The notes beneath the pieces were generated by a model. It ran no database searches and was not told the DNA's origin. It saw only the letters and a list, made by a program, of their open reading frames with translations. A DNA stretch of 64,000 nucleotides, taken from NCBI GenBank assembly GCA_016712285.1, contig JADJRK010000001.1:2113098-2177097 (forward strand), in the 5' to 3' direction. This document shows, one piece after another, positions 1 to 64,000 of the stretch. The stretch comes from Planctomycetota bacterium. GTDB lineage: Bacteria; Planctomycetota; UBA8742; UBA2392. The stretch's first letter is position 1; each line of letters opens with the position of its first letter. The position numbers were made by a program, and so were the translations under genes.

Positions 1-102
1 GCCGCGCGACACCAGCACAAGTGCGCCGCGCAGTACCAGTGTAGTCAGCGGCTGCCATACCCGGTTGAGGGTCAGCACGCGCTCAAGCTCAATGCGGGTC
101 AT
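1..102 (-). CDS. hypothetical protein, N-terminal fragment (gene runs off the window start)
   Basis: ATG (revcomp cat at 100-102) preceded by strong RBS AAAGGAGACGCC. The ORF reads MTRIELERVLTLNRVWQPLTTLVLRGALVLVSRG... to the window edge. Confidence 0.4.
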   Translation of the reverse strand, partial: MTRIELERVLTLNRVWQPLTTLVLRGALVLVSRG

Positions 103-122
103 GGCGTCTCCTTTCTGGTGAG

Positions 123-195
123 TGGTGGCGGCGGAGGGAGTTGAACCCTCAAGCCCGGGATTATGAATCCCGGCTGCGCACCGGCGCGCGCCGCG
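123..195 (-). tRNA. tRNA-Met (anticodon CAT), initiator-like, atypical
   Basis: Minus-strand sense ends ...CGCCGCC-A-CCA; T-arm GAGGG-TTCAACT-CCCTC; anticodon arm CGGGA-TTCATAA-TCCCG with the GGG/CCC pairs typical of initiator tRNA; 1:72 mismatch; D-arm shortened. Confidence 0.55.
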
Positions 196-201
196 AAAAG
201 T

Positions 202-278
202 TGGTGTGCCCGGCAGGGCTTGAACCTGCACCTCGCGGGGTAAGAACCCGCTGCTCTGCCGCTCGAGCTCCAGGCACG
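202..278 (-). tRNA. tRNA-Lys (anticodon CTT)
   Basis: Acceptor GTGCCTG/CGGGCAC-A-CCA; D-arm GCTC..GAGC; anticodon arm GCGGG-TTCTTAC-CCCGC; T-arm CAGG-TTCAAGC-CCTG. Confidence 0.7.
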
Positions 279-284
279 TCGAAT

Positions 285-358
285 GGAGCCGCCGGCGGGA
301 GTTCAACCCGCACCGCGCCGCTACGAGGGGCGCATCCTGGCGTTAGACGACAGCGGCT
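285..358 (-). tRNA. tRNA-like gene, Glu-type scaffold with anticodon CGT (Thr?), atypical, possibly pseudo-tRNA
   Basis: Acceptor GCCGCTG/CGGCGGC-T-CCA; Glu-like D-arm TCGTCTAACGCCAGGAT; anticodon loop CTCGTAG with a C:C closing mismatch; T-loop TTGAACT (G at position 56). Confidence 0.4.
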
Positions 359-359
359 T

Positions 360-433
360 GGTTCCCGGTGGGTGAATCGAACACCCGTCGCTTGTTTGTA
401 AGACAAGGGTCCTGCCATTGGACGAACCGGGAG
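360..433 (-). tRNA. tRNA-Val (anticodon TAC)
   Basis: Acceptor TCCCGGT/ACCGGGA-A-CCA (U1:A72); D-arm GTCC-AATGGCA-GGAC; anticodon arm CTTGT-CTTACAA-ACAAG; T-arm GGGTG-TTCGATT-CACCC. Confidence 0.65.
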
Positions 434-438
434 AATGT

Positions 439-511
439 GGTCGCGGAGGTGGGATTCGAACCCACGGTCTCTTGCTCCCGGGGCAAGCGTCCGGCCTCTG
501 GACTACTCCGC
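439..511 (-). tRNA. tRNA-Pro (anticodon CGG), atypical C33
   Basis: Acceptor CGCGGAG/CTCCGCG-A-CCA (C1:G72 and A73 as in tRNA-Pro); D-arm GTCC-AGAGGCC-GGAC; anticodon arm CTTGC-CCCGGGA-GCAAG; T-arm GTGGG-TTCGAAT-CCCAC. Confidence 0.55.
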
Positions 512-514
512 GAA

Positions 515-561
515 AGCCCGCGCCGGACGGCGCGGGCGCCCGCTGCTTCCGCAGCGGGCTT
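515..561. other. pair of perfect GC-rich hairpins (9-bp stems, 4-nt loops) flanked by A/T runs; terminator-like or processing spacer inside the tRNA array
   Basis: GCCCGCGCC-GGAC-GGCGCGGGC directly followed by GCCCGCTGC-TTCC-GCAGCGGGC then TTT; AAA precedes it, so a TTT run follows on either strand. Confidence 0.5.
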
Positions 562-568
562 TCAGTGT

Positions 569-643
569 TGGTGAGCGTACGGGGAATCGAACCCCGACCT
601 TCTGATTGAGAATCAGAGATCCTGGCCGTTAGACGATACGCCC
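569..643 (-). tRNA. tRNA-Glu (anticodon CTC)
   Basis: Glu-type D-arm TCGTCTAACGGCCAGGATC (compare E. coli TCGTCTAGAGGCCCAGGAC); anticodon arm TCTGA-TTCTCAA-TCAGA; T-arm CGGGG-TTCGATT-CCCCG; ends ...TACGCTC-A-CCA. Confidence 0.75.
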
Positions 644-718
644 TGGCGACCCCACGGGGAGTTGAACCCCGATCTCCCGATAGACAATCGGGCATCGTAG
701 CCGTTGGACCATGGGGCC
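644..718 (-). tRNA. tRNA-Asp (anticodon GTC)
   Basis: Acceptor GGCCCCA/TGGGGTC-G-CCA (G73); anticodon arm CCCGA-TTGTCTA-TCGGG; T-arm CGGGG-TTCAACT-CCCCG; abuts the previous tRNA with 0-nt spacing. Confidence 0.8.
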
Positions 719-721
719 AAG

Positions 722-795
722 TGGTAGAGACACGTGGAGTCGAACCACGATCGGTCGATTATCAATCGACTGCTCTGCCATTGAGCTATGCCTCT
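722..795 (-). tRNA. tRNA-Ile (anticodon GAT)
   Basis: D-arm TAGCTCAATGGCAGAGC; anticodon arm GTCGA-TTGATAA-TCGAC; T-arm CGTGG-TTCGACT-CCACG; acceptor AGAGGCA/TGTCTCT-A-CCA (A1:U72). Confidence 0.7.
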
Positions 796-800
796 GAATC

Positions 801-874
801 TGGCTGGCTCGGGTGGACTCGAACCACCATCACAAGCTCCGCAAGCTTGCGTCCTTTCCTTTAGACGACGAGCC
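801..874 (-). tRNA. tRNA-Arg (anticodon GCG) on a Gln/Glu-like body, atypical
   Basis: Acceptor TGGCTCG/CGAGCCA-G-CCA (U1:A72, G73); D-arm GTCT-AAAGGAAA-GGAC; anticodon arm CAAGC-TTGCGGA-GCTTG; T-arm GGTGG-TTCGAGT-CCACC. Confidence 0.5.
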
Positions 875-882
875 ATGAGTGT

Positions 883-925
883 GGAGCCCGCCTTCGCCAA
901 GGCTTCGGCGGGCATGCCTGCGGGC
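883..925. repeat. REP-like palindromic repeat, copy 1
   Basis: GCCCGCCTTCGCCAAGGCTTCGGCGGGCATGCCTGCGGGCG; 7-bp outer stem GCCCGCC/GGCGGGC; core CTTCGCCAAGGCTT shared with copies at 1046, 1207 (inverted) and 1305. Confidence 0.6.
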
Positions 926-961
926 GTCAAATGCTGGACAGGCGCCCTCCGGGTGGAAGGC

Positions 962-1036
962 TGGTGGACCGGCTGGGAGTTCAACCCAGTCTGCGTGCTT
1001 GCAAGGCACGCGTGCTCGCGTTGACACTACCGGCCC
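962..1036 (-). tRNA. tRNA-Cys (anticodon GCA), atypical T-loop
   Basis: Acceptor GGGCCGG/CCGGTCC-A-CCA; anticodon arm CGTGC-CTTGCAA-GCACG; T-arm CTGGG-TTGAACT-CCCAG (G56 instead of C56). Confidence 0.6.
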
Positions 1037-1045
1037 ATAGTGTTG

Positions 1046-1088
1046 CGTCCGCCTTCGCCAAGGCTTTGGCGGACAGTGGCCGCGCCAT
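1046..1088. repeat. REP-like palindromic repeat, copy 2
   Basis: GTCCGCCTTCGCCAAGGCTTTGGCGGACAGTGGCCGCG. Confidence 0.6.
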
Positions 1089-1099
1089 TGCGCAGCAAC

Positions 1100-1174
1100 T
1101 GGAGCCCCCGGGCGGAATCGAACCGACCGTCCCCTGACTGGCAATCAGGAATTCTGCCACTGAACCACGAGGGC
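1100..1174 (-). tRNA. tRNA-Gly (anticodon GCC)
   Basis: Acceptor GCCCTCG/CGGGGGC-T-CCA (U73 as in tRNA-Gly); D-arm GGTTCAGTGGCAGAATTCC; anticodon arm CCTGA-TTGCCAG-TCAGG; T-arm CGG-TTCGATT-CCG. Confidence 0.8.
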
Positions 1175-1206
1175 TTTGTATTTCGGCGCAGTTGTCAAAG
1201 AACTGG

Positions 1207-1240
1207 CTTGCCAGCCGAAGCCTTGGCGAAGGCTGGTGTG
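1207..1240. repeat. REP-like palindromic repeat, copy 3 (inverted orientation), overlapping the 3' end of tRNA-Phe
   Basis: CCAGCCGAAGCCTTGGCGAAGGCTGG is the reverse complement of the CCAGCCTTCGCCAAGGCTTCGGCTGG core. Confidence 0.55.
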
Positions 1241-1307
1241 CCGGCGTGGACTTGAACCACGATTTCCGCGGCTTCAACGCGGCGCTCTACCGTTGAGCTA
1301 CCGGCAC
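1234..1307 (-). tRNA. tRNA-Phe (anticodon GAA)
   Basis: Acceptor GTGCCGG/CCGGCAC-A-CCA; D-arm TAGCTCAACGGTAGAGC; anticodon arm CCGCG-TTGAAGC-CGCGG; T-arm CGTGG-TTCAAGT-CCACG. Confidence 0.8.
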
Positions 1308-1350
1308 CCGCCTTCGCGAACGCTTTGGCAGACATGCCTGGGTGCGGGCG
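1305..1350. repeat. REP-like palindromic repeat, copy 4, overlapping the 3' end of tRNA-His
   Basis: CACCCGCCTTCGCGAACGCTTTGGCAGACATGCCTGGGTGCGGGCG; shares the CATGCCTG..GCGGGCG tail with copy 1. Confidence 0.55.
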
Positions 1351-1411
1351 CGGAGTCGAACCGCGCCTTCGCTTTCACAGAGCGACATGCATCCGCTACA
1401 CCAACCCGCAC
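1339..1411 (-). tRNA. tRNA-His (anticodon GTG) with encoded G-1
   Basis: Anticodon arm TCGCT-CTGTGAA-AGCGA; T-arm CGCGG-TTCGACT-CCGCG; 3' end ...CCCGCAC-CCA with an extra 5' G pairing the discriminator, as in bacterial tRNA-His. Confidence 0.7.
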
Positions 1412-1417
1412 ATAACG

Positions 1418-1450
1418 CAGCGGGGACCCGTCACCGGGTCCCCGCTTTCA
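1418..1450. other. GC-rich hairpin 6 bp upstream of the tRNA-His 5' end (TTT run on plus strand only)
   Basis: GCGGGGACCC-GTCACC-GGGTCCCCGC followed by TTTCAG on the plus strand. Confidence 0.45.
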
Positions 1451-1584
1451 GCGCATACGCGCCTTCAAAGCGTCGGACCCCCTGGGCCATGACCGCGCAG
1501 TGCCCGCTCACGGCGGGGCGCGAAATCTCGGATGGCGTTTGGCTGCGACACGATCATCTCCTTGGACGCGAGCTTACCGCACGT

Positions 1585-1622
1585 ATATTGACGTGTCAAT
1601 ACTTTTATTGACGCGTCAATAC
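1585..1622. promoter_or_regulatory. two 17-bp palindromic operator-like sites, 21 bp centre to centre
   Basis: TATTGACGTGTCAATAC and TATTGACGCGTCAATAC (TTGACGCGTCAA is a perfect palindrome), separated by TTT. Minus-strand reading contains TTGACA -35-like hexamers. Sits ~175 bp upstream of the tRNA array and ~40 bp downstream of the rtcA stop. Confidence 0.5.
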
Positions 1623-1658
1623 TGTAACGCCTGCCAGTTCCTGCGGGTTTCAACTATT

Positions 1659-2663
1659 TCATGGCGCAACGGTCACGCGCCATGCGCCATCGTGCTCAGC
1701 GATGTCAATCTCGACGTCCAGAAAGCGGCGGATCGTCTCGATGTTCGTCGTTGTGTGCAGCGTGGGCTTCAGCGTCGTGAAACTGCCGCCGGCGCCCAGC
1801 GCCATCGGCAGCAGCAACTGGTCAGCCAGGTGCTCACCCACCGGAGCCTCTGACTTCAGATAAGTCTTCATCTCGCGCACAGCCTCTTTGGCCACGGTCT
1901 CTGCGGCTTTGCCGCGCTTTCCGAAAGCGGTGACGACTTCCGTGATATGCTCGCCGCGCGCAAACACGCACACCGCGTTGCCGGGGCCCAAGCCGCGCGG
2001 GCGTTCCTGGCGCAGATCGCTTACATTCAACGCGCGCCCGATGATGCCGAGTTCGCGCTCGCCGACGTTTTCGGGCAGGTTGGCGACGTAGGCCACAGCC
2101 GCCAGCGCCACTACACCACGCTCGTGCAGCTTGAGCCGCTCGCGCACCGTCCACGGCTGGATCTGCGCGTGAATCTCCCCGCCACCGGCTGGGAAGAACC
2201 CCAGTCGCTCGGCCCGCAGTTCGACTTCAATGCCTGCACGCGCAACGACAGGCAGAAACGAGTGCAGCAGAAAATCCAGTGGCGGGGCCCAGGCGTTGTG
2301 CGTGCCGCCCTCGACGCTCACGTGGCTTTCGCTGTCAGCATGCAGCAGCGGGTACAGCACCGTTTGCAGCACCAGCGAAGCGCTGCCCGCCGAGCCAACA
2401 CTGAACCGGTACTTGCCCGGGTAGATGCCCTGCGGCGCAAATGCCAGGTCGCGGCTGCCGATCTCGTCGCCGGTGACGTCAGCGTTGCTGACCTGCTGCG
2501 CAGCACGCACACACGCCAGGTGCTGCTTGCCCAGCCCCGGCTTTTCGCGGCCGGCACGAATGTTGAACAGACGAAACGGCTGGCGCGTGACAATCGAAAG
2601 CGCGAGCGAGGTGCGAAGCACCTGCCCGCCGCCTTCGCCCGCGCTGCCGTCAATCTCGATCAT
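1659..2663 (-). CDS. rtcA: RNA 3'-terminal phosphate cyclase RtcA
   Basis: 334 aa; N-terminus MIEIDGSAGEGGGQVLRTSLALS is the RtcA family signature; start is 1 bp after the rtcB stop (operon). Confidence 0.9.
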   Translation of the reverse strand: MIEIDGSAGEGGGQVLRTSLALSIVTRQPFRLFNIRAGREKPGLGKQHLACVRAAQQVSNADVTGDEIGSRDLAFAPQGIYPGKYRFSVGSAGSASLVLQTVLYPLLHADSESHVSVEGGTHNAWAPPLDFLLHSFLPVVARAGIEVELRAERLGFFPAGGGEIHAQIQPWTVRERLKLHERGVVALAAVAYVANLPENVGERELGIIGRALNVSDLRQERPRGLGPGNAVCVFARGEHITEVVTAFGKRGKAAETVAKEAVREMKTYLKSEAPVGEHLADQLLLPMALGAGGSFTTLKPTLHTTTNIETIRRFLDVEIDIAEHDGAWRVTVAP

Positions 2664-2664
2664 G

Positions 2665-3888
2665 TCAACCCTTCACGCACACGACCTGCTTCAGTGTGTG
2701 CAGGATCTCGACCAGGTCGCTCTGGGCCTCCATCACCGCGTCGATGTCCTTGTACGCAGCCGGCGTTTCGTCGATCACGTCCTTATCTTTGCGGCACTCG
2801 ACGCCCGCCGTGGCAGCCTCGTGGTCTTTCACCGTGAACTTCTTGCGCGCCTCGTTGCGGCTCATGACGCGGCCCGCGCCGTGGCTGCACGAGTGGAAGC
2901 TCTCCTCGCAGCCCTTGCCGCACACGATGTAGCTGCGGGCACCCATGCTGCCGGGAATGATGCCGAGCTCGCCCTTGCGGGCTGACACGGCGCCTTTGCG
3001 CGTGACGAACACCTGCTCGCCGTAATGCTCTTCGCGCTGCACGTAGTTGTGGTGGCAGTTCACGGCCATCAGCTCGGCGTTGAATTCGGGCACCAGGCCC
3101 GTGATCGCAACGGCATTGATCACCGCGCGCATCATGCACTCGCGGTTGATACGTGCATACTCCTGCGCCCAATGCACGGCTTCGACGTAGTCGTCAAAGT
3201 GCTCGGTGCCTTCGTCAAGATATGCCAGGTTTTCATCGGGCAGGTTCTTCATGTGCTGGCGCATGTCGTTCTTCGCAAGCTGGATGAAGTAGGTCCCGAT
3301 GCGGTTGCCCACGCCGCGCGAGCCGCTGTGCAGCATGAACCACACGTGGCCTGCCTCGTCGAGGCAGACCTCGATGAAATGGTTGCCCGTGCCAAGCGTG
3401 CCAAGCTGGCCGGCGGGATGGGCGTTGCGCTCAAGCTTGGGGTACTTGTCGGTGATTGCCTTGTAGCCCGCTTCCAGGGCCTTGTACGCCGCCGCCACGT
3501 GCTCGGGCGGGTCGTTCCAGGCGCCGCGGTCGTTGCGGCCGCCACGGTCGGTGCGACCGTGCGGCACGGCGCGCTCAATCGCGCCGCGAATCGGCAGCAG
3601 GTTGTCGGGCAGGTGCTCGGCTTTCAACGAGGTCTTCACGGCGCACATGCCGCAGCCGATGTCCACACCCACGGCCGCGGGAATGATCGCGGCCTTGGTC
3701 GGCACAACGCTGCCGACGGTCGCGCCGAGGCCCCAGTGCACGTCGGGCATGGCGGCGACCCACTTGTGGATGATCGGCAGCTTGGCGGTGTTGATCAGCT
3801 GCTGCTCGGCGTTGGCGTCGAAGTGAACGCCCTCAATCCACGCCTTGATCGGCTTGGCACCCTTATGAGTAATCATCTTGTACGGCAT
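2665..3888 (-). CDS. rtcB: RNA-splicing ligase RtcB
   Basis: RtcB family throughout (MPYKMITHKGAKPIKAWIEGVHFD..., NHFIEV, HNY, C-terminal HSCSHGAGR). The ORF extends to 4293 but the true start is placed at MPYKM (3888), giving the canonical 408 aa, with GAGGAC upstream. Confidence 0.9.
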   Translation of the reverse strand: MPYKMITHKGAKPIKAWIEGVHFDANAEQQLINTAKLPIIHKWVAAMPDVHWGLGATVGSVVPTKAAIIPAAVGVDIGCGMCAVKTSLKAEHLPDNLLPIRGAIERAVPHGRTDRGGRNDRGAWNDPPEHVAAAYKALEAGYKAITDKYPKLERNAHPAGQLGTLGTGNHFIEVCLDEAGHVWFMLHSGSRGVGNRIGTYFIQLAKNDMRQHMKNLPDENLAYLDEGTEHFDDYVEAVHWAQEYARINRECMMRAVINAVAITGLVPEFNAELMAVNCHHNYVQREEHYGEQVFVTRKGAVSARKGELGIIPGSMGARSYIVCGKGCEESFHSCSHGAGRVMSRNEARKKFTVKDHEAATAGVECRKDKDVIDETPAAYKDIDAVMEAQSDLVEILHTLKQVVCVKG

Positions 3889-3938
3889 GGCGTCCTCGGT
3901 CAGTACTGTACCGGAACGCAGACGGGTTGCACGCTGGT

Positions 3939-4880
3939 TCAGGCCGCCAGCCCTTCCAGCAGCATGCGCCAGGACTGCTGCTCGCGGGCCGGGTCGATCA
4001 GCGGGCGTTTGGCTTCGCAGCGCTGTTGCAGCTCGTTGTAGAAATCTCTGTCTGACTCGGCGCGCTGCAGCAAGCGCGCCAACGCTTGCGTGTCCCCCAC
4101 CTCGAACAAGCCGGGATAATCCGCACCCATGATGCCGATCGATGCGCCCATGCGACTCAGGATCGCCGGCGTGCCGCAGGCAATTGCCTCGGTCAGCACG
4201 TTGGCGCCGCCTTCCATGACTGACGTCAGCACCATCAGGTGCGATGACGCGAGCACATGCAGCGTTTCTTCGCGCGTGACTTCGCCGCGCCACTCGTAGC
4301 GCGGGTTTGCGCGCACTTCTTGTTCGGCGCGCGAGCGCATCTCCGGGTCCAGCGCGCTGCCCAAATGCACGACGCGGACGCGCGAGTCCGGCGGCAAAAG
4401 GCGCAGCGCCTCTGCCGTGCGAAACGGGTCCTTTACTTCGCGCAGGTGCCCGATCACGCAGGCCCGGAAATGATCCGATGGCCGTGGCGGCGCGTCGACC
4501 GGGGCAACAGCCGACTGGTAAATCACATGGGCGCGCTCGCGGTACTCGGGCGCCAGCTGCGTCAGCGCGTGCGGCTGCAGCACGATAAAACGATCTGCAA
4601 GCCTGACCGACAACTGCGCTTCTTCGTCGACCTGCACGTCGCGATAGATGTCGGTGCCGGTGAGCGCAAGCACGACGGGACGGCCGGGAAACTCGGCTTT
4701 GAACTTCAGGATTTCAGGATGGCTGTGCTTGGCGTGCAGCGCGACGAGCACGTCGGCGCCGTGGTCCACGAGCGTGTGCCCGAGTTGCCCGAAGATGTCG
4801 GCCCAGCGATCGGCGGTGATGCCGTTACCGCGGCGCGTGTGGCTGAACGGCGTGTGCAATTGAATCTTCAAAGGGCGCAT
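3939..4880 (-). CDS. senB: GT-B family 4 glycosyltransferase, SenB-like (selenosugar synthase candidate)
   Basis: ~313 aa; GT4 motif EGGANVLTEAIACGTPAILS; size and position next to an EgtB/SenA-family gene match selenoneine SenB. Start chosen at MRPLKIQL just downstream of the neighbour's stop. Confidence 0.5.
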   Translation of the reverse strand: MRPLKIQLHTPFSHTRRGNGITADRWADIFGQLGHTLVDHGADVLVALHAKHSHPEILKFKAEFPGRPVVLALTGTDIYRDVQVDEEAQLSVRLADRFIVLQPHALTQLAPEYRERAHVIYQSAVAPVDAPPRPSDHFRACVIGHLREVKDPFRTAEALRLLPPDSRVRVVHLGSALDPEMRSRAEQEVRANPRYEWRGEVTREETLHVLASSHLMVLTSVMEGGANVLTEAIACGTPAILSRMGASIGIMGADYPGLFEVGDTQALARLLQRAESDRDFYNELQQRCEAKRPLIDPAREQQSWRMLLEGLAA

Positions 4881-6163
4881 GTACGGAACCCGGCAAGAAT
4901 GTCGTTGCGATGGGGCGTGTAGAAGTTGCGCCAGGTGTTGCGAATCAGGCGCGAGCGCGTGCAATACGTGCCGCCACGCAGCGCCTTGAAGCCGACGAAC
5001 CAGGGCTCGCTGTATTCGCTGTACATGTCAGCGACGAAACCCGGATAGCCCTTGAACTCGGTGTCTGTCCACTCCCACACGTTGCCCAGCATCTGGCGCA
5101 CACCGAACGCGCTGTCGCCTGCCGCGTGCGCACCGACATCCACTGTGCCCGGCACGCGGGTATCGAGGTTGCCGTGCTCGGGGCGCGGCGGTTCGTCGCC
5201 CCACGGGTAAAGCCGCTTGCGCGGGCCCAGGCCGCCCTTGCCGTTTGGTTCGCAGCTTGCGGCGCATTCCCATTCGGCTTCGGTGGGCAGCCGGCGGCCG
5301 GCCCAGCGGCACCAGGCCTGCGCTTCGTACCAGCTTACGTGAATCACGGCGCGGTGCGGCTCAAGCGGCACCCACTTGTCGAACTGCCGGCGTTGCCACG
5401 CGCCGCCCTGCTTGCGCCAATACACCGGGTGCGCGCGCCCGTGTGCGATGCGCCACGCCCAGCCCTGTTCTCCCCAGTGCCTTGGATCCTCATAGCCGCC
5501 GTCGTCGACGAACGCGGCGAACTGCGACTGGCTGACGGCTGCACGGGCGATCTTGAACGGTTGCACCGTCACCGGGTGGGCCCACTTTTCGTTGTCAAAG
5601 ACGAACACGGCGTCTTTGGATGCACCAAGCATGAACGTGCCGCCGGGGATTTCAGCGTCGCCATCGAGTGGACCGGCCTCGGGAAAAACAGGGACAGGCA
5701 CCGTTGGTGCCTGTCCCTGTTTTTCGAGCTTGGGCTCGGGGTAGCCGAGTGTCTGGCGGGTGTAAGTGAACGCCTCGCCGTGCATGTCTTCGTGGTAGAT
5801 GGCGTAGCGCGTGAGGTAGAAGTCTTCAGGCGACAAACCGTCGGCGACGCGGTCGTGGATGGCCTTGCAGTACGCCAGCGTGTCCTCAAAAGAGGGCAGC
5901 GGCAGGTTCCAGCGCGTGGTGTGGGCAATGCTGATCGAGTCAAACAGCGCGTCTTCGTCCGGGCGTGTCGGCGGCAAGCCGCGCCTCTCACGCAGCACCC
6001 ACCGCGAGTAGAAGTAACTGGCGTGGCCGATTTCCCAGCGCAGGGGGTTCACAGTGGGCAAGTACGGGCCCATGAGCTGTGCTGGCGAAAGGTCAGTCAC
6101 CAGCGCCCGGCAACGCTGATGGGAGTCGTACAGTGCAGCAATCAGTGTGTCCGCATCGTTCAT
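4868..6163 (-). CDS. senA: EgtB/SenA-family sulfoxide (selenoxide) synthase (DinB-like N-domain plus FGE-sulfatase domain)
   Basis: 431 aa. DinB_2-type N-terminus with two HxxxE metal-binding motifs (HASYFYSRW, HTTRW, HEDMHGE); FGE-sulfatase-like C-terminus (RRLPTEAEWECAA, RGGTYCTRSRLIRNTWRNFYTPHRNDILAGFRTC). EgtB vs SenA cannot be distinguished from sequence alone. Confidence 0.65.
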   Translation of the reverse strand: MNDADTLIAALYDSHQRCRALVTDLSPAQLMGPYLPTVNPLRWEIGHASYFYSRWVLRERRGLPPTRPDEDALFDSISIAHTTRWNLPLPSFEDTLAYCKAIHDRVADGLSPEDFYLTRYAIYHEDMHGEAFTYTRQTLGYPEPKLEKQGQAPTVPVPVFPEAGPLDGDAEIPGGTFMLGASKDAVFVFDNEKWAHPVTVQPFKIARAAVSQSQFAAFVDDGGYEDPRHWGEQGWAWRIAHGRAHPVYWRKQGGAWQRRQFDKWVPLEPHRAVIHVSWYEAQAWCRWAGRRLPTEAEWECAASCEPNGKGGLGPRKRLYPWGDEPPRPEHGNLDTRVPGTVDVGAHAAGDSAFGVRQMLGNVWEWTDTEFKGYPGFVADMYSEYSEPWFVGFKALRGGTYCTRSRLIRNTWRNFYTPHRNDILAGFRTCAL

Positions 6164-6210
6164 GCTGACACGCTAACCAGCGCAGCGAAGTCGCGAAAGG
6201 CGCAGGCGAA

Positions 6211-6909
6211 CTAGTCAAACAGAGACTCGTAGGGCGAGTAGCCTGCCAGCGGACCAAGATCCTGGTCGTGGCGCATGTGCCGCATGTTGTCGTAGCCGCG
6301 GGCGCGGGCAAGCTTCAGCCATCGCACGGCACGCTGCTTCTCGGTATCGGCTGTGACAGCGCTGCGAAGGCGGGCGTACACTGCCGCGCGCTGGGCGTGA
6401 ATGCAGGCCAGTTGATAGGCGCTGCACTCGCTACGGCGGGTGTTTTCGGCGCGGGTGGCGACTTCATATGCGCGTTCCAGGTCGCGATCCGCACCGGCCA
6501 CGTCGTCGCCCGCAAGGCGGCACGCGGCACGGCCCGTCAAGGCATCAATGGCAGCCGTCGCGTCCTCCTGCTGCTCGGCCAGCAGCAGTGCCTGCGAGTA
6601 TCGCTCTGTCGACTCATCGGTGCGCTCGGCGCCGCGCAGCGCGTAGGCAAGGTACAGCGTGGCCCACGTATCATTGACATCGCGGGCTGCAAGCCGCTCG
6701 GCAATCTGGATCGCCTCGTCATGGCGCCCGGAAATGGCGTGGTCGTAAAGTTCTTCGCGAGCGGCGTCGTCTTGCGGTGCCTGCTCGCAGTCCATGAAGC
6801 AATCCGAAGACCGCAACGGGCAATGCGTACGATCCGCGACGTGGCCCAGCAGCGCTGCGACTGCCAGTGAGATGATGCTGAGACCAAGGTAAACCCGCGA
6901 GCGGCGCAT
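6211..6909 (-). CDS. secreted TPR-like hypothetical protein
   Basis: Signal-peptide-like MRRSRVYLGLSIISLAVAALLG; helical Ala/Arg-rich repeats. Confidence 0.45.
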   Translation of the reverse strand: MRRSRVYLGLSIISLAVAALLGHVADRTHCPLRSSDCFMDCEQAPQDDAAREELYDHAISGRHDEAIQIAERLAARDVNDTWATLYLAYALRGAERTDESTERYSQALLLAEQQEDATAAIDALTGRAACRLAGDDVAGADRDLERAYEVATRAENTRRSECSAYQLACIHAQRAAVYARLRSAVTADTEKQRAVRWLKLARARGYDNMRHMRHDQDLGPLAGYSPYESLFD

Positions 6910-6964
6910 GGTGTGCTCCTGCAAACAGGCTAGCACGCGCCGCGCCGGAAAGGAAACGAATCTG

Positions 6965-7789
6965 TCAGGCGACGCGCACCGTCTGGAAAATCGATTGCAG
7001 CGTTTTCAAAACGCCCGGCAGTTCGGCCAGCGGAATCATGTTGGGGCCGTCGGAAAGCGCCTTGTCAGGCTCAGGATGCGTTTCGGCAAAAATGCCGTCG
7101 GCGCCGGCTGCCACGGCTGCGCGCGCGAGCACGGGCGCAAACTCGCGCTGGCCGCCGCTCTTGTCGCCCGAGCCGCCGGGAAGCTGTACACTGTGGGTCG
7201 CGTCAAACACCACCGGGCACCCGGTGCGCTGCATGATCGGGATGCTGCGCATGTCGGACACAAGGTTGTTGTAGCCAAAGCTGGCGCCGCGCTCGGTCAG
7301 CATGACGCGGCCTTCGGCGCCGAAGGTGTTCATCTTCGACACAACCTGGGCCATGTCCCATGGCGCGAGAAACTGGCCTTTCTTCACGTTGACGGTCTTG
7401 CCGTGCTTTACAGCCGCGTTGGCAGCGGCCTCGAGCAAGTCCGTCTGCCGGCACAGAAACGCCGGGATCTGCAGCACGTCAATCGCCTGGGCCGCAGGCT
7501 CGCAATGCTCGGGCAGGTGCACATCTGTCAGCACGGGCACCGCAAACTCTTTGCCGATGGATTCAAGCTGCTTCAGGCCTTCGTCTATACCCGGGCCCCG
7601 GAAAGACTTGCCGCTGGTGCGGTTGGCCTTGTCGAAGCTGGCTTTGAAGATGTAGGCGATGTTCAACTCGGCGCATGCGGCTTTGACGCGTTGCGCGATG
7701 ACGCGGGGCACGTCGGCGTTCTCAAGCACGCAGGGGCCCGCGATCAGAAACAGGTTTCGACCATCAAGCGTAAGTGGGCCTACCTTCAT
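6965..7789 (-). CDS. kdsA: 2-dehydro-3-deoxyphosphooctonate aldolase (KDO8P synthase)
   Basis: 274 aa; KdsA motifs LFLIAGPCVLE, KASFDKANRTS, DATHSVQLPGG. Confidence 0.9.
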   Translation of the reverse strand: MKVGPLTLDGRNLFLIAGPCVLENADVPRVIAQRVKAACAELNIAYIFKASFDKANRTSGKSFRGPGIDEGLKQLESIGKEFAVPVLTDVHLPEHCEPAAQAIDVLQIPAFLCRQTDLLEAAANAAVKHGKTVNVKKGQFLAPWDMAQVVSKMNTFGAEGRVMLTERGASFGYNNLVSDMRSIPIMQRTGCPVVFDATHSVQLPGGSGDKSGGQREFAPVLARAAVAAGADGIFAETHPEPDKALSDGPNMIPLAELPGVLKTLQSIFQTVRVA

Positions 7790-7816
7790 CCGTCGTTCCG
7801 GTACAAGCAGCGGTTG

Positions 7817-7849
7817 ACCAATAACCCATTCCCAATGGCCAATGCAAGG
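7817..7849. repeat. tandem heptamer repeat (CCAATNN)x4 in the kdsA upstream region
   Basis: CCAATAA CCCATTC CCAATGG CCAATGC; same heptamer family as the repeat upstream of cca at 45046. Confidence 0.45.
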
Positions 7850-7885
7850 GGCGGGCAGCCCCCATGCTCTGCGCTTCAGGCGTGA

Positions 7886-8491
7886 TTACTGAACAGCCGG
7901 GTAGTCACCGATGCGCTCGGCCTCAAAGACCACCTGGTTGGTCGCGCCCTTGCGTGACTCGACCGTCTTGCCGCCCTTGAACGGGCTTACGGTGCGCACT
8001 CCCTTGAGCGGGAACTCTTTGCCCTCGGGGTCGCTGGTCCACTCGGCGACCTTGGTGTCGCCGCCGCGACGGTCCCACACTTCAACCACGAGCTTGTCGC
8101 CCGGCTGCCACGTGCACTCAAAGGGACGGTCCGACCACTGTGCAGTCAGCTCAACCTCGCCGACGGTGCCGATGCGTTCGCCCCACTGTTCGCTGTCCCA
8201 TACCTTGTGTTCTTTGCCCTCGGCATCGACGCGCTTGACGTAGACCTGCAGGTCGATCTTTTCGCCGTCCTTGAACTCTTGCGGGTCCAGCGCCACTTTC
8301 ATCACCTTGACCTTGTATATGCCGCTCTGGTCAACTCCCTCGGCGCCCTTCTTGAAGAACCCGGAAACCAGCGGGCCAATCACCGGCAAATCCGGCTTGA
8401 AGTAGCCGGCGGCAATCACGCCCACGACCAGCAGCAGCAGGACCAGCAGGATGGTGCCGCCCTTGCCCTTTTTCTTTTCAGGTTTGCCCAT
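7886..8491 (-). CDS. hypothetical N-terminally membrane-anchored protein
   Basis: 201 aa; basic N-terminus then TM helix ILLVLLLLVVGVIAAG. Confidence 0.55.
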   Translation of the reverse strand: MGKPEKKKGKGGTILLVLLLLVVGVIAAGYFKPDLPVIGPLVSGFFKKGAEGVDQSGIYKVKVMKVALDPQEFKDGEKIDLQVYVKRVDAEGKEHKVWDSEQWGERIGTVGEVELTAQWSDRPFECTWQPGDKLVVEVWDRRGGDTKVAEWTSDPEGKEFPLKGVRTVSPFKGGKTVESRKGATNQVVFEAERIGDYPAVQ

Positions 8492-8523
8492 GAGAGCCTC
8501 TTTTCGGGTTGCGAGTCAGCGCT

Positions 8524-8550
8524 GATTGTAACTTTGATTCGTGGCGATTG
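8524..8550. promoter_or_regulatory. GATTG/GATTC direct repeats x3 in the divergent promoter region (candidate MocR-type operator)
   Basis: ctGATTGtaactttGATTCgtggcGATTGcgg lying between divergent genes 7886-8491 (-) and 8665-10152 (+). Confidence 0.3.
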
Positions 8551-8664
8551 CGGGTTCAGGCAGTCTGAACGCCCAAAGAAGTGTGACTGTGCCGACAATC
8601 AGAAATTCGGCAAGAAAGTGGCCCCGCAGTTTGTTCAAATGACACCCAACACACTGGGCCTCTT

Positions 8665-10152
8665 ATGCCGGACCTCCTGGTTGACATCGAAACCGCCCGC
8701 GACGGCACGCCGCTGTACCAGCGCATTGCCGACAGCATTCGCGCCGACGTGCTTGCGGGCCGCCTGCACCGCGGCGAGCGCGTACCCAGCACCCGCAGCC
8801 TTGCGCGCGAACTGAAGGTCAACCGCAACACCGTTGCCCAGGCCTACGATCAGCTGATTGCCGAGGGCTTTTTGGCTGGCAAACACGGCAGCGGCACATT
8901 CGTGGCCGATGAGCTGCCACAAGCCAACTTCAGTGTTCGCACCGCGCAAAAACAGCAACAGCCCCTGCGCCGCGTCGCGCTTGCCAACTCGCCCGCGCCG
9001 CCGCCGTTTTACCAGCGCGTGCTGGCGCCCGAGAACCCGCAGCCGCCGGCGCCGGGCTATCTGGACCTGCGACTTGGGGCGCCGGACATTGACGCCTTTC
9101 CGTTGCGGCAATGGCGGAGGGTCGTCGGCAACCAGCTGCTGGTGACGCGCCGCTACCGCATGAACTATGGCAGCGCATACGGCTTGCAGGAACTTCGCGA
9201 GGCCATTGCCGCATACCTGGGCCGCGCGCGCGGCATTGACTGCACGCACCGCAACGTGCTGATCACGTCCGGCAGCCAGCAGGGGTTGTGGCTGGCGACT
9301 TCGCTGCTGGTCGGCGCGGGCGACCAGGTGCTGATGGAAGACCCGGGCTATCTTGGCGCTGCCAGCATCTTTCGCGCGGTTCGCGCAGACTTGCGGCCGG
9401 TGCCCGTGGACAGCGAAGGCGCCCAACCGGCGGCCGTGGCGCGCATGCTTGAGAAGGGGGTGCGGCCCAAACTGTTGCATCTGACGCCCAGTCACCAGTA
9501 CCCGACGGGGGTGTCGCTTTCCGCGGGTCGGCGCATGGAAATGCTTGAGCTTGCGGCGCGTCACGGGTTCATGATTGTGGAAGACGACTACGACAGCGAG
9601 TTCCGGTACGAGGGCCGCCCCCTGCGAGCGCTGGCGGGCATCGACCAGTCGGGCGTGGTCATTTATGTGGGCAGCTTCAGCAAGGTGATGTACCCGAGCC
9701 TGCGGGTCGGGTTCGTGGTCGCGCCGGATTGGCTGATTGAGGCAATGGTCGGCTTGCGCTGGCACATTGACTTCATGCCGCCGATGCTGGAAAGCGCCGC
9801 GCTGGCACAATTCATCGCCGACGGCGACTTTGAACGTCACCTGCGACGCATGCGGTCGCAGTATGCCGACAAGCGCAAGGCGCTGGTCGATGTCTTGCAT
9901 GACAAGTTGCCGGGTGTCGCGCCTGCAACGCTGCCGCCGGGTGGCATGAAGCTGTTGCTCAATGTCCCGCCGAAACTGACGCGCGAGCAGGCGCGCGAAA
10001 GGGCCCACAAGGCAGGCGTGAGAGTCTATGACCAGAGCGCGTGCCACTTCGAGCCGGGCAAGGCGCCGAACGTGCTGACAATCGGCTTCACATCGCTGCC
10101 GCTGGCCCAGGTTGTGGAAGCCGGCGAGCGGCTGGCCGCTGCATGGACGTAA
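8665..10152 (+). CDS. MocR/GntR-family transcriptional regulator with PLP-dependent aminotransferase-like domain
   Basis: 495 aa; N-terminal winged HTH (LYQRIADSIRADVLAGRL...PSTRSLARELKVNRNTV); C-terminal fold-type I aminotransferase domain (SFSKVMYPSLRVGFVV). Confidence 0.85.
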   Translation: MPDLLVDIETARDGTPLYQRIADSIRADVLAGRLHRGERVPSTRSLARELKVNRNTVAQAYDQLIAEGFLAGKHGSGTFVADELPQANFSVRTAQKQQQPLRRVALANSPAPPPFYQRVLAPENPQPPAPGYLDLRLGAPDIDAFPLRQWRRVVGNQLLVTRRYRMNYGSAYGLQELREAIAAYLGRARGIDCTHRNVLITSGSQQGLWLATSLLVGAGDQVLMEDPGYLGAASIFRAVRADLRPVPVDSEGAQPAAVARMLEKGVRPKLLHLTPSHQYPTGVSLSAGRRMEMLELAARHGFMIVEDDYDSEFRYEGRPLRALAGIDQSGVVIYVGSFSKVMYPSLRVGFVVAPDWLIEAMVGLRWHIDFMPPMLESAALAQFIADGDFERHLRRMRSQYADKRKALVDVLHDKLPGVAPATLPPGGMKLLLNVPPKLTREQARERAHKAGVRVYDQSACHFEPGKAPNVLTIGFTSLPLAQVVEAGERLAAAWT

Positions 10153-10176
10153 GCCCCGGGCTGAACCCCGGGGCTT
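10151..10176. terminator. bidirectional hairpin between convergent MocR and rne genes
   Basis: AAGCCCCGGG-CTGAA-CCCCGGGGCTT; no strong U-run on either side. Confidence 0.4.
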
Positions 10177-10202
10177 ATGGTCGCTGTTCACGCTATCGAA
10201 CG

Positions 10203-13200
10203 CTATTCCTCTTCGCGTGAGCCCTTGGACGCCGCCTTCTTCTTTGCAGGCTTCTTTGCAGGCTTCTTGGCGGTCTTCTTGGCAGCCTTCTTTGCGGGCT
10301 TCTTCTTGGCTGCCTTCTTTGCCGGCTTCTTTGCGGCCTTCTTGGCGGCCTTCTTCTTTGCTGGCTTCTTCTTTGCCATGTTGCCTTCCCCCTGTGCTTC
10401 GCTTGGTTCGTTGCCGACGGCCGTTCCGGCGGCTGGTATTGTTTCCGGCGCGGGCGGGTCTTCAGGTTCTGACCCCGTTGCCGTGTTCTTCATTAACTGG
10501 CTGATGGCGCCGGATTGTACTTTTTCCCCGCGTCCGCGCCCGCCTCTCCTGCCCCTGCGACCACGCTTCTCGCCCGGCCGGCTTTCGCCTGACTCGCCCG
10601 GCTTTGCTGCGGCACGCGGGGCTGGTGCAGTCTCGCGTATGACCTCGATGTTCAACTGGTCTGGCAGCTTGTCGCCAAAGGTCACGGCTTTGCCTGCATC
10701 TGCCTTGATGCGCTGTTCGCGGGCCATGCGTTCCTGTTCACGTTCGCGCTGTTTCTTGCCGCCGCGGCGTCGTTTGCGGCGCCGTGAATCGGCATCGGCC
10801 AGCAACTGCGCGGCCTGCGGGCTGGCTGAGCCACTGGCCACTTCGGGCACGGCCACGTTGGTGCGCGACTTGTAAACGTCGCCTTTCACAAACGTGTTGA
10901 TGCGCTGGTCCATGTCGTACAGCACTCGCACGCCGCGGTCACCAACGTAGAAAAAGCGTGACTGGCCAAGGTCAAGGTCGCGCGAGTACTCGAACACGAT
11001 GCGCTTGTCGTAGGTCGCTTCCAATTCGTCGATGTCGTCGCGGAACTCGCTGTGAAGGTGGCTCAGCACGTGCGGATGAACCTGCACTGCCAGCTCTTTC
11101 ACGCGCTCTTCGACCAGCGCCAGTTTCATGCGCCGGATCAGCGAAAGGCACGAGGTCTCGGCGCTGCGCACCATGCCGAAGCCGCCGCAGGTCGGGCAAC
11201 CCACGAACGTGTATGACTTGATGCTGGGGCGCACGCGCTGCCGCGTCATTTCCATGACGCCGAACGGTGAAAAGCGCGCGACCTTCGTGCGGGCGCGGTC
11301 TTTGCGCAATTCGCGCTTCAGCAGGTTTTCCACGTCACTGCGGTGCTTGGCGCTCATCATGTCGATGAAGTCGTTGCACACAATGCCGCCCAGATCGCGC
11401 AGCCGCAGCTGGCGACAGATCTCCGGGATCGCCTCCATGTTTGTCAGGTAGGCGGTTTTCTCTGCGTCGCCGCCGCCGGTGAACTTGCCGCTGTTGACGT
11501 CGATGCTGATCAGCGCCTCGGTCTGTTCAATGAACAGATAGCCGCCGGACTTGAGCGTGACCTTCTTGTCAAAGATGTGCTCGATCTGGCTTTCCAGGCC
11601 GTTGGCGAAGAACAGCGGGATGTCGTCTTCGTACAGTTTTACGCGGTCGCGAAAGCTGGGCATCAACTGGTCAAAGAACGCCACCACGCGATCAAACACT
11701 TCGCGGTTGTCGATGACGATCTCTTCTGTTTCAGCAGTGAAATAGTCGCGTACGGCGCGAATCGCCGGGTCGCTGTCGGTGTACAGCAGGGCAGGGGCCT
11801 CGGCTTCGTGGATGCGCTCGACGATGACGCTCCACACCTTCAGCAGATAGTTCAGGTCGCGCAGCAGGTCGTCATAGCTGCGGTCAATCGCCGCCGTCCG
11901 GATAATGACGCCCATGCCCTCGGGCACGGGCAGTTTGTCGAGCATCTTGCGCAGCTCGTTGCGGGCGCCGCCGTCTTCAATCTTGCGGCTGACGCCGCCG
12001 CGATCGCTGCTGGGCGTGAGCACCATGTAGCGGCCGGGCAGGCTGATGAACGTGCTGAGCCCCGGGCCCTTGCCGCCCTGGCTGGCCTTGGTCACCTGGA
12101 CCACGACTTCCTGGTTGCGCTTGAGGATGTTCTGAATCTTCGGCGGGCCGCGGTGATAGCGGAATTGCGGGCCGGGCACGCCGCCGCTGCCGCCGTCTGT
12201 GGGCTTGCCGTCGATGTCGCGGGTACCGCTGGCGTCGGCGTTGCCGTTGGGCTGCGGCGGTGCCGACCCGTCAAGCACGCGCTTGGGCAGGTGACCGCCC
12301 CGCTTCTTGGGTGTGCGGCGCCGGCGAGGACGCTTGGACTTGGGCTTGGCTTCAGGTGCAGCTTGCGCGCCTTGCACCAGCTCCGGCGTGGGCTTCTCCG
12401 CGGCGGGTGCGGGCTCCGTGCGGTCCGGCGTTGCCGGCACTGGCGTCGGCGTTGACTCAGGGGCTTGACCCGGTACGGGTGTGGCATGGTCAGTGCGCGG
12501 TGTGCCCGTACGGCCGTCTGGGCGTCCTTCTGCACGGCCCTCACCACGGCCGCGACCGCGGCGACCGCGGCGGCGACGGCGGCGGCGCTGTTCGGCTTCT
12601 CCGGCCACAACCGGTGTCGACGCTGCACCGCTCGATGGCGCCGGCTGCGAAGCCGCGGCCTGGGGTGCAGGCACAGCCTCGAACCTGCCCGAATCTTCGC
12701 TCGCAGGCCGGGGTTCGCCCGGGGCCTCGTGCTCAGGCATGGCGACGTTCAGTGGCGAGTCCGAGACGCGATGTCCCGCCTGCCCGGAGTCCAGGGACTC
12801 AAGAAACTGGGCTTCTTCGGGCGCCTTGCCGTTGGACTCCTGCTGCGTCGAAACAAAGTCGGCAACCTCTTCGACTTCGCGCTCACGCGCGCTGTTCAGG
12901 ATCGAGTCTTCGGGCAACTGTTCTTTGACGCGCAGCGTGCGGCTGAACAGGTCTTTGACGTTTGGCGAATTTTCGTAGGCGTAGTTGATGTCGCTGATGT
13001 GCAGAAAGCCGTTTCGCTCAAGGCCCACATCGACAAAGCTGGCCTGGATGCCGGGTTCAATGTTGTTGATGATGCCTTTGTAGATGTTGCCGACGTGCTT
13101 GAGCTGGCTTGGGCGGTCAACGAAGTACTCGAAGAGTTTCCCGTTTTCCATCACCGCGATACGGCATTCGTCGCCTTCTGCGACGTTCATAAAAATCTTA

Positions 13201-13208
13201 CGTGTCAT
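10203..13208 (-). CDS. rne: ribonuclease E (Rne) with Ala/Lys-rich histone-H1-like C-terminal tail
   Basis: Catalytic N-half MTRKIFMNVAEGDECRIAVMENGKLFEY with S1 and RNase E/G domains; start set at ATG 13208 (ORF extends to 13295); C-terminus is (AKK/PAKK)n ending KKAASKGSREEE. Confidence 0.9.
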   Translation of the reverse strand: MTRKIFMNVAEGDECRIAVMENGKLFEYFVDRPSQLKHVGNIYKGIINNIEPGIQASFVDVGLERNGFLHISDINYAYENSPNVKDLFSRTLRVKEQLPEDSILNSAREREVEEVADFVSTQQESNGKAPEEAQFLESLDSGQAGHRVSDSPLNVAMPEHEAPGEPRPASEDSGRFEAVPAPQAAASQPAPSSGAASTPVVAGEAEQRRRRRRRGRRGRGRGEGRAEGRPDGRTGTPRTDHATPVPGQAPESTPTPVPATPDRTEPAPAAEKPTPELVQGAQAAPEAKPKSKRPRRRRTPKKRGGHLPKRVLDGSAPPQPNGNADASGTRDIDGKPTDGGSGGVPGPQFRYHRGPPKIQNILKRNQEVVVQVTKASQGGKGPGLSTFISLPGRYMVLTPSSDRGGVSRKIEDGGARNELRKMLDKLPVPEGMGVIIRTAAIDRSYDDLLRDLNYLLKVWSVIVERIHEAEAPALLYTDSDPAIRAVRDYFTAETEEIVIDNREVFDRVVAFFDQLMPSFRDRVKLYEDDIPLFFANGLESQIEHIFDKKVTLKSGGYLFIEQTEALISIDVNSGKFTGGGDAEKTAYLTNMEAIPEICRQLRLRDLGGIVCNDFIDMMSAKHRSDVENLLKRELRKDRARTKVARFSPFGVMEMTRQRVRPSIKSYTFVGCPTCGGFGMVRSAETSCLSLIRRMKLALVEERVKELAVQVHPHVLSHLHSEFRDDIDELEATYDKRIVFEYSRDLDLGQSRFFYVGDRGVRVLYDMDQRINTFVKGDVYKSRTNVAVPEVASGSASPQAAQLLADADSRRRKRRRGGKKQREREQERMAREQRIKADAGKAVTFGDKLPDQLNIEVIRETAPAPRAAAKPGESGESRPGEKRGRRGRRGGRGRGEKVQSGAISQLMKNTATGSEPEDPPAPETIPAAGTAVGNEPSEAQGEGNMAKKKPAKKKAAKKAAKKPAKKAAKKKPAKKAAKKTAKKPAKKPAKKKAASKGSREEE

Positions 13209-13872
13209 GTTCTTCCAGTGCTTCCGCTTCGGTTTGCGCGTCGGCAAGGATCGTGCGGGTCTTGGTGACCAGCAACCGGTTCGGATCAAGCCCAAGAATC
13301 TGCAGCAGGTCGGATGGTTTCATACCGCCATCCTGCCCGGCCTTGAGGCGCATGTTCAGCGCCCGGGCCTCGATGCTTGCCGCAAGCGTGAACTCACGGG
13401 CATCGAAATTGCGCGCCGGCTTTTTCTCGCCGCGCGAGCGGGAGAAGGCGTGCCCGGCTTGTGCCAGGAACACTTCCAGCCGCGTCTGCAGTTCCTGCGT
13501 ATCCAGTTCAGGTGGCAGTTCGCACTCGTAATCCGCCGCGATGACGCGCGGCCTGCCGGTTGCCAGTTCAGCCTGCTTCAGCGTCAGCCCCGCGGGCATC
13601 TGCCTTGCAAGCTCGTCTACTACGAATTCCGGCGCCGGTGATTCAAGGTCGTGCTGCAGGTCGATGTCGACAATTTCGTCGAGGCTCTCGACCCCCAGCG
13701 GCAACGCAAGCGCAAACGAGACCTTCGGGTGAGGGTTGAAACCCTGTGTGTAAGCGACATTCAGCCCGGACCTGCGCAGCGCCAGCTCAAACACCCGCAT
13801 CAAGTCATGATGCGAGATGAACCTCAGCGCCCCGCGCTTTTCAAAGCGCATCCGGTAACGGCTGAAAGCCAT
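13198..13872 (-). CDS. DUF2344 (TIGR03936-type) protein commonly encoded next to RNase E
   Basis: MAFSRYRMRFEKRGALRFISHHDLMRVFELALRRSGL; start uncertain (ORF extends to 14010); 11-bp overlap with the rne start. Confidence 0.65.
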   Translation of the reverse strand: MAFSRYRMRFEKRGALRFISHHDLMRVFELALRRSGLNVAYTQGFNPHPKVSFALALPLGVESLDEIVDIDLQHDLESPAPEFVVDELARQMPAGLTLKQAELATGRPRVIAADYECELPPELDTQELQTRLEVFLAQAGHAFSRSRGEKKPARNFDAREFTLAASIEARALNMRLKAGQDGGMKPSDLLQILGLDPNRLLVTKTRTILADAQTEAEALEEHDT

Positions 13873-14012
13873 GGTCCCGTCCGCGAGGCGAAGCCCCGCC
13901 TGAGCTGGGATCCTCCGGCCTTTGGCGACAAACCGTCGCCTCCGAGCCAACGTGCTCCCGGGCTCGTGGCCCGGTATCAGTTTCTTGTGGCGGGCAAACG
14001 CCCGCCGCAAAC

Positions 14013-15110
14013 TTATTCGGGCGTCTTTGCGCGGTCTGCGCGCAACGATGCCGTGAAATCAACTTCGTTCTCAAACGTTGCGGTGAATTTGCCCTCACCG
14101 GCGATGCTTCCCTTCAGCGAATAGCTCCAGTGCACGTGCGCGGGCACGCCCTTGGCCAGGTCAAGCAACAGCGTGCCGCCCTGGAAGTCCGGCGCGCTGA
14201 ACTTGACGGTCAAGCCGTTCACCTGCGCAGTATGTTCGCGCGCCACGGGCACAGCCGTAAAGCTGAAGCGCGCGGCTGTCGGCTCAGCGATTGTGCCGTA
14301 GAGCTTTTCGAGCTTGTAGCTGACGTCGTACTCGGTGGTCGCGCCCGCCACGGCCCCCACCGGCATGCGACGACGCAGGTTGACCGTTTCGCCGATCTTC
14401 AGCTTTGCACCCGCCGGGAACTCCGGAAACAGGCCGAGCGTCAACTGCACAGGGTCCTGAAACCGGCCGGGGTAGTTGCGCTGGTCGGGCGAGTTGTAAT
14501 CAGCGAAGTAGACTTCGTCATAAAGGCGCGACTGGTCAGTGATACTGAACCACGCAACAGCCGCCGGGTCGTTCGCCTGCGTCTGACGGTTGGTGTTGAT
14601 TGTGCGTGCGTTAACGCCGTCCCAGCCGGGAATGTTGTTCACTTCTGTGCGTGACCCGTCCGGCATGACTTCGTGGAAAGTCGGCTTGATCGCGCCCATG
14701 TCTGGGCCGATGTAGCCGCTGTAGCGGGCGTCGCCGTTATCGAGCAGAAAGTTCATGCGCGCGTAGCGAACGGCAAGCCGCAGGTCAGTGCTGCCGTCGA
14801 GCACGTCTTCGTCGAGCTTGTAGTCTACGGCCGTAGCCCAATGTTCGCTGCGGCGGAAGGCGTCGGATGGCACGCCGTCGTCGCTGGTGGTGCCGCGACG
14901 CACAGCCTTGAAATCGACTTCGTAGCCGAACAGGTCACCGGCAACGCCTTTGAACTTGGGCTCAATGGCCACTTCGCCGGCGCTGGCCGTGATGTCTTTG
15001 TCCAACTGAAGGTTGGGCTTGTACAGTTCGTCCGTGACCGGCTGGGCCAGCGCAATCACCGCCGCCACGCCCACGATCAGGAAACCGCCCAGGATGAGAA
15101 CCCGCTTCAA
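14013..15110 (-). CDS. hypothetical secreted/membrane-anchored protein
   Basis: 365 aa; N-terminal signal/anchor MKRVLILGGFLIVGVAAVIALA. Confidence 0.55.
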   Translation of the reverse strand: MKRVLILGGFLIVGVAAVIALAQPVTDELYKPNLQLDKDITASAGEVAIEPKFKGVAGDLFGYEVDFKAVRRGTTSDDGVPSDAFRRSEHWATAVDYKLDEDVLDGSTDLRLAVRYARMNFLLDNGDARYSGYIGPDMGAIKPTFHEVMPDGSRTEVNNIPGWDGVNARTINTNRQTQANDPAAVAWFSITDQSRLYDEVYFADYNSPDQRNYPGRFQDPVQLTLGLFPEFPAGAKLKIGETVNLRRRMPVGAVAGATTEYDVSYKLEKLYGTIAEPTAARFSFTAVPVAREHTAQVNGLTVKFSAPDFQGGTLLLDLAKGVPAHVHWSYSLKGSIAGEGKFTATFENEVDFTASLRADRAKTPE

Positions 15111-15215
15111 CTTATGGCTCCTGTCAACAAGGCAGGGATGGTAGCGGACGAAGGGGGTGTGTCAATTGGGCGCAGCGATTCACCCGCCATGCCATTTGTG
15201 CGGCTGCAACCCCGC

Positions 15216-16118
15216 TCAAAGCTGCTCCGTCGTCTTGAAATGGACCTTGGCGACATTCACCAGCTGCGCCTTGCTGAACAGCCGCACGAATGCGCGGCCG
15301 GCTTGAAGCACGGGCCCGCCGGCGCCGGGCGGAAATTCAGTTCCGAACTCGTGACTGAGGTCTTTCAGGCCTTGCACGAATGCGGCCCGTGCCAGCACGC
15401 TCGCGGCTGCCACAGCCAGGTCGCTTTCGGCTTTCGTGCGGGTCACCAGCTTCACGCCCGCTGGTGCGGCCACCGCAGCAGCCAGCACCGCTCCGTCCCG
15501 CGCAAACTGGTCAATCAGCACGGCACGAGGGGCACCGTGGGCTTTCATGATGGCGTTGACGCACTTGCCGTGCATCTGGGCCAGCAGCACGTTCAGGTTG
15601 CCGGTCTGCCTGTAGGCCGGGTTGTACTCGCGCGGCATGAGTGACAGCACCGCGCCGCGCCCGGTTTTGTCGAGTAGACCCGCGAGTTTCTGGATCTTGC
15701 TGTCCGTGAGGCTTTTGCTGTCGGTTACGCCCGAGCCGGCCAGCTTCAACTCGGTCTCGGCGTCCAAATGATAGGCAGCCACCACCAGCGGCCCGAAAAA
15801 ATCGCCCTTGCCCGACTCATCGCCCCCGACCCGTGGCGTGCCCAACTTGAACGGGTCGCCCGATGTAACTTCGGCCAATCCGCCAGACACCGGCGCTGCC
15901 ATGCCCAGGTCGGCCGCCAGCGCCGCGGCGTCTTTGCCGCCGGGCACATGGCTGAGGCCCTTCTTGCCCGAGTACGCGTTGAGCATGGCTTTGCGGCCAC
16001 TGCGGTCAGCAAGCTCGTACTGAACGCCATAAGGAATGGTCTTCTGCGCCATGACGGCCCAGCCGGCGGCATTGACGCGGTTGATCAGGTCGGCGCAGTA
16101 CGAGGCAAAGTCGGGCAT
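15216..16118 (-). CDS. rnhC: ribonuclease HIII-like (RNase HII/HIII family)
   Basis: RNase H2-family catalytic motif GGDESGKGDFFGPLVVAA plus extra N-terminal domain; start at MPDFASYC (ORF extends to 16163). Confidence 0.7.
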   Translation of the reverse strand: MPDFASYCADLINRVNAAGWAVMAQKTIPYGVQYELADRSGRKAMLNAYSGKKGLSHVPGGKDAAALAADLGMAAPVSGGLAEVTSGDPFKLGTPRVGGDESGKGDFFGPLVVAAYHLDAETELKLAGSGVTDSKSLTDSKIQKLAGLLDKTGRGAVLSLMPREYNPAYRQTGNLNVLLAQMHGKCVNAIMKAHGAPRAVLIDQFARDGAVLAAAVAAPAGVKLVTRTKAESDLAVAAASVLARAAFVQGLKDLSHEFGTEFPPGAGGPVLQAGRAFVRLFSKAQLVNVAKVHFKTTEQL

Positions 16119-16277
16119 AGGTTGGACCAACAGAACACGAAACCAACAACTGAGCCACCACAAAATCGCACGAGCTGCGCCCGTCGGATTTGTGAATTGA
16201 CTCTACCCGCTGCAACCGCACGATACGTAGAGTTGTGGGGCAAGTGTGCTCACACCAACCAAGAGGGAGAGAGCTGT

Positions 16278-16868
16278 ATGACGAAACGTGGATGGATCTT
16301 TGTCGCGACCGTTGCGTTGCTTCTAGTCGGGGTCAGCGCCGGCATCGCACAGGAATCCAGCAAGGAAGAGGCGCCGCCCGAGGTCAAGATTGTCGAGTCG
16401 GCGGACAACCAGATGGGCGCCGAAATCTGGGGAACCTGGGTGCTGAAAGAAGACCTGACCAAGCACACAGCCGGGGAACTGCCCAAAGACATGGCCAAGA
16501 GCAAGTTCATCTTCGAGAAGAGCGAGGACAGCCAGAAAGCAATTCTCGAGAACCTGCCCGGCGTGTTGGCCGCCGCTCGCGCCGCCAATCCTGGCGATTC
16601 GGCGGCAATGATTGCGGCCTGCAAGACCATTCACCTCGCAGGCAAGCTCACCGTCGACCAGGGCGAGGAAAAGGTTGAGCTGCACTTCTTCATGATCACC
16701 GTGTCGGGCAACCAGTTGTTTTGCGCAATGGGCAAGAGGGGCGACGACTGGCGTGTAGAAACCGGGCATGTCAGCTTTGTGCGCGACCCGGAAGGCAACA
16801 ACGACCTGTTCTTCCTCGGCGGCGAAGACACCAAAGAGGTGTACACGGCCTGGGAACGCGCCAAGTAG
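16278..16868 (+). CDS. hypothetical secreted protein
   Basis: RBS AGAGGGAGAGAG then ATG; signal peptide MTKRGWIFVATVALLLVGVSAGIAQ. Confidence 0.6.
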   Translation: MTKRGWIFVATVALLLVGVSAGIAQESSKEEAPPEVKIVESADNQMGAEIWGTWVLKEDLTKHTAGELPKDMAKSKFIFEKSEDSQKAILENLPGVLAAARAANPGDSAAMIAACKTIHLAGKLTVDQGEEKVELHFFMITVSGNQLFCAMGKRGDDWRVETGHVSFVRDPEGNNDLFFLGGEDTKEVYTAWERAK

Positions 16869-16926
16869 CGCACACGTAAAACATCAAAGGACCGGCTGCG
16901 TGCCGGTCCTTTTTGCTTTCACGGCC

Positions 16927-17322
16927 CTACTTGCGTCGCGAGCGCCACATGGCGACTACTTCGTCCGACACAAGCGGCTTGACCAGGGAAGCCGGCCCTT
17001 CGACCACGCTGCGGTTGACGCCGCGGATGTGTTCGTTCAGGCGCTCAACGGCGTTGCGTACGCCTTGCTCGGCCCCGAGCAGCATGATCTCGTCCAGTTC
17101 TTTCTCGACGTCTCGGCGCAGTTGCAGGCCCGGCGGCAGAATGCTTACGCCCTCGTCGCGGATCTTCTCGCGCGCCCAGTCATCGAGGGTCCATGGCCGG
17201 TCAAGGTTGGGGATCGGCTTGCCGACGGGCAGCCCGTCAAAATCGCCGCGTTCCTGCGCCTCGCGAATCAGCCGGTCAATCCAGGTCTCGTAGGGCACTC
17301 CAAATGGTTTGCGCTCCGTCAT
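16927..17322 (-). CDS. DUF1992-family protein (DnaJ-associated)
   Basis: 131 aa; PYETWIDRLIREAQERGDFDGLPVGKPIP resembles DUF1992. Confidence 0.6.
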   Translation of the reverse strand: MTERKPFGVPYETWIDRLIREAQERGDFDGLPVGKPIPNLDRPWTLDDWAREKIRDEGVSILPPGLQLRRDVEKELDEIMLLGAEQGVRNAVERLNEHIRGVNRSVVEGPASLVKPLVSDEVVAMWRSRRK

Positions 17323-17517
17323 GGATCCCTCCGTCGAGGGCGGAAGAGGCGCCTTCAGCTATTCTAGCAACCGGGGCCCGACGCGGCATGTGTCTGTCCT
17401 CGGCACAGGCCGATTGGGCTGCGGGCCACGGTCCCCCATCGGAGAATCCGGAATATCAGGCCACTGCGCGCTGTTCACTAAGCGGACACACAAGTCTGTT
17501 TAGAGGAGGTGTGCGTC

Positions 17518-17952
17518 ATGAAAACCATCCTGGCAATCGGAATCGTCGTCGGGGCAGCGTTGATTGTCGGATGCGGCAACCACAACACGCCCAGTGCTGC
17601 CAATGGCACCCATGAACATGCGGCCCCAAGCGAAAGGGCGCCTTCGCTGGACCACGGCAATCGATGGCAAGCCGACGATCACACCCGCGCGTCCGTGAAG
17701 CGCATGCAGCAGACGCTGGCAGAAACCGATCCGGCGGACCGGACTGTGGGAATCACCCTGCAGAAGCAAACCGATGAGTTGATCCGCGGGTGCACCATGA
17801 CCGGCGAACCCCATGACCAGTTACACATCTGGTTGAATGAGTTCATGCCGGCGCTGAACCGCATGGCGGAGGCGCGGGACGACACGCAGTTCGCGCAGCT
17901 TCGTGGCGATGTACAGCACCATCTTGAGGAATACGACAGGTACTTCAAGTAA
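17518..17952 (+). CDS. hypothetical lipoprotein
   Basis: GGAGG RBS 8 nt before ATG 17518; signal MKTILAIGIVVGAALIVGCG with lipobox cysteine. Confidence 0.55.
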   Translation: MKTILAIGIVVGAALIVGCGNHNTPSAANGTHEHAAPSERAPSLDHGNRWQADDHTRASVKRMQQTLAETDPADRTVGITLQKQTDELIRGCTMTGEPHDQLHIWLNEFMPALNRMAEARDDTQFAQLRGDVQHHLEEYDRYFK

Positions 17953-17962
17953 GGCAGTCGCG

Positions 17963-18790
17963 CTACTCGCCGGGGATGCCCTTGGCGCTTTCGATGCGGC
18001 CTTCCATCGGGCTGCTGGCGTTGGCGTAGAGCTTTCTGGGTATGCGCCCCGCCAGGTGCGCCAGCCGTCCACTTTCGCAGGCGAGCTTCATGGCCACTGC
18101 CATGCGCAGCGGGTCTTGCGCGTGGGCGATGCCGGTATTCAGCAGCACGCCGTCAGCGCCAAGTTCCATGGCGATGCTGACATCGCTTGCGGTGCCCACG
18201 CCCGCGTCCACGATGATCGGAATCTTGAACTCGGGCCGCACTGTCTCAAGGATAATGCGAATGTTGTTCGGGTTCAGCACGCCCTGGCCGCTGCCGATCG
18301 GGCTTCCTGCGGGCATCACGCTTGCCACGCCTAGCTCGGCCAGGCGCCGCGCCATCACCGGGTCGTCGCTCGTGTACACCAGCACGGTGAAGCCATCTTT
18401 CACCAGCTCGCGGCAGGCTTCGAGCGTGCCCACCGGCTCGGGCAGCAGGGTCTTGGGGTCGGCCAGCACTTCCAGTTTCACCAGCTCAGTCCCCAGGGCC
18501 TCGCGCGAAAGGTGCGCGGTACGAATCGCGTCAGCCGCGGTAAAGCAACCGGCGGTATTCGGCAGAATCGTGTAGCGCCCGTCGATGAAACTCATCAGGT
18601 TCTCGGCGGGCGGGCCGTCTAGCTTCACGCGTCGCACAGCCACCGTGACGCACTCGGTGCCGCTGGCCTCAAGGCACTCACGCATCAACTCAAAGCCCGC
18701 GTACTTGCCCGTGCCAACGAATAGCCGGCTGGCAAAGGTGTACTTCCCAACCTGCAGCGGTGTGTCGAGTTCAGAAGCAGTTGTGGTCAT
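17963..18790 (-). CDS. thiG: thiazole synthase ThiG
   Basis: 275 aa; ThiG family ([33 protein letters not shown]). Confidence 0.9.
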
Positions 18791-18804
18791 TCTGCCTTCC
18801 AGTT

Positions 18805-19005
18805 CTAGCCGCCGCCGACAAAGGTGACGATTTCCAGCCTGTCGCCTTCTTCAAGCACGGTCTCGGCGTATCGGGCCTTGGGCAGCACTTTCAGGTTCCG
18901 TTCGGTGGCAATACGTTCGGTGCGCAATTTCAACTGGGTCAGCAGCGCGGCCACTGTGGTGCCTGGCTCAACTTCACGCTCGGTGCCATTCACGCTGACC
19001 TTCAA
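18805..19005 (-). CDS. thiS: sulfur-carrier protein ThiS
   Basis: 66 aa ending GG (LKVSVNG...EIVTFVGGG); TTG start with GGAGG RBS 7 nt upstream; directly upstream of thiG. Confidence 0.7.
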
Positions 19006-19607
19006 CGAAGTGCCTCCGATGTCTGGTTCAGCCCGCCATACAGGTTGGTGTCTTCGCCCTCGATGATCCGCACCGTGCCGTCCCCCAGGATCACGGCCGC
19101 GCACACCAGCCCCTTGGTCGCACGGTAGTTCACTCGGCTTCGCACCCAGCCGGTTTCGACGTCGTGCACCATCACCCAGCGCTCGGGGTCGTGGCCCATA
19201 GGCATCGTCGGCTGGTACGCCAATGGCCGCCCGGACAGCTGGCCCACGAGCGCGAAGTCTTCAGGCAGCAGCCCGGCGTACTTGAGTTCGTCGAGTGTCG
19301 CCGGCCAGCGCACGCCGCCGCCCATCGGGCCTTCGCGATAAGCGAGCAGGGCATCGGCCAACGTTTGCAGGTGCGCGATTGCTGCGTTGCGGTCGGTCGG
19401 CGGGTTCTGCCACGGGTCAACCGGGTACTCGTGGGCGAACTCACGCTCGGGCTTGTTGCTCTGCCCCGGCAGGACAAACACCCACACCAGGCCGCTGACC
19501 ACTGCCACCAGGCACGCCAGAATGAACACAAACACGAGGTTGTTGCCCCGCGGCGGCTGCTTGGCCTCTAGCGGGACGTCGGAGACCTGTTTGGCTGGCG
19601 GTTGCAT
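19002..19607 (-). CDS. hypothetical membrane protein
   Basis: 201 aa; single TM LVFVFILACLVAVVSGLVWVFVL then soluble domain. Confidence 0.45.
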   Translation of the reverse strand: MQPPAKQVSDVPLEAKQPPRGNNLVFVFILACLVAVVSGLVWVFVLPGQSNKPEREFAHEYPVDPWQNPPTDRNAAIAHLQTLADALLAYREGPMGGGVRWPATLDELKYAGLLPEDFALVGQLSGRPLAYQPTMPMGHDPERWVMVHDVETGWVRSRVNYRATKGLVCAAVILGDGTVRIIEGEDTNLYGGLNQTSEALR

Positions 19608-19684
19608 GGCCTTACGTTAACCAACACGGGTGTCGCTGCCAGCGGGGGACGGGCACGAACGGTCAGCGAAAGTACAATCCGGCC

Positions 19685-20662
19685 ATGTACCCACTGCGCT
19701 TTCTACGCATCGAAGCCGCCAAGCCCTGGGCAGGTACGCGCCTGCGCCGGTTGTTCCCGGCGCAAGCAGCCGACGTGCCGCAGGGCACGGGCGAGTGGAT
19801 TGAGGTATGCGACTTCCCGGGCCAGAGCAGCGTGGTCGCCAATGGCGAATGGCGTGGCCAGTCTCTGCACGACCTCGTGCGAACACACCGCAAGCAGTTG
19901 CTGGGCGAGCTCGCGGCTGAATCGCCCGATGACTTTCCGTTGTGCGTGAAATTCCTCGACACCGCACAGCCGCTGAGCATCCAGGATCACCCGTCAGATG
20001 TGCGCGAATCCGCCAACAAGCGCCTGATACAGCGCGGCAAGAGTGAGTGCTGGCTTGTGCTGGATGCCGCGCCGGGCGCTGTGATTTATCAGGGCCTGCG
20101 CGCTGGCGTGACACCCGCACAGTTCGGCGAAGCGCTGACCAACGGAGACCCGCCGGCACTGCTGAATGCGCGCGCAATCAAGCCGGGCGACTTTCTTTAC
20201 AACCCGGCCGGCATGGTCCACGCGATCGGCGCCGACGTTGCGCTGCTTGAGATTCAGCAGAACTGCGCCATCACTTACCGGCTTTGGGATTTCCCGCGTC
20301 CCGGTCACGCGGAAAAGCGCGAGATGCACGTGCAACAGGGGCTCGCAGCTGCGCGCTTTGATCTGCCGCAGCCGAAGATTCTGCCCACGCACGGCAACGA
20401 CGTGCTGCTTGCGCCGGACGGACCGTTTGGCGTTCGCTCTCTGCGCGTCACCAGCGCGGCCCGCGAGGACAAAAGCTGGCCCGGGTTCACGCTGCACACC
20501 TGCCTGCAGCGCGAATGCGAAATCACCGGCCGCGCGCGCGACAACCTGCAGCCGACCATCCTGAAGCCCGGCGAAACGGTGCTGTGGCCCGCCGAGTTCA
20601 CCGAGTTCGAACTGTACCCACGCGACGACTGCTGGCTGATCGTTTCGTGGGCCCGCGAGTAG
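19685..20662 (+). CDS. manA: class I mannose-6-phosphate isomerase (cupin)
   Basis: 325 aa; PMI type I motifs QPLSIQDHPS, GDFLYNPAGMVHAIG; TACAAT -10-like hexamer 8 nt upstream of ATG. Confidence 0.7.
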   Translation: MYPLRFLRIEAAKPWAGTRLRRLFPAQAADVPQGTGEWIEVCDFPGQSSVVANGEWRGQSLHDLVRTHRKQLLGELAAESPDDFPLCVKFLDTAQPLSIQDHPSDVRESANKRLIQRGKSECWLVLDAAPGAVIYQGLRAGVTPAQFGEALTNGDPPALLNARAIKPGDFLYNPAGMVHAIGADVALLEIQQNCAITYRLWDFPRPGHAEKREMHVQQGLAAARFDLPQPKILPTHGNDVLLAPDGPFGVRSLRVTSAAREDKSWPGFTLHTCLQRECEITGRARDNLQPTILKPGETVLWPAEFTEFELYPRDDCWLIVSWARE

Positions 20663-20729
20663 CCGCAAATCCCCGGCGCAATGCTGGCGCTTTGGCGCTT
20701 TGCGGGTTAAATGCAGTGTGGAGACGAGA

Positions 20730-21605
20730 ATGCTGCTGACACGGGACGAAATGGCCTTTGATTTTCGCGGCGCGAAGTTCGACCGCGTGAAAGACCGCGA
20801 CCTGCTGGCATGGATCGCAAGCCAGTTTCTTTACGGCGAAGTCACGGGCATCCAGGTCGGCCACTGGATTCTGCATGCGCCCGATGTCGAAAGCGCCAAG
20901 TTCCTCGCGCGCCAGTGCATCGAGGAGTTGCAGCACGTCGATGTGTTCATGGAGTTTTTCAAGTGGCTTGGCGCGCGCCCGGTGAAAGTTCACCCGGTGG
21001 TGCGCATGCTCAGCAGCGAAAGCGCCGACTGGGAAGAACATTGCGCGCTGGAAATGGCCCAGGGCGAGGGCTTCGTGCTGATGATTTTCTACGCCATCAT
21101 CGCCTGCATCGATGACGACAAGCTGGCCAAACGCCTCGATGCAGCCGCCCGGCAGGAAGAAGGCCACGTCGAATTCGGCGAGCAGCAGACGATGAAGGCG
21201 CTGGCCAAGAATCCCAAGCTGCGCAAGCGCCTGCTGGGTTTGCACCTGTTGAGCCTGTGGGTGATCAAGCGCTTCGAGAAGTGGATCGGCAAGCGCGTCG
21301 ACCAGGACCACCCGGTGATGCGCATGATTCCCGAGTACCTGAAAACCATCATCGCCACGACCGACCTGCGGCTGCAACGCATGGGCATGACCAGCAAGCC
21401 TCTGGCCAAGTACGGCCGGCTGCAGACGTTCGCGCTGATCACGAGCGCGCTGGCCCGCAAAGGCCTGCGTAAGCTCGCGTTCTGGCGCTGGTTCGGCAAG
21501 AAGCGCCTGACCCACACTTACATGCACGACGCCTACCTGGCCGAAGTCATGAAACTCGCCGAAGTAAAGAACGCCGCCGGCATACCGGTCATCAAGGCGG
21601 CCTGA
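20730..21605 (+). CDS. ferritin-like diiron protein, hypothetical
   Basis: Two E..H pairs (EELQHVD; EEGHVEFGE) typical of ferritin-like diiron centres; start at MLLTRDE with RBS GGAGACGAG. Confidence 0.55.
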   Translation: MLLTRDEMAFDFRGAKFDRVKDRDLLAWIASQFLYGEVTGIQVGHWILHAPDVESAKFLARQCIEELQHVDVFMEFFKWLGARPVKVHPVVRMLSSESADWEEHCALEMAQGEGFVLMIFYAIIACIDDDKLAKRLDAAARQEEGHVEFGEQQTMKALAKNPKLRKRLLGLHLLSLWVIKRFEKWIGKRVDQDHPVMRMIPEYLKTIIATTDLRLQRMGMTSKPLAKYGRLQTFALITSALARKGLRKLAFWRWFGKKRLTHTYMHDAYLAEVMKLAEVKNAAGIPVIKAA

Positions 21606-21686
21606 GCGATTCGATAATCTTCACAGAAGTCTCGACCAGCCCCGGCAGTGATGCCGGGGCTGGAATGCAACGGGCAACTGTGACTG

Positions 21687-21698
21687 TTGACGCGTCAA
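21687..21698. promoter_or_regulatory. third copy of the TTGACGCGTCAA palindrome
   Basis: Identical 12-bp palindrome to the site at 1609-1620. Confidence 0.3.
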
Positions 21699-22122
21699 GG
21701 TTTCGGAAACAAATCGGGCTGGCCGTGCGTTCTATTCGCGATGCGTTTGGACGTTGATTTCTGACTTCGGAGAGAGCCGTGTTAGCCCCCTTTTCTTCTT
21801 TTGAATCACCTTTGGCCGGCGTTGAGTTGCGCCGGGACAAACCCGTTTCGCGCCAGGCTTACGCCCGTCGCAACCGCCCAAGCCTGCGTGCCCGCATGGC
21901 CGACGCTGTGCTCTACCGCGCACTGAAGCTCGTTCGCGTGGCACTGCGCAAACGCAGGCAGCGCCGCCGCGCCCGTTGCGCCACGCCGCTGGCCCGCATG
22001 TCGGGCTGTGCGTAGCCGCAACACCGGGTAACGCCGTTCCAGATTCAAGAATTCTTCGCCGGTAACAGGTGCTGATGCCCCGCGCTCTGCCCTACAATGC
22101 CTTGCTCAATCGGGAGCGGGCG

Positions 22123-23067
22123 ATGAATGGTTCCAGAGTCAACGTGGTGCTGCTGGCGGTCACAGTGGTGGCCGTCGCGTTTGGCGTGTACGGCTTTCTC
22201 TTTGGCGGCAGCGTGACCCCGACACCAGTCGCCGCGCCATCCCCTGCGGACTTGGCCCACGACCAACGGACACGTGCCGACACATCTGGCACCGGACCCG
22301 ATGCGGATACAGACAAACCGGCGGATGACCAGAAGCCCAACAAGCCGAAGGCAAAGATGCCTGCCGGCGATACCGACCAACCCGGCCCGGATGAACCGGA
22401 CGCACCCAAGGCACCGTCTGAGCCCCATGGCGACGGGGTCATCGAGGGCACCGTGCTCGACCCGACAGGTCTGCCCATGGAAGGTGTGCTGCTGACTGCA
22501 TTGCGCAGCAAAACCCAGGGCAGCGGCCGGAATGTTGCGTACACCTTTGGGCGAAATGAATCGGCGGAAGACCTGCGGCGTGCCGCAGAGCGGCTCAGGC
22601 TGGCAACGCGGGAAGCCGTTTCGGGCAAAGAAGGCGCATTCAAGATCGAGGGCGTATCACCTGACGACCTGTACACGGTAAGCGCGGTGGATGAAGCCTG
22701 GGGCACAGCTCAGTATGGCGGCGTCGTAGCCGGCCAGCGCATTGTGCTGCAGTTTACGCTGTCACCGATCACCTCTGGCACCGTGCACGACGAACAGGGC
22801 AACCCGCTCGTCACCCGCTACAGCTACAGCTGGGGAGACGAGTTCAACCAGGACCGGGTGTTGCAGCCGAGTGGCCGGTTCCTCATCCGCTGGACCAGCG
22901 AGAGACTGGAACGCGTCCGCCTTGAGTGCGACGGGTTCATTCCGTCCGACGCAATGGACAAGAGTTACCGTGATCGCCGAGACGTGAAAATCATCATGAG
23001 TCGCGCGCCACTGCTGCACGCACCGTATGCTCTGAAGGCGGCGAACCGGTGCGGCTGGCCAGGGTGA
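22123..23067 (+). CDS. CarboxypepD_reg-domain secreted protein, N-terminal part of a probably frameshifted gene
   Basis: Membrane anchor MNGSRVNVVLLAVTVVAVAFGVYGFLFGG; Pro/Asp-rich linker; CarboxypepD_reg-like GVIEGTVLDPTGLPMEGVLLTALRSK; stop at 23067 while the same domain architecture continues in frame 0. Confidence 0.5.
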   Translation: MNGSRVNVVLLAVTVVAVAFGVYGFLFGGSVTPTPVAAPSPADLAHDQRTRADTSGTGPDADTDKPADDQKPNKPKAKMPAGDTDQPGPDEPDAPKAPSEPHGDGVIEGTVLDPTGLPMEGVLLTALRSKTQGSGRNVAYTFGRNESAEDLRRAAERLRLATREAVSGKEGAFKIEGVSPDDLYTVSAVDEAWGTAQYGGVVAGQRIVLQFTLSPITSGTVHDEQGNPLVTRYSYSWGDEFNQDRVLQPSGRFLIRWTSERLERVRLECDGFIPSDAMDKSYRDRRDVKIIMSRAPLLHAPYALKAANRCGWPG

Positions 23068-24296
23068 ATGTCCATGCAATCGAAGAGGCGGCAGGAGAGC
23101 TTCCCGAAGAGCAGGGCCAGCGTCAAACCGACGCGCTGGGCCGCTTTGCCTTCAATTCTCTGCGCCCGGGCAAGTACCGGGTGACCGCCCGGATGCAGGG
23201 CGAGAGCAAGACCGCATTCGCCGACGTCGATCTGCGCGAAGACGTCAAGCTGGCCCTCGTGCTCGACCCCGGGCCAACGCTGACCGTGCGGGTGCTTGAT
23301 GCCGAAAAGCGCCCCGTGGGCGGCACCAACGCCTACCTGCGCGACACCGCCGGGGAATGGATTGAGACAACGACCTACGAGACCGAAACACCTGGCGAGA
23401 CCATCTTCTGTGGTCTGGCGGCTGGCCCGCTTCAACTCACGGTTACGGCGCCGGGCTATGCCATCCAGTGGTTTGACGTGGACATGCGGACGGGATCACA
23501 GACCATGAACGTCACGCTCAAGCGCGGCGGAAGCGTTTCCGGGCGCGTACTTGACGGTGCAGCGGCAGCCGTGCCTTCCATTCAGATCAGGTTTCGACCT
23601 GACGGCAGCACGTTCAGGGGAAGCGCGATCTCGGACACCACAGACGAAAAGGGCGGCTACAGCGCAAGCGGGCTGCTTCCCGGAACCTGGATCGTCGAGA
23701 TCGCCCGCGGCTGGGACGCCGAAACGCTGGTTACCGACACGCTCATGATCACCGAAGGCGAGAACCTGCGCGACTTCACGATCAGTGACTCGAGCCGAAT
23801 TCGCCTGAGCATCACACTGGACGGTCAACCGCCTGCGGATTGGCTGCGGGTGTGGATTTATTCCGAAGATTCCGACGTGCCTAGGGAGGAGTGGGTCAAC
23901 AGCAGCGATCGCAACCGCGTCATCTCTCTCGAAGAGGGCACCTACCACATATGCGCGCAGAGTGAAACGCACGCATCGCGGATGGTGCAGGTACGGGTCG
24001 CGCAAGGCGAAACCGAGGTGGTACTGCCATTGCACAAGCCCAACGCCATTCGCATCAACTGGCTTGAAACTGGCAGTGGGTATTCGCGCGGCGGCGCAAT
24101 GGAGGGCGACTTGATTTTGACCTGCAATGCCCAGGAGGTGTCGGACAAAGCCTCAATGCAGCGAATCATCAATGATTCCGCAAACCGGCCTGAAGTGACC
24201 GAGCTTACGGTGGTCATGCAGCGAGGCGGCAAGCAGGTCACGGCAAAGTGGTCCAAATCGCTGCCCATTCCGGAAACCGGTCCAGCGGTACGATAG
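23049..24296 (+). CDS. CarboxypepD_reg-domain repeat protein, C-terminal part of the probably frameshifted gene
   Basis: Several CarboxypepD_reg-like repeats (GRFAFNSLRPGKYRVTA, LTVRVLDAEKRPVGGTNAYL, GSVSGRVLDGAAAAVP, GGYSASGLLPGTWIVEI); no RBS or signal peptide of its own. Confidence 0.5.
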   Translation: MRLARVNVHAIEEAAGELPEEQGQRQTDALGRFAFNSLRPGKYRVTARMQGESKTAFADVDLREDVKLALVLDPGPTLTVRVLDAEKRPVGGTNAYLRDTAGEWIETTTYETETPGETIFCGLAAGPLQLTVTAPGYAIQWFDVDMRTGSQTMNVTLKRGGSVSGRVLDGAAAAVPSIQIRFRPDGSTFRGSAISDTTDEKGGYSASGLLPGTWIVEIARGWDAETLVTDTLMITEGENLRDFTISDSSRIRLSITLDGQPPADWLRVWIYSEDSDVPREEWVNSSDRNRVISLEEGTYHICAQSETHASRMVQVRVAQGETEVVLPLHKPNAIRINWLETGSGYSRGGAMEGDLILTCNAQEVSDKASMQRIINDSANRPEVTELTVVMQRGGKQVTAKWSKSLPIPETGPAVR

Positions 24297-24420
24297 GTGT
24301 ATGAAGTTTATGCACAGCAAGCACTTACAATATCACCACAAAAGGTGGTAGCTATTTGAGGATTCGCTGGAACTTTGGCACGGCTTATCGCGTACTTAGG
24401 TGGGTGCGCGGAGGAGCGAG

Positions 24421-25773
24421 ATGCATTCTTCTAGATTGACGATCACGGGCATTTTGGCGCTGCTGATTGGCGGCGCCGTGTTCGCGGGCAGCCTGTACTT
24501 CGCCGAAGCGAGCGAAAGCAATGCCATTCGCGCCTGCGTCGGGACAGAAGACATCGCAGAATGCAGCGTGCTTGAACCACCCCCCAAACCCCGTGAACCC
24601 GTCACGATCACACTGCCCACGGACATCGACAAGCCGGTCGGCCCGGTAGACGAGCAGGCGCTGCTCAAGACAGATGCAGAGGCAGAGGACACCGATACTG
24701 ACCCAACAGACGAATTGCCGCCGGAACTGACCGAGAAAGAGAAGGTCGTCGCCGAGCTCACCGAGCTGCTTGAGAAGGTCGGGAAGGGCCAGATTGAAGG
24801 CACTGGCCCCGAGACGTTTCCGTTCACCGTGACGATTTCAGGGCGCGTGATCGACGACGCCGGCCGCGGCGTGGATGGCGCACAAGTCTCGGCACGCTTC
24901 AGTTACACCTATGCAAAGCCGACCGCCCCCGAAGAAAGCTCGCGTCGGCGCAGCACAAGAACTTCTGCCACGAATGTCGGCGTTGTTGCCACCACGGACG
25001 CCGGCGGCCACTACACAGCCACGATCACGGCCAAGCTTCTGTCCAAGGTAGACCTGGTGACCGTGGCCATGAGCGCCACGGCTGACCTGTTTGCACCCGG
25101 CGCAGCCGTTCTGGTCAAGGACTTGAAAGAGGCAGAACAACGCACGGGCGTTGACTTGTCGATGTTCGGCGCGGGCATGGTGACCGGCCGCGTGGTGGAC
25201 CGCCAGGGCAACCCGCTCAAGGGCGTAGTCGTGAGGGGCATAGAGGCGCGGAACACAGGCGGCAATAAAATGAGCGAACCCGTGCGCCGGTCCGCTATTG
25301 CGACGCTGGTTGCCCCGACCGATGCCGACGGAAAGTTCAAGATCACCGGCCTGATCGCCGGCGACTGGGTGTTCTTTGCCACCAGCAAGACGCACCAGGA
25401 ACCTGACCAGCCTGAGAAGCTGACGGTGCTCGCCGGCAGCGAACATGTCCTGCCCGATATCGTGATGGCGCCGTTCACCAGCGTGCGTGTGCGCCTGCTG
25501 CATGAAGACGGCACCGCTGTAACCGAGCGACCGAGCGTGACGTTCTACTTCAAGCATGGCAACAACAGCACGCGGGGTCTGGTCGGCCGCGCGGACGCCG
25601 AGGGCTACGTGACCGTCACGCGTGTGCCCGCCGATGCCACGGAATTCACGCTCAGCCCGCGCGGCTACGAAGCCATCGCAGGCAACTATTTGCGCCTGAT
25701 CGAGGGCCAACTGAATGAGGCCGGCGAACACCGGGTGCGCCCGGTGCCGGCCAAGGTCAAGAAGTCTCGTTAG
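24421..25773 (+). CDS. CarboxypepD_reg-domain secreted protein
   Basis: RBS GGAGGA then ATG 24421; signal/anchor MHSSRLTITGILALLIGGAVFAG; repeats TVTISGRVIDDAGRGVDGAQV, MVTGRVVDRQGNPLKGVVV, DADGKFKITGLIAGDW. Confidence 0.65.
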   Translation: MHSSRLTITGILALLIGGAVFAGSLYFAEASESNAIRACVGTEDIAECSVLEPPPKPREPVTITLPTDIDKPVGPVDEQALLKTDAEAEDTDTDPTDELPPELTEKEKVVAELTELLEKVGKGQIEGTGPETFPFTVTISGRVIDDAGRGVDGAQVSARFSYTYAKPTAPEESSRRRSTRTSATNVGVVATTDAGGHYTATITAKLLSKVDLVTVAMSATADLFAPGAAVLVKDLKEAEQRTGVDLSMFGAGMVTGRVVDRQGNPLKGVVVRGIEARNTGGNKMSEPVRRSAIATLVAPTDADGKFKITGLIAGDWVFFATSKTHQEPDQPEKLTVLAGSEHVLPDIVMAPFTSVRVRLLHEDGTAVTERPSVTFYFKHGNNSTRGLVGRADAEGYVTVTRVPADATEFTLSPRGYEAIAGNYLRLIEGQLNEAGEHRVRPVPAKVKKSR

Positions 25774-26054
25774 TCCTGGCGGCGCAACTGCATCAATTCG
25801 CGCTTCACGCGGCGCTCGGCCAGTTCGAGCAGCCAGATGAACAGCAATGAACCCAGTGCCACCACAGCCGCCATGGGCGCGCTGTCCGTCAACACGCCAA
25901 CTGTCGGGATCATCACCATCGCGCTGAAGCAGCACAGGTTGATGAACTGCTTGAAGCCGCGCAGACGCGCCAGGCAATAGCGCTCGTTGCGTTGCGTGCA
26001 GCGTGCCGCGAGGCGCTGCGCTGCCCGTTTTCCGCTTTCGATGTAGGCCTTCAC
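25770..26054 (-). CDS. small hypothetical membrane protein
   Basis: 94 aa, one TM; ATGA-coupled to the upstream ORF. Confidence 0.35.
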   Translation of the reverse strand: MKAYIESGKRAAQRLAARCTQRNERYCLARLRGFKQFINLCCFSAMVMIPTVGVLTDSAPMAAVVALGSLLFIWLLELAERRVKRELMQLRRQD

Positions 26055-26473
26055 GCCTCGCCCTCATGTGCCCGTCGGCGCTGATTTTCTGCGCGCAACA
26101 GCAGGCGCTCGCCCGCACTGCGCCGCCGAATCGCGCGCTCGATGCCGCAGACTGCAAAGTATACCCCACCGATTGCCAGCGTTGAACCCAATACCCACCA
26201 GCCGGACCACATGATCGCATCTTCCGCGTGGCCATGTTGGCGGCTGGCGAAGTACATGCAAAATGCCGCGATCACCGAGAACGCAAGCACCAGCCCTGTC
26301 GCCAGTGCCATGTCGCGGCGGCTGCGGGTTTTTGCGCGCATGCCCATGTGTTGCTGCCAGTCTGCGTCGTGGATTGTCGCATGCATCTGTTCACGCGTCC
26401 TGCGTTGCGCTGCCAGTACTGCGGCATGCCGCGCGCTCTCACGGTAGGGCGGGATGGGGTCCTCGCCTTGCAT
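26051..26473 (-). CDS. hypothetical membrane protein (2-3 TM)
   Basis: 140 aa; TM segments LATGLVLAFSVIAAFCMYFA and WSGWWVLGSTLAIGGVYFAV. Confidence 0.4.
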   Translation of the reverse strand: MQGEDPIPPYRESARHAAVLAAQRRTREQMHATIHDADWQQHMGMRAKTRSRRDMALATGLVLAFSVIAAFCMYFASRQHGHAEDAIMWSGWWVLGSTLAIGGVYFAVCGIERAIRRRSAGERLLLRAENQRRRAHEGEA

Positions 26474-26524
26474 GCCGGTATTGTAGCTTGTGGCGTGGCT
26501 CTATGGACAGGAAGCGACGGGCGC

Positions 26525-27001
26525 TTACTCGATCACTGCCAGCAGACGGCCCTGGCCGTCGCGATAGATGGGTTTGCCTTCTTCGTTGCGCGTGGGGTAC
26601 TTCAGCTTGACCGCCGTGCCGTACGTCCACTTGTTCATGCGCTCATCCAGCAGCCGTTGCTCTTCCCAGCCGTCTTCGCGCGGTGCCTCACCGACCAGCG
26701 CCACGGTTTCACGCTTGGCACCGGCCTCGATCACCAGTGTCGCGGAGTCCACCCAGCGCAGCACCGTGCCCTCGCCGGGGCCGGCTGGCTGTTCCTTCGG
26801 GGGCTCTTTGGGCTTCACGACTCGGCCCGTTTCAGGGTCCGTGGCTTCGCCGCCGTTGGACTCGCGCGGCTGTTCGTTGGCGCGGGGGTCTTCGCCGCGG
26901 GCAATGGCTGCGGCTTCGGCTTCTGTGGGTTCATAGCCGATTACGCCGGCGCAACCGGCAAGCATGCAAGAGAAGATCAGAAAAATGGCAAGGCGACCCA
27001 T
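26525..27001 (-). CDS. SNase-like (thermonuclease-fold) lipoprotein, hypothetical
   Basis: Lipoprotein signal MGRLAIFLIFSCMLAGCAG; C-terminal part resembles the staphylococcal-nuclease fold (TVLRWVDSATLVIE...LLDERMNKWTYGTAVKL). Confidence 0.45.
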   Translation of the reverse strand: MGRLAIFLIFSCMLAGCAGVIGYEPTEAEAAAIARGEDPRANEQPRESNGGEATDPETGRVVKPKEPPKEQPAGPGEGTVLRWVDSATLVIEAGAKRETVALVGEAPREDGWEEQRLLDERMNKWTYGTAVKLKYPTRNEEGKPIYRDGQGRLLAVIE

Positions 27002-27042
27002 GGCCGAATCGTAGCCACGGGCCGCCTTGGAACAAGCAGGAG

Positions 27043-28506
27043 TCAGGTGCGCGTACGCGACGCCACGCGTGATGCCGCAACCAGACCAAACAACGTCAAC
27101 AGCAGCAGCCAGACGCCGGAGCCGTGGCCTGAAACACAACCGCCGCCGTTGGAGGTGCCAGAACCGTTTCCAACACCGACGTTGGCGCCGGTAGCGGTCA
27201 CCTGTACCCGGAACGGCTCACGCTCGCTGCCGTCCATGTGCGGGATCAGGATCGTCGCGCTGCGCACGCCGTTGGCGAGTGGCGTGAAGCGCACGATCAG
27301 GGTTGTTGTCTGCGCCGACGTAACCGTGGTCGAGTACGCAGCCAGCTCAACAGTGAAGTCAGCGTCGCCTTGCACCGTCGGCGTGCCCAGCGTCAGGTCC
27401 GCCCCGGGCACATAGCCGATCCATGCAAAGTAGCCGACATCTGCGTTGCAGATCGTCAGCGTCAGCGTCGCCGAGTTGCCGCCGTCGACGGTGCCCAGGT
27501 CGCGGTTGCCTGTGGCAGGCGCGTTCTCGGCCATGTGAGAGCCCGTGTAAGCTGGCGGCGTCGGGTTGTTGTCAAAGAACGGTCCGCTGTTGTCGCAGAC
27601 CCGCAGTTGCCATGCCTCGGTGATGCCCTCGCCGAGAAGCTGCACCACGAACGGGCTGGCGTTCACGCCGTCGTCCTGCGTGAGCTGCAAAGCGCCGGCA
27701 TGTATGCCGACAGTGGCTGGGTCGAAGGCCACCCGCACTTCAGCGGCGGCGCCGGCTGGCACCGTCGCGACGAACCCCGACAGGTCGAGCGCAAATTCGG
27801 CGCTGCCGGTGGTCAACACCGGGGTGCCAAGGTGAAGATCCGGCGCACCCATCGGCGCGTCGTTTCTCAGCCACAGCACAAGCACCGCGGTCGGGCCCGC
27901 AGAGAGCTTGCGCCGTCCAAACTCGCGTCCATTGCCGGACGACTGGTTGTGGTAGACGCGTGTGCCGGCAGGCGTTGACTCGTGAACGCTGAGATATGAA
28001 ACAGCCGCCGCGGAAGTGCTGCCCTGTACGTTTACGCGAAAGTCCACGTAAGTGCCCGGGTATTGGTAGGGATCGGACTCCCACGTGTACGTCACCGTGC
28101 CCGAGAACGAGCCTGCCGACTGGGGCGTAAACCGCACCTTGAACTCGGTCTCGCTACCAGTGGCGACGCCGGTCGTGACGAAGCCGGTCGTGTCGATGTC
28201 AAAGTTTGCCCCGCCTGCGGTCAGCGTTGGCGTGGTCATGTACAGCGTGTCGCCGCCCCCGAACATCGTGGTGACACTGCGAATCCGGATCGTGACCCAG
28301 TCCGACGCGTTGCCGACCAGCGTCGGGCGAAACACCCGCCCATAGTCGGCTGCATCGTTGTCGTATAGCGGCGTGACCGTGGCGCCGGCTGAGGTCTCGT
28401 CGACCTCCATGACCGGGCCGGGGTAAGCGGGTGGTGTTGGACTCGGGTTTGCCATCAGTACCGGCGCAAGCAAAAGCAGCGCCGGCAGCATTGCTGCCTT
28501 GAGCAT
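27043..28506 (-). CDS. large beta-rich secreted surface protein with MYXO-CTERM-like C-terminal sorting signal
   Basis: Signal MLKAAMLPALLLLAPVLMA; Thr/Gly/Val-rich Ig-like repeats; C-terminus GGGCVSGHGSGVWLLLLTLFGLVAASRVASRTRT (Cys motif, TM, Arg cluster). Confidence 0.6.
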   Translation of the reverse strand: MLKAAMLPALLLLAPVLMANPSPTPPAYPGPVMEVDETSAGATVTPLYDNDAADYGRVFRPTLVGNASDWVTIRIRSVTTMFGGGDTLYMTTPTLTAGGANFDIDTTGFVTTGVATGSETEFKVRFTPQSAGSFSGTVTYTWESDPYQYPGTYVDFRVNVQGSTSAAAVSYLSVHESTPAGTRVYHNQSSGNGREFGRRKLSAGPTAVLVLWLRNDAPMGAPDLHLGTPVLTTGSAEFALDLSGFVATVPAGAAAEVRVAFDPATVGIHAGALQLTQDDGVNASPFVVQLLGEGITEAWQLRVCDNSGPFFDNNPTPPAYTGSHMAENAPATGNRDLGTVDGGNSATLTLTICNADVGYFAWIGYVPGADLTLGTPTVQGDADFTVELAAYSTTVTSAQTTTLIVRFTPLANGVRSATILIPHMDGSEREPFRVQVTATGANVGVGNGSGTSNGGGCVSGHGSGVWLLLLTLFGLVAASRVASRTRT

Positions 28507-28769
28507 TGTCGTCTCCTCCAGAAAAGTGCCAGTGTCCTCGCGGGGCACTAAGCAACCCCTGTGCCAAGGCAGGAAAGCGCGTCACGGGGCGGGGATTCGG
28601 CCGGTGCGGCTACCGTTTCGTCACCAGCGGTTGCTTGCAGGGTACGCCGGGCCCAGCGGTCCTGGGCCGCCGGACCTGACGCTCGCAAGCCCAGTCCGGT
28701 GACTTGTTATGCAATGCGTGCCTGACTAGCATGACGCCCCCAAGGCAGACCGTAAGCACGAGGGAGAAC

Positions 28770-29378
28770 ATGCAGCGTCCCCTGCTCGTTGTCGACATCC
28801 AGCGCGGCAACATCAGTGAGTACAACCGCTTTATCCCCAACGGTGTCGCCAGCATCGTGAAAGCCGAGCTTTTCAACCCGGTGATTTTCACGCGCTACGT
28901 GAACACGCCGGACAGCCCAGCCCGGTTGTTCCTTGAGAGCACCGCCATGAGCGAGATCTCGGACGCGGGCATGGAAATCAAGATCTCTGAGGTGATGGGC
29001 GGCAAGGTCCCGCCCCTGACGCAGTACGGCGTGCTGCCCATGGCCGACGGCTATGGCGCCAAGCGCTACCTGTTGACCCACAACACCTACACCTGTGTCA
29101 CGCCCGAATTCGAGGAACTGCTGGGCGAGCTCGACCTCGACAACACCGGCATGTACATCACCGGCTCGGACACCGAGGCACAGATCCTCAAGACCGCACT
29201 CGACCTGTTTGAGCGCAGCATTGAGCCCATCATCCTGGCGGAATTCTGTGGCAGCCACCGTGGCCTCGGCGCCCATGAACGCGGCTTGTCGCTGCTCAAG
29301 GAACTGATCGGCGCTGAGCGGGTGATCACCGACTACATGCCCCTGCGCCAGCGCTGGGAGCGCGCCAAACAGGGCTGA
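28770..29378 (+). CDS. isochorismatase-family hydrolase
   Basis: MQRPLLVVDIQ typical isochorismatase/cysteine-hydrolase N-terminus; RBS GAGGGAGA. Confidence 0.6.
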   Translation: MQRPLLVVDIQRGNISEYNRFIPNGVASIVKAELFNPVIFTRYVNTPDSPARLFLESTAMSEISDAGMEIKISEVMGGKVPPLTQYGVLPMADGYGAKRYLLTHNTYTCVTPEFEELLGELDLDNTGMYITGSDTEAQILKTALDLFERSIEPIILAEFCGSHRGLGAHERGLSLLKELIGAERVITDYMPLRQRWERAKQG

Positions 29379-29409
29379 TCCTGCAACGCACACACAGCCG
29401 GGCCCCTCG

Positions 29410-29442
29410 GGTCCGGCTGTTTTTCGTTTCCGGAAGGCAGGC
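29410..29442 (+). terminator. rho-independent terminator after the isochorismatase gene
   Basis: CAGCCGGGCCC-CTC-GGGTCCGGCTG followed by TTTTTCGTTT. Confidence 0.75.
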
Positions 29443-29562
29443 GGCTGCCATTGCGGATGTGACAATTCGGTGGCAATTGTAACTCCGGATTTGCTTTGAA
29501 TCTCAAGTGACCTAGTTACACTGGTTCCGGTGCACTTGCTGGGTCACTCGAAGAGGACGACC

Positions 29563-30528
29563 ATGAAACGGAATCTGCTGATGGGCGCAGCCCTGCTCGG
29601 CGCTTTTGCGCTGGCGGGCGTGTTTGCGCAACCGCTTGCCGGACAGTGATGAGGCGGAGGCGGCGGAGGCGGTGCCTCCGGAGGTGGTGGTGGCGGCCCG
29701 AAGTCCAGCTCGGGCGGCGCGGCGAAAGCTGCACTGAACAAGAACAAGTACAAAGAAGGCTCCGGCGCCGGCAAGGGCAAGAAAAGCTGGGGCGGCGAGA
29801 GTGGCGACGCGGTCATTCCTCCTGAGGAATTGATTGAGTGGAAAGTCGCCAAGATCGACAAGATCGAAGAGTACCAGAAGAAAAAGAAGCCGCTGGTCCT
29901 GTTCTTCATGGAAGAGGACATGGATGCCGTTGACGGCTCACGCCAGGTCCACGACGCTGAGCTGGCCAAGATGGCCAAGAGCGGCGACGCGGTCTTCCTG
30001 CTGATCGAATACAACGGTGACCGGACGCCTAGCCTCAATACCGGCTCGCCGATTCCGACCAGCAAGCTCGCAAGCCCCAACCCGGCACGCGAGTACAACG
30101 TCAGCAAGTACCCGACGCTGCTGGTATGCGATTACCACGGCAACGAGTTCGGGCGCTTTGACAAGGCACCGCAGGCCAAGGACGTAAAGTCCAAGCTGGA
30201 GGGCCTGAACGACAGCATCGAGGCCATGGAACAGAAGCTGCGCAAGAACCTCGATGCAGCCAAGGCCAGCCTGGAAAAGAACGACCTGCGCAACTTCTTC
30301 AAGACGATCTTCAAGAACTTCGGTGAAGGCATCATCGGCTTGAACGCGCAGGAAGAAGGCATCAAGGTCTATCGCGAACTGCTGGACAAGACGCGCGACG
30401 AGATCGACACCATCCTTGAGGACCGTCCCAAGGATGGCGAGTCTCGCCTGAAGGCGCTTTCGAAGAACTTCCGCGACACCGAGTTGCGCAAGGAAATCGA
30501 CGACGCCCTCGAAATCATCAAGGGCTAG
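29563..30528 (+). pseudogene. secreted thioredoxin-fold-like protein gene interrupted by in-frame tandem TGA-TGA; alternatively a 28-aa sORF plus a downstream CDS
   Basis: ATG 29563 encodes signal peptide MKRNLLMGAALLGAFALAGVFAQPLAGQ, then TGA TGA (29647-29652), then in the same frame a Gly-run GGGGGGGASGGGGGGPKSSS and a 260-aa domain. The downstream ORF has no ATG, RBS or signal of its own before TTG 29830. Confidence 0.4.
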
Positions 30529-30740
30529 AAACTTCGCACGATCAAACGGGGGCGGCTTTGGCCGCCCCCGTTTACGTTTCGGTCGTAAATCGTGCGGCAC
30601 AGGCATGTTGTGCATCTGTGTGCGGCCATGCCTGCCCAACGAATGCCGACCGCACCGGCGGCTGCCAGACTTTTGGCGCAGAAAACGCCTTGACCGGGGG
30701 TTATGTTTCCAGCGTCGCAGTTGAACGAGGGGAGTCAGCC

Positions 30741-31520
30741 ATGAAGAACTTTGCGCTTGCCATGATTTTCGGAGTTGGTGCCGCGCTGATGCTCAGCGCC
30801 TGTGACCCGCACCATCATCACGACGACCGTGACGATGACGACCACTTCATCATTCCGCCCGGCGGCAATGATCTCGGGTTCTTCGACGAGTTCGACCACG
30901 CCTACGACGAACAGGCGATCACCACCAGCGACGATACCGACGGCTTTGAGTTCAGCCTGGCGCGCACGACGGTCGTGCTGATCACGATGACCGGCACCGG
31001 CAGCCTGGATGGCTTTCTGGACCTTTACGACGACAACTTCGGGTTTCTCGGCGGCGACGACAACGGCGGGCCGGGTGTTGACCCCGTCATCGTGGCCCAG
31101 CTTTCAGCCGGCAACTACTTCTTCGTGGCAGGCAGCAGCAACGGCAGCCTGGGCGACTATGCCGTGGACATCAGCGTCGAGCCGATCGGCGGCGCGGACC
31201 TTGGCGTGATGGGCATCCCTGACAGCGTCATCGACAGCGGCGGCGACATGGCCGACGCATTTGACGTCGACAGCTACATCTTCACGGTCAACTCCGCCTG
31301 CGACTGCGACATCTTCCTGACGCGCACCAGCGGTAACTACGACGGCAACCTCGAGTTGCTGGACGAATACGGCAACGTGCTGGCCTTCATTGACCCCATT
31401 GGCGACACGGACCCGGACATTCTGTTGCAGCCACTTGGCCCGGGCACCTACATCATCCGGGTTGGGGTAGGAGTGGGCGGCGGCAGCGGCGACTACACCC
31501 TGCAGGTGGACACCTACTAG
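30741..31520 (+). CDS. lipoprotein with two PPC-like (pre-peptidase C-terminal) beta-sandwich domains
   Basis: RBS GAGGGGAG; lipobox MLSAC; His/Asp-rich region; two repeats ending GDYAVDISVEP and GDYTLQVDTY. Confidence 0.55.
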   Translation: MKNFALAMIFGVGAALMLSACDPHHHHDDRDDDDHFIIPPGGNDLGFFDEFDHAYDEQAITTSDDTDGFEFSLARTTVVLITMTGTGSLDGFLDLYDDNFGFLGGDDNGGPGVDPVIVAQLSAGNYFFVAGSSNGSLGDYAVDISVEPIGGADLGVMGIPDSVIDSGGDMADAFDVDSYIFTVNSACDCDIFLTRTSGNYDGNLELLDEYGNVLAFIDPIGDTDPDILLQPLGPGTYIIRVGVGVGGGSGDYTLQVDTY

Positions 31521-31642
31521 TCGCGGAGTAACACGAACGGGCGGCCTGCGGGTCGCCCGGTTTCATTGGTGCCATGCTTTGCCCTTCCCGAGGATGGCTT
31601 GGTTCGTACCATCCACGTTCCCCCGCCAGTCTGGTGCGATTG

Positions 31643-32332
31643 ATGGAACCCAAAGAAGCCTGCGCCAAGGCCTCTCAGCTTGCCCTTACAGGCAACCTGC
31701 AGGCGGCCATCGACATCCTTGACCCGGTGATCGAGGAATTCCGCGAGTTCGGGCCTGCCTACGTCGTGCACGCCCGCGTCTTCCTGATGGCCGGCGACTG
31801 CGCACAGCCGCTGGTAGACCTCGAAGCCGCCGAGTGGGCCAACCGCGAATATGGCACCACCGCACAGTTGCTTGAGGTCATTGAGTACCGGGCACTGACA
31901 TACGCAATTCGCAGCATGTACGGCGGCCAGAACGAAGCCGCCAAGTGCCGCAGCTATATTGAAGAGCTGATCAAGCAGCGGGTCGCCCCGGAGAGCTGGT
32001 GGTTTCTGTTAGCCTCGTGCTATGAGCTGGCATACAAAGACAGCGACGCCCAGGCCTGGGTCGAGAAGCTTGCGGCGTATGAGCCTCTGAAGTCGGCGGC
32101 CAGCTTTTTCTTCACCAAGCGCGCCGGGCTGACACAGATGCTGGCCATGCCCAAAAACCCCGAAAGTCACATTCCCGTGCATTTTGCCCGGCACTACCGG
32201 GCCAAGCGCGAAGGCGACAAGAAAGCCGCCGAAAAGTACCGCAAGCGCATGGAAGACCTGATTCCGCCCGGCAGCTTCTGGCAGATCGTCAACCTGTATG
32301 CGTCCGGCGCGGTGACGGTGACGGCTGTCTGA
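31643..32332 (+). CDS. hypothetical helical (TPR-like) protein
   Basis: ORF 31574-32332; start placed at MEPKEAC; no recognisable family. Confidence 0.45.
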   Translation: MEPKEACAKASQLALTGNLQAAIDILDPVIEEFREFGPAYVVHARVFLMAGDCAQPLVDLEAAEWANREYGTTAQLLEVIEYRALTYAIRSMYGGQNEAAKCRSYIEELIKQRVAPESWWFLLASCYELAYKDSDAQAWVEKLAAYEPLKSAASFFFTKRAGLTQMLAMPKNPESHIPVHFARHYRAKREGDKKAAEKYRKRMEDLIPPGSFWQIVNLYASGAVTVTAV

Positions 32333-32414
32333 GTCGGCTGTTCACGGACACCGTTCTCTCCCTTGACCTTTCCGGGCGTGTGGGTACCTTTGCCGCCCCG
32401 AAGCGGAGTAAGCC

Positions 32415-32672
32415 ATGTCGAGAAAGTGTGAAATCTGCGGTAAGGGACCTGTCGCCGGTGGCAGCATCAAGCGCCGCGGTATGGCCAAGAAATACGGCGG
32501 CGTCGGTAGCCGCGTGATCGCGCACAACAAGCGCACGTTCCGGCCCAACATCCAGAAGGTCCGGGCTTGGATCAACGGCGGCGTCCAGCGCGTCAGCGTC
32601 TGCACCAGCTGCCTGCAGGCCGGCAAGATCACAAAGCCGCCTGCCCGCGAATACGTCAAAGCTGCCGAGTAA
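32415..32672 (+). CDS. rpmB: 50S ribosomal protein L28
   Basis: MSRKCEICGKGPVAGGSIKRRG...TFRPNIQKVR, classic L28. Confidence 0.9.
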   Translation: MSRKCEICGKGPVAGGSIKRRGMAKKYGGVGSRVIAHNKRTFRPNIQKVRAWINGGVQRVSVCTSCLQAGKITKPPAREYVKAAE

Positions 32673-32719
32673 CAAGCAACGAATGTCGAGCCCCGGCGCT
32701 TGCGCCGGGGCTTTTGCAT

Positions 32720-33436
32720 TCATGCACTTTTCTGTGGACCGTTCACTTCGCGAGGTGAAAAGCGCGCGTCGAGTTGCTTCAGGATTTCGTCGCGCAGCTC
32801 GGCCGTGGTCTTGTCCACCCAGTCTTTGCCCTTCTTGCGGCGCACCGGCAGCTTGAACACGAAGTCACCCTTGATCGTGCCATAGCGTCGGCGAATCTCT
32901 TGCAGGAACTTCAGCTTCTCGGTGCTTTGCGGCGCGTCGCCGTCGCGGAACATGTACTTCTGCCCGGCTTGCCGCACCCAGCGCTGGCCCAGTCCAAGGC
33001 TGCGCTTGCGCGTGCGCGCCAGGCCAAAGCGCGGCGCGATGTCGAGGATCACCAGCAGGTCAGGCTTGGGGTGCCAGCCCTCGTGACGCTTGAGAATTTC
33101 CTGTTCCGGCACGCCCATCGCCCCCTGGTACACCAGCGTGCTGTACATGCTGCGGTCCTGGACCACGTCGGTGCCGGCGTTGAGCGCGGGCTTCACGATA
33201 GTGTCGATGCTCAGGCGACGGTCGGTGACGAACATGCCCATCCACTCGTGGGGTGTGGTGGCGTATTCGCCCGAGGCAAGCCGCTCCAGGATCAGCTTGC
33301 CGGTGGGCAGGTTGCTGGGCTCACGCGTCAGCAGCACGCGGCGGCCGCGCGCCTCAAGCGCCTCGCCAACAGCACGCGCCAGCGTGCTTTTGCCGGTACC
33401 GTCGATGCCTTCAATAATGATGAAGCGCCCGTGCAT
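32720..33436 (-). CDS. tmk: thymidylate kinase-like (dTMP kinase) with C-terminal extension
   Basis: P-loop FIIIEGIDGTGKST, LTREP, DRS motifs; start ATG 33436 (the ORF extends to TTG 33475 through the heptamer repeat, giving PTDNRQPTTDNQ); no SD before the ATG. Confidence 0.65.
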   Translation of the reverse strand: MHGRFIIIEGIDGTGKSTLARAVGEALEARGRRVLLTREPSNLPTGKLILERLASGEYATTPHEWMGMFVTDRRLSIDTIVKPALNAGTDVVQDRSMYSTLVYQGAMGVPEQEILKRHEGWHPKPDLLVILDIAPRFGLARTRKRSLGLGQRWVRQAGQKYMFRDGDAPQSTEKLKFLQEIRRRYGTIKGDFVFKLPVRRKKGKDWVDKTTAELRDEILKQLDARFSPREVNGPQKSA

Positions 33437-33438
33437 TT

Positions 33439-33538
33439 GGTTGTCGGTTGTCGGTTGTCGGTTGTCGGTTGGCAATGCCGAATTGAAGAATCAAACGCCA
33501 AAGGCTGCCAATCATCTGACAACTGACAACTGACAACT
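33439..33538. repeat. inverted repeat built from tandem heptamers: (GGTTGTC)x4 ... 45-bp spacer ... (CTGACAA)x3
   Basis: 33439-33466 GGTTGTC x4 (+GGTTGG); 33516-33536 CTGACAA x3, reverse complement TTGTCAG, differing by one base from TTGTCGG; abuts the tmk start codon. Confidence 0.6.
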
Positions 33539-33543
33539 GCCCA

Positions 33544-35328
33544 CTACCACCCGCCGCCGAAGCGTTTCTTGCGCTTGCGCGGCAGGCGCGGGTTGCCTGC
33601 TTCGGGCTCTGGCGGAGGAACTGCGGGCTGGGCCTGTGACGCGCTGGCCGTGCCGGGCATGCCATAGCCTCGCAGGTTCGGCGCGCGCCCGCTTTTCGAG
33701 CCCAGAATGCGGCTGTCGCGATTGACCTTCAGCGGCCCGCTTGCGGGCGCGTCAAAGAACCCGGGCAGCTTGCCGGTGCGCAGCACGTGCTCCATGTCCG
33801 ACACAAGCTGCATCGCGCTGGCGGGACGGTCTTCGGGCCGCTTGGCCATCATCGTCTGCAGCAGCGTGGCGGTTGCGTCGCTGATGTCGGGCCGGAAGTT
33901 CTTCGGGTGCGGCGGCGGCTCATGGATATGACGGTACATCACAACTTCGGGCGGGCCCTCGAACGGGACCTTGGCTGTCAGGCAGAAGTACATGGTCACG
34001 CCCAGGCTGTAGATGTCGCTGCGCGTGTCGATGTCCTGGCGGCCCATCGCCTGCTCAGGCGAGATGTAGTTCGGCGTCCCGACAGCCATGCCCTTGGTGG
34101 CGCCCTCGGGGCCATCGGCACGAACCTTGGCCAGCCCCAAGTCGAGCAACTTCACCTGGCGGTCGCGGGTGACCATGATGTTGTCGGGCTTGATGTCACG
34201 GTGCACCAGCCCCAGCTTCTCGGCGTGCTCCAGCGCCTTTGCGACCTGCACAATCAGCTCAAGGGCCTGGCGCTCGTCCATCGCGCCGCGCTCTTTCACC
34301 AGTTGCTGCAGCGTCTTGCCCTCGACGTACTCCATCGCGAAGTAGCACAGGCCTTCTACTTCGCCGGCGTCGATTCCGGTGATCACGTTTGGGTGGTTCA
34401 GCCGCGCGCTTGCCCGCGACTCTTGCAGAAAGCGGTGCTTGATGGTGGCGTTGGCCGCAAGCTCGGGTTGCAGAATCTTGATAGCGACCCAGCGCTCCAT
34501 GCGCACCTGGCGGGCCTTGTAAACCGTGCCCATGGCGCCCTGGCCCAGCTTTTCGTGCAGCTTGTAGCCGTGGATCTTGTCCGCGATCTGGTACATCTGC
34601 TGGTAGCCCTTGACGCGCTCAATGCCGGCCTTGTCCAGATAACCGCGTTGCATCAACAACTGGCCCAGCAGCGGTACGCGCTGGCCTTTCTGCAGCAGCG
34701 CGCGTTGCACGTTCACGCACTCCTGAATCTGTGCCGCGGTCACCAAGTTCAGGTTGACCGCCGCCTGGCCAAAGCTCAGCCGCGCGGTGTTGTCACTCGC
34801 TGGCGGCGGCTCGGCCTCGACGGGTTCCATGTCCTGGGTTTCCGCGAACGCGGGGTCGGGCGCGGCACGGTACTGCACCGACGGGCGCGGCGGAGTCTGC
34901 TCAAGATCATCCGGGTGTGGAATCTCGGTCGCTTCCCCCACCGGTTGCACTACGGGCGCGCTGTCGAAGACACCTTGGCGCGGCGAACTTGGTGCTGAAC
35001 TGACCTGGCGCACCGCCGGGTTCCCCGCCGGCCGGTTGCTGGCACTGCCTTGCGCGCTGCGCTGGGGCAGTGGTTGCGGCTGCGGCGCCTTGGCCGCTGG
35101 CGGCCCCAGCGACACCGTCGGTATGGTAGGCAGCTTCTGGGTCTCTTCGCCAAGCGGCTGGGCACCGTTCGGCTGTGCGCCGGGCATGCGGCGCTGCTCC
35201 GGGGCCGGCGCAGACTTTCGTGTGCGCTGGGTATCCGGAGTCTTTACCGGGTACACACGTTCTTTTCCGCCGCCTCCTTCAGAGTCGACAGAACGACGCG
35301 TGCTCAAATGCCACGCAAAGTGCATCAC
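33544..35328 (-). CDS. Ser/Thr protein kinase (Hanks-type) with Pro-rich N-terminal region
   Basis: Kinase motifs GQGAMGTVYKA, VAIK, HRDIKPDNIM, DLG, GTPNYISPE; true start uncertain. Confidence 0.8.
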   Translation of the reverse strand: MMHFAWHLSTRRSVDSEGGGGKERVYPVKTPDTQRTRKSAPAPEQRRMPGAQPNGAQPLGEETQKLPTIPTVSLGPPAAKAPQPQPLPQRSAQGSASNRPAGNPAVRQVSSAPSSPRQGVFDSAPVVQPVGEATEIPHPDDLEQTPPRPSVQYRAAPDPAFAETQDMEPVEAEPPPASDNTARLSFGQAAVNLNLVTAAQIQECVNVQRALLQKGQRVPLLGQLLMQRGYLDKAGIERVKGYQQMYQIADKIHGYKLHEKLGQGAMGTVYKARQVRMERWVAIKILQPELAANATIKHRFLQESRASARLNHPNVITGIDAGEVEGLCYFAMEYVEGKTLQQLVKERGAMDERQALELIVQVAKALEHAEKLGLVHRDIKPDNIMVTRDRQVKLLDLGLAKVRADGPEGATKGMAVGTPNYISPEQAMGRQDIDTRSDIYSLGVTMYFCLTAKVPFEGPPEVVMYRHIHEPPPHPKNFRPDISDATATLLQTMMAKRPEDRPASAMQLVSDMEHVLRTGKLPGFFDAPASGPLKVNRDSRILGSKSGRAPNLRGYGMPGTASASQAQPAVPPPEPEAGNPRLPRKRKKRFGGGW

Positions 35329-35407
35329 ACAGCCCAGTTACTGCCAGCCCGACAGGGGCGCGTCCGCAAGGGACGCGACTTCATGATTATTGCAGCTTAA
35401 CGCGGCT

Positions 35408-36937
35408 TTAGCGAGGGTCTGGAACCAGGCGCCGGTTCACCACCCATAGTGCCCCTCGTGTGCGTTTTTCCACACTCTCGAGGGCGGGTGCCGATTCTGC
35501 TTCCAGACGCCAGCCAGCGGCGCCAAGTCCGCTGCGGCGGCCACGGTAGGCATTCTCATCCAGCCACCACTCCAGCAGCCGGGCGCTTTCCGCGTCAAAG
35601 CCGCCCTCTCCCTTGTACGCCATGGCGGCAAAGTCGCGAAAACGCGTGCCGTTGACTTCGCCAAACGCCAGCTCGGCTGGCGCGGCGGGCTCGCCTGTCT
35701 GCAACGGAAGATCGAGTTGCCAACCGGCCCTGCCCTGTGCGTTGCGCCACGGACGCGGCAAGACCCGTGCTGCATTGGCCAAATCCACGGCCAGCGTCTC
35801 GTCCACATCCTGCCCGGGCAGCAGGAACGCCCGGGCTGAGGCCGGCCGTTGGCGATCCTGCGACTCGGCATACACAACGGCCCAGCAATCCAGCAGCGGT
35901 CGCGGTTGCGGCTGCAGCAGCGCAAGGGCGCCAATCGCCGCGGCACCAGCCGCAAGGGCAGGCATCGACCACAGCGCGCCGAATTTGACGCGCCGCGCAA
36001 CCAGCGGCACCACGCCGCATAGCGCAAGCAGCGCGCCTGCCAGGCCGAAAAACAGCGCCCCCGGCTGCGGCGCCTCGGGCGTGCCGGCAACCACGTTCAG
36101 GGCGGCGGGCGATGGCACTCGCGACTGGGGCTTGCCGGCTGGGGCGCGCGTGTCACCGAACCACATGTGATCGAGCAGTGCGCCGCGCAACACCGCGTAG
36201 GGGTTGCCGCTGCGGCGCAGTTCTTCAAAGTCGATGCGGTAAATCGCGCCGGGTCCGTACGCCATGCGCTGCGCGCTTACGCCGTGGAACTTGAGCAACT
36301 CGGCCTCTGCGGGCGCGGGCAGCCCTTCCACTTTTTCGCCCATCCGGAACGAGCCGACGATGATCGCCGCGCCGCCCAGGCTGCAAAACTCGGCAATCGC
36401 GCGCTGGGTGCCCGCCGGTGGACGCTGCGCCTCGGGGCTGAACAGCACCAGCCCGTCGTATCCGTCAAACAGCCGCCAGTCAGAAAAGAACTCGCGGTTC
36501 TCGTAGTAGTCGCACGCAAGCTGCCCGGGCACGCTGGGCAGAATCGGCCGGGCGTACATGGCGTCGGCCGCGAACACGGCCACATAGGGCTGCTCGTAAT
36601 CGGGCTCCATGCGCCGCAGCGGCAGGCGGGGCGTGTGCTCGTCACCCGCGACGCGAATGACCACGTCGGGCGCGACGTATACCGGCAGGATTGTCTCGCT
36701 GGTTTCACCGGCCTTGGCGGCGACTTGCACGACCAGCTTCACGTTGCCGTGGATCACCTCGACCCGTTCAGTCTCAGCCGTCGCCTTGAACACGAGTCGA
36801 TACGGCGCGCACGTGCCGGGGCGCCCGTGGGGCTCAGACAGAAAGCGGCTGCGGTCTTTGTCGATGGCCTGGGCATGCAGCGGCGCCGCCGTCACGACGG
36901 CCAGCAAAAGCAAGCTCAGTGCGGAAAGCGGTTGCAT
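35408..36937 (-). CDS. hypothetical secreted/membrane protein
   Basis: Start MQPLSALSLLLLAVVTAAPLHAQA (signal peptide) overlapping the upstream gene's stop (TGATG); two C-terminal TM helices; the 689-aa ORF extension is a different-frame artefact. Confidence 0.5.
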   Translation of the reverse strand: MQPLSALSLLLLAVVTAAPLHAQAIDKDRSRFLSEPHGRPGTCAPYRLVFKATAETERVEVIHGNVKLVVQVAAKAGETSETILPVYVAPDVVIRVAGDEHTPRLPLRRMEPDYEQPYVAVFAADAMYARPILPSVPGQLACDYYENREFFSDWRLFDGYDGLVLFSPEAQRPPAGTQRAIAEFCSLGGAAIIVGSFRMGEKVEGLPAPAEAELLKFHGVSAQRMAYGPGAIYRIDFEELRRSGNPYAVLRGALLDHMWFGDTRAPAGKPQSRVPSPAALNVVAGTPEAPQPGALFFGLAGALLALCGVVPLVARRVKFGALWSMPALAAGAAAIGALALLQPQPRPLLDCWAVVYAESQDRQRPASARAFLLPGQDVDETLAVDLANAARVLPRPWRNAQGRAGWQLDLPLQTGEPAAPAELAFGEVNGTRFRDFAAMAYKGEGGFDAESARLLEWWLDENAYRGRRSGLGAAGWRLEAESAPALESVEKRTRGALWVVNRRLVPDPR

Positions 36938-37566
36938 CACAGCGCAACCTCCGCCTGCTTTGGCGCGGGCAGGGCCAGCACCGCCGCCCATGGCAGCAGC
37001 GCCATCGGCAGCAGCGGCCACCACGACAGCGCACCCGCGGCAAGTGCCCATGACGGCGATACCGGCCGCAGGTGCAGCAGGCTGGCCGACGCGTACTCCA
37101 ACGCCAGGTAGTGCGCCAGCGGCGGCAGCGCAAACATGCACAGCAGCGCAACCCGCGCGCGCATCACCCACGCGCCACCAAGCCGGGCACCCAGAGAAAT
37201 CACGCCGCCCGTAAACAGCCACGCGCCAAGCGCGCCCCCCCGCGACTGCCACGGCAGCCCACCGCGCGCCACAAAGTGAAGCAGCAGCACACATGCGCTG
37301 GCGGCTGCAAAGCACGCAGTCACGGCCAGAAGGTTGCGCAGGGCAGCGCCGCGGGTCCGTGCACACAGGGGCAGAAACAGCAGCACGCAACAGGCCAGCT
37401 CGGCATGGATCGTGGCCAGTTGCAGCGTGCGGTCGTTTCCGACGCCCATGGGCTCGCCGATGCCGGCCAGCGAACAAATTCCGGCGACGGCAAACAGGAA
37501 CACAGCCACGACCAACGGGCTATGTGTCACAGGCGGGACCCCCAACTTCCGGCCTGCGGCGGGCAA
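36937..37566 (-). CDS. hypothetical polytopic membrane protein
   Basis: 209 aa, 5-6 hydrophobic segments; translationally coupled to the downstream gene. Confidence 0.45.
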   Translation of the reverse strand: MPAAGRKLGVPPVTHSPLVVAVFLFAVAGICSLAGIGEPMGVGNDRTLQLATIHAELACCVLLFLPLCARTRGAALRNLLAVTACFAAASACVLLLHFVARGGLPWQSRGGALGAWLFTGGVISLGARLGGAWVMRARVALLCMFALPPLAHYLALEYASASLLHLRPVSPSWALAAGALSWWPLLPMALLPWAAVLALPAPKQAEVAL

Positions 37567-37683
37567 TGATTGACGAATGCGCTGTCATGGTTGTTGCCAA
37601 CACCCTGAACGGGTAACAAACTTCGATAGTTCGTGTAACATCCGGGAAAAGACACGCGCTGGAACATAGCAGGCAGACCCACA

Positions 37684-39105
37684 ATGACGACACATCCACT
37701 CTGGCTTGCCGGCACGCTCGTGACTACCCAACAGTCGTTCCAGCACCGTGGCGCTTATGACCATAAAGACCTCGGCGCGGTGTCCATGGCAAGCCGTGGC
37801 GAGGCGGCGGCTGCACTGTCGGCTGCGTGGCACGCGCGCGGGCCTGTGGCGCGCCTGTCTTCGGGGGCTCGCGAGGCGGCACTGCTGACGATTGCCGAGG
37901 GCCTGCAGCGCCGCGAAGAAGAGTTCGCGCAAATGATGACCAGCGAAACCGGCAAGCCGATCAGCCTGTGCCGGGGCGAGGTTGCGCGCTCGATCAACAC
38001 GCTGCGCATCTGCGCCGAAGAAACCAAACGCTGCGTGGGCGAGGTTATCGCGCTGGACACGGTGCCCGCAGGCGACGGCCGCTACGGCATTGTGCGGCGC
38101 TTTCCCAAGGGCATTGTGGTCGCCATCACGCCGTTCAACTTTCCGCTCAACCTTGTCGCCCACAAAATCGGCCCGGCGATTGCCGCAGCCTGCCCGTTCA
38201 TTCTCAAGCCCGCGCCGCAGGCCCCGCTGACTGCGTTGATGCTGGGCGAGTTGCTCAAGGCCGCCCGGCTGCCCGAGGGCGCCTTCAGTATCCTGCCCTG
38301 CGACAATGACGTCGCGCAGTTCATCGCCACCGATGAGCGTGTGGCTGTGCTCAGCTTCACGGGCAGCGACGCCGTGGGCTGGAAACTGCGGGCCATGGCG
38401 CCGCGCGCCAGCGTGCTGCTTGAGCTCGGTGGAAATGCGGCTGTGATCGTTGAGCCCGACGCCGACCTCGAAAACGCCGCGCAGCGCATCGTGACCGGCG
38501 CGTTTGCCCACGCCGGCCAGGTGTGCATCAAGGTGCAGCGCGTGTTTGCGCACGAGTCGATCGCACAGGTCCTGCTGGCGCGCATGGTCGAATTGACCGA
38601 GACCCTGGGCATCGGCGACCCGACCCGCGAAGACGTGCTGGTCGGGCCCATGATCAGCGAACAGGCGGCCCAGCGCGTCGCGGAGTGGGTCAACGAGGCG
38701 CGGCAGGTCGGCGCAAACGTGGTCACGGGCGGCGAACGCGACGGCCAGTTCTATCGGCCGACATGGCTGACCGACGTGCCGGAAGACGCCAAGGTAAGCT
38801 GCCGCGAGGTGTTTGGCCCGGTGACGGTATTCTACCGCTATCACGATTTCGAAGCCGCGATCGCCGCGGTCAACAGCAGCCCGTATGGTTTGCAGGCGGG
38901 CGTGTTTACGCACTCGTTGCCGCGCACCAGCATGGCGTTTGACCAGCTTGAGGTGGGCGCAGTCATCGTGAACGACATCCCGACCTATCGCGTAGACCAC
39001 ATGCCCTACGGCGGCATCAAGGCCAGTGGCATGGGGCGCGAGGGGCCGAAGTATGTCATCGAAGAATACACCGAGCCGAGGCTGCTGGCCGTAAAACCGA
39101 TTTGA
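37684..39105 (+). CDS. NAD(P)-dependent aldehyde dehydrogenase
   Basis: 473 aa; ALDH motifs FTGSDAVG, LELGGNAAVIV, catalytic Cys in GQVCIKVQRVF, EVFGPV. Confidence 0.85.
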   Translation: MTTHPLWLAGTLVTTQQSFQHRGAYDHKDLGAVSMASRGEAAAALSAAWHARGPVARLSSGAREAALLTIAEGLQRREEEFAQMMTSETGKPISLCRGEVARSINTLRICAEETKRCVGEVIALDTVPAGDGRYGIVRRFPKGIVVAITPFNFPLNLVAHKIGPAIAAACPFILKPAPQAPLTALMLGELLKAARLPEGAFSILPCDNDVAQFIATDERVAVLSFTGSDAVGWKLRAMAPRASVLLELGGNAAVIVEPDADLENAAQRIVTGAFAHAGQVCIKVQRVFAHESIAQVLLARMVELTETLGIGDPTREDVLVGPMISEQAAQRVAEWVNEARQVGANVVTGGERDGQFYRPTWLTDVPEDAKVSCREVFGPVTVFYRYHDFEAAIAAVNSSPYGLQAGVFTHSLPRTSMAFDQLEVGAVIVNDIPTYRVDHMPYGGIKASGMGREGPKYVIEEYTEPRLLAVKPI

Positions 39106-39142
39106 CCCATTCGGCGGCGCGCCGGCTTGGGCAGTGAGGCCT

Positions 39143-39964
39143 ATGTCGATCATCTACTATCTGGATTTCCCGTGCGCCGTCAAAGAGCAGATCCGGCCCG
39201 GCCGCATGTTGCGTCTGCTGTACGCCCGTGAACGCGCCAACGAAGAAATGAACCGCGCGCGCAAAACAAAACCGGACGCCCGCGCCGAGGATGTGCGAGT
39301 CGAACTGTCGCTCAAAGACGCCGACGGCACATCAAACCTTGTCGCGACGACGGCAGCCGACATCGAACGCCAGTACGCCGAGCTTGACCGGCTCTCGCAC
39401 CACTGCATGGACTGTCGCGCACGAATTGAGGCGCAGAGCTTCGGCTGCCGCGGCCGCATTGATTTTCCGTTCACGCTGAAAGCCGAAACGCTGTTGATGC
39501 AGCGCGTGCGCGCCTCAGGCGGCGACCCCACCGCATCGATGCTGGCCAACTATTTCGAAAACAACGGCATCAGCGGCAACCGCGCCGGCGACATGCGCAA
39601 CCTGCACGGCGTGTTCTTTGAAAGCACCATGCCGCTCGTGCGGCGGCTGACCGATGGCCGCAAGATTTCGAGCAACCAGGTGTTTGAGCTGTTCTTCCAG
39701 ACCGGCCAGATCGGGCCCAAGCACGCGCGGTTTCTGCTGGGCATGTTCGACCTGCTGGCACCGAACCTGCCGATTGACCGCCCGCTGCAATCGCTGCCCA
39801 ACCTGTTTGTCGTCGAGCGTGAAGACTCGGGGATGGTCGTGCAGCGCATCGGCTTGAACCTCGTCGCCGGCGACGAAGAACGCTGCACACGCCAACTCGA
39901 GAACTACTTCGGCGGGTTGCTGCTCGCCAGCGAACTGGGCCACGACCTGTGGGTCAAGATCTAG
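39143..39964 (+). CDS. hypothetical protein
   Basis: ORF 39134-39964; start at MSIIYYLDF; no recognisable family. Confidence 0.45.
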   Translation: MSIIYYLDFPCAVKEQIRPGRMLRLLYARERANEEMNRARKTKPDARAEDVRVELSLKDADGTSNLVATTAADIERQYAELDRLSHHCMDCRARIEAQSFGCRGRIDFPFTLKAETLLMQRVRASGGDPTASMLANYFENNGISGNRAGDMRNLHGVFFESTMPLVRRLTDGRKISSNQVFELFFQTGQIGPKHARFLLGMFDLLAPNLPIDRPLQSLPNLFVVEREDSGMVVQRIGLNLVAGDEERCTRQLENYFGGLLLASELGHDLWVKI

Positions 39965-39979
39965 GCGACTGCCGTCCGG

Positions 39980-41326
39980 TCAGCTGGCGCGCATCTCTTC
40001 GAGACTGATGTACTTCACGCGCGGGCGATTGGCCGCCTTGCCGCGTTCAATCTCGCGCGCATTGATCTGCTGCCATTCGTCAAACGAGACGTAGGCGCAG
40101 CCCGCAGCCTTCAGCAGGTCGGTGATGTCGCGGCCGGCTTCGACGCGGCGGACGTTCTTCACGTCTTCCAGCATCAGGGCCACGGTCTCTTCGGCGTCCT
40201 TTTTGTTCGTCCCGATCACGCCCGTCGGGCCGCGCTTGGCCCAGCCCACCACGTAGGCCCCGGGCAGCACGTTGCCGTCGGCGTTCATCACGCGCCCGTG
40301 ATCGTTGGGGACGATGCCCTTGCGCTTGTCGTAGGGCACGCCCGGCAGCGCCACGCCGTAGTAACCCACGCTGCGCAGCACCATGCCAGCGGCAAGCTCT
40401 TCGAACTCGCCGATGCCTTCGCAGTTCATGTAGCCGTCGGGCGTACTCACCAGGCGATTGCGTTCAATTTTCACGCTGCTTACCCAGCCGTCTTTGCCCG
40501 TGACTTCGACCGGCGAAACCAGAAACCGAAAGTGCACCTTGCGCGGCTTGTCGCCCATGCCGCGGGCTGCGTACTCGCGCAGGAACTCAACGTTCTGGCG
40601 CGTGAGGCGGTCGGCATCGACGGTTTTCTGGCTTTCGGGATCGAGCTCAATCTCTTCGGGCTTGACCACGGCATCAGCGACTTGCAGGTGCCCGAACTCT
40701 TTGATTTCGGGGTTCGTGAACTTGGCCTGCGCCGGCCCGCGCCGGCCCAGCACGTAGATGTGCCTGACCTTGCTGTGTTTCAGCGCTTCCAGCGCGTGGT
40801 CGGCAATGTCGGTCACTTTCAGTTCGTCGTACGACTTGGCCAAGATGCGCGCGACGTCCATGGCCACGTTGCCGACACCGACAACGGCCACGCCTTCCAC
40901 GTCGAGGTTCGGGTTCAGGTCGCGGTAGTCCGGGTGGCCGTTGTACCAGGCCACGAACTCGGTGGCGGACATGCTGCCCTTGAGGTCTTCGCCGGGGATG
41001 TTCAGGTTTCGGTCTGACTGCGCACCCGTAGCGAACACCAGCATGTCGTAGTGCGGGCGCAGGTTGTCCATCGTGATGTGCTTGCCGAACTCTACGCCGC
41101 CAAAAAAGCGCACGCGCGGGTCTTGCGCCGTCTTTTCGTACAGGTTCGCGACGCTCTTGATCTTGGGGTGATCGGGCGCCACGCCGTAACGAACCAGGCC
41201 GTAGGGCGCGGGCAGGCGGTCGAACAGGTCCACCCTGACCTCGACGTCTTCCTGCTTGATCAGTGCAGCAGCTGCGTAGAAGGCACTCGGTCCGGCGCCG
41301 ATGATGGCGATGCGTACAGCAGGCAT
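39980..41326 (-). CDS. ferredoxin--NADP+ reductase, FprA/adrenodoxin-reductase type
   Basis: MPAVRIAIIGAGPSAFYAA (FAD GxGxxG), PAPYGLVRYGVAPDHPKIK, second Rossmann VAVVGVGNVAMDVARIL. Confidence 0.8.
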   Translation of the reverse strand: MPAVRIAIIGAGPSAFYAAAALIKQEDVEVRVDLFDRLPAPYGLVRYGVAPDHPKIKSVANLYEKTAQDPRVRFFGGVEFGKHITMDNLRPHYDMLVFATGAQSDRNLNIPGEDLKGSMSATEFVAWYNGHPDYRDLNPNLDVEGVAVVGVGNVAMDVARILAKSYDELKVTDIADHALEALKHSKVRHIYVLGRRGPAQAKFTNPEIKEFGHLQVADAVVKPEEIELDPESQKTVDADRLTRQNVEFLREYAARGMGDKPRKVHFRFLVSPVEVTGKDGWVSSVKIERNRLVSTPDGYMNCEGIGEFEELAAGMVLRSVGYYGVALPGVPYDKRKGIVPNDHGRVMNADGNVLPGAYVVGWAKRGPTGVIGTNKKDAEETVALMLEDVKNVRRVEAGRDITDLLKAAGCAYVSFDEWQQINAREIERGKAANRPRVKYISLEEMRAS

Positions 41327-41422
41327 GGTGTTCCTTTCGTGGGGCGCATTGTTCCAAGCGTTGCAGGATAGGCAACTGGAATAGGGCCGCAAAGCGACTC
41401 GTGAGTTGGCGATGCAATTGCT

Positions 41423-43525
41423 CTAGTCGGGAAAGCGCAGAATGCGCAGTTTGCCGCCCTCGACCAGGTGCAGCGTGGCATCGCCCCCGGCGTGCATCTC
41501 TTCTGCCTGGGCGGCTTTGCGTGTGAGCACGCGGCCGGTTGCCACCTCGTAGAAGATCAGTTCAAGCCGCTCGATCGTCGCCAGCACCGTGCCGCCGAAA
41601 AGCAGCGCAACCGCCTGCGGCGGCACGCCTGTGCGCAACGTGTGTTCCTCTGCACCCTGGACCGAAACAACCCTGACCAGTTGCCCAAGCGTCAACGCTA
41701 GCACCTGCCCGTCGGCGGACAGTGCCATGCGGTCGGGCGTCAGGCCTTCTCGGGCCGCAATCGCGTGCGGGTCCGGGTTGCCGAGTTCATTGATCACGTA
41801 GAGACTGTCGCGGTAGCGCAGCGCCGCAGCGGGCGCACTTGCAGCAAACGCAACTTCTTCCGGCGGCGGCGTCGGGGCCGAAAACTGCGTGCGGCGCGAG
41901 TCCTTGCCCAGGAACACCAGTTCATTCGGTGCCTTGTAGAGCAAGAGTCTGCCCATCGGCCACGCGCCAAGCAGCACGCCGTCGCGCTCGACCGTGGATT
42001 GACCGCCCCATGGCAGAATGAGTTGCTCGCCATCGGCGGCCGCAAATGCGTCACCCGCCGGCACCACACGCGTCAGCTTGCCCGCGGTGTGCCACTGCCC
42101 CTGCCCCCACACGCGACTGGTGCCGCCGCGCGAGGTGAGGACAAAACCGCCGGCGGCTGTCCGGGCCGCGAACTCGGGGGGCACGCACAGCAGGCTTTGG
42201 CCCAGCTGGCGCTCGCGCGCCAGCAGCCGCATGCTCAATTCTCCGCGGTCGTTGCCAAACACCAATCCGTCCGGCCCCAGGGCGCCAAAGCTGACCGCAT
42301 CGCCACCCAGGGACCATTCGCTGAGGCCATCGGGCCCGATCAGCGCCGCGGCACCCTGCGCACCCAGGCACAACAGCGTGCCATCGGCCATGAACGCCAT
42401 GCGCGACCAGTTCACGGGCGAGAGCTGGTGAAAGCGCACAAACCGCTCGCCGGGCGCATCCAGCGGGATCGACACCAACTCGACATCGCGGCCTGTGATG
42501 GCCGCCGCGAACAGCGCCGTCCCTGCGTCAAACAGGGCGGCGAGCATCGGCGGGTCGGTGGGCCGAAAACTGTACAGCGGCTCCCAGCCGGCACCTGTGT
42601 GCGCAAGCACGTCGCGCCCGGCAACCACGGCGACGCCCTGCCGCGCCAGCGACTGAAGCGCCTTCAACTCGCCGCTGTCTGACGGCAGCAGGCGCGACAC
42701 CGGCCGCGCACCGCCGGGCGGGTGCACGCTGACTTCGCCGGGCCTTGCCGACGCAAGCTCGGCCAAGTCGTCGCGGACACTCAAGTGTGTCCAGGATTGC
42801 GGGTCCACAGTGTCCGGGCCGGGCGCGCCCACGGCAGCGGCTTCGCCATCGACCGGGCCGCCCAGCAGCCGTCCGCCATGGCGCACCAGAAAGCGCTCGC
42901 CGCGGGCATCCAGATGCAGGTCACCCGAGTCAGAGGCATCGGGCAGCTTCACCGTGAAGAGCAGTTTGCCTTCGCGCACGTCATAGATTTCCAGCAGGCT
43001 GACCCGGCCAAGGGCAATGCGAACAACGCCAAGTCGGCTGCGGTCGCCGCTCAGCGCGCCGCAGGCCACGGCGGCGTCTGCGTTGCTGCTGCCGGTAAAC
43101 CGCGCGGGGTCAGGCCTGAGTTCGCGCTGCAGCAGCGGCGCCCACGGCGGGGGCCCCAGCGCCTGCGCCTCTTGAAACAGCGTGCGCGCCCGCGACTCAT
43201 ATCCCTGCGCAAAGTCCTGTGCGGCGAGGCGACACTTCTCCAGGGCCAGTGCCCGCTTCTGGCGCAGTACCTCGGCGCCTGTCTGCTCATGGGCCTGCTT
43301 TAACTCATTGGAGTGCGCGGCTTCGGCCTGAAACGCACCATCGGCCACGAGAGCGTCGTCGCGGGCCGACTTGACGTCGCGCTGCATGTTGCGATAGGCC
43401 GACATGCCAAGCACCGCCAGCGTCACCAGCACCAGCGCGCATGCACCAAAGATCACGCGCTGCAGCTTCAGCCGCGCCAGCAGGTGCGCCTCGATGTCGG
43501 TGGGTTTGATCGGCGTGTCAGGCAT
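41423..43525 (-). CDS. hypothetical membrane-anchored beta-propeller-like protein
   Basis: 700 aa; N-terminal TM VIFGACALVLVTLAVLGM, coiled-coil, then repetitive Gly/Ala-rich beta-rich region. Confidence 0.55.
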   Translation of the reverse strand: MPDTPIKPTDIEAHLLARLKLQRVIFGACALVLVTLAVLGMSAYRNMQRDVKSARDDALVADGAFQAEAAHSNELKQAHEQTGAEVLRQKRALALEKCRLAAQDFAQGYESRARTLFQEAQALGPPPWAPLLQRELRPDPARFTGSSNADAAVACGALSGDRSRLGVVRIALGRVSLLEIYDVREGKLLFTVKLPDASDSGDLHLDARGERFLVRHGGRLLGGPVDGEAAAVGAPGPDTVDPQSWTHLSVRDDLAELASARPGEVSVHPPGGARPVSRLLPSDSGELKALQSLARQGVAVVAGRDVLAHTGAGWEPLYSFRPTDPPMLAALFDAGTALFAAAITGRDVELVSIPLDAPGERFVRFHQLSPVNWSRMAFMADGTLLCLGAQGAAALIGPDGLSEWSLGGDAVSFGALGPDGLVFGNDRGELSMRLLARERQLGQSLLCVPPEFAARTAAGGFVLTSRGGTSRVWGQGQWHTAGKLTRVVPAGDAFAAADGEQLILPWGGQSTVERDGVLLGAWPMGRLLLYKAPNELVFLGKDSRRTQFSAPTPPPEEVAFAASAPAAALRYRDSLYVINELGNPDPHAIAAREGLTPDRMALSADGQVLALTLGQLVRVVSVQGAEEHTLRTGVPPQAVALLFGGTVLATIERLELIFYEVATGRVLTRKAAQAEEMHAGGDATLHLVEGGKLRILRFPD

Positions 43526-43532
43526 GGATGTT

Positions 43533-43567
43533 GGCGGGTACGGGTTTGGGGTTTGGGGTTTGGGGTT
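43533..43567. repeat. (GGGGTTT)x4 G-quadruplex-forming tandem repeat
   Basis: GGGTTTGGGGTTTGGGGTTTGGGGTTAG in the 5' region of gene 41423-43525. Confidence 0.6.
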
Positions 43568-43605
43568 AGAACCTTACTTGCACTCTCGCGTCAGTCTGAC
43601 TTGTC

Positions 43606-43636
43606 CAACCTCTGACCTCCAACCTCTAACCTCACA
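43606..43636. repeat. (CCAACCTCT)-type C/T-rich tandem repeat
   Basis: CCAACCTCTGACCTCCAACCTCTAACCTCAC; reads as purine-rich GAGGTTRG repeats on the minus (coding) strand. Confidence 0.45.
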
Positions 43637-45044
43637 TGCCAAGCAGGCCCTTCACGAACGTGATCGCTTCATCCTTTGTGCTGATGCGTCCCTCAAGCAT
43701 CTCGTCTTCAAGCGCCGTCAGCAGTTCTTTGTAACGCGGGCCCGGTGGCAATCCGAGCGCCTGCAAGTCATGGCCGTCGATCGGCAACTTCGGCTTGAGC
43801 GATCGCTCTTCGCCAAGGCTCTTGAACTCGTGCAGCTTGGCAAGCACGAACTTGTACGTCTCAAGCCGGTTGGGTCCGGCCAGGCAGTCAATGCGGTGCA
43901 GCTCAAGGTCTTCGTCAAAGTGCGGCTTGCGCAGCAGCCGCTTGAGCGTCGCCGTTTTCATCTTCGGCACGTTGATGAATTTCAGGTGGTCATCGACCAG
44001 CGACTTCACCCGCTCAATCACCTCGCCCGGAAACTTCAGTCGCGTCAGCACTTCCACCGCCATCTCGCCGCCCAGTTTGTCGTGGCCGTGAAATGTGATC
44101 TTGCCGCCGGTGTTCACGGCGGTCGGCGGCTTGGCAATGTCGTGCAGCAGTACACCCAGTGCCAGCGTGATCGTCGCGGGCTTCAACATCAGGTCCATCG
44201 CCAGCAGCGTGTGCGTGAACACGTCGCCCTCGGGGTGGTGCTCGGGCGACTGCATCACGCCGACCATGGCGCTGACCTCAGGCAGGACCACATCCAGCAG
44301 GCCGCTCTCGAACATCATGCGCAGGCCGCGCGAGGCGCCCACATGGGTGATCAGCTTGCTCAGCTCGTCACGAGTGCGCTCGGCACTGCACACTTTCACC
44401 TGCGGCGCCATCTCGCGCACTGCTTGCCAGGTGGCGTCGTCGATGTCGAAGTTCAGGCCGGCGGCAAAGCGCACGGCGCGCAACAGGCGCAGTTTGTCTT
44501 CGGCAAAGCGCACCCGCGGGTCGCCGACGGCGCGGATCACGCAGGCCTTGAGGTCGCGCAAACCGCCGACGTAGTCGTGAACTTCGCTGGTTTCAGGGTC
44601 AAGAAACAGCGCGTTGATCGTGAAGTCGCGCCGTGCGGCATCTTCGGGCGCGCTGGTGAACGCCACGCTGGATGGATGGCGGCCATCAAGGTATGGGCCG
44701 TCGAGGCGAAACGTCGCCACTTCCACGTCGATCGGCAACTCGTCGTCCATTACCCGAATCACGCCGAACTGCTTGCCCACCGCAACGGTGCGCTTGAACA
44801 GCGCCTCGACATCATCGGGCTTGGCCGATGTTGCGACGTCGTAGTCTTTCGGCTCGCGGCCCAGCAGCAGGTCGCGCACACAGCCGCCGGCAAGCAGTGC
44901 TTCATGCCCGTGCCGCCGCAGTGTGCTAATCACGCGGCGGGCCAGGGCAGTGACGGGGATGTTCGGCAGTTCGTGCACTTTCGCGATGATCCTTGATTGG
45001 CCGCTGGTACTCAATGGGAAGCCGGGCTGTACTGCAATTGCCAA
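43632..45044 (-). CDS. cca: CCA-adding enzyme / tRNA nucleotidyltransferase with HD domain
   Basis: Pol-beta NTase motif GGCVRDLLLGREPKDYDVAT, RRDFTINA, HD-domain HDIAKP; TTG start. Confidence 0.85.
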   Translation of the reverse strand: MAIAVQPGFPLSTSGQSRIIAKVHELPNIPVTALARRVISTLRRHGHEALLAGGCVRDLLLGREPKDYDVATSAKPDDVEALFKRTVAVGKQFGVIRVMDDELPIDVEVATFRLDGPYLDGRHPSSVAFTSAPEDAARRDFTINALFLDPETSEVHDYVGGLRDLKACVIRAVGDPRVRFAEDKLRLLRAVRFAAGLNFDIDDATWQAVREMAPQVKVCSAERTRDELSKLITHVGASRGLRMMFESGLLDVVLPEVSAMVGVMQSPEHHPEGDVFTHTLLAMDLMLKPATITLALGVLLHDIAKPPTAVNTGGKITFHGHDKLGGEMAVEVLTRLKFPGEVIERVKSLVDDHLKFINVPKMKTATLKRLLRKPHFDEDLELHRIDCLAGPNRLETYKFVLAKLHEFKSLGEERSLKPKLPIDGHDLQALGLPPGPRYKELLTALEDEMLEGRISTKDEAITFVKGLLGM

Positions 45045-45045
45045 T

Positions 45046-45130
45046 TACTAATGACCAATGAGCAATGACCAATGCAACGGCGCCTAGTTTCCGTTGGGCA
45101 TTGTTACTGGCTATTGGTCATTGTGGTTCG
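45046..45130. repeat. ~85-bp imperfect palindrome made of heptamer repeats (CCAATGA)x5 - central hairpin - (TCATTGG)x4
   Basis: CCAATTA CTAATGA CCAATGA GCAATGA CCAATGC; centre CAACGG-CGCCTAGTTT-CCGTTG; then GCATTGT TACTGGC TATTGGT CATTG; AT-rich island between the permease stop and the cca start. Confidence 0.6.
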
Positions 45131-46382
45131 CTGCAGGCATAGGGCCGCGCCGCTTGAGCCGGCGCGCCACCGTATGCCACACCAGGCCGGCGACAATCAG
45201 GCCCAGGCCGGCGGCCCAGACCCGCCAGTCCACCCAGAACGCAAGAAACAGGCAGGCCGCAAGCCCGACCAGCGCAATCCAGCGCGGATAAAGCCTCTGC
45301 CCGGGCGGCAAACGCAGGGCCGCGGCGTTGGTGATGGCGTAGTACACCAGCACCGTGAACGCGCTGAAGCTCCAGGTGGTTTTCACGTCACCGATCAGCA
45401 CCAGCGCCGCGATCACAATGCCGGTCAGGATCACAGCCGGTACCGGCGTGGTGCCCGACGCGTTCACGCGGGCCAGCACCGATGGCATGTCGCCGCGACG
45501 CCCCAGCGCCAGCCACATGCGCGACAGGCCCAGCACCAGGTTCAGCAATACGCCCAGCATGGCGATCATGGCGCCCTGGGCCACGATCCAGATCACGGGC
45601 CGGCTGTAGCTGGATGCCGCCGACAACGGCGCCGCCGGCGCGATCGTTCCGCCCAAGCCCACCAGCACGATCGCGACCGCCGCGTAGACCAACGCGGAAA
45701 GGGCCAGCGTCACGATCATTGCCCGCGGGATGTTGCGCCGGGGGTCGTTGATCTCTTCGCCCATCGTCGCGATTCGCCCGTAACCCGTGTAGGCCACGAA
45801 CGCCAGCGCCGAAGCCTCCAGCAGCCCCGGCACGCCGCCACTGAAGAATGGCGAAAATGCTGCGCCGGACACTCGCGACGAACCGGCCCCCACAAAGACT
45901 GCCAGTGCGCCACAGGCCAGCAGCACCAGTATGCCGTTGAGCCAGTTGCTGCGGCGCACGCCCGACAGCACCAGCAGGGTAAACAGCACCACGGCCCCGC
46001 CCGCGATTGCCGATTGCAGCCACCGGCCATGCAAGTCGAGGGCACGCATGAAGTAGGCCGCGAAGCCGAGTGCCGCCGTTGCCGCACTGGCGCTCTTGGC
46101 AAGCAGGAACAGCCAGCCGGCTGTGAAGCCCAGCGACGGCGTCAGGTACTTGTAGCCATACTCGTAACTGCCGCCGCTGACGGGGTGCGAAGCGGCAAGC
46201 TGCGCACTGTTCAGGCCGTTGGCCGTCGCGACAGCGGCTGCGATGCATACGGCAAGCAGAACGGACGGTCCCGCAATGTCGGCTGCGACGCCAATGCTGA
46301 CGAAAATCCCGGTGCCGATGATGCTGCCCATGCCCAGCAGCACGGCGCCAAAGACTCCGACCGATCGTTTCAGCTCAGCCAT
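45111..46382 (-). CDS. APC-family amino acid permease
   Basis: 423 aa, 12 TM; N-terminus MAELKRSVGVFGAVLLGMGSIIGTGIF typical of APC transporters. Confidence 0.85.
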   Translation of the reverse strand: MAELKRSVGVFGAVLLGMGSIIGTGIFVSIGVAADIAGPSVLLAVCIAAAVATANGLNSAQLAASHPVSGGSYEYGYKYLTPSLGFTAGWLFLLAKSASAATAALGFAAYFMRALDLHGRWLQSAIAGGAVVLFTLLVLSGVRRSNWLNGILVLLACGALAVFVGAGSSRVSGAAFSPFFSGGVPGLLEASALAFVAYTGYGRIATMGEEINDPRRNIPRAMIVTLALSALVYAAVAIVLVGLGGTIAPAAPLSAASSYSRPVIWIVAQGAMIAMLGVLLNLVLGLSRMWLALGRRGDMPSVLARVNASGTTPVPAVILTGIVIAALVLIGDVKTTWSFSAFTVLVYYAITNAAALRLPPGQRLYPRWIALVGLAACLFLAFWVDWRVWAAGLGLIVAGLVWHTVARRLKRRGPMPAANHNDQ

Positions 46383-46594
46383 GGTCCACAGTTGAGGATC
46401 AACACACCAACTGTCTACGAAACTCCGCGGAAAGGCACAAAGCAGCCACGGAGATCACGGATCTACACGGAGAAAGGCAACAGCCTCGACAGGATGCAAA
46501 GCGCAATCCCCCGCATCGTGTTGCGGTCCAGTTCTCCGTGTTCTCCGTGGCTGACAGTCTTGTCGTTGGATCGCATTGCAGCGCCAGGATTGCA

Positions 46595-46638
46595 TGAAAA
46601 AGCAACGCGCAGCGCCCGTAGGGGCGCCGCGCGTTCAA
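46595..46638 (-). terminator. strong rho-independent terminator
   Basis: Minus strand: AACGCGCGGCGCCC-CTAC-GGGCGCTGCGCGTT (14-bp stem) followed by GCTTTTTC; directly after the 46652 stop. Confidence 0.8.
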
Positions 46639-46651
46639 GGGCGGTCACAGC

Positions 46652-46864
46652 TTAGGTGTTCGGCGACTCGTACAGGATGTCGCGGCTGGGGTCGTCGTAG
46701 TCGTAGTTGAAGAAGAACCGGTCGAACGTGCGATGCATCCGGTCAAGGTCTTCGTTCCATGAACGGAAGTGGTTCAAGTTGTGGTTCCAGTCCACGAACG
46801 AGAAGCAGCCGCTCAGCGAAGTCGCAACCAGCACCAGCAACAGGACAGCAACGGGTTTACGCAT
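46652..46864 (-). CDS. small hypothetical lipoprotein
   Basis: MRKPVAVLLLVLVATSLSGC lipobox; ORF extends to 46993. Confidence 0.45.
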   Translation of the reverse strand: MRKPVAVLLLVLVATSLSGCFSFVDWNHNLNHFRSWNEDLDRMHRTFDRFFFNYDYDDPSRDILYESPNT

Positions 46865-46958
46865 AGAAATCCCCACCATGCCTAAAGTGGCAGCGCCACA
46901 CAATTGCGAGGGGTACTCGTCTGGGGGGTATGTAACTCTACCCCGGGCCGACTGCCCG

Positions 46959-47501
46959 TCAAGCCGAAATCTGCGGTCCCTTACCGCCCGCAAACACCCG
47001 CCGCGACACGATCAACCCGGCGGCCAACAGCGTTGCGAGCCCGCTTACACCCATGCTCCAGCCGTGGCTGGAGCGGAATTCGGCCCTTTCGGCATCGTCG
47101 GCCAGTTCGCCGTTGGTCCAGGTCGAGTTCTCGCGCAGGTGCTTCATGCTGGGCGCGAAATAGAACTGTGTCAGGCATGCACCGGCAAACATCACGGCTG
47201 CCACCAAGGCCATGATCTGCCACTTGCGCGGTGCACGTAAGTTGTTGTCTGGTGGTGACTTAGCTGCGAACACACAACCCAGCAGTGCCAGCGCGGCTGT
47301 GATCAGCATTGGCCAGCCCAGCCGGTCGAACATGCTGCCGGCCAACGTGTTGGCGATGTGCTTGTCGAAGCCCTGTTCGCGCGAGACACCAAAGATCACG
47401 CTGGCAGCCACGCTGGTGCCCACGGACGCGCCCACAAGGATCCCCAGGCACAGGTCGGTCAAACCATGGATCAGCCGCGCGAGCTTCATGGGGCTGATCA
47501 T
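46959..47501 (-). CDS. hypothetical membrane protein (4 TM)
   Basis: ORF 46959-47669; start placed at MISPMKLARL; start uncertain. Confidence 0.45.
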   Translation of the reverse strand: MISPMKLARLIHGLTDLCLGILVGASVGTSVAASVIFGVSREQGFDKHIANTLAGSMFDRLGWPMLITAALALLGCVFAAKSPPDNNLRAPRKWQIMALVAAVMFAGACLTQFYFAPSMKHLRENSTWTNGELADDAERAEFRSSHGWSMGVSGLATLLAAGLIVSRRVFAGGKGPQISA

Positions 47502-47740
47502 GTCTTGCGGGCGGTTCGAATCCACACCCCGGCTTGTAATCGCCGCACGGGCCCGCGCGGGCGATACTTCAGGCGTGAAGGGAGGCGGGCAATGAAACGC
47601 ACACTGGCGCAACAGGTTCAAAGCACCGAGCGGGCCACCAACGAGGTCGCCGATGTGATGCACAGCCACAAACTCTGGCTGGCCGAGTTGGTGGCAAGCG
47701 TGCTCAGTCTGGTGATGTTCTGGAGGTAGCGCGGACTTGG

Positions 47741-49363
47741 CTACTCACCCGCCGTGCGCAGTTGGTGTTTTTCCTGGATGGCCTGGGCCGCGTTGACGCT
47801 TTGCTCAAGCCCCGATTTCACCGCAGGCTCGGTGCGGTTGAGGAACCAGCCGGGCGCCACGCCGATCAGGAAGATCATCGCAACCATTGGCAGCGAGAAC
47901 GTCATCTCGGTGGCTGTGACGTCCTTGAGGCTCTTGTTCTCTTCGACCTTGATTTCGCCAAAGAACACGCGCTGGTAGCTCCAGAGCATGTAGATCGCGC
48001 CCAGGATCACGCCGCTGGCTGCGAACACGGCCAGCGTGCTGTGCAGGTTCCAGCTCCAGCCTTCGCGCAGGCCATCCAGGTCGCCGCCGAACGTTCCCAG
48101 CAGAATCAGGAACTCGCCGACGAACCCGTTGGTGCCCGGCAAGCCGACGCTGGCCAGTGTCGCGACCATGAACAGGATCGCGAACTTGGGCATGACCTTG
48201 GCAATGCCGCCGTACTCGTCAAACAGGCGCGTGTGGCGGCGCTCGTAGACAATGCCGATCAGAAGGAACAGCAGGCCCGTGCTGAGGCCGTGGTTGATGT
48301 TCTGGATCAGCGCGCCCTGGGTCGCGATCAGGTTGAAGCTGAAAATCCCCAGCACGATGAAGCCCATGTGGCCGACCGAGCTGTAGGCAACCATGCGCTT
48401 CCAGTCGCCGTTACTGAGCAGCTGCGCAACCGACATCAGTGAACCGTAGATGATGCCGACCACGGCCAGAACGCATATCGCGGGGCCAAGGGTCAGCGCG
48501 GGCTCTGGAAAGAACGGGATGGCAAAACGCAGCATGCCGTAGGTGCCCAGCTTCAGCAGCACGCCGGCCAGCACGACTGAACCGCCGGTGGGTGCCTCTG
48601 TGTGGGCATCAGGCAGCCACGTGTGAAACGGGAACATCGGCGTCTTGACCGCAAAACTCAACATGAACGCCAGGAAGCACACGTACTGGGCCGCCTTGCT
48701 GAAACGCCCGTCAATCGCCATCTGCTGCAGGCGCGTGGTCAGCTCGGTGATCTCGAACGTGCCGGCGAGGTTGGCCACGTACAGCACCGCAAGGAACATC
48801 AGCAGTGAGCCGAGCAGCGTATAGATAAAGAACTTGATCGCGGCGTCGCGGCGCCCCTGGGGGTCGCTCCCCCACACGCCGATCAACAGGTACATCGGGA
48901 TCAGCATCAGCTCAAAGAACACGTAGAACAGGAACAGGTCCAGCGCGCAGAAGCTGCCGATCACGCCGGTCTCAAGCACCAGCATCGCGATGAAGAACTC
49001 TTTCACGCGCTTGTGCACGTTGGTCGAGCACGAAAGCATGATGATCGGGCCCAGGAAGGTCGTCAGCAGCACCAGGAACAGGCTGATGCCGTCTACGCCC
49101 ATGGCGTACTGGATGTTGAAGGCGGGAATCCAGTCCACCTTCTCGACCATCTGGAAGCTGGCGTTGCTCTTGAACTCGAACAGGATCGGCAGGCTGGCCA
49201 CGAACGTGATCAGCGAGAAGAAGATGCTGGTGGCTTTGATCTCGCGGTGGCGCTTGCTGTTGATGAACGCAATGAACATCGCGCCCACCAGCGGCAGGAA
49301 CGTGATTACACTGAGGTGGTGCTTCAGGTTTTGCGGGTCAAATGCCGCGGCCAAAAAGTCCAT
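47741..49363 (-). CDS. NuoM/MnhD-family proton-pumping antiporter-like subunit (complex I chain M-like), stand-alone
   Basis: ~540 aa, ~14 TM; NuoM-family conserved blocks (WLPDAHTEAPT, GGSVVLAGVLLKLGTYG); no other nuo genes nearby. Confidence 0.7.
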   Translation of the reverse strand: MDFLAAAFDPQNLKHHLSVITFLPLVGAMFIAFINSKRHREIKATSIFFSLITFVASLPILFEFKSNASFQMVEKVDWIPAFNIQYAMGVDGISLFLVLLTTFLGPIIMLSCSTNVHKRVKEFFIAMLVLETGVIGSFCALDLFLFYVFFELMLIPMYLLIGVWGSDPQGRRDAAIKFFIYTLLGSLLMFLAVLYVANLAGTFEITELTTRLQQMAIDGRFSKAAQYVCFLAFMLSFAVKTPMFPFHTWLPDAHTEAPTGGSVVLAGVLLKLGTYGMLRFAIPFFPEPALTLGPAICVLAVVGIIYGSLMSVAQLLSNGDWKRMVAYSSVGHMGFIVLGIFSFNLIATQGALIQNINHGLSTGLLFLLIGIVYERRHTRLFDEYGGIAKVMPKFAILFMVATLASVGLPGTNGFVGEFLILLGTFGGDLDGLREGWSWNLHSTLAVFAASGVILGAIYMLWSYQRVFFGEIKVEENKSLKDVTATEMTFSLPMVAMIFLIGVAPGWFLNRTEPAVKSGLEQSVNAAQAIQEKHQLRTAGE

Positions 49364-49498
49364 CGAACGCCCCAACCGTATCGAGGCCGGATGTTAGAGG
49401 GGGGCAACCCGGATGCAAGCCTGTTTGAAGTGCGGAAACGGTCACAGATTTCTCCCCTGCCCGGGGGCAGGGGAGTCGAATCGTCCGCAACGGCCCAA

Positions 49499-50740
49499 TC
49501 AAGCAATCTTCAGGTCTTTGAACGCCGACAGCGTCGGTTTGATCACCGGCGCATCCGGCAGCACGCCGGGCTCCATCAGGGCATCCATCGTCTTCAGCCC
49601 CTGCCCGGTGATGCACAGGACCGTGGTTTCATCCTTGTTGATGCGCCCGGCTTTGGCGAGCTTGGCGAACGTAGCGACGGTGACCCCGCCCGCGGTTTCG
49701 GTGAACAGGCCCTCGGTTTCGGCCAGCAGCTTCATGCCCTCAACAATCTCGGCGTCGCTGACGTCGTCGCCGCCGCCGCCTGAATCAAGGCACAGCCGCG
49801 ACGCGTAGTATCCGTCCGCAGGGTTGCCAATCGCGATGCTGCGGGCGATCGTGTCGGGGTTCTTGACCGGCTTGATCAGGTCCGACTTGCGCTTGATCGC
49901 GTCGGTGATGGGGTTGCAGCCTGTCGCCTGTGCGCCCCAGAAGCGGGTCTTGACCTCGTTTTCAAGCAGCCCGAGTTTTTCGAACTCTTTGAACGCTTTG
50001 TTCAGTTTGTTGATCAGCGAGCCGCCGGCCATGCACACCACGACGTTGTCGGGCGCGCGCCAGCCCAGCTGCTCGGCGACTTCAAAGCCCATGCTCTTGC
50101 TGCCCTCGGCGTAATACGCGCGCAGGTTCACGTTCACGATGCCGATTTTCGCGTCGTTGGCGATCTCGGCGCACAGGCGGTTCACGTCGTCGTAGTGGCC
50201 ATCGACCTTGATCAGCTTCGCGCCGTAAATCTGCGTGTTCACGACCTTGGCGCGCTCGAGCGTTTTCGGGATCAGGATGACAGCCTTCAAACCGGCCTGG
50301 GCGGCCTGGGCGGCGACGCTGTTGGCCAGGTTGCCCGTGCTGGCACAGCCGACCGTCTCAAAGCCAAAGCGCTTTGCACGTGCGACGCTGACGGCAACGA
50401 CACGGTCTTTGAAACTGAGCGTCGGCACGCACACGCCATCGAACTTCACGTACAGCTTGGGAAAACCCAAGCGCTTGCCCAGGTTCTTCGCGTGGTACAG
50501 CGGCGTGCCGCCGGTGTTGAAGCCGCTGACCGGCTCTTGCTCAGGCAACAGTTCGCGGTAGCGCCACATGTTGAAGGCGCGCTTGGTGATGGTTTCGCGG
50601 CTGAAACCCTTCTTGACCGCGGGATAGTCGTAGATGACCTCGAGGGGCCCGAAGTCGTGTTCGCAAACGTTGATCGGGTTGTCCGCGTACTCAGTGCCGC
50701 ACTCTCTGCAGCGCAGACCAACCGCCGTGGCGGTACTCAT
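49499..50740 (-). CDS. thrC: threonine synthase with N-terminal zinc ribbon
   Basis: RCRECGTEY zinc ribbon; PLP-lysine region SFKDR; GCASTGN; start at MSTATAV (ORF extends to 50788). Confidence 0.85.
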   Translation of the reverse strand: MSTATAVGLRCRECGTEYADNPINVCEHDFGPLEVIYDYPAVKKGFSRETITKRAFNMWRYRELLPEQEPVSGFNTGGTPLYHAKNLGKRLGFPKLYVKFDGVCVPTLSFKDRVVAVSVARAKRFGFETVGCASTGNLANSVAAQAAQAGLKAVILIPKTLERAKVVNTQIYGAKLIKVDGHYDDVNRLCAEIANDAKIGIVNVNLRAYYAEGSKSMGFEVAEQLGWRAPDNVVVCMAGGSLINKLNKAFKEFEKLGLLENEVKTRFWGAQATGCNPITDAIKRKSDLIKPVKNPDTIARSIAIGNPADGYYASRLCLDSGGGGDDVSDAEIVEGMKLLAETEGLFTETAGGVTVATFAKLAKAGRINKDETTVLCITGQGLKTMDALMEPGVLPDAPVIKPTLSAFKDLKIA

Positions 50741-50830
50741 GGAATCTCTCCATACCAAGGCCCGTGAAGGGGCAGAGCGTAGCAACAAGAACCCCCCGCG
50801 AAAGCGGGGGGTTACAGTGGTGGGCGGACG

Positions 50831-52174
50831 CTAGCTTTGCAGGCGCTTGAGGGCTTCGCCTACCCAGTAGCGCACGTCTTCGTCTTCGTCCTGCAGCGCT
50901 TTCTTTAGCGCGGCTTCAGCGGGGCGCGCCTTGTCGCCCAGCTTTTCCAGGGCGCGCGCGGCGTTGAACCTTACGCGCTCGTCTTCATCGCTCAGGCACT
51001 TGGCAAGCTCCGACACGGCTGCGCTGGCGCTATCGCCGAGCTGGCTCAAGGCATTCAGACTGCGCAGCCGCACGTGGGTGTTGGCGCCGCTGAGCACCTT
51101 GCGCAATGGCTCGACCGACGCGGTACCAATGGCGCCCAACGCATCACTTGCGGCGCGGCTGACTTCGCCGTCGTCTTTCATCGCCGCCATCAGCTTGGCG
51201 ACGGCGCCGGCGGCCGCGGGGCCGATCCCGCGCAGCGCGTCGGCGGCCTGCATGCACACCGCTTCATCATCCAGCAATTCTGCCAACGCGGGCACGGCGT
51301 CTTTGGCATCGGGCCCGATCTGCCCAAGCGCGATGACTGCGCGGCGGCGCACGCGGGCGTCCCCATCGCTGAGCACATCAATGAGCGCGTTCACCGCACC
51401 CTTGCCGATGCGACCCAAGGACTTGGCGGCTGCCGCGCGCACGTTCGGGTCTTCATCCTTCAGGGCCCTGGTCAGCACCGGCACCGCGACCTCGGCGGCT
51501 GGGCCGATGTTGCCCAGTGCCTCGGCGGCGATGGTCTGCACGCTGGCGACGTCGTCCTTGAGCACTTCCATGAGTGCCGGCACGGCGCCGCTTGCGGCGG
51601 GTCCGATGCGGCCGATCGCGTGGGCGGCGTCAAAGCGCACGTTGGGGTCTTTGTCGCGCAGCGCGTTGCACAGGGGCCCGACGGCTTCAACGCCCATGTC
51701 GCCAAGGGCCTCGGCGGCGGCGCGGCGCACGTCAACCTTTTCGTCTTTCAGTGCGATCATCAGCTCCGGGATCGCGTCCTTGGCGGCACGGCCAATCTTG
51801 CGCAGCGCCTCGGCGGCGTAGCAGCGGATCTCGCCGGCGGTGTCGCGCAACGCGTGGGCCAGCGCCGGCACCGCGTCAACGGCGCGGTGGCCAATCATGC
51901 GGATCGCCTCAAGGCTGCGGCGGCGGATGTCAAGCTCGTTGGCTTTCAGTGATTCAATCAGCGACGGCACGCTGGCGGTGCCGATGCGGCCGAGTGCAAA
52001 CGCCGCGTCAAACACCACGTGCTTGTTCTCGTCGCGCAGGGCGTGTGCCAGGGCCTTCACGGCGCCTTCGGCCTGCGGGCCGATCTTGCCCAAGGCTTCG
52101 GCCGCGCTGCGGCGCACCGCGGGGTCTTTGTCTTCAAGGCGTTCGATCAGGCGCTGCACTTCCGGAGTCGTCAT
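50831..52174 (-). CDS. HEAT-repeat (PBS lyase-like) protein
   Basis: 447 aa of ~30-aa repeats of the form VRxxAAxALGxIGxxA. Confidence 0.8.
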   Translation of the reverse strand: MTTPEVQRLIERLEDKDPAVRRSAAEALGKIGPQAEGAVKALAHALRDENKHVVFDAAFALGRIGTASVPSLIESLKANELDIRRRSLEAIRMIGHRAVDAVPALAHALRDTAGEIRCYAAEALRKIGRAAKDAIPELMIALKDEKVDVRRAAAEALGDMGVEAVGPLCNALRDKDPNVRFDAAHAIGRIGPAASGAVPALMEVLKDDVASVQTIAAEALGNIGPAAEVAVPVLTRALKDEDPNVRAAAAKSLGRIGKGAVNALIDVLSDGDARVRRRAVIALGQIGPDAKDAVPALAELLDDEAVCMQAADALRGIGPAAAGAVAKLMAAMKDDGEVSRAASDALGAIGTASVEPLRKVLSGANTHVRLRSLNALSQLGDSASAAVSELAKCLSDEDERVRFNAARALEKLGDKARPAEAALKKALQDEDEDVRYWVGEALKRLQS

Positions 52175-52292
52175 GGGTTTACCCTCGTCGTATTTTCTTC
52201 AGCATACCATGTTACGACTCGCACTGCCCGGCAGAGGCGAACGCAGCAGTCGCACGCAACTGTACGAATTTCATCAAAAACACACCGACTGC

Positions 52293-53363
52293 CTACTTTT
52301 GCCGCGGTGCCTTCAAACCGGCATCTGGCGCCTTGAACTTTCCTGAGCGCATCTGCTTCACAAGGTTCACCAGCGCGCTGGCAGCATTGGCGGCTTCTGC
52401 TTGAAACGCCGCGTCCTTGTCCAGGTCGTCGTGGCTGGTTGCGTAGGGCTGGTAGTAACCGACGTAGGCCCCGACGGCACTGGCTTCGTGCATGCCAAGG
52501 TCGCTCAGCCAGTCGCAGAGTATGCGGCGCAGGTTCTCAACGCCCGCGGCGTCGCCGTGGACGACCACGCTGAATGCGCGCCCCGCAAGGTGCTGCGGAT
52601 AGTCCCAGCCCTTGAGCTCAAGCGCCTTGGCGCGCGCCGGGTCTTTGCCGCCGGTCAGCGTGGGGTCAGGGTTGCCGCCATCGGCGCACACCAGCCGGTC
52701 GATCATCAGCTTCAAGCCGCCCGGCGCCTGGTACCAGTTCACGGGCGTTACGATCATCACGCCGTGGGCGGCGGCCCAGCGCGGGTAGATCTCGTTCATC
52801 CAGTCGCCGGTTTGCCCCATGGCGTGGTTGGGGTAGCACGAACACGGCCAGTTGCACAGCGGCATGGCTGTGCTCACGCAGGACTTGCACGGGTTGATCG
52901 TGCGGCCGTACTCGCTGGTCAGCAGGCTCAGGTCAAGAAAATCGACTTCAAAGCCGCGCTGCCGGCGAATCAGTTTCTCGGCAATCTTGGCCACGCGCCA
53001 CGACTTCGGAATCTCGCCGGGGCAGGTCTGGTCGCTGCGCATAGATCCGCTGACCAGCAGAATGCGGCTGGGTGATTGCGGGTCGGCCCGGCGCTTCTCG
53101 GCATCGCGGATGGCTTTTCGCGTGGCAAGCCATTCCACGGGCAATTGCATGCCCGCGTCATGAAAGCCACCGCCCGCGGGCCTGGTGCGCGGGCTCTTGT
53201 GGTACTTGTGATACGCCTGCCAGGCGACGTCTATGACGCGCGCCAACTCGGGTTCAATCGCTTCATAGGCCGGGTCGTAAAAGCGCTCACGGAAGCGGCG
53301 CTCAAACTCTTTGCGGGTCAGGGCCACGCTGGCTTGACCCTTGCGCACGTCAGGTTTGGTCAT
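52293..53363 (-). CDS. flavodoxin-like fold NAD(P)H-dependent FMN reductase-family protein
   Basis: ILLVSGSMRSDQT with following fold pattern (multimeric flavodoxin/iron-sulfur flavoprotein-like); start at MTKPDV. Confidence 0.55.
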   Translation of the reverse strand: MTKPDVRKGQASVALTRKEFERRFRERFYDPAYEAIEPELARVIDVAWQAYHKYHKSPRTRPAGGGFHDAGMQLPVEWLATRKAIRDAEKRRADPQSPSRILLVSGSMRSDQTCPGEIPKSWRVAKIAEKLIRRQRGFEVDFLDLSLLTSEYGRTINPCKSCVSTAMPLCNWPCSCYPNHAMGQTGDWMNEIYPRWAAAHGVMIVTPVNWYQAPGGLKLMIDRLVCADGGNPDPTLTGGKDPARAKALELKGWDYPQHLAGRAFSVVVHGDAAGVENLRRILCDWLSDLGMHEASAVGAYVGYYQPYATSHDDLDKDAAFQAEAANAASALVNLVKQMRSGKFKAPDAGLKAPRQK

Positions 53364-53423
53364 GCTCGGGCTCCGGCGAGGTGTATCGCAGCCTAACAGC
53401 ATCGCTGCCGGATTCATGCCCGA

Positions 53424-54734
53424 TTACTTCAGGACCCACGCCTTCCACTCAGCCTCGAAATCCGCCAGCGATTTGCCGAAGCGTTTGGCGAAGTCGCGGC
53501 GACGGGTGTCGGTACGGTAGTAGTCCACCAGCAGATACAGGTAGGCCTTGCGGTACTCCTTGTTCTCGAACAGGCAGTACCATCCGACACTGCCGGCCAG
53601 CGCGTACTTTTCCGTACTCGAGATCGGCGTGCCGTCGGCAAAGCCCGCATGGCCCTGCGCAAAGATCGGCGCCAATTCGGGCACTTTGCCGTCTTTGCCC
53701 TTCCATGCCTTGATCGTCCAGTCGCGCTGGTCTTCGAGGCCCTTGAGTTTGTAGCCGGTCTTGGTGAGTTGCAGGTCTTCAAAGACGATCGCGATGCTTT
53801 CGACAATCCAGGCGTGTTCGCGCGTGCTGGCCAACGACCAGGCATCCATCCCGCCGCGTCGCCCGCGCAGGCCGATCTCGACCAGCCGGTGCGCGCACTC
53901 GTGGAACAGCGTGCGCGCCAGGTTGTCCCAGCTCTTGTTCTTGCGACCGACGAAGTCGCAACGCTCGGCGTTGACCAGCACTGCGCCCAGCGAGCCGACG
54001 TGCAACCCGCCGTTGTCCTTGCCCATCGGAAACTCAAGCGACGTGGTGAAGTCCACAAACGTCTGCGCGTCCTTGCAGCACCAGACCACGTTGGGGTGAG
54101 GGCGGCGCGGCAGCACGTCGCCAATCAGCTCAAAAAAGATGTCGTCGAAGCGCTCAAGGTACTCGGCGTACTTCTTCGCCCGCGACCATGGCAGGTCGGT
54201 CACCAGGCAGAACGTCTTGCCGATGATGACCCACGGCTGTTGCCAGGTCACTTCGCGCTCTTGCTTGGCGGGCGCGCCTTCGAGCGCGATCGCCAACGGT
54301 GACAGCCGCTCATGCTCGGCTTTGGCAAGCCAGCCCATGCCCTTGAGTTCAAGCATGCCCGCGCGCTCCAGCGCCGGGGCGTAGTCCGGGCAGATCGTCA
54401 GCACGTCCTGGGCGGGATTGCCCGCGTCGAAGGCCCCTTGCGCGCGACGCCGCTGTGTGGCCTCAAGACGGTCGAGATAGCCACCCCATGCCTCGGCTGT
54501 GTATTCGTCAGGCAAGTCGGCGCACGCGGCGACGATTTCTTTGGCGCGGTCACCGTTGACGCCGGTGCACAACCTGATGGCTTCTGAGTTCAGCTCTTGC
54601 TCAAGGCAGTACTCGGCAAGCGCAACTGTCGCGTCGTGATAGCCCGCCTGCGAAGGGTGCCAGGGCAAACCATCGCCCCCATGCAGGCCACAGGCCAGCA
54701 GGGCGAACAGCAATACGGTGGTTGTTCGAAGCAT
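53424..54734 (-). CDS. secreted putative zinc metallopeptidase (HExxH)
   Basis: Signal MLRTTTVLLFALLACG; HECAHRL HExxH motif. Confidence 0.5.
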   Translation of the reverse strand: MLRTTTVLLFALLACGLHGGDGLPWHPSQAGYHDATVALAEYCLEQELNSEAIRLCTGVNGDRAKEIVAACADLPDEYTAEAWGGYLDRLEATQRRRAQGAFDAGNPAQDVLTICPDYAPALERAGMLELKGMGWLAKAEHERLSPLAIALEGAPAKQEREVTWQQPWVIIGKTFCLVTDLPWSRAKKYAEYLERFDDIFFELIGDVLPRRPHPNVVWCCKDAQTFVDFTTSLEFPMGKDNGGLHVGSLGAVLVNAERCDFVGRKNKSWDNLARTLFHECAHRLVEIGLRGRRGGMDAWSLASTREHAWIVESIAIVFEDLQLTKTGYKLKGLEDQRDWTIKAWKGKDGKVPELAPIFAQGHAGFADGTPISSTEKYALAGSVGWYCLFENKEYRKAYLYLLVDYYRTDTRRRDFAKRFGKSLADFEAEWKAWVLK

Positions 54735-54808
54735 GTGAATCGCCGAGGGGATGGCGACGGGGCCTGCCGCCATGATCGGTGTTCAGGGCTGGAACTGCAA
54801 CCGTGAAA

Positions 54809-55336
54809 TCAGCAACGCCGGCGGCGCAGTGCGGCCACGGCCATCAGGGCCAGCATCGCCAGGGCTGGCGGTGTGTACGCAACGCCTGCCACGCAGCCTG
54901 ATCTCTCTTCGGGCTTGGGGCCGTAGCAAGCCGCAGGCAAGACGGGTGTGGAATCAACCCTGATCTCGAAGCTGAACGTGGCATCGGGGTTGATGCCGTC
55001 GCTTGCGGTCAGCGAAACCACATGTGTGACGGACCCGACGTCGAACGTACCGCTGGTTGGCGTAACACTGTAGGGCCCGACGGCGGCAGCGGCGCTGAAC
55101 TCGGACTCCGCGATCGCCTGCGTGGTGACGTTCGAGACCGTCCCGACAAGGCTGACCGGGCTGCCGTCGGTGCTGTTGACGTCAATGACGATTTGCAGGT
55201 GGGTGAGTGTCTGGTTGCGGTAAGCCTCAACAAAACCGCCGTCGGCGACCGATGCGCCGCTGACGGTCACCGAAATCGTCGGTGCTGCAATGCAGCATGC
55301 CGGAAGCACCAGTAGCGCGAGCAGTAGGGCTCTCAT
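54809..55336 (-). CDS. secreted protein with MYXO-CTERM-like sorting signal
   Basis: Signal MRALLLALLVLPACCIAA; C-terminus SGCVAGVAYTPPALAMLALMAVAALRRRRC. Confidence 0.55.
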   Translation of the reverse strand: MRALLLALLVLPACCIAAPTISVTVSGASVADGGFVEAYRNQTLTHLQIVIDVNSTDGSPVSLVGTVSNVTTQAIAESEFSAAAAVGPYSVTPTSGTFDVGSVTHVVSLTASDGINPDATFSFEIRVDSTPVLPAACYGPKPEERSGCVAGVAYTPPALAMLALMAVAALRRRRC

Positions 55337-55521
55337 CGGTATCCTCGGGCAATAAGCATATCACATGCCCGCCGGCTTGCGAATACAGGCATTTCTGTGC
55401 GATTCGCGCCAGGATTGTGCGGACCCGCGCTTCTGCCTCATTTCTTGGCCAAAGCTGAAAAATCCGGAGAAGTTGGAACCGGCGTAACGGATTTCGCAAC
55501 CAAGGAGTAGTTGAGGAAGCC

Positions 55522-55686
55522 ATGCACGTCGCAACCGAAAAACTGGCCACGAACTCGCCGAACTACGCGCGGCTGCTGAAAAGCGCCCACGAGCGTGCCG
55601 AGCGCCGCAACCGTCTTGCCCACCTGCTGACATCAGTGCGCAAACGCGTCGAGTTTGAGCACGCCCTGCGCGCGGTTGGCGCCTAA
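55522..55686 (+). CDS. candidate small protein (54 aa), hypothetical
   Basis: RBS AGGAGTAGTTGAGGAAGCC then ATG; MHVATEKLATNSPNYARLLKSAHERAERRNRLAHLLTSVRKRVEFEHALRAVGA; below the ORF-track length cutoff. Confidence 0.3.
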   Translation: MHVATEKLATNSPNYARLLKSAHERAERRNRLAHLLTSVRKRVEFEHALRAVGA

Positions 55687-55764
55687 CCGATCAAAAGTGT
55701 TGGACGACGTCCAAGCGTCAATCGAGAGATCGCCGACGTCGCAGGCACAGTGCACGAGGAAGGC

Positions 55765-57720
55765 TTACCGCCCGCGCAGCTTGGGGTTGAACGCCTCGCG
55801 CAGGCCTTCGCCCAGCAGGTTGAACGACAACACCGTAATCAGGATGGCAATACCCGGGATCCACGTAAGCCACGGCGCGTCGTTCAGAAACAGGCGGCCG
55901 TCGGCCAGAATCTTGCCCCAGGTGTCCTGGTTTTCGCCGGCGCCGATGCCAAGGAAGCTGAGCGTGCTTTCGGCCAGCACCGCGCCGGCCACGCCGATCG
56001 TCGCGCTGACCAGCACAGGGCTGATCGCGTTGGGTACAAGATGGCGCCAGATGATGCGGAAGTCGCTCACGCCCAGGCTGCGCGCGGCCTGCACAAAGTC
56101 CTGCTCGCGCAGTGACAGAATCTCGGCACGCACAAAACGCGTGGTGCCCATCCAGCTGGTCAAGCCGATCACGGCCATCACGATGTAAACGTCGCGCTCA
56201 AACAGCGCCAGCACCATCAAGATCAGGAACAGCACCGGGATGGTCAGCATGATCTCGGTGAAGCGCATGACCAGGTCGTCCACCGTGATCGTCGGGATGA
56301 ACAGCTTGCTGACAATGTTGCGCGACTCGCCAGCGGCAGCCTGAGCCTGCGCCGCGACCAGCAGCGCCGTAACCAGCAGCAGGATGTACAGGACGACCGT
56401 GGTAATGAAATGGCGCAGCACGCGGTAAGCGCCGTAGCGAGTGCTGCCATCCAGGTTCTTGCCCTTGACCAGCGTCTCAAAGCGGTTGTCGCGCTCAGCG
56501 CGGAACTTGTCCACCACGGTCTTGCGCAACTCGGCACGCCGCTCAAGCAACGCGTTTGAACCCAGCGGCTCAAGATTCTCCGTGGTCTTTTCGCTGGTCG
56601 CTGTAACGGCGGTCTCCTTGACCGTTATGTCCTTGGTCAACTCGTCGGTCTTGGCCTTGAGCGCTTCCAGGCGCTTTCGATCACCCTCAAGAATGTTCTT
56701 TTCCATGGCCGCATCGTCAGCCAGGTCCAGCGACTCAAGGTGCGCGATGCGCTCTTCACGTTCGCCAAACCCGCGCTCGACGATCTCAAGCTGCGTTTCA
56801 TGCACCAGCAGCGCGTGCTGCGAAAGCAGCAGGTTCAACGCCGCCTGCTTGTTCTCAATCTCGAGCTGCGCGGCCAGTCGCCACTCATTGTCCTTGGCGC
56901 GCGGGTCCGTGTCCTCAATCAGCTTGACCTCGGCACCCAGGTCACGGATCTGGCGCACCAGCATGTAGCTTTCGTCGGCGACCTGGCTGGCGCTTATGTA
57001 CGCCCGCCCCTCAGGTGTGCTTGACTCGACCGACGAGTTGTAAGCAAAAATGCTCAGCGAGAGCATCAGCACCACGCCGAACGCAATGACACTACTGAAC
57101 CGTTTGCCCAGCAGGGCCATGACGGCCTGCACCACGAAGAAACCGGCTGCGATGGCCAGCACGGGGATGGCTGCAAATTCAAACTCGGCTGCCCATAACA
57201 CGCCGCCGCCGCCGCCCAGCAGCAGCATGGCCAACAATGGCAGCCGCACACGCGAGCGCCCGAAGTAGCCCGCGATCCCGCCCAGCGTGATACCCAGCAG
57301 CACGGAAATGCCGACTGCCAGAAAACCAATCGTCAGGCTGATTGTGCTGCCCGCCCACAGGCGCGCCAGCACGTCACGACCCAGGTCGTCGGTGCCCAGA
57401 AAGTAGACTTTGCCTTCAATGTGCCGGCTTTCGGACAGCGGCGGCAGGAACGTGTCTTTCAACTCGGTCTTGGTGTGGTCGAGTACCGCGCCGCGCTTGA
57501 CCTCAATGGCCAGCGTGTCGCCGGTGATCGCGGCCTTGTCCATCAACTTGATCTGGTCTTCGGTCGGGCGCTTGCCGACAAGCAACTGGCCTGAAATCGC
57601 CGCGCTGGCCAGCAACACGATCATGAACAGCGACAGCACCGCCGGCTTGTTGTGAAACAGCAGGCGCAGCGAGTCCTTCAGCGGCGACGAAGGCTTGCGA
57701 TCAGATGTCCCGTTGCTCAT
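55765..57720 (-). CDS. peptide ABC transporter permease (DppC/OppC-like) with ~330-aa coiled-coil insertion
   Basis: C-terminal BPD permease core (EAA-like loop LSLREQDFVQAARSLGVS); long charged coiled-coil segment between TM helices. Confidence 0.75.
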   Translation of the reverse strand: MSNGTSDRKPSSPLKDSLRLLFHNKPAVLSLFMIVLLASAAISGQLLVGKRPTEDQIKLMDKAAITGDTLAIEVKRGAVLDHTKTELKDTFLPPLSESRHIEGKVYFLGTDDLGRDVLARLWAGSTISLTIGFLAVGISVLLGITLGGIAGYFGRSRVRLPLLAMLLLGGGGGVLWAAEFEFAAIPVLAIAAGFFVVQAVMALLGKRFSSVIAFGVVLMLSLSIFAYNSSVESSTPEGRAYISASQVADESYMLVRQIRDLGAEVKLIEDTDPRAKDNEWRLAAQLEIENKQAALNLLLSQHALLVHETQLEIVERGFGEREERIAHLESLDLADDAAMEKNILEGDRKRLEALKAKTDELTKDITVKETAVTATSEKTTENLEPLGSNALLERRAELRKTVVDKFRAERDNRFETLVKGKNLDGSTRYGAYRVLRHFITTVVLYILLLVTALLVAAQAQAAAGESRNIVSKLFIPTITVDDLVMRFTEIMLTIPVLFLILMVLALFERDVYIVMAVIGLTSWMGTTRFVRAEILSLREQDFVQAARSLGVSDFRIIWRHLVPNAISPVLVSATIGVAGAVLAESTLSFLGIGAGENQDTWGKILADGRLFLNDAPWLTWIPGIAILITVLSFNLLGEGLREAFNPKLRGR

Positions 57721-57729
57721 CTCAACGCC

Positions 57730-58725
57730 CTAAGCCAGCTTTACGCGCGGGTCAGCCACGCTGTAAAGAATGTCCGAGATCAGGATACCCACCAGCGTCA
57801 GCGCGGAGCCCACGAACAGGCTGGTGATCACGATAAACAGGTCTTTGGCCAGCACCGCTTCAAACACCCAGCGCCCAAGGCCCGGCCACGCATAGATTGC
57901 CTCAAACACCACCGAGCCGCCAAAAAGACTGGGCAGCAACCCGGCCAGCATCGTGATGAACGGCAAGCTGGCGTTGCGCAGCGCGTGCCGGTAGTACACG
58001 GTGTCGCCGTCCAGGCCCTTGGCCTTTGCGGTGCGTATGTAGTCCTGCCCCATCACCTCAAGCATCTGGCCCTTCACATAGCGCGAAAGTACCGCCACGC
58101 CGCCAAGCGCAGCGATGAACGCGGGCACCGCCATGTGCCAGGTACGGTCCATGAACTCGCGGGGCCCGCCAAGCTCGACACCCAGTGTGGTCGGCGAAAC
58201 GACCGGGATGCCCAGTGTGCCGTTCACGAACTTGATGACCAGGATCGCGAGCCAGAACCCGGGAAACGAGATCAGGAAGTACGAACCGATCGTCGCAATC
58301 CGGTCGACTGGCTTGCCGCGACGCAAGGCCGTGCCGATGCCGACGGGAAAGCTGAGCGTCCAGGTAATGATCGTGGTCAGGATGACCAGCGGCAGCGTGA
58401 TCAGCATCTTCTGCCACATGGTCGGCAGCACCGGTTCTTTGGTGCGCGCGCTTTTCAGGCGCCACTCGTGGCTTGAGTCGCCGGTGACGACGGCCGCCAG
58501 GTCGCTGAAGAACTGGTCGTAAAACTTGATGTACTTCTGCACGACCGGGTCGTCATAGCCCATCTGGTCGCGCTGGCGTTCAATGTCGCTGGGCTTGGCC
58601 TTTGGGTCGAGCTGTGCGGCATAGGGGTCGCCGGGTGCCAGGGCGACAATCAGGAAGCTCAACACGCTGATGATCACCAGCGTGAGGCCCATCTGGATAA
58701 GGCGGCGAACGATGTAGGAAAGCAT
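57730..58725 (-). CDS. peptide ABC transporter permease (DppB/OppB-like)
   Basis: MLSYIVRRLIQMGLTLVIISVLSFLIVALAPGDP typical DppB N-terminus; 6 TM. Confidence 0.85.
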   Translation of the reverse strand: MLSYIVRRLIQMGLTLVIISVLSFLIVALAPGDPYAAQLDPKAKPSDIERQRDQMGYDDPVVQKYIKFYDQFFSDLAAVVTGDSSHEWRLKSARTKEPVLPTMWQKMLITLPLVILTTIITWTLSFPVGIGTALRRGKPVDRIATIGSYFLISFPGFWLAILVIKFVNGTLGIPVVSPTTLGVELGGPREFMDRTWHMAVPAFIAALGGVAVLSRYVKGQMLEVMGQDYIRTAKAKGLDGDTVYYRHALRNASLPFITMLAGLLPSLFGGSVVFEAIYAWPGLGRWVFEAVLAKDLFIVITSLFVGSALTLVGILISDILYSVADPRVKLA

Positions 58726-58736
58726 CCGGCTCCGCT

Positions 58737-61253
58737 CTAGTCCTTGTACTGCGCGTCTGAGAACACAGGTATCTCTTCCCGGCGCACCAGTTCAGGCTCG
58801 AAGTACCGCCAGGTGGCGCGTGAGTTCTTGATGTACTCGTGGTCCAGGGGGCGGTCTTCGTAAATTGGTTTGCCGTCCTTGTCCACACCTGTTTGCTTTC
58901 TCCAGACCAGGTGGCGGTCAACAATCGTCGTCGTCAGCGGCGAATACAGAAAAATGTACGGGAAGTCCGACGCAATCTTGCTGAAGATTTCGTGGCTCAG
59001 CCGCACCTGCTCGTCGGGGTCGTACACCTTCAAAATCTTGTTCATCAGCGCGTCGGCTTCCGGGTTGCTGTATCCCACGAAGTTCAACCCGTTGGGCGGC
59101 GTGCTTGGCGTCTCCCAGAGCTGGCGGCTGTCAAAGTCCAGGCCGCCGCTCCAGCCCAGCACACACACATCAAAGTTCATCGCCATCACGAAGCGCTGGA
59201 TGAAGTCATTCCACTCGTACTGCTTGTAGTCCACCTCGACGCCGAGCTGTTCCCAGCGTTCCTTGGCCAGCACCGCCGACTTCTGGCGCGGACCGGGTGA
59301 AGTCGAGTTGATAAATTGCAGCCGAAGCGCCTTGCCATCCTTGAACAGCTTGCCGCCCTGCTCACGGAACCCGGCCTCCAGCAACAGCGCCTTGGCCTCT
59401 TCCATGTCAAACGGAACGTACTGCAATTTTTCGGTGGTGCCCTTCTTGGGGCCGGACCGCCAGGTGTGCTCAAACCGGTGCTCGTTGTTGTACCACGGCA
59501 GCACCGGGTAGGCCGGGCCGTTGATGCGCGTGCCCTGGTCAAAGCACACATACTTGATGATCTCTTCCACGTTGATGGCCATCGACAGCGCAAGCCGCAC
59601 GCGTTTGTCTTTCAAAAGTTCGCGCGTGTTGTTGAAGCCGAAATACTCGTAGGTGGTGGGCTGGCGCTTGATCACGTAGTAGCGGTCGGTCATCTCTTCA
59701 TAGCGCTGCACCTGGTAGTCTTTGGCGCTGTACAGGTCCATGCCGCCGCCCATGAACACGACCTCAGACGTTTCGCTGCCGAGCGCCGGGTCGAACACGA
59801 ACCAGTCCACAAACTCGTACTCGGCCTGGCGGTTCCAGTAAAACTCGTTGCGGCGCAGGCGCACGCGCAGATTGTTCTGCCAGTACGGCTTGCTGGCCTT
59901 GTTCATCGGGTCAAGAATCATCGACCCAAGGTACGACGGCGACAATGCGAATTCGCGATCACGGGAGCGCAGCGCGCGCATCGGGTTGTACTTGGCGCGG
60001 TCGATGCCCAGGTCGTCTGGGCCCACGTTCTTTCGCACCGCTTCTTCTGTCCACGCCACAAGGTTCCAGCGGTGGAACGGCAGCAGGTTCCCCGTCAGGT
60101 CCGACAATGCCGGCGAATACAGCTCGTCGTAGACCACCTGCAGCCGGTGCGGGTCCTGCGGGAACGTTCGGATCTCGACGATGCTGGTGTAGCTGCTGCG
60201 CCGCGGGCTGCCGAAGTCGGCGTTCTTGATGTGGTCGTACGTCAGCTTGACGTCCCGCGAACCGAACTCAGGCCCGCGCCCCCACCATGGCCCGTCTTTC
60301 TCGTCGCCAAAGCGATACTCATAGTTCTCGGCTTCGACCTTGGCGTCCTTGGCAGGCTTGAGGCGCTCACGAATCACGCTGATCGCCTCATCGCGGCTGT
60401 CGGCCACGATGATCCCCGCCTCGGTGCCATCGACCTTAGTGATCCACACATTCGCCGGGTCATCGAAGAACGGGCCATCGGTCCAGTACACGCCTTTGTG
60501 CAACGCGCAATCGACCACCGGGTTGTGCTGGATGTGCGCGATGCCCGCCTGGCTGAGCAGGTCGCCGAACTCGCGCTTGAAGTCGTCAAACTCCTGGTCC
60601 TTCTTCTTGTCTGCCGGCATCGCGTCCCACGCAGTCTGCGCAGCCGCAGTCAACTCGGGAAACAGCTCGCTGCCGATGCGCTTTTCCAGTTGCGGTTCAA
60701 ACTCGGGCTGCACGGCACTGACAATCTTGCCCTTCACGGGCGGGGCCGAAAAGCTGACTTTGAGCGTGGGTACCTTGGGGCGACTCTCGATGAACGCCAA
60801 CACGTCCTTGAGCAACCCCGCGGCCTCGATCTGCTTCTTGAGCTCATCACTGACCTTGGGTTCCAGCTCAGGCCCCTTGGCCACAGTGTCAACGCGGGCG
60901 CCGTACTCAGCGCGGATCGCTTGTTCGTAAGCCTCTGGCGTCATGTGGCGCGGCACCACCGTGGTCAGCTCGTGGCGGACAACGACGGTATCGGCAAGCC
61001 ACGGTTCAACCTCATACATGCGGTTGTAGCGCAGCACGCCTTCGAAAAAGTAGTCACTGATCGTGGTGTCCGTGGTCTTGGTGCTGGTCCACGGATTCAT
61101 GTCCTCGGGGTTGCCGCCCATGTACAGGATGATGCGGTTCTGGCGGCTGTCGTTGTCGGCAATGCTGGCCGAGCCCGGCACCCAGAACACGCTTTGGGCA
61201 AGAAACACGAACAGCAGGATGGGCACGACAACCAGCGAGCGTTTGATCCACAT
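58737..61253 (-). CDS. ABC transporter substrate-binding protein, family 5 (peptide/nickel), unusually large
   Basis: 838 aa; signal MWIKRSLVVVPILLFVFLAQSVF; SBP_bac_5-like blocks. Confidence 0.75.
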   Translation of the reverse strand: MWIKRSLVVVPILLFVFLAQSVFWVPGSASIADNDSRQNRIILYMGGNPEDMNPWTSTKTTDTTISDYFFEGVLRYNRMYEVEPWLADTVVVRHELTTVVPRHMTPEAYEQAIRAEYGARVDTVAKGPELEPKVSDELKKQIEAAGLLKDVLAFIESRPKVPTLKVSFSAPPVKGKIVSAVQPEFEPQLEKRIGSELFPELTAAAQTAWDAMPADKKKDQEFDDFKREFGDLLSQAGIAHIQHNPVVDCALHKGVYWTDGPFFDDPANVWITKVDGTEAGIIVADSRDEAISVIRERLKPAKDAKVEAENYEYRFGDEKDGPWWGRGPEFGSRDVKLTYDHIKNADFGSPRRSSYTSIVEIRTFPQDPHRLQVVYDELYSPALSDLTGNLLPFHRWNLVAWTEEAVRKNVGPDDLGIDRAKYNPMRALRSRDREFALSPSYLGSMILDPMNKASKPYWQNNLRVRLRRNEFYWNRQAEYEFVDWFVFDPALGSETSEVVFMGGGMDLYSAKDYQVQRYEEMTDRYYVIKRQPTTYEYFGFNNTRELLKDKRVRLALSMAINVEEIIKYVCFDQGTRINGPAYPVLPWYNNEHRFEHTWRSGPKKGTTEKLQYVPFDMEEAKALLLEAGFREQGGKLFKDGKALRLQFINSTSPGPRQKSAVLAKERWEQLGVEVDYKQYEWNDFIQRFVMAMNFDVCVLGWSGGLDFDSRQLWETPSTPPNGLNFVGYSNPEADALMNKILKVYDPDEQVRLSHEIFSKIASDFPYIFLYSPLTTTIVDRHLVWRKQTGVDKDGKPIYEDRPLDHEYIKNSRATWRYFEPELVRREEIPVFSDAQYKD

Positions 61254-61377
61254 GGCGCTACCTCAGTTTCAAGCCGTTGTCTGAACTGCCACTGGCGGGT
61301 TGGCTGGGGGTTTGTTTGCTTACGCCCCGGCTTCAACCTGGCCGCTATTTTTCCGGCGGCTTACCTTACAGGCACCC

Positions 61378-61749
61378 ATGGCTGACCCAAGACGTATTCA
61401 ACGAATTCAGAGCCGCATAAGGCAAGACATTGCCGAGCTGTTCCTGCGTGAACTTAAGGACCCGCGCGTCAAAGGCCTGATTTCCGTTACCCGCGTTGAA
61501 GTCAGCAAAGACCTTACCAACGCCCGCGTGTTCTGGTCTATCCTTGGCAGCAAATCCGAGCGCCGCACCGCCCAGCGCTTCATTGAGGGCGCATCGGGCT
61601 ACATCCAGAAAAAGGTCGCCGAGGGCCTGCAAATCCACACCGCCCCGCATCTTGATTTCCGGTATGATGATTCGATTGAAAAGGGTGCCGACGTCTCTAA
61701 GCTCATTGACGAAGCCCTGCAAGCCGATCAACGAGACGGCGACGAGTAA
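61378..61749 (+). CDS. rbfA: ribosome-binding factor A
   Basis: RIQRIQSRIRQDIAELFLRELKDPRV...VTRVEVSKDLTNARVF is RbfA. Confidence 0.85.
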   Translation: MADPRRIQRIQSRIRQDIAELFLRELKDPRVKGLISVTRVEVSKDLTNARVFWSILGSKSERRTAQRFIEGASGYIQKKVAEGLQIHTAPHLDFRYDDSIEKGADVSKLIDEALQADQRDGDE

Positions 61750-61760
61750 CAGGACTAACC

Positions 61761-62246
61761 ATGGCGCGGTCAAGCATTCGATCAGCCCCCTCAGGCGGCG
61801 CAGGCGCGCTGCTGGAGAAGCTTGAACGCTACCTTCAACGCAAGTCACAAAAGCTGACGTCCCAGCGCCGCTCGCTGGTGCAGAAAATCGTCGAGATGGC
61901 CAAGACGCACTTCACCGCCGACGACCTGGTCGCCGAGTTCTTCGACGCCCGGCCCCGCGTCAGCAAAGCCACCATCTACCGCTCGCTCAGCGTCATGGTC
62001 GAGGCGGGCATCCTTGAGGAACACCAGTTCGGCAACAGCTACAAGGTCTACGAGTTGTCCGAGGGCCGGCCCCACCACGACCACTTGATCTGCACCCACT
62101 GCGGCAAAATCCTCGAGTTCTTCAACGCCGAAATGGAAGAGCTTCAGGAAAAGGTCGCCAAGAAGCACGGCTTTCACGCCACCCACCACAGCCAGAAAAT
62201 CTTCGGCGTCTGCCAGCAGTGCTGGGCCCTGGGCGTGCGCGCTTAG
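61761..62246 (+). CDS. fur: Fur-family transcriptional regulator
   Basis: LTSQRRSLVQKIVE...KATIYRSLSVMVEAGIL; HHDHLICTHCGKI; C..C metal sites. Confidence 0.8.
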   Translation: MARSSIRSAPSGGAGALLEKLERYLQRKSQKLTSQRRSLVQKIVEMAKTHFTADDLVAEFFDARPRVSKATIYRSLSVMVEAGILEEHQFGNSYKVYELSEGRPHHDHLICTHCGKILEFFNAEMEELQEKVAKKHGFHATHHSQKIFGVCQQCWALGVRA

Positions 62247-62370
62247 CCCGAATTGCATCGTCCGCAATGTCCAATGCGTGCTGGGAAGAACCACCGTGAA
62301 ACTGCACTTAATGCTGGGGGGAAGACTCACCGACAGGATCCCAAACCCGCCGAGAACCTGTTTTGGAACC

Positions 62371-62442
62371 ACGGGTGAACACGGGTAAACACACGTGTGT
62401 AGAGTCGCGTCAACGGTGTGCACCCGTGTTCACGCGTGGTTT
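62371..62442. promoter_or_regulatory. 18-bp inverted repeat pair flanking an ACACACGTGTGT palindrome, upstream of the Rieske/cyt b genes
   Basis: CCACGGGTGAACACGGGT ... ACACACGTGTGT ... ACCCGTGTTCACGCGTGG (one mismatch). Confidence 0.4.
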
Positions 62443-62586
62443 CATTGCCATTGCCGTTTGTTTCACCAGCGTTGCTTTTCATGGGTCATTGGAGTTTGGT
62501 CATTTGCTGTTCGCGTGACTCGCGTTGCTCAATGACCGTTCCAACCGCATTGACCGCCACGGTCCAATCTTCGATTATCGTCCGCT

Positions 62587-63141
62587 ATGGGCGATCCTGC
62601 AGATGCGAACGACCGGCGCGAATTTCTGCGCGTGTGTGTGATCGGCGGGGCTGCGCTGCTTGGCGCGGGCGCCGGCGCCTGGGCCGTGGTCAATCCCGCC
62701 AACGCCGCCGCCTCAGAGGGCACAGCTGAAACCTTGCCGCTGGTGCCGATGCTGCGCCTGTCCGCACTTGAGAAGAACAAGCCGCTGGCCCTTGAGGTCA
62801 CGGTGGCCCGCCGCCAGGGCTGGCGCATGCAGACGCGCCGCCAGCACGTCTTCATCGTGCGCACCGGCGACGGCGCCACCGACAAAGACTTCCTCGCCCT
62901 CAGCCCCGTCTGCCCGCACAAGGGTTGCAGCGTGCAGGCCAACGAAAAGGACCAGCGCTTCGTGTGCCCGTGCCACGACGCGCAGTTCGGCTTTGACGGC
63001 GACCTGAAAGAAGGCCCCGCCCAGCGCGGCCTTGACCCGCTGACGCTAACCGTGCGCGAACACGAGGGCGCCAACTGGCTGTTTGTTACATGGCAGGACT
63101 TCGAGCTCGACACCAGTGAACGCACACCGAGGCAGGCATGA
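62587..63141 (+). CDS. Rieske [2Fe-2S] protein with Tat signal
   Basis: Twin-Arg RREFLRVCVIGGAAL; Rieske boxes CPHKGC and CPCHDAQF. Confidence 0.85.
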   Translation: MGDPADANDRREFLRVCVIGGAALLGAGAGAWAVVNPANAAASEGTAETLPLVPMLRLSALEKNKPLALEVTVARRQGWRMQTRRQHVFIVRTGDGATDKDFLALSPVCPHKGCSVQANEKDQRFVCPCHDAQFGFDGDLKEGPAQRGLDPLTLTVREHEGANWLFVTWQDFELDTSERTPRQA

Positions 63142-64000
63142 GCAGCCCGGACAGCACAGCCTCGGCTTCCTCGTCGCAGATCGAAAGCGAACTGCTGGCC
63201 GAAGTGCAGAAAGAAATGGTGCGCCGCGGCACCACGCTGATTCCGAAAACGCCCGACCGCGCCGACGACCTGCCCGCCGCCCTGTGCGCCACCGCCATCC
63301 TGGCGACGCTGGCGATCCTGGCCGGCACCGGCGTGATGATGGCGCTCGTCTACGCACCCACCGCCGACGACGCCTACGCCAGCGTGGCCTGGATGCAGAT
63401 GAGCAGCCTCGGCGGCCTGGCCCGCGCCATGCACTGGCACGCCAGCAACCTGCTGATCCTGCTTTCGGCCGCCTATCTGGCCTACCTGCTGTGGCGCGGC
63501 ATGTTCCGCAAGCCCGAACACGGCCGCTGGTGGCGCGCCGGCATGATGCTCGCGCTGGCCGCCGCCGCCGGCTTTACGGGCCAGCTTCTTCCTTATGACC
63601 AGAACGCGCTGCACGGCACGGCGATTCGCATCAGCTACATTCAATCACTGCCCGGCGGCGACGTGCTGGCCGGCTGGATGACCGGCACGCCCGAAATCGG
63701 CACGGCGACCGTAACGCGCTTCTTTGGCCTGCACGTGCTGGTAATCCCGGCGTTGCTGATCCTGGTGCTGCGGCGCTTCTGGAAAGATTCGCGCAGCGAA
63801 AAACTCTTCAGCGCGCAGCTTGCCGTGCCCGTCGTCGTGCTGCTGCTGCTTGGCGCAGCCGGCTTTCTGGTCAGGGCGCCGCTGGGCCTTGGCGGCACAC
63901 TCAGCGAACCCTACCCCGACGCGCGCCCCGAGTGGTGGGCGCTGCCGCTGTACGAGCTGCTGAAAATCCTGCCCGCGGGCGTACTGCACATGCTGACGCT
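63138..64000 (+). CDS. cytochrome b (bc-complex subunit), 5' part; continues past the window end
   Basis: ATGA overlap with the Rieske gene; several TM helices with conserved His (HWHASNL, LHGTAIR, GLHVLVIP). Confidence 0.8.
   Translation, partial: MSSPDSTASASSSQIESELLAEVQKEMVRRGTTLIPKTPDRADDLPAALCATAILATLAILAGTGVMMALVYAPTADDAYASVAWMQMSSLGGLARAMHWHASNLLILLSAAYLAYLLWRGMFRKPEHGRWWRAGMMLALAAAAGFTGQLLPYDQNALHGTAIRISYIQSLPGGDVLAGWMTGTPEIGTATVTRFFGLHVLVIPALLILVLRRFWKDSRSEKLFSAQLAVPVVVLLLLGAAGFLVRAPLGLGGTLSEPYPDARPEWWALPLYELLKILPAGVLHMLT

Follow-up and report, generated by a model that had tools for sequence, protein, structure and literature searches.

A heptamer-repeat hairpin of the STRR-like kind fills the spacer upstream of tmk in an uncultured Planctomycetota bacterium

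The window, that is the whole 64-kb stretch of DNA analysed here, has a G+C content of 63.4%. It carries a tmk gene whose product has the N-terminus MHGRFIIIEGIDGTGKST, and a Ser/Thr protein kinase gene lies directly upstream, a gene order that is also present in relatives. The two genes are separated by a 107-nt spacer that is wholly occupied by an inverted pair of heptamer arrays (Table 1). Read in the sense of the mRNA, the kinase TAG is followed by TGGG, (CAGTTGT)x3.4, a loop of 44 nt, (CGACAAC)x4.7, AA and the tmk ATG. Between the kinase stop and the 5' arm there are 4 nt; the 3' arm is separated from the tmk ATG by 2 nt in the phase called by Tandem Repeats Finder (TRF). The original prediction had described GGTTGTC and CTGACAA arrays upstream of tmk, and TRF confirmed them with 4.7 and 3.4 perfect copies, respectively. 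It rightly stated that the repeat adjoins the ATG, but the gap that it gave as 3 bp is 2 nt in the TRF phase. The description was otherwise correct, except that the minus-strand location of tmk had been left unstated. No Shine-Dalgarno (SD) motif precedes the ATG, as had been claimed.

Table 1. Features of the kinase-tmk spacer and further inverted pairs of tandem repeats in the window.
Feature	Position	Strand	Basis and details
tmk (dTMP kinase), 238 aa	32720..33436	minus	ATG at 33436-33434; homologues all with PF02223
Hairpin 3' arm, (CGACAAC)x4.7 perfect tandem array	33439..33471	minus	TRF period 7, 100% matches (GGTTGTC)
Hairpin loop, 44 nt, with a small stem of its own	33472..33515	minus	Sequence, fold; in-frame TTG at 33475-33473, at the loop/3'-arm junction
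Hairpin 5' arm, (CAGTTGT)x3.4 perfect tandem array, mRNA sense	33516..33539	minus	TRF period 7, 100% matches (CTGACAA)
Ser/Thr protein kinase gene, upstream of tmk	33544..35328	minus	Pfam Pkinase E=6e-52; stop TAG at 33546-33544
Second heptamer element	43542..43633	minus	Between the stop (43632) of a CCA-adding/polyA-polymerase-family gene and the ATG (43525) of a 700-aa ORF; TRF, Pfam, folds
Third heptamer element	45041..45127	minus	Between an amino-acid permease gene and the CCA-enzyme gene; TRF, Pfam, folds
Further inverted pairs of tandem units, periods 9 and 10	46443-46553 and 62364-62444		

The heptamer arrays at the kinase-tmk spacer are real and non-random. The double unit GTTGTCNGTTGTC, with at most one mismatch, occurs six times in the 64-kb window, always at this spacer, against 0.27 occurrences expected from shuffles. 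Among periods 4 to 12, perfect arrays of at least three copies are found in the window for period 7 only.

The two arms pair at 6/7 positions per unit, as had been predicted and as the arm alignment bears out; the tmk sense strand has an A.C mismatch at the seventh position, which corresponds to G.U on the opposite strand. The sense RNA of the exact kinase-tmk spacer folds at -39.7 kcal/mol (z = -3.9), and 0/200 shuffles fold as well. The predicted stem comprises about 30 bp, at -39.7 to -45.6 kcal/mol in the sense folds, and at its base the last kinase codons and the stop region pair with ACCA..UG of the tmk start region. The modelled structure is thus a long hairpin whose base encloses both the kinase stop codon and the tmk start codon, and folding of the 5' region agrees with the long interrupted hairpin reaching the tmk AUG that was originally envisaged. 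The antisense strand folds better than the sense strand at the tmk element, with -55.7 kcal/mol and z = -6.4 for the antisense RNA of a 126-nt segment around the spacer, so the complementarity of the arms may be kept at the DNA level. A scan of 33200-33800 for intrinsic terminators found 0 terminator-like sites, the stem being followed by AA-AUG with no U-tract, and a sigma-70 promoter scan found no promoter on the sense strand. At the gathering score, only tRNAs pass in the window against Rfam 15; at E<=1 there were only spurious matches to miRNA-precursor hairpins, at 17-23 bits against cut-offs of 60-90.

The tmk element is one of a dispersed family and is not unique to tmk. The window contains three heptamer-pair loci in 64 kb, with three different heptamers. 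On the plus strand, the arms of the second element read (GGGTTTG)x3.7 and (TCCAACC/TCTGACC/TCTAACC)x4.3, with an inverted partner of 16/21; its array at 43542-43567, (GGGGTTT)x3.7, contains four G-tracts. The third element consists of (CCAATGA)x4.9 and a degenerate (TCATTGG) array (partner 15/21), holds the permease stop TAG inside its 5' arm and folds at z = -3.0 and -2.4. Its heptamer, TTGGTCA, is presumably STRR2.

The original prediction had missed both the dispersed family, with three elements in the window, and whole-cassette swaps between conspecific strains, which are described below.

The best matches to the tmk product are 60-91% identical proteins from metagenomes and MAGs of uncultured Planctomycetota, and kinase-tmk spacers were gathered from about a dozen lineages. 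They share a common layout, in which the stop codon is followed by 0-10 nt, an array of about four heptamers, a loop of 35-70 nt, the complementary array, 0-6 nt and the start codon. The heptamers themselves differ. The 5' and 3' arms are built from CAGTTGT and CGACAAC in the window, from GGTCAGA and TCTGACC in L001, from GATTCAG and CTGAATC in L002, L003, L081 and L165-168, and from GATTTTG and AATCCAA in L004, L161-164, L171 and L173. The spacers that bear arrays fold at z = -2.5 to -6.0. When the arms were aligned, 82% of the cells were paired and 11/19 pairs had changed on both sides, a score that 0/500 shuffles reached; sliding the partner columns as a control made the pair count drop sharply. 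This alignment was built from arms already in register and is hence fitted to the structure, so the pair count does no more than quantify a joint change of the arms that is visible by eye. The version used for the counts, A3, holds L001 out of register, which counts against the structure. On these alignments, both arms change together between relatives, and the heptamer-arm hairpin recurs at the kinase-tmk spacer of many of them. The mismatches between the arms on the sense strand comprise 26 G.U, 33 A.C and 49 transversions against 492 Watson-Crick pairs; as a test for RNA-level selection on the arms, this gives no preference for G.U on the sense strand.

The density of period-7 arrays in the clade, 21 per 236 kb, is about five times that in loci from other phyla, 31 per 1.85 Mb. 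All arrays in the 236 kb of clade sequence have an inverted partner (15-21/21) within 150 nt, and most of those in the 1.85 Mb from other phyla have none. The elements all lie between co-directional genes, namely kinase>tmk, cca>700aa, permease>cca, DAHP synthase>71aa, Aldedh>273aa and thiS>thiG. Heptamers that contain ATTGG/CCAAT occur in the third window element (45041-45127) and at L001:46-121, L081:4328-4386 and L165:4288-4359. In the CCAAT-type and TCAAAAT-type elements the CA-rich arm comes first, and a uniform rule that the CA-rich arm adjoins the start codon was ruled out by this opposite order in the CCAAT-type elements. In about half of the elements, the antisense strand folds at least as well as the sense strand.

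The tmk start codon deserves separate attention. Initiation at the in-frame TTG would give an ORF (32720..33475) with the N-terminal sequence MPTDNRQPTTDNQ-MHGRF. No SD motif precedes tmk in any of the relatives examined; a GGAG-type motif is found at 23/50 neighbouring genes. Six related protein clusters (P0001, P0007, P0008, P0017, P0036 and P0039) start with M-x-x-IQNPKSEIQN-x-x-GRF, which is the AATCCAA array read in frame. L161, L162, L171 and L173 have no start codon between the array and the P-loop and must therefore use the ATG at the loop/3'-arm junction, and in L004 both ATGs are in frame. The TTG of the window lies at the equivalent junction and in frame with the canonical ATG, so that a PTDNRQPTTDNQ extension is possible but optional. 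The read-through extension suggested earlier is thus plausible, since the six related clusters have no usable start outside the loop, so that their 3' arm is translated. Heptamers with a TGA or TAA (CTGAATC, TCTGACC) allow no translation, whatever the frame, although they are found at the same position, and so the peptide is not the conserved feature. A PTDNRQ-extension peptide was dismissed as a general explanation on this ground. For annotation, this means that gene callers extend or shift the start of tmk through the heptamer arrays.

The element is subject to loss, and its turnover is fast. The spacers of L170, whose tmk is 80% identical, and of L082 and L005 contain neither an array nor significant structure (z = -0.7, +0.6 and -0.2, respectively). 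L169, with an 85% identical tmk, has a 44-nt spacer with only a direct (CTGACCT)x4 immediately before the ATG (z = +1.3). In L162, the orthologues of the DAHP>71aa and Aldedh>273aa pairs that bear hairpins in L081/L165 abut or overlap, with no spacer. Conservation among relatives had been named as a test of the earlier proposal; the hairpin is present in many, but it is absent from L170, L082 and L005, and in L169 only the 3' array is found. The tmk element is thus dispensable, and as the array-less relatives show no compensating structure, tmk expression does not depend on the hairpin.

A second kind of change is seen between L004 and L081, which are 98-99.5% identical over about 20 kb and have kinase-tmk spacers that cannot be aligned. 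L081 carries an 89-nt cassette with GATTCAG/CTGAATC arms, typical of its own subclade. L004 carries a 140-nt cassette with GATTTTG/AATCCAA arms, and its arms, the loop motif CCAACGTGG and the start ATGAGTTCA match L171, a lineage whose flanks are clearly divergent. The swap covers everything between stop codon and start codon, and its limits are the near-invariant last ~40 nt of the kinase gene and the first tmk codons. We read this difference as a cassette exchange by recombination. With no more than 15 nt of shared sequence at the right-hand junction, a chimeric assembly is an unlikely cause. Homology between loops is confined to orthologous spacers, and elements at different loci have heptamers in common but not loops; hence the arms evolve on the spot or are moved by homologous recombination and not by transposition. 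Copy number was also compared, since variation driven by slippage had been anticipated. No difference was found among near-identical strains of relatives (L162/163/164, L165-168 and L172-174), which have the same copy number and show single-base differences only. A search for conspecific contigs, with the exact 251-aa and 238-aa tmk products and L28 as queries, found none for tmk, and the L28 contig stops short of the spacer. Taken together, these comparisons show that lineages can acquire the element, lose it, keep half of it or exchange it as a cassette.

The repeats extend beyond the clade. The 5' arm of the window contains ttgtcagttgtcagttgtca (heptamer TTGTCAG), identical to the Nostoc PCC 7120 repeat csR1.1, of which there are 44 genomic copies (PMC2408588). 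The element between thiS and thiG in L165 is built from TTCAAAA/TTTTGAA, and arrays of this pair precede many genes in Nostoc (bioRxiv 10.1101/2022.06.06.494920). Among the viral contigs of IMG/VR, (TTGTCAG)x3 was found in 61 stretches and (GACAACC)x3 in 21. On those contigs with at least 55% G+C, 19/42 arrays have an inverted partner, and 19/19 of these TTGTCAG-type hairpins have the GT-rich arm on the 5' side and the C(T/C)GACAA arm on the 3' side. One viral contig, L193, carries the exact arm pair of the window, (TTGTCAG)4 and (GACAACC)4 separated by 14 nt, and the (GACAACC)n arrays of viral contigs often lie 10-25 nt before start codons. A limited search of the literature turned up no description of these repeats in Planctomycetes.

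In cyanobacteria, tandem repeats of heptamers have been known since 1990, and many bacteria have them in abundance. The closest match among known systems is the STRR family. The likeness includes 7-bp tandem units in at least three copies, several dispersed heptamer families, an intergenic position between genes that are, here presumably, co-transcribed, and hairpins formed by the repeats, with cyanobacterial examples at hupS-hupL and upstream of hoxW. It goes down to the heptamers, as the 5' arm of the window matches csR1.1 of Nostoc 7120 and the L165 thiS-thiG heptamer is the same as in Nostoc arrays. The STRR family was defined in heterocyst-forming cyanobacteria, whereas the host here belongs to the high-GC (63%) Planctomycetota. 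A further difference is that every array found here has an inverted partner and that the pair spans the whole spacer from stop to start. We filed the element as an STRR member outside the original taxon, because the closest proteins and genomes are those of uncultured Planctomycetota. To our knowledge, there is no earlier description of STRRs whose cassettes are swapped between conspecific strains or of which one arm is translated. For the 7-bp STRR hairpins between hupS and hupL of filamentous cyanobacteria, a role in transcript stability or in translational coupling has been suggested (PMC2670836).

Other heptamer systems share some of these features. The TAACTGA arrays of marine Beggiatoaceae, some Cyanobacteria and Bacteroidetes consist of 2-6 direct heptamers that end about 1 nt before mostly SD-less start codons, and S1, Csp and CsrA have been proposed as their readers (MacGregor 2015, PMC4679880). 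They too are mostly intergenic, in 'forward' orientation, before housekeeping genes and patchy across phyla, and L169 looks exactly alike; however, they are direct, with essentially one heptamer and inversion in 1/170 sets, whereas we find many heptamers in inverted pairs. In Haemophilus influenzae hmw1A, the transcript contains an (ATCTTTC)n array that supplies one arm of a long 5'-UTR hairpin, and experiments have shown that cleavage by RNase III raises HMW1A expression, a post-transcriptional mechanism (PMC12721329). With a heptamer array as hairpin arm, this is a plausible model for the action of the tmk stem. The other arm of the hmw1A hairpin is non-repeat and G-rich, and the highly variable copy number of the array drives phase variation of an adhesin; in the tmk element, both arms are arrays, the gene is a housekeeping gene and no copy-number variation was seen. 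The GGGNATC heptamers of Xanthomonas and Nostoc form arrays of about four units between aligned ORFs, less than 50 bp from a start or stop; they are mostly transcribed, are unlinked to mobile elements and have been read as G-quadruplex formers (Rehm et al. 2015, PMC4692102). Our elements resemble them in the number of units and in lying in co-directional spacers, and the (GGGGTTT)x3.7 array of the window likewise has four G-tracts, but GGGNATC repeats are not described as inverted pairs and the tmk arms are not G-tract sequences. REP/BIME elements are co-transcribed intergenic hairpins, as those found here would be, and are likewise dispensable and variable between strains. They differ in that REPs are copies of a conserved 20-40-nt palindrome and not tandem 7-mers, and no shared REP-like consensus is found here.

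We propose that the tmk element is an STRR-type inverted pair of short, relatively AT-rich heptamer arrays with a modulatory effect, an explanation to which we give about an even chance. The arrays would arise and be homogenised by replication slippage, and the perfect arrays of the window suggest that homogenisation was recent. The arms would stay complementary through selection on the stem, through hairpin-templated repair, or both. The spacer would be co-transcribed with the kinase gene and tmk, and in the mRNA the GU-rich 5' arm would sequester the CA-rich, G-poor, SD-less leader together with the tmk AUG, so that tmk would be translated mainly when the stem opens. Opening could be brought about by a ribosome that ends translation at the stop codon of the kinase gene, only 4 nt away, which would amount to translational coupling by unmasking, or by RNase III cutting the ~30-bp stem. 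The geometry, with the stop just before one arm and the ATG just after the other, is suited to coupling and is similar in relatives. As the start codon lies in the loop in some of them, masking of the AUG cannot be a general model. The effect would be modulatory and not essential. On this model, the hairpin probably modulates or couples translation, or is a target of RNase III. The stop/start geometry, the restriction to co-directional genes and the 19:0 arm order argue for a function; the lack of a G.U preference, the better antisense fold, the opposite arm order of the CCAAT-type elements and loss without replacement argue that any such function is modulatory.

A wider version of the proposal would see these elements as cis-regulatory heptamer-hairpin cassettes that are exchanged across Cyanobacteria, Planctomycetota and phages. 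A conserved factor that binds single strands, for instance a cold-shock-domain protein or S1, would read a small common set of 7-mers (TTGTCAG, TTGGTCA, TTCAAAA and others) seven nucleotides at a time, the GU-rich arm would serve as an inbuilt anti-leader to an SD-independent CA-rich translation leader, and recombination at ultra-conserved gene ends would move cassettes and so retune intercistronic expression ratios. We regard this version as rather unlikely.

The same observations can be read as neutral or selfish DNA, with palindromes grown by slippage in permissive spacers and kept complementary by template switching or quasi-palindrome correction. There would be no regulatory role, and positional conservation would reflect a tolerant site and shared ancestry. 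Several observations agree with it, including the array-less spacers with no replacement structure, the half-element of L169, the two L162 gene pairs that lack any spacer, the absence of a G.U bias in the arms and the equal or better antisense folds. Heptamer arrays are moreover the commonest class of longer prokaryotic simple-sequence repeats and are attributed to polymerase slippage (summarised in PMC4679880). However, the 19:0 arm order of the TTGTCAG hairpins disfavours a neutral process blind to direction, and neutrality also fits poorly with the tight stop-to-start placement, the confinement to co-directional spacers, the recurrence of the same few heptamers across phyla and the fact that a swapped cassette is again a hairpin of the same geometry. 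We consider it possible but doubtful. ATTGG/CCAAT, which several heptamers contain, is the Y-box core associated with cold-shock-domain proteins. Together with the strict 7-nt period and the roughly four units per arm, this would suit an array of binding sites for a single-strand nucleic-acid-binding protein with a footprint of about 7 nt per domain, such as a cold-shock-domain protein or S1, or for a DNA-binding or nucleoid protein, with the inverted copy titrating or occluding the sites. Proteins of this kind (S1, Csp, CsrA) have been proposed for the TAACTGA arrays (PMC4679880), and work on Nostoc likewise postulates a binding partner (bioRxiv 10.1101/2022.06.06.494920). The heptamers at one and the same spacer nevertheless differ widely between relatives, which a sequence-specific reader would not tolerate, and this makes the binding-site reading improbable.

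A regulatory switch of another sort, be it a thermosensing RNA or phase variation of tmk by slippage, would be in keeping with a hairpin that abuts the AUG and with the perfect, recently homogenised and potentially slippage-prone arrays of the window. RNA thermometers are weak, meltable zipper hairpins, and the tmk stem is far beyond that stability. At about 30 bp and -40 to -46 kcal/mol it is too stable to melt at physiological temperatures; with no SD, and with the structure absent from L170, L082 and L005, the thermosensor that had been suggested is not borne out. Phase variation is at odds with the essential housekeeping role of tmk, with the constant copy number among near-identical strains of relatives and with the position of the ATG downstream of the array, where gain or loss of a single unit would leave tmk switched on. 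We judge a switch of either type very unlikely. The large hairpin directly 3' of a stop codon could likewise be taken for an intrinsic terminator of the kinase gene, and the cassette-like replacement between strains for a mobile MITE/REP-type insertion. No U-tract or terminator-like site is present, however, and tmk starts 2 nt past the stem. Against an insertion, heptamers but not loops are shared between loci, no target-site duplications were seen at the boundaries, and loops are homologous between orthologous spacers. A terminator or an insertion is accordingly a highly improbable account of the element.

The tmk element belongs to a known, STRR-like kind of heptamer hairpin, and what is new is the phylum. 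This kind of repeat thus also occurs in a high-GC phylum far from the cyanobacteria and in viral contigs, and even the heptamer is shared. The orthologous spacer can be traced through about a dozen lineages, in which both arms change together, cassettes are swapped between 99%-identical strains, arms can be lost and one of the arms can become part of the coding sequence. This natural series opens the way to testing RNA-level selection on the stem and the coupling or throttling of downstream translation.

The spacer between the Ser/Thr kinase and tmk genes appears to be replaced as a unit. Two MAG contigs, L004 and L081, share 98-99.5% identity across ~20 kb, whereas their spacer cassettes, each comprising a 5' heptamer array, a loop and the complementary 3' array, are entirely unlike (L004:9856-9970 vs L081:9910-9974). 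The limits of this swap are exactly the stop codon and the start codon, and the match for the L004 cassette is found in the divergent L171 lineage. Arrays built from the heptamers of the window's tmk element are also common in IMG/VR viral contigs, with 61 stretches of (TTGTCAG)n and 21 of (GACAACC)n. In high-GC viral contigs these arrays pair in the same inverted fashion, the GT-rich arm leading in every case (19:0), and at least six arrays of this type lie on a single 42.6-kb contig, IMGVR_UViG_3300043379_000009.

The arrays also affect how tmk is annotated. An IQNPKSEIQN-like segment at the N-terminus of tmk proteins of 245-259 aa in the databases is simply the in-frame translation of a heptamer array; it was identified in protein clusters P0001, P0007, P0008, P0017, P0036 and P0039 (loci L161, L162, L171 and L173). 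The start chosen by gene callers varies with the presence or absence of stop codons in the heptamer. On the other side of the spacer, the kinase gene closes with ~40 nt (ending in CCCCGCAAGCGCAAGAAGCGCTTCGGCGGAAGCTGGTAG) whose nucleotide sequence is nearly invariant among relatives, even at synonymous sites. They encode the peptide PRKRKKRFGGSW, followed by the stop codon, and contain a mini-hairpin, AAGCGC-AAGAA-GCGCTT.

Features of the window, and viral contigs with related arrays
Feature	Position	Strand	Remarks
11 tRNA genes clustered within 1.2 kb	205-1410	minus	Rfam tRNA, 43-69 bits
16-nt palindrome TATTGACGCGTCAATA, two adjacent copies	1586-1621		beside tRNA cluster
Perfect 20-bp inverted repeat, GAAAAACAGGGACAGGCACC / GGTGCCTGTCCCTGTTTTTC	5683-5725		loop 3 nt
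In-frame 12/36-nt tandem repeat CTTCTTTGCGGG, ~9.5 copies	10236-10377	minus	inside ORF 10203-13295
Conserved kinase 3' end	33547-33590	minus	compared with orthologous ends in relatives L001-L004, L081, L161-L173
Inverted pair of tandem units, period 9, CACGGAGAT	46443-46553		spacer adjoining minus-strand gene(s)
Inverted pair of tandem units, period 10, CACGGGTAAA	62364-62444		spacer adjoining minus-strand gene(s)
Viral contigs with (TTGTCAG)n/(GACAACC)n arrays	L176-L255		examples L193:3892-3947, L239, L247, L192

Several other repeats were observed in the window. One gene of the tRNA cluster is flanked by an imperfect 34-nt inverted repeat (1205-1238 / 1305-1338), and the paired palindromes nearby look like an operator. 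The 20-bp inverted repeat looks like a bidirectional intrinsic terminator because of its T-run, and the in-frame tandem repeat should encode a lysine/alanine/proline-rich repeat of a 1030-aa protein. With its four G-tracts, an arm of the second heptamer element, (GGGGTTT)x3.7 at 43542-43567 on the plus strand, has a motif of the G-quadruplex type; for the minus-strand genes on either side, this is the template strand. Comparable heptamer repeats, GGGNATC, have been investigated in Xanthomonas and Nostoc. The period-9 and period-10 units have a CACGG core in common, and these inverted pairs may form a second family of repeat-armed hairpins.
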